Shown here: positions 1 to 11,233 of the stretch, piece by piece
Numbering within the stretch: position 1 is the first letter of the stretch
Layout of the letters: each line of letters starts with the position of its first letter
Program-made: the position numbers and the translations under genes
Source of the DNA: Naegleria gruberi
Lineage: Eukaryota
Length of the DNA stretch: 11,233 nt
Reading direction: 5' to 3' (one strand)
NCBI GenBank assembly: GCA_000004985.1
Contig: GG739005.1
Notes under the pieces: model-generated
What the model was told of the DNA's origin: nothing
The model's input: the letters and a program-made list of their open reading frames with translations, nothing else
Databases searched by the model: none

Positions 1-3
1 CAT

Positions 4-100
4 GTAAGTCTTAAACATGTTTCATACATTTATAGTTTATTGAACTATTATCATTTGAATAGTTGAAAGTTATACTTTTTCGAATCGAGTATCTCAATAG
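4..100 (+). other. Possible spliceosomal intron upstream of gene 1. Donor GTAAGT at 4-9; pyrimidine-rich tract at 71-81; acceptor AG at 99-100, with an alternative acceptor AG at 88-89.
   Basis: The window opens CAT|GTAAGTC, and the next ~95 nt are AT-rich and end in ...CTTTTTCGAATCGAG|TATCTCAATAG|G. Splicing 3|101 would create TGA in the gene-1 frame, which implies a 5'UTR intron. Splicing 3|90 would instead give in-frame ...I-I-S-I-G-T-M-I-L..., which implies upstream coding exons. Only 3 nt of the putative upstream exon are visible. Confidence 0.25.
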
Positions 101-105
101 GAACT

Positions 106-1290
106 ATGATTTTAGAGTTGAACGAAGAATCTTGGTTAGATCTTTTTATACCAAAAGTGCTATCTATTTCCCTTCGATTAGAACTTTTGGAACCAAAATC
201 GGTTTTGCTCATTCTTAGTTTTAAAGAGAAATATCCAACATGTTCTGCAAAAATTGATCAATTCATTGATTTGTACACAAAATCAGAAATGCGAAATACA
301 GCATTTTCATCTGAAGAATCAAAAATCAATGCACAAGTTATTATCGAGTTGAATTTACCAAGTTTGTGTGGAGTACTTTGTGCAAGACTTGTTCATTCGA
401 AACAAGAAATTAACTTGAATATATTACAAGAAATTGTAACAGTGATGAAACATTTTGGAATTCAAGTATTGGAAGAATGCTTAAATGCCATTGTAGAAGA
501 TATGTTGGTATACCCTTTACGACAAAGGATTGAAGCATATACTCGACTGGCTGGTGGTGAAAGTGATGAGGCTAAACATTTTGCAAGCAAAATACTCTCA
601 AGTATTATTCGAAAATTTGACAACACATCAGAAGATCCATCTGAAGAATGTGCCCAATTACTAACATTTTGTAGAAAGAATGACAAGATTACAGAGGAAA
701 TGAGTATTGCAAAAGTACTAGTTGAAAAGATTACCAAAGCAAAACATGGTCATTCTCTAGTACAAAAATTAATCAAGGAAAATGGAACTGAATGTTTTTG
801 GACTGGATCAGGATTGAGATTAGTTTTGGAACATTGCTACAAACTTTTATACACTGCAGCTTCAAATGTAAATATACCAATTGACTTTGACCTTGGAGTT
901 GACTCTACGAGTGAATGGGTTTTCAAACATGTTAAAATCAAGTGCAAATGTGATCATTGTAAAAGTGTAAAGAAATTCCTTAAATCTAATGACATGGAAT
1001 TTTCTTTCAAGGAGAAGAAGGATGCCAGAACACATGTGGAAACCATTCTAAATGGCATTGACGATATTAAGAGAGAAACAATCAAACATGGCTCACCTCA
1101 AACTCTCAAATTAACCAAGATTCGTACAACTCTCGAAGCCAAGAAGGCAATTGTGACCTCAGCCGAAACTGTTCTCAAACAATACATTGAGTATGCCACC
1201 AAATCAGATCAGAAACCACAAGCAAGACCAGCCTCTGAATCTGTATCATCCTCAACTACTGATCCACCAACCAAGAAAGTCAAACAATAA
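106..1290 (+). CDS. Hypothetical protein, 394 aa, apparently soluble and mostly alpha-helical or charged, with a basic C-terminal tail (PPTKKVKQ). No family recognised.
   Basis: A 1185-nt uninterrupted ORF in AT-rich DNA, where stops are frequent. There is an in-frame TGA at 64-66 upstream, ATG at 106 and TAA at 1288-1290. Codon usage matches the other genes. The antisense 91-aa ORF is rejected. The start context (GGAACTATGA) lacks the A-run seen at the other three starts, so the true N-terminus may lie in an upstream exon. Confidence 0.78.
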   Translation: MILELNEESWLDLFIPKVLSISLRLELLEPKSVLLILSFKEKYPTCSAKIDQFIDLYTKSEMRNTAFSSEESKINAQVIIELNLPSLCGVLCARLVHSKQEINLNILQEIVTVMKHFGIQVLEECLNAIVEDMLVYPLRQRIEAYTRLAGGESDEAKHFASKILSSIIRKFDNTSEDPSEECAQLLTFCRKNDKITEEMSIAKVLVEKITKAKHGHSLVQKLIKENGTECFWTGSGLRLVLEHCYKLLYTAASNVNIPIDFDLGVDSTSEWVFKHVKIKCKCDHCKSVKKFLKSNDMEFSFKEKKDARTHVETILNGIDDIKRETIKHGSPQTLKLTKIRTTLEAKKAIVTSAETVLKQYIEYATKSDQKPQARPASESVSSSTTDPPTKKVKQ

Positions 1291-1426
1291 CACACTCATA
1301 AGTATTTATCCAACATGATTTATCCAAATCTTTCATAAAACGTGATTTTAGAGGGTTACCCTTCGGAGTACTTCCAATTAAGTGTGCCACTATTTGTTAA
1401 ACAAAACTCTTTAAAAGTGAAAAAAA

Positions 1427-3494
1427 ATGGAGAAAGTGCCACTCCAGCAAATATCAAAAAGAAAAGGTACGACCTTCAGATTCTTCCATGAAGCTAGTTG
1501 CAACTGCAGCAACGAGATAAATCAGCACCGGGCAGTGCTGTCATCATCATTGACAACAAGGAGTGGTTTGATCACACTGATGATTGTTGTTATAATAATG
1601 ATGCTGGTTGTTGTGGAACATTCGGAAGCATCTCCCACAACAATAGCAGTTGCTGGTAGTGTGGGTAATACAGACGAGGCTTGGAATTTTCCACTGTATG
1701 GTACGGGTATATTTGTGGTGCCAAACAGTGATCCTTCATTATTGCCAACTTTTTATGTTTCTGATGGAAATTTGTGTGTTGTGAGACAGATCATTGGAAA
1801 TCAAAGTCGAGTGGTGGCAGGAACAGGTGAATGTTTACCAAACGGTGCTGATTCAGTTCCTGGAACAGAATCTACCTTGTATGGACCTACGAATATGTAT
1901 TATGATGCTACTACAGATTTTCTCTACATTTTGGATTCGTCATCTATTAGATTATTGGACATGAAGAGTGGAATAATTTCTAAAATGCTCATTACATTCA
2001 GTGGAACTAATTTAAACTCATTTTCNNNNNNNNNNNNNNNNNNNNNNNNNNNNNNNNNNNNNNNNNNNNNNNNNNNNNNNNNNNNNNNNNNNNNNNNNNN
2101 NNNNNNNNNNNNNNNNNNNNNNNNNNNNNNNNNNNNNNNNNNNNNNNNNNNNNNNNNNNNNNNNNNNNNNNNNNNNNNNNNNNNNNNNNNNNNNNNNNNN
2201 NNNNNNNNNNNNNNNNNNNNNNNNNNNNNNNNNNNNNNNNNNNNNNNNNNNNNNNNNNNNNNNNNNNNNNNNNNNNNNNNNNNNNNNNNNNNNNNNNNNN
2301 NNNNNNNNNNNNNNNNNNNNNNNNNNNNNNNNNNNNNNNNNNNNNNNNNNNNNNNNNNNNNNNNNNNNNNNNNNNNNNNNNNNNNNNNNNNNNNNNNNNN
2401 NNNNNNNNNNNNNNNNNNNNNNNNNNNNNNNNNNNNNNNNNNNNNNNNNNNNNNNNNNNNNNNNNNNNNNNNNNNNNNNNNNNNNNNNNNNNNNNNNNNN
2501 NNNNNNNNNNNNNNNNNNNNNNNNNNNNNNNNNNNNNNNNNNNNNNNNNNNNNNNNNNNNNNNNNNNNNNNNNNNNNNNNNNNNNNNNNNNNNNNNNNNN
2601 NNNNNNNNNNNNNNNNNNNNNNNNNNNNNNNNNNNNNNNNNNNNNNNNNNNNNNNNNNNNNNNNNNNNNNNNNNNNNNNNNNNNNNNNNNNNNNNNNNNN
2701 NNNNNNNNNNNNNNNNNNNNNNNNNNNNNNNNNNNNNNNNNNNNNNNNNNNNNNNNNNNNNNNNNNNNNNNNNNNNNNNNNNNNNNNNNNNNNNNNNNNN
2801 NNNNNNNNNNNNNNNNNNNNNNNNNNNNNNNNNNNNNNNNNNNNNNNNNNNNNNNNNNNNNNNNNNNNNNNNNNNNNNNNNNNNNNNNNNNNNNNNNNNN
2901 NNNNNNNNNNNNNNNNNNNNNNNNNNNNNNNNNNNNNNNNNNNNNNNNNNNNNNNNNNNNNNNNNNNNNNNNNNNNNNNNNNNNNNNNNNNNNNNNNNNN
3001 NNNNNNNNNNNNNNNNNNNNNNNNNNNNNNNNNNNNNNNNNNNNNNNNNNNNNNNNNNNNNNNNNNNNNNNNNNNNNNNNNNNNNNNNNNNNNNNNNNNN
3101 NNNNNNNNNNNNNNNTGCCAATTAAATGGTCCACAAGGACTGGCAGCACCTCCAACAAGCATGAAAGGTCAATTTTTGTTTGATTTTGCTGACACTAATA
3201 ATAACAGAATTAGAAGAATACAAAATGACTTGACAGTTATACCCCTATTAAGCAATAATCCTAATAATGATGGAATTAACGGACCAAATGGAATAATGTA
3301 CACGCCAAATGGTGATCTTTATATCGCCAGTCAAGGAAACAACAAAATAATGAAATACAGTAATTCACAATTGAGTACTGTTGCTGGAAATGGTTATGCA
3401 GGTTATTCAGGCGATGGAGGACCAGCCAGAAATGCCAAGTTGAACTATCCTGCAGATGTTACAGTTTCCTCCACAGGTGAAGTTTATATTGCAG
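1427..3494 (+). CDS. Exon 1 of a large NHL-repeat / EGF-repeat membrane protein. It holds a signal peptide or anchor followed by NHL beta-propeller blades, and it spans N-run 2026..3115.
   Basis: The ORF is in frame 2 from ATG 1427, in context AAAAAAATGG. The hydrophobic stretch LITLMIVVIIMMLVVV is followed by EHSEA|SP. NHL-type blades are visible, for example FPLYGTGIFVVPNSDPSLLPTFYVSDGNLCVVRQI and LYGPTNMYYDATTDFLYILDSSSIRLLD. After the N-run come LNGPQGLA...FLFDFADTNNNRIRRIQ, INGPNGIMYTPNGDLYIASQGNNKIMKY and LNYPADVTVSSTGEVYIAG. The exon ends at the donor GCAG|GTATGT at 3494/3495. An alternative start, ATG 1580 (MIVVIIMMLVVVEHSEA), gives a textbook cleavable signal peptide. Confidence 0.7.
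1580..1630 (+). other. Candidate cleavable signal peptide, or the hydrophobic core of a signal anchor if translation starts at 1427.
   Basis: MIVVIIMMLVVVEHSEA|SPTT: a hydrophobic core followed by small residues at positions -3 and -1 (S-E-A). Confidence 0.5.
2026..3115. other. Run of 1090 N: undetermined sequence (assembly gap or masked segment) inside the NHL-propeller coding region.
   Basis: A contiguous n-run. NHL blades flank both sides, and the same reading frame (frame 2) is open on both sides. Confidence 0.99.
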
Positions 3495-3542
3495 GTATGT
3501 TTTGAAGAATTTAATGTAATTTTTAAACGATTCATCTACTAG
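3495..3542 (+). other. Spliceosomal intron (48 nt, phase 1) of the NHL/EGF gene.
   Basis: It runs GTATGTTTTGAAGAATTTAATGTAATTTTTAAACGATTCATCTACTAG. Unspliced, the ORF hits TGA at 3503-3505. Spliced, G|AT gives ...EVYIAG-D-WGNRAVRKVFRNG..., which reconstitutes the canonical NHL motif (hydrophobic-A-D-x-x-N-x-R-V) exactly across the junction. It also joins the two large ORFs, which are both in frame 2. Confidence 0.85.
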
Positions 3543-4692
3543 ATTGGGGAAATAGAGCTGTAAGAAAAGTTTTTAGAAATGGAACAATTATTACTCTTAT
3601 TGTTAGTGGTAACGGACTGTCTGAATTGAATGGTGTTACATTGACACCAAATGGAGATTTGTTGTATTCAACACAATTATGGGTCAAGCTGTATATGGAG
3701 GGAGATTCAGGAAGTTGTATTGATAAGAATACATGCAATAATCATGGCAGTTGTGTGAATGGAAAGTGTGTTTGTGATAGTGGATGGAGAGGAAATTTGA
3801 ATTGTGGAACATTTTCATGTGACATTACACCACCACCTCATTCTTCACAATGTATTGGTCCAAATCAATTTTCTTGTCAAGATGGGTGGACAGGATTAAA
3901 TTGCCAGGAACCAGTTTGTTTTGGAACTCCAGCAAGCACCACAACAGTATGCAGTTCACATGGTCAATGCATTTCCAATAATACATGTAATTGTGTGAGT
4001 GGATGGAGAGGCAATTCAGATTGTAGTGCATTTTCATGTGACATTACACCACCACCTCACTCTTCACAATGTATTGGTCCAAATCAATTTTCTTGCCAGG
4101 ATGGATGGACAGGACTAAATTGCCAGGAACCAGTTTGCTTTGGAACTCCAGCAAACACCACAACAGTATGCAGTTCACACGGTAAATGTATTTCCAATAA
4201 TACATGTAATTGTGTGAGTGGATGGAGAGGCAATTCAGATTGCAGTGCATTTTCATGTGATGTAAAATCTGAACATGGAGAGTATTGTATTGGACCTAAT
4301 ACCTACAAATGTCAAGATGGCTGGATTGGTGATTTATGTGACATTCCACTTTGTAATGGAATTCCAGCAAATAATCCAGCAGTTTGCAATTCACACGGAC
4401 AGTGCATTTCCAATAATACATGTAATTGCTTTAGTGGATGGAGAGGAAATAGTATTTGCACTCAATTTACATGTGATGGTGTCAATAATTGTCAACCTCA
4501 TGGTCAATGCATTTCTAATAATACTTGTAAATGTAGTACTGGTTATGGTGGAAATGGATGTAACGATAGAATGTGCTTTGGTAAATGGGGTCAAGCAGGT
4601 TGCAGCAATAATGGATATTGTTCAAATACTGACAAGTGCAGTTGTTTCCCTCTCTATTTTGGACAACAATGTCAGTGGCTTGATTGTAATCC
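3543..4692 (+). CDS. Exon 2 of the NHL/EGF gene. It carries the last NHL blade and then at least nine tenascin-type EGF-like modules, and continues into N-run 2.
   Basis: DWGNRAVRKV...LNGVTLTPNGDLLYSTQ is followed by repeated units such as CIDKNTCNNHGSCVNGKCVCDSGWRGNLNC, VCSSHGQCISNNTCNCVSGWRGNSDC and CQPHGQCISNNTCKCSTGYGGNGC. These follow the C-x(3-5)-G-x-C-x(5)-C-x-C-x(2)-G-W/Y-x-G-x(2)-C pattern. The ORF is uninterrupted up to the first N at 4693. Confidence 0.85.
3812..4468 (+). repeat. In-frame tandem repeat of a 219-bp (73-codon) two-EGF module. Copies 1 (3812..4030) and 2 (4031..4249) are about 95% identical at the DNA level; copy 3 (4250..~4468) is diverged.
   Basis: Direct comparison of TTTTCATGTGACATTACACCACCACCTCA...GATTGTAGTGCA with the following 219 nt shows about 11 mismatches, mostly synonymous. 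Two changes are non-synonymous: S->N and Q->K. The antisense ORFs 3825..4037 and 4044..4256 are mirror artefacts of this duplication. Confidence 0.9.
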
Positions 4693-7600
4693 NNNNNNNN
4701 NNNNNNNNNNNNNNNNNNNNNNNNNNNNNNNNNNNNNNNNNNNNNNNNNNNNNNNNNNNNNNNNNNNNNNNNNNNNNNNNNNNNNNNNNNNNNNNNNNNN
4801 NNNNNNNNNNNNNNNNNNNNNNNNNNNNNNNNNNNNNNNNNNNNNNNNNNNNNNNNNNNNNNNNNNNNNNNNNNNNNNNNNNNNNNNNNNNNNNNNNNNN
4901 NNNNNNNNNNNNNNNNNNNNNNNNNNNNNNNNNNNNNNNNNNNNNNNNNNNNNNNNNNNNNNNNNNNNNNNNNNNNNNNNNNNNNNNNNNNNNNNNNNNN
5001 NNNNNNNNNNNNNNNNNNNNNNNNNNNNNNNNNNNNNNNNNNNNNNNNNNNNNNNNNNNNNNNNNNNNNNNNNNNNNNNNNNNNNNNNNNNNNNNNNNNN
5101 NNNNNNNNNNNNNNNNNNNNNNNNNNNNNNNNNNNNNNNNNNNNNNNNNNNNNNNNNNNNNNNNNNNNNNNNNNNNNNNNNNNNNNNNNNNNNNNNNNNN
5201 NNNNNNNNNNNNNNNNNNNNNNNNNNNNNNNNNNNNNNNNNNNNNNNNNNNNNNNNNNNNNNNNNNNNNNNNNNNNNNNNNNNNNNNNNNNNNNNNNNNN
5301 NNNNNNNNNNNNNNNNNNNNNNNNNNNNNNNNNNNNNNNNNNNNNNNNNNNNNNNNNNNNNNNNNNNNNNNNNNNNNNNNNNNNNNNNNNNNNNNNNNNN
5401 NNNNNNNNNNNNNNNNNNNNNNNNNNNNNNNNNNNNNNNNNNNNNNNNNNNNNNNNNNNNNNNNNNNNNNNNNNNNNNNNNNNNNNNNNNNNNNNNNNNN
5501 NNNNNNNNNNNNNNNNNNNNNNNNNNNNNNNNNNNNNNNNNNNNNNNNNNNNNNNNNNNNNNNNNNNNNNNNNNNNNNNNNNNNNNNNNNNNNNNNNNNN
5601 NNNNNNNNNNNNNNNNNNNNNNNNNNNNNNNNNNNNNNNNNNNNNNNNNNNNNNNNNNNNNNNNNNNNNNNNNNNNNNNNNNNNNNNNNNNNNNNNNNNN
5701 NNNNNNNNNNNNNNNNNNNNNNNNNNNNNNNNNNNNNNNNNNNNNNNNNNNNNNNNNNNNNNNNNNNNNNNNNNNNNNNNNNNNNNNNNNNNNNNNNNNN
5801 NNNNNNNNNNNNNNNNNNNNNNNNNNNNNNNNNNNNNNNNNNNNNNNNNNNNNNNNNNNNNNNNNNNNNNNNNNNNNNNNNNNNNNNNNNNNNNNNNNNN
5901 NNNNNNNNNNNNNNNNNNNNNNNNNNNNNNNNNNNNNNNNNNNNNNNNNNNNNNNNNNNNNNNNNNNNNNNNNNNNNNNNNNNNNNNNNNNNNNNNNNNN
6001 NNNNNNNNNNNNNNNNNNNNNNNNNNNNNNNNNNNNNNNNNNNNNNNNNNNNNNNNNNNNNNNNNNNNNNNNNNNNNNNNNNNNNNNNNNNNNNNNNNNN
6101 NNNNNNNNNNNNNNNNNNNNNNNNNNNNNNNNNNNNNNNNNNNNNNNNNNNNNNNNNNNNNNNNNNNNNNNNNNNNNNNNNNNNNNNNNNNNNNNNNNNN
6201 NNNNNNNNNNNNNNNNNNNNNNNNNNNNNNNNNNNNNNNNNNNNNNNNNNNNNNNNNNNNNNNNNNNNNNNNNNNNNNNNNNNNNNNNNNNNNNNNNNNN
6301 NNNNNNNNNNNNNNNNNNNNNNNNNNNNNNNNNNNNNNNNNNNNNNNNNNNNNNNNNNNNNNNNNNNNNNNNNNNNNNNNNNNNNNNNNNNNNNNNNNNN
6401 NNNNNNNNNNNNNNNNNNNNNNNNNNNNNNNNNNNNNNNNNNNNNNNNNNNNNNNNNNNNNNNNNNNNNNNNNNNNNNNNNNNNNNNNNNNNNNNNNNNN
6501 NNNNNNNNNNNNNNNNNNNNNNNNNNNNNNNNNNNNNNNNNNNNNNNNNNNNNNNNNNNNNNNNNNNNNNNNNNNNNNNNNNNNNNNNNNNNNNNNNNNN
6601 NNNNNNNNNNNNNNNNNNNNNNNNNNNNNNNNNNNNNNNNNNNNNNNNNNNNNNNNNNNNNNNNNNNNNNNNNNNNNNNNNNNNNNNNNNNNNNNNNNNN
6701 NNNNNNNNNNNNNNNNNNNNNNNNNNNNNNNNNNNNNNNNNNNNNNNNNNNNNNNNNNNNNNNNNNNNNNNNNNNNNNNNNNNNNNNNNNNNNNNNNNNN
6801 NNNNNNNNNNNNNNNNNNNNNNNNNNNNNNNNNNNNNNNNNNNNNNNNNNNNNNNNNNNNNNNNNNNNNNNNNNNNNNNNNNNNNNNNNNNNNNNNNNNN
6901 NNNNNNNNNNNNNNNNNNNNNNNNNNNNNNNNNNNNNNNNNNNNNNNNNNNNNNNNNNNNNNNNNNNNNNNNNNNNNNNNNNNNNNNNNNNNNNNNNNNN
7001 NNNNNNNNNNNNNNNNNNNNNNNNNNNNNNNNNNNNNNNNNNNNNNNNNNNNNNNNNNNNNNNNNNNNNNNNNNNNNNNNNNNNNNNNNNNNNNNNNNNN
7101 NNNNNNNNNNNNNNNNNNNNNNNNNNNNNNNNNNNNNNNNNNNNNNNNNNNNNNNNNNNNNNNNNNNNNNNNNNNNNNNNNNNNNNNNNNNNNNNNNNNN
7201 NNNNNNNNNNNNNNNNNNNNNNNNNNNNNNNNNNNNNNNNNNNNNNNNNNNNNNNNNNNNNNNNNNNNNNNNNNNNNNNNNNNNNNNNNNNNNNNNNNNN
7301 NNNNNNNNNNNNNNNNNNNNNNNNNNNNNNNNNNNNNNNNNNNNNNNNNNNNNNNNNNNNNNNNNNNNNNNNNNNNNNNNNNNNNNNNNNNNNNNNNNNN
7401 NNNNNNNNNNNNNNNNNNNNNNNNNNNNNNNNNNNNNNNNNNNNNNNNNNNNNNNNNNNNNNNNNNNNNNNNNNNNNNNNNNNNNNNNNNNNNNNNNNNN
7501 NNNNNNNNNNNNNNNNNNNNNNNNNNNNNNNNNNNNNNNNNNNNNNNNNNNNNNNNNNNNNNNNNNNNNNNNNNNNNNNNNNNNNNNNNNNNNNNNNNNN

Positions 7601-9058
7601 NNNNNNNNNNNNNNNNNNNNNNNNNNNNNNNNNNNNNNNNNNNNNNNNNNNNNNNNNNNNNNNNNNNNNNNNNNNNNNNNNNNNNNNNNNNNNNNNNNNN
7701 NNNNNNNNNNNNNNNNNNNNNNNNNNNNNNNNNNNNNNNNNNNNNNNNNNNNNNNNNNNNNNNNNNNNNNNNNNNNNNNNNNNNNNNNNNNNNNNNNNNN
7801 NNNNNNNNNNNNNNNNNNNNNNNNNNNNNNNNNNNNNNNNNNNNNNNNNNNNNNNNNNNNNNNNNNNNNNNNNNNNNNNNNNNNNNNNNNNNNNNNNNNN
7901 NNNNNNNNNNNNNNNNNNNNNNNNNNNNNNNNNNNNNNNNNNNNNNNNNNNNNNNNNNNNNNNNNNNNNNNNNNNNNNNNNNNNNNNNNNNNNNNNNNNN
8001 NNNNNNNNNNNNNNNNNNNNNNNNNNNNNNNNNNNNNNNNNNNNNNNNNNNNNNNNNNNNNNNNNNNNNNNNNNNNNNNNNNNNNNNNNNNNNNNNNNNN
8101 NNNNNNNNNNNNNNNNNNNNNNNNNNNNNNNNNNNNNNNNNNNNNNNNNNNNNNNNNNNNNNNNNNNNNNNNNNNNNNNNNNNNNNNNNNNNNNNNNNNN
8201 NNNNNNNNNNNNNNNNNNNNNNNNNNNNNNNNNNNNNNNNNNNNNNNNNNNNNNNNNNNNNNNNNNNNNNNNNNNNNNNNNNNNNNNNNNNNNNNNNNNN
8301 NNNNNNNNNNNNNNNNNNNNNNNNNNNNNNNNNNNNNNNNNNNNNNNNNNNNNNNNNNNNNNNNNNNNNNNNNNNNNNNNNNNNNNNNNNNNNNNNNNNN
8401 NNNNNNNNNNNNNNNNNNNNNNNNNNNNNNNNNNNNNNNNNNNNNNNNNNNNNNNNNNNNNNNNNNNNNNNNNNNNNNNNNNNNNNNNNNNNNNNNNNNN
8501 NNNNNNNNNNNNNNNNNNNNNNNNNNNNNNNNNNNNNNNNNNNNNNNNNNNNNNNNNNNNNNNNNNNNNNNNNNNNNNNNNNNNNNNNNNNNNNNNNNNN
8601 NNNNNNNNNNNNNNNNNNNNNNNNNNNNNNNNNNNNNNNNNNNNNNNNNNNNNNNNNNNNNNNNNNNNNNNNNNNNNNNNNNNNNNNNNNNNNNNNNNNN
8701 NNNNNNNNNNNNNNNNNNNNNNNNNNNNNNNNNNNNNNNNNNNNNNNNNNNNNNNNNNNNNNNNNNNNNNNNNNNNNNNNNNNNNNNNNNNNNNNNNNNN
8801 NNNNNNNNNNNNNNNNNNNNNNNNNNNNNNNNNNNNNNNNNNNNNNNNNNNNNNNNNNNNNNNNNNNNNNNNNNNNNNNNNNNNNNNNNNNNNNNNNNNN
8901 NNNNNNNNNNNNNNNNNNNNNNNNNNNNNNNNNNNNNNNNNNNNNNNNNNNNNNNNNNNNNNNNNNNNNNNNNNNNNNNNNNNNNNNNNNNNNNNNNNNN
9001 NNNNNNNNNNNNNNNNNNNNNNNNNNNNNNNNNNNNNNNNNNNNNNNNNNNNNNNNNN
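4693..9058. other. Run of 4366 N: undetermined sequence inside the EGF-array gene. It most likely hides further EGF modules, and possibly introns.
   Basis: A contiguous n-run. EGF modules lie immediately upstream and an S/T/N-rich stalk immediately downstream. The coding frame changes from frame 2 before the run to frame 1 after it. Confidence 0.99.
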
Positions 9059-9543
9059 CGTGCATTATCACACCTCTATCATCATCTAATCAATCAATTA
9101 ATAATAATAATAATAATATTACGGAAAATAATTTAGTGTCATTGTTAGGAAAAACAACAACAACAAAATCATCATCATTAGACAATCAACAAAATTTAGA
9201 ATCATCCACTCGTATTCTTCTGATGACGGAAAGTTCTTCTATCATCATTACTTACAATAATATTAATTACTCCATCACTACCAATTCTTCATCATCAGAC
9301 GCAATTCCATGCTACTACAATGATGCCAATTCCTTCTTCTTTGGCATGACATTCTCCCTCCCGAAAGAACATGCTCAGCTCGAACTCATCCTCGGAGGAG
9401 TAATGATTCCCTTCATCATTCTCGTTGTTGGTTGTTTGTGTTGTTTACCTCTGTCCATGTCATGGATTTGTATGAAGGAGGATATTATGGAGAGGAAGCA
9501 GAAGGTAGATTTTCATAAATTGGACTCTACTTGGGATGAATAA
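9059..9543 (+). CDS. C-terminal coding segment of the NHL/EGF gene (frame 1): a Ser/Thr/Asn-rich stalk, a single transmembrane helix and a ~30-aa cytoplasmic tail, ending at stop TAA 9541-9543.
   Basis: Frame 1 is open from the end of the N-run: CIITPLSSSNQSINNNNNNITENNLVSLLGKTTTTKSSSLDNQQNLESS...SSSSDAIPCYYNDANSFFFGMTFSLPKEHAQLE-LILGGVMIPFIILVVGCLCCL-PLSMSWICMKEDIMERKQKVDFHKLDSTWDE*. The ORF track's GTG start at 9136 is an artefact of its bacterial-style start rules. Frame 2 after the gap gives only 26 low-complexity codons. Continuity with the upstream exons across the N-run cannot be proven. Confidence 0.62.
9099..9118 (+). repeat. Coding (TAA/AAT)n microsatellite encoding poly-Asn in the stalk. 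A nearby (ACA)n at about 9154..9166 encodes TTTT.
   Basis: TAATAATAATAATAATAATA is read directly in the sequence. In frame 1 it encodes NNNNNN. Confidence 0.8.
9382..9444 (+). other. Predicted transmembrane helix of the receptor-like protein, with a juxtamembrane Cys cluster (GCLCCL).
   Basis: LILGGVMIPFIILVVGCLCCL is 21 hydrophobic residues, preceded by a glycosylatable S/T stalk and followed by a charged segment (KEDIMERKQK). Confidence 0.6.
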
Positions 9544-9544
9544 A
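9539..9544 (+). terminator. Candidate polyadenylation hexamer AATAAA overlapping the TAA stop of the receptor-like gene, followed by a T-run at about 9594..9601.
   Basis: GATGAATAAAGATG: the stop TAA at 9541-9543 lies inside AATAAA. TTTTTTTT follows about 50 nt downstream. Confidence 0.4.
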
Positions 9545-10093
9545 GATGATGAAGTAATTCCTTCTTCACCCACAATATTTTGCTTGGTGCATATTTTTTT
9601 TAACAACAATTTGTAACGGTAACTTTTACTGGAAAGAAAATTGCTTTGTTAGAAAAGTCATTTTGTGTTGGTTTCTCTCAGATCACTTTTCTATTCAAAA
9701 TTGTACTTTGTATCTGAACTATTCCATTACAACATGATCACTTCAATTTTTGAAACCTTCATTTCAAATTACTATAAATACTTGTCTCGAGAGCAAGATT
9801 TTTCAAACAAGCGTCTCTTGTGCAAAAAAAACGAAAGAAACGAACAGCAATACATGTCTTCGAGAAAGAATAAAGGCATTGTATTGGGCCCCTTGATAGG
9901 ATCATTATTTAGTTGTTCTCTCCAAATTGTTTTACAACTCTGCCAACATTAGTTGCGTACCAAGATCTGTCAAGGGGCATTCGAAACTTGAAAAATAAAG
10001 CGTTTTTTAAGCTCATCTCATTTTCTATCATTTTCATCATCGCACCGAAAGCACCTTTAGTTTACAAAAACTCTTGTGAACTCATCAAAAAAA

Positions 10094-10282
10094 ATGGCTA
10101 AATTCACAATCTTCTCTCTCGCCCTTTTATTCATCCTCCTTCAGCTCACCCACAACATCCTCGCCAAACGTCAAGTCCTCTACTGGATGGGTCTCGAACG
10201 CACCCACGAAAATATCACTCACGATTTGAATGATATTTTGGAGAGAGCAAGGGAAGGCGAATTTACACAAATTTCCTATGAA
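10094..10282 (+). CDS. Exon 1 of a secreted GH18-family glycosidase (di-N-acetylchitobiase-like): signal peptide plus the N-terminus of the mature protein.
   Basis: ATG 10094 sits in context AAAAAAAATGG. It encodes MAKFTIFSLALLFILLQLTHNILA|KRQVLYWMGLERTHENITHDLNDILERAREGEFTQISYE. The exon ends at the donor GAA|GTAAGT at 10282/10283. The ORF track's GTG at 10076 is not the biological start. Confidence 0.78.
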
Positions 10283-10343
10283 GTAAGTTGTGTGGAAAAT
10301 TGATGGAGAATTGATGGAATTGATAATGTGGAATGGTGGATAG
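10283..10343 (+). other. Spliceosomal intron (61 nt, phase 0) of the GH18-like gene.
   Basis: It runs GTAAGTTGTGTGG...GGTGGATAG. There is an in-frame stop just after the donor when unspliced, and TAG at 10341-10343 just before exon 2. Splicing gives ...QISYE|AYNLGEFSSF..., joining the two ORFs at 10076 and 10353 in one frame. Confidence 0.8.
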
Positions 10344-10985
10344 GCTTATAATTTGGGAGAATTTTCATCGTTTGTGGATAATCACTTTAGTAATGTGTTG
10401 CCATTACTAAAAAAGGCTAATTTGCAAACTTTTCCAATGATAACTACTGTTAATATTCCGTATTTGCAAGAATTGTTGAATAATGAGACGACTATGGATA
10501 GATTTATTATTCAAGCTGTCGAAAATCAAAAGAATATAGACACAACTGGATATAATATTGATTTTGAACCTATTCGAAATGATATTACAACTCAACTAGC
10601 TCCAAATTTTGTAAAATTCTTGAATAGATTTGCGGATTCTCTTCATCTTGTTGGAAAGAAACTTACTGTTTGCATTGCTTCTTGGAGTTTCTTCTGGGAT
10701 TGGAATTTATTATCAGAAAGTCGAGTTGACAAGATTATTACCATGGACACCTATGCTGCTCGTGCAGAACAATTCGATTCTGCATTTAAAAAGGCAGTTA
10801 CAACAATTCCTATTAGAAAGTTAGGTTTAGGGTTAATGATTGATTCGAGAGTAAACCAAACTGAACTAGGAAGAAGAATTTCAATGATTGAAAATTCTGG
10901 AATTGATGAAATTGATGTTTGGCAATATCAAGACGTGCCTGAGTTTTGGTTTAATGAATTGGAAAAATTCGTCAAGAATAATTGA
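10344..10985 (+). CDS. Exon 2 of the GH18-like glycosidase: the catalytic TIM-barrel core carrying TGYNIDFE, ending at stop TGA 10983-10985.
   Basis: The motif T-G-Y-N-I-D-F-E at 10545..10568 corresponds to the GH18 D-x-x-D-x-D-x-E signature. As I remember it, human CTBS has the DGINIDIE form. Further co-linear similarity to chitobiase includes LTVCIASWS (compare VTFDVAWSP), DKIITMDTY (compare DFLFVMSYD), IRKLGLGLMIDS (compare KKLVMGVPWYG) and the C-terminal SGIDEIDVWQY...EFWFNEL (compare RGIGMWNANCLDY...EEMWEVL). Confidence 0.82.
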   Translation, partial: AYNLGEFSSFVDNHFSNVLPLLKKANLQTFPMITTVNIPYLQELLNNETTMDRFIIQAVENQKNIDTTGYNIDFEPIRNDITTQLAPNFVKFLNRFADSLHLVGKKLTVCIASWSFFWDWNLLSESRVDKIITMDTYAARAEQFDSAFKKAVTTIPIRKLGLGLMIDSRVNQTELGRRISMIENSGIDEIDVWQYQDVPEFWFNELEKFVKNN

Positions 10986-11017
10986 GTTTCTAATTTGGAT
11001 TTTTGAATGAAATTGAA

Positions 11018-11023
11018 AATAAA
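11018..11023 (+). terminator. Candidate poly(A) signal AATAAA, 33 nt after the GH18-like gene's stop. A second AATAAA sits at 11050..11055.
   Basis: GAAAATAAATC and GCAATAAAAC are read in the short 83-nt intergenic spacer. Confidence 0.4.
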
Positions 11024-11068
11024 TCAAACCTCAACTTTTACGGAGATGCAATAAAACAATTATAAAAA

Positions 11069-11233
11069 ATGGATCCAACACGTTTCTCTTTGAGTTTGAT
11101 TGTTGTGTTGATTCTTTTCAACACCTTTCATTTATCAAACTGTCAAACATCAACACTTTCGAATAATTCTAAACAAGAGTCTTGCTGCTTGCCTCCAAAT
11201 TTCAATTACAAATACAGCTACATGCAAACAGTT
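11069..11233 (+). CDS. The 5' end of a gene for a secreted Cys-containing protein. It is incomplete and runs off the window end.
   Basis: ATG 11069 sits in context TATAAAAAATGG. It encodes MDPTRFSLSLIVVLILFNTFHLSNC|QTSTLSNNSKQESCCLPPNFNYKYSYMQTV..., an N-terminal hydrophobic signal peptide, and stays open to the last base. It is absent from the ORF track only because it has no stop inside the window. Confidence 0.5.
   Translation, partial: MDPTRFSLSLIVVLILFNTFHLSNCQTSTLSNNSKQESCCLPPNFNYKYSYMQTV

What the first reader, a model, noticed from the sequence alone, without database searches (positions are those of the whole stretch)
10094..10985. Compact secreted GH18 chitobiase-like enzyme with altered catalytic motif, next to the EGF receptor gene
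The two-exon gene encodes a signal peptide and a ~255-aa GH18-type core. Its catalytic signature is TGYNIDFE. The canonical form is DGxDxDxE, and the mammalian di-N-acetylchitobiase form is DGINIDIE. It retains the acid Glu and the preceding Asp. The first Asp is replaced by Thr. The long insertion between the KKLVMG-like strand and the C-terminal GIG...W motif is absent. It is either a minimal active chitobiase or chitinase, or a lectin-like or inactive derivative. It lies 550 bp downstream of a heavily N-glycosylatable surface receptor.
Basis: partly seen in the sequence, partly recalled or inferred. Interest (0 to 1): 0.5.

Follow-up and report, generated by a model that had tools for sequence, protein, structure and literature searches.

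The report
Compact secreted GH18 glycosidase of Naegleria
This is a real two-exon Naegleria gruberi gene for a small secreted enzyme of the chitinase-type (GH18) fold that very probably still cuts GlcNAc-containing sugar chains; it belongs to an unstudied branch shared by amoeba-like protists and a few acid-loving archaea, and its natural substrate is still unknown.

Summary
Exons 10094-10282 and 10344-10985, joined across a 61-nt GT-AG intron, give the 276-aa protein NAEGRDRAFT_76497, annotated only as "predicted protein". It has a signal-peptide-like N-terminus and the motif TGYNIDFE.

The protein alone hits no Pfam model. The GH18 assignment rests on other evidence:
- A family profile hits GH18 crystal structures at 1e-10.
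- 58 of 120 relatives hit PF00704.

The "altered" motif is normal for this family and for its nearest solved relatives (5jh8, 4q6t, YdhD). The Asp-x-Glu pair, M197, Y200 and W256 are 97-99% conserved. An active hydrolase is therefore much more likely than a lectin.

It is not a close chitobiase (CTBS) relative. The upstream gene is a teneurin-like NHL/EGF-repeat membrane protein, and that adjacency is absent in other Naegleria.

The family consists of protists plus one archaeal clade. In one Thermoplasmata subgroup the homologue sits in a peptidoglycan-catabolism cluster (MurQ, NagA, NlpC/P60). That makes bacterial cell-wall glycan my leading substrate guess, at about 0.35. Chitin oligomers are the main rival.

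Verdict: a divergent member of a known enzyme family, of modest interest.

The parts
10094..10282 (+). Exon 1 (codons 1-63): start codon, signal-peptide-like N-terminus, barrel strand 1 (WMGLER) and strand 2 up to E63
   Evidence: The product is identical to XP_002668589.1.
10094..10165 (+). Predicted signal peptide (residues 1-24, MAKFTIFSLALLFILLQLTHNILA, cleavage before KR)
   Evidence: Hydropathy. A low-confidence N-terminal helix lies outside the barrel in the model. Many family members have similar N-termini. No dedicated predictor was run.
10283..10343 (+). Intron, 61 nt, GTAAGT...ATAG
   Evidence: Of three frame-preserving GT-AG combinations, this one has the consensus GTAAGT donor and gives the deposited 276-aa protein. 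The junction is supported by intronless orthologues.
10344..10985 (+). Exon 2 (codons 64-276 plus TGA): barrel strands 3-8
10184..10201 (+). WMGLER (residues 31-36), family signature at the C-terminal end of strand 1. W31 and E35 are conserved in 89% of members.
10545..10568 (+). Strand-4 catalytic motif TGYNIDFE (residues 131-138): N134, D136 and the proposed acid/base E138
   Evidence: translation. D136 99%, E138 99%, N134 86%, followed by P139 98%. Aligned with HGVEVDLE, SGINVDFE, AGINLDFE and GGVTIDFE of GH18 structures.
10743..10754 (+). MDTY (residues 197-200) after strand 6; counterpart of the GH18 M-x-Y-D element with a one-residue shift
   Evidence: M197 99%, T199 95%, Y200 99%. Strand 6 is at 193-196. 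Equivalence to the classical Tyr is inferred from sequence only.
10920..10922 (+). W256 at the end of strand 8 (counterpart of the GH18 'GxxxW' tryptophan under the -1 sugar)
   Evidence: (97% conserved).
1427..9543 (+). Upstream neighbour (not part of the enzyme): NHL repeats, teneurin-type EGF repeats, C-terminal transmembrane helix. Interrupted by two N gaps.

Best explanation
The gene encodes a secreted or lysosome-directed, catalytically competent glycoside hydrolase of family 18. It is reduced to the bare (beta/alpha)8 barrel.

Mechanism (inferred from the family's established chemistry):
- Cleavage is retaining and substrate-assisted, at a beta-1,4 bond on the reducing side of a GlcNAc.
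- E138 is the acid/base.
- D136, held by N134, polarises the C2 acetamido group.
- Y200 and W256 shape the -1 subsite.

The protein belongs to an uncharacterised GH18 branch found in phagotrophic protists and in one clade of acidophilic archaea.

Proposed role in Naegleria (inferred): digestion of GlcNAc-containing wall polymers of ingested prey. My leading substrate is the glycan strand of bacterial peptidoglycan, cut as an endo-N-acetylglucosaminidase in the manner of the GH18 spore enzyme SleL.

Confidence by step: gene, fold and family membership are shown (about 0.9). Catalytic competence is inferred from conservation (about 0.8). Peptidoglycan as the substrate is a guess from distant archaeal gene context and from the lifestyle of the hosts (about 0.35).
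For: Gene model.

Fold:
- AF2 model with pLDDT 91.5 and pTM 0.86, eight alternating strands and helices.
- The Foldseek top 50 hits are all GH18, best 2.7e-13.

Sequence:
- The family profile hits GH18 structures: 7z65 1.1e-10, 5jh8 1.3e-10, 4q6t 1.1e-9, YdhD 7e-9, SleL/YaaH about 2e-8.
- 58 of 120 members hit PF00704.

Activity:
- Conservation is D136 and E138 99%, P139 98%, M197 and Y200 99%, W256 97%, W177 96%.
- SleL/YaaH is a documented GH18 glucosaminidase acting on peptidoglycan fragments (PMC10653849).

Substrate lead:
- In Thermoplasmata loci L008, L009, L010 and L017 the membrane-anchored homologue lies beside an SH3+NlpC/P60 peptidase.
- In L009, L010 and L017 it also lies within a few kb of MurQ (304 bits, cutoff 168).
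- NagA is nearby in the same three loci; in L009 it scores 232.7 bits (cutoff 225.65).
- L010 and L017 also carry a GlcD/GlcF-like 2-hydroxyacid dehydrogenase.
- L017 has a PBP4B/AmpH-like protein and an Opp-type ABC ATPase.
- L009 also has a GH3 hexosaminidase-like gene, a NagK-like kinase, an Opp-type binding protein and LysA.
- L009 and L010 share these genes at only 52-65% identity and in a different order.
- No other glycan-strand hydrolase is annotated in L017 within +/-10 kb.

Hosts: the named eukaryotes are Naegleria, Willaertia, Anaeramoeba, Pelomyxa, Capsaspora, Ergobibamus and Dysnectes. As far as I know these are phagotrophs.
Against: The window protein alone gives no Pfam or NCBIfam hit. 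Two of the four canonical acidic residues are missing.

I could not inspect model coordinates. The roles assigned to N134, Y200 and W256 therefore rest on sequence position only, and MDTY is shifted by one residue relative to the classical MxYD.

The peptidoglycan context is confined to one Thermoplasmata subclade whose proteins are only 32-35% identical to the Naegleria protein. Other archaeal contexts differ:
- Marsarchaeota-type loci sit by GT4, GT2, PIG-L and SIMPL genes.
- Thermoprotei loci sit by a beta-aspartyl-peptidase-like gene plus a GNAT.
- Sysuiplasma loci sit by housekeeping genes.

The GH3, NagK-like, NagA and Opp-type genes of L009 would equally suit chitobiose use. Most characterised GH18 enzymes are chitinases, and the best sequence match, 7z65, is deposited as a chitinase. 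No expression or localisation data were found.
Confidence: 0.5

Rival explanations
1. It is a small secreted chitinase or chitodextrinase. It hydrolyses chitin or chitooligosaccharides from fungal or arthropod debris, prey, or the amoeba's own cyst wall. It uses the same substrate-assisted mechanism.
Against: No chitin-binding module and no insertion domain. The MurQ, NlpC/P60 and PBP4B-like neighbours in Thermoplasmata are specific to muramic-acid and stem-peptide catabolism, not chitin. I found no text in the library establishing chitin in Naegleria cyst walls.
Confidence: 0.28
2. It acts on the chitobiose core of N-glycans. It would be either a lysosomal reducing-end chitobiase or an endo-beta-N-acetylglucosaminidase like Endo H, and would serve glycoprotein turnover.
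Confidence: 0.12
3. It is a non-catalytic GH18-fold protein (lectin, inhibitor or storage-type, like narbonin, XIP-I or chitinase-like lectins) that binds glycans rather than cleaving them.
Against: The Asp-x-Glu pair and the strand-6 and strand-8 residues are kept in 97-99% of 150 members across protists and archaea. That pattern is expected for catalysis. From my own knowledge, known GH18 lectins usually lose the Glu. Enzymatically active relatives share the same motif variant (SleL).
Confidence: 0.06

Closest known systems
Bacterial YaaH/SleL/YdhD-type GH18 enzymes and their structural-genomics relatives (PDB 4s3j/4s3k, 3cz8, 4q6t, 5jh8)
   Different: Only 14-18% identity in the structural alignments. 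The bacterial proteins are 300-430 aa, and from my own knowledge often carry LysM domains and extra loops. The Naegleria protein is a bare 250-aa barrel with its own signatures (WMGLER, DFEP, TMDTY). The family was seen only in eukaryotes and archaea in my searches.
PDB 7z64/7z65, 'Chitinase, GH18 family' from a haloalkaliphilic bacterium (278-283 aa)
   Different: 15% identity. It has His and Glu rather than Thr and Asn at motif positions 1 and 4. The strand-6 Tyr does not align. I could not find its paper in the library.
Lysosomal di-N-acetylchitobiase (CTBS), GH18
   Same: GH18 enzyme with Asn at motif position 4 (DGINIDIE versus TGYNIDFE). Signal peptide. The strand-5 'VDxAxW' resembles it (CTBS sequence from memory).
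   Different: Weak profile match: 64% probability over 78 columns. CTBS keeps the first Asp, has MSYD on strand 6, and has a roughly 90-residue insertion between strands 7 and 8 that is absent here.
Endo-beta-N-acetylglucosaminidases of GH18 (Endo H, Endo F1, BT1285) and hevamine-type plant enzymes
   Same: Single-domain barrels of 260-290 aa without the insertion domain.

Membership tests
Glycoside hydrolase family 18 (GH18) | (beta/alpha)8 barrel superimposable on solved GH18 catalytic domains | tested here: met
Glycoside hydrolase family 18 (GH18) | Significant match of the protein itself to the GH18 profile (Pfam PF00704) | tested here: not met
   No Pfam family at E<=10 and no NCBIfam family for the 276-aa protein.
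Glycoside hydrolase family 18 (GH18) | Sequence homology to GH18 at family (profile) level | tested here: met
   The profile of 120 members hits 26 distinct PDB sequences at E<=1e-3, all GH18, best 1.1e-10. 58 of 120 members hit PF00704, best 9.9e-9. The single sequence hits 7z65 at 7e-4.
Glycoside hydrolase family 18 (GH18) | Strand-4 motif DxxDxDxE with catalytic Glu and the adjacent Asp | tested here: inconclusive
   TGYNIDFE: the last Asp and the Glu are present and 99% conserved. The first two Asp are Thr and Asn. The same reduced motif occurs in the solved GH18 proteins 5jh8, 4q6t and 3cz8.
Glycoside hydrolase family 18 (GH18) | Strand-6 Met/Tyr (MxYD) and strand-8 Trp lining the -1 subsite | tested here: inconclusive
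   M197, Y200 and W256 are 97-99% conserved and lie at the C-terminal ends of strands 6 and 8. The spacing is M-D-T-Y, and the Asp after the Tyr is Ala. Model coordinates could not be inspected.
Glycoside hydrolase family 18 (GH18) | Retaining hydrolysis of beta-GlcNAc linkages | not testable with these tools
   Needs an enzyme assay.
Di-N-acetylchitobiase (CTBS) orthologues | Close full-length sequence relationship to CTBS, including the strand 7-8 insertion | tested here: not met
The insertion is absent.
SleL/YaaH-type peptidoglycan N-acetylglucosaminidases | Nearest structural and sequence neighbours within GH18 | tested here: met
SleL/YaaH-type peptidoglycan N-acetylglucosaminidases | Peptidoglycan-binding LysM domains | tested here: not met
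   No domain besides the barrel. No LysM hit in Pfam for the window protein, and none among the Pfam families matched by the 16 and 120 family members scanned.
SleL/YaaH-type peptidoglycan N-acetylglucosaminidases | Activity on, or genetic association with, peptidoglycan metabolism | tested here: inconclusive
   Association with MurQ, NagA, NlpC/P60 and PBP4B-like genes is seen only in one Thermoplasmata subclade. It is absent in other archaeal loci. It cannot be tested from eukaryotic gene order.

The most novel reading that the evidence does not exclude
This compact GH18 branch is a previously unrecognised class of peptidoglycan glycan-strand hydrolases. Bacterivorous protists would use it to digest prey walls. 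After a single inter-domain transfer, wall-less acidophilic Thermoplasmata would use a membrane-anchored version as the extracellular entry enzyme of a complete murein-scavenging pathway (NlpC/P60 peptidases, Opp-type uptake, MurQ, NagA, D-lactate oxidation).
Probability: 0.3. Interest if true: 0.6.

Novelty: new member of a known kind. Interest (0 to 1): 0.35.

Why it matters
For the Naegleria gene itself the gain is modest. A 'predicted protein' can be annotated as a secreted, probably active, minimal GH18 hydrolase, and the motif that looked aberrant turns out to be a recurrent, functional variant.

The wider point is that a coherent GH18 branch escapes the Pfam model in about half of its members. 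It has at least 396 clusters at 50% identity and is seen in many protist lineages and one archaeal clade. No member that I could find has been characterised.

If its substrate is peptidoglycan, it would add a digestive lysin type to amoebae, which are relevant as grazers and as hosts of pathogens. It would also provide genetic evidence that wall-less archaea feed on bacterial cell walls.

At about 250 residues it would also be a convenient minimal scaffold for studying which GH18 residues are truly required for substrate-assisted catalysis.

Tried and rejected
- Single-sequence Pfam and NCBIfam scans gave nothing.
- Literature searches for the PDB codes 7Z64/7Z65, for the title of that entry, and for the gene, protein and UniProt identifiers gave nothing. 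Searches on Naegleria GH18/chitinase and on Naegleria cyst-wall chitin gave nothing usable.
- The AlphaFold-database fold library was not available.
- The locus of the 99%-identical second copy could not be fetched.
- A functional link with the upstream NHL/EGF gene is rejected. There are no tblastn matches of any other window gene near the orthologues in L012 and L013.
- The apparent GH18-NlpC/P60 fusion protein P0163 is rejected as evidence. Its C-terminal half is identical to the C-terminus of the NlpC/P60 gene that lies on the opposite strand next to the homologue in L008. I read it as an assembly or gene-call chimera.
- The Asparaginase_2 neighbour in Thermoprotei was considered as a glycosylasparaginase, which would have favoured N-glycan catabolism. 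This is rejected because it is nearer to isoaspartyl peptidase/L-asparaginase.
- A metagenome scan aimed at more peptidoglycan-cluster contexts found 16 loci. None carried MurQ, NagA or NlpC/P60 within 10 kb.
- The paper on archaeal peptidoglycan hydrolases (PMC12352652) does not mention GH18 or MurQ.

Full report
**1. What is in the sequence.**

The window is a whole 11,233-bp scaffold of Naegleria gruberi with two runs of N, at 2026-3115 and 4693-9058.

From the ATG at 10094, three GT-AG combinations keep the frame. The one with the consensus donor is 10283-10343, GTAAGT...GGATAG, 61 nt. It yields a 276-aa protein ending at the TGA at 10983-10985.

This protein is identical over its full length to the deposited model NAEGRDRAFT_76497 (EFC35845.1, XP_002668589.1, UniProt D2W509), named only 'predicted protein'. 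The junction ...ISYE|AYNLG... is contiguous in orthologues. The N. lovaniensis and a related metagenomic Naegleria gene are called as uninterrupted ORFs.

Other features of the protein:
- The N-terminus has a Lys, a 15-residue hydrophobic core and NILA|KR. Nothing later reaches transmembrane hydrophobicity. No dedicated signal-peptide predictor was available.
- Three N-x-S/T sequons lie at N40, N110 and N234.
- TGYNIDFE is at residues 131-138, nt 10545-10568.

**2. Is it GH18?**

The single sequence matches no Pfam model even at E<=10, and no NCBIfam model.

Three independent lines overrule it.

(a) Sequence against solved structures.
- phmmer against PDB sequences finds 7z65, deposited as 'Chitinase, GH18 family', at E 7e-4. 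TGYNIDFE aligns with HGVEVDLE.
- A profile of 120 relatives hits 26 distinct PDB sequences at E<=1e-3, all GH18. The best are 7z65 at 1.1e-10, 5jh8 at 1.3e-10, 4q6t at 1.1e-9, YdhD at 7e-9 and SleL/YaaH at about 2e-8.

(b) Pfam at family level. 58 of those 120 relatives match PF00704 on their own, best 9.9e-9.

(c) Predicted structure.
- An AlphaFold2 model built on 16 homologues has mean pLDDT 91.5 and pTM 0.86. It shows eight strand-helix units.
- The 50 best Foldseek hits in the PDB are all GH18, best 2.7e-13.

Between strand 7 (223-228) and strand 8 (252-256) there is a single helix.

**3. The 'altered' motif is the family norm and is compatible with activity.**

An exhaustive HMMER search found 396 clusters at 50% identity with E<=1e-3, and 166 with E<=1e-10.

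Motif statistics in the 140 members where the motif was recognised:
- Position 1 is T (72), S (21), D (14) or A (12).
- Position 4 is N (120) or D (13).

Conservation across 150 full-length members:
- Catalytic motif: D136 99%, E138 99%, P139 98%, G132 97%.
- Strands 5, 6 and 8: M197 99%, Y200 99%, W256 97%, W177 96%.
- Other polar and aromatic positions: E63 92%, R241 91%, E35 89%, W31 89%.

All of these lie at or just after the C-terminal ends of barrel strands, where GH18 active sites are formed.

The nearest solved relatives carry similar reduced motifs:
- SGINVDFE in 5jh8.
- AGINLDFE in 4q6t.
- GGVTIDFE in YdhD.

SleL/YaaH is a documented glucosaminidase acting on peptidoglycan fragments (PMC10653849 citing Lambert & Popham 2008). 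From my own knowledge, CTBS (DGINIDIE) is also active.

The conservation pattern fits a working enzyme, not a lectin-like derivative. One detail remains unresolved. The strand-6 element reads M-D-T-Y-A rather than M-x-Y-D. I could not inspect coordinates to see whether Y200 sits where the classical Tyr does.

**4. It is not specifically a chitobiase, and the neighbour is not relevant.**

A profile comparison with human CTBS gives 64% probability over 78 columns, covering strands 4-6 only. It is no better than a generic GH18 relationship.

The upstream gene (1427-9543, interrupted by both gaps) has NHL repeats, teneurin-type EGF repeats (PF25024 at 3.8e-29), a transmembrane helix and a short tail. 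It is an EGF-repeat surface protein, not an EGF receptor in the usual sense.

In N. lovaniensis (L012) and a second Naegleria-like contig (L013), the orthologue lies between a 6-phosphofructo-2-kinase gene and a Ras/Roc gene. No other gene of the window has a tblastn match within 10 kb. The adjacency therefore carries no functional signal.

**5. Who has this family.**

Named eukaryotic sources:
- Naegleria and Willaertia.
- Anaeramoeba.
- Pelomyxa.
- Capsaspora.
- Ergobibamus and Dysnectes.
- MMETSP and EukProt transcriptomes.

Long metagenomic contigs carrying members without a C-terminal anchor have eukaryotic gene content.

Prokaryotic hits in 185,579 species genomes were all archaeal: Thermoplasmata (including Ca. 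Sysuiplasma), Thermoprotei and Marsarchaeota. That scan used only two conserved peptide patterns.

The archaeal proteins carry C-terminal membrane anchors, and some also carry long extra regions. In a rough neighbour-joining tree all archaeal sequences form one clade set among the eukaryotic diversity. This is only a distance tree with midpoint rooting, so I take it as a hint of one inter-domain transfer, with the direction open.

**6. Clues to the substrate.**

Eukaryotic gene order is uninformative, so I looked at archaeal contexts.

In one Thermoplasmata subclade (L008, L009, L010, L017) the homologue is paired with an SH3_16 + NlpC/P60 peptidase. Neighbours found in that subclade:

| Neighbour | Evidence | Where seen |
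|---|---|---|
| MurNAc-6-phosphate etherase MurQ | 304 bits, cutoff 168 (scored in L010) | L009, L010, L017 |
| NagA | 232.7 bits, cutoff 225.65 (scored in L009) | L009, L010, L017 |
| GlcD/GlcF-like FAD/Fe-S 2-hydroxyacid dehydrogenase | could oxidise the D-lactate released by MurQ (my inference) | L010, L017 |
| PBP4B/AmpH-like serine peptidase | NCBIfam hits | L017 |
| Opp-type ABC ATPase | Pfam annotation | L017 |
| Second anchored protein with a Cys-His pattern and a weak match to an NlpC/P60 structure | PDB phmmer E 0.11 | L008, L009, L010, L017 |
| GH3 hexosaminidase-like | below cutoff | L009 |
| NagK-like kinase | weak | L009 |
| Opp-type binding protein | Pfam and NCBIfam hits | L009 |
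| LysA | 354.7 bits, cutoff 297.9 | L009 |

L009 and L010 share these genes at only 52-65% identity and in a different order. The association is therefore not just recent common descent.

No other glycan-strand hydrolase is annotated in L017. That makes the anchored GH18 the natural candidate for extracellular cleavage of murein glycan.

Against generalising:
- Marsarchaeota-type loci place the gene next to GT4, GT2, PIG-L and SIMPL genes.
- Thermoprotei place it after a beta-aspartyl-peptidase-like gene and a GNAT. That gene is nearer to isoaspartyl peptidase than to glycosylasparaginase.
- Sysuiplasma loci are housekeeping.
- 16 further metagenomic loci showed no murein genes.
- The cluster-associated proteins are only 32-35% identical to the Naegleria protein.

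**7. Verdict on mechanism.**

Shown: a real, conserved, spliced gene; a GH18 barrel; a retained Asp-x-Glu pair and other conserved strand-end residues.

Inferred from established GH18 chemistry: retaining, substrate-assisted cleavage after a GlcNAc, with E138 as acid/base and D136 (braced by N134) activating the acetamido group.

Proposed: a secreted or phagolysosomal digestive enzyme. My substrate ranking is:
- Peptidoglycan glycan strands, about 0.35.
- Chitin or chitooligosaccharides, about 0.28.
- The N-glycan chitobiose core, about 0.12.
- Non-catalytic, about 0.06.
- The remainder is unknown.

**8. Novelty and score.**

UniProt already labels the N. lovaniensis and Capsaspora relatives 'GH18 domain-containing protein', and the Anaeramoeba protein is named 'chitinase domain-containing'. 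Family membership is therefore not new in kind.

What is new is modest. It consists of a firm assignment for this gene, the demonstration that the motif variant is functional-looking and typical, and the delineation of an uncharacterised protist-plus-archaea branch with a peptidoglycan-linked context in some archaea.

I rate it a new member of a known kind, with interest 0.35.

Noticed in passing
whole window; protein P0215: N. gruberi has a second copy, NAEGRDRAFT_73909 (XP_002671110.1, D2VXX3), on a 259-kb scaffold. It is 273/276 identical to the window protein. The small gapped scaffold is therefore probably an alternate haplotype or a very recent duplicate. Its locus could not be fetched.
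   Followed up: partly
window 1427-9543 (+), gaps 2026-3115 and 4693-9058: Large receptor-like gene: N-terminal hydrophobic segment, NHL repeats, teneurin-type EGF repeats (PF25024 3.8e-29, PF23106 1e-27), a Ser/Thr/Asn-rich stretch, a transmembrane helix and a short tail. Most of it is hidden in assembly gaps.
   Followed up: partly
window 106-1290 (+): A 394-aa ORF with only a sub-threshold match to THO complex subunit 1 (PF11957, E 0.0074, 15.5 bits against a cutoff of 27).
   Followed up: no
window 11069-11233 (+): Start of another gene with a signal-peptide-like N-terminus (MDPTRFSLSLIVVLILFNTFHLSNC...), cut off by the scaffold end. It lies only 83 bp after the GH18 stop codon.
   Followed up: no
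L009 1-11110; L010 7908-15630; L017 10001-20954; L008 137-5421: Wall-less Thermoplasmata MAGs carry what looks like a complete bacterial-peptidoglycan catabolic cluster. It includes MurQ, NagA, cytosolic SH3+NlpC/P60, a GlcD/GlcF-like dehydrogenase, a PBP4B/AmpH-like peptidase and Opp-type transport genes, plus GH3 and LysA in L009. It also includes two membrane-anchored extracellular proteins: the GH18 homologue and a Cys-His protein with a PKD-like region. From my own knowledge, the MurQ-PBP4B adjacency recalls the E. coli murQP-yfeW operon. The 2025 paper on archaeal peptidoglycan hydrolases does not mention GH18 or MurQ.
   Followed up: partly
P0163 / L011 989-1615: A 208-aa 'GH18 + NlpC/P60' protein is probably an assembly or gene-call chimera. 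Its C-terminal half equals the C-terminus of the opposite-strand NlpC/P60 neighbour in L008.
   Followed up: yes
alignments A1 and A2; rough tree: All archaeal members carry a C-terminal membrane anchor and form one clade within eukaryotic diversity. Many eukaryotic members have WMCLERC (two Cys) where Naegleria has WMGLERT. Multidomain versions exist: RCC1 repeats + GH18 in P0045, and a long Ala/Pro-rich N-terminal region in P0102.
   Followed up: partly
L024 8896-15663; L027 and L003: In Marsarchaeota-type loci the homologue (about 550 aa, with repeats and an anchor) is preceded by a SIMPL/DUF541 protein and followed by GT4, PIG-L-like de-N-acetylase, GT2 and methyltransferase genes. This suggests a link to the organism's own surface glycans there.
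   Followed up: no
L002 8486-11257; L004; L029; L030: In Thermoprotei a same-strand trio (beta-aspartyl-peptidase-like, GNAT, GH18 homologue) is kept between contigs whose proteins are only 67-69% identical. The functional meaning is unknown.
   Followed up: partly
L012 10001-10894; L013 10001-10870: The N. lovaniensis and related orthologues are intronless and have longer, Thr/Ser-rich N-terminal regions. The 61-nt intron therefore seems specific to the N. gruberi lineage.
   Followed up: no
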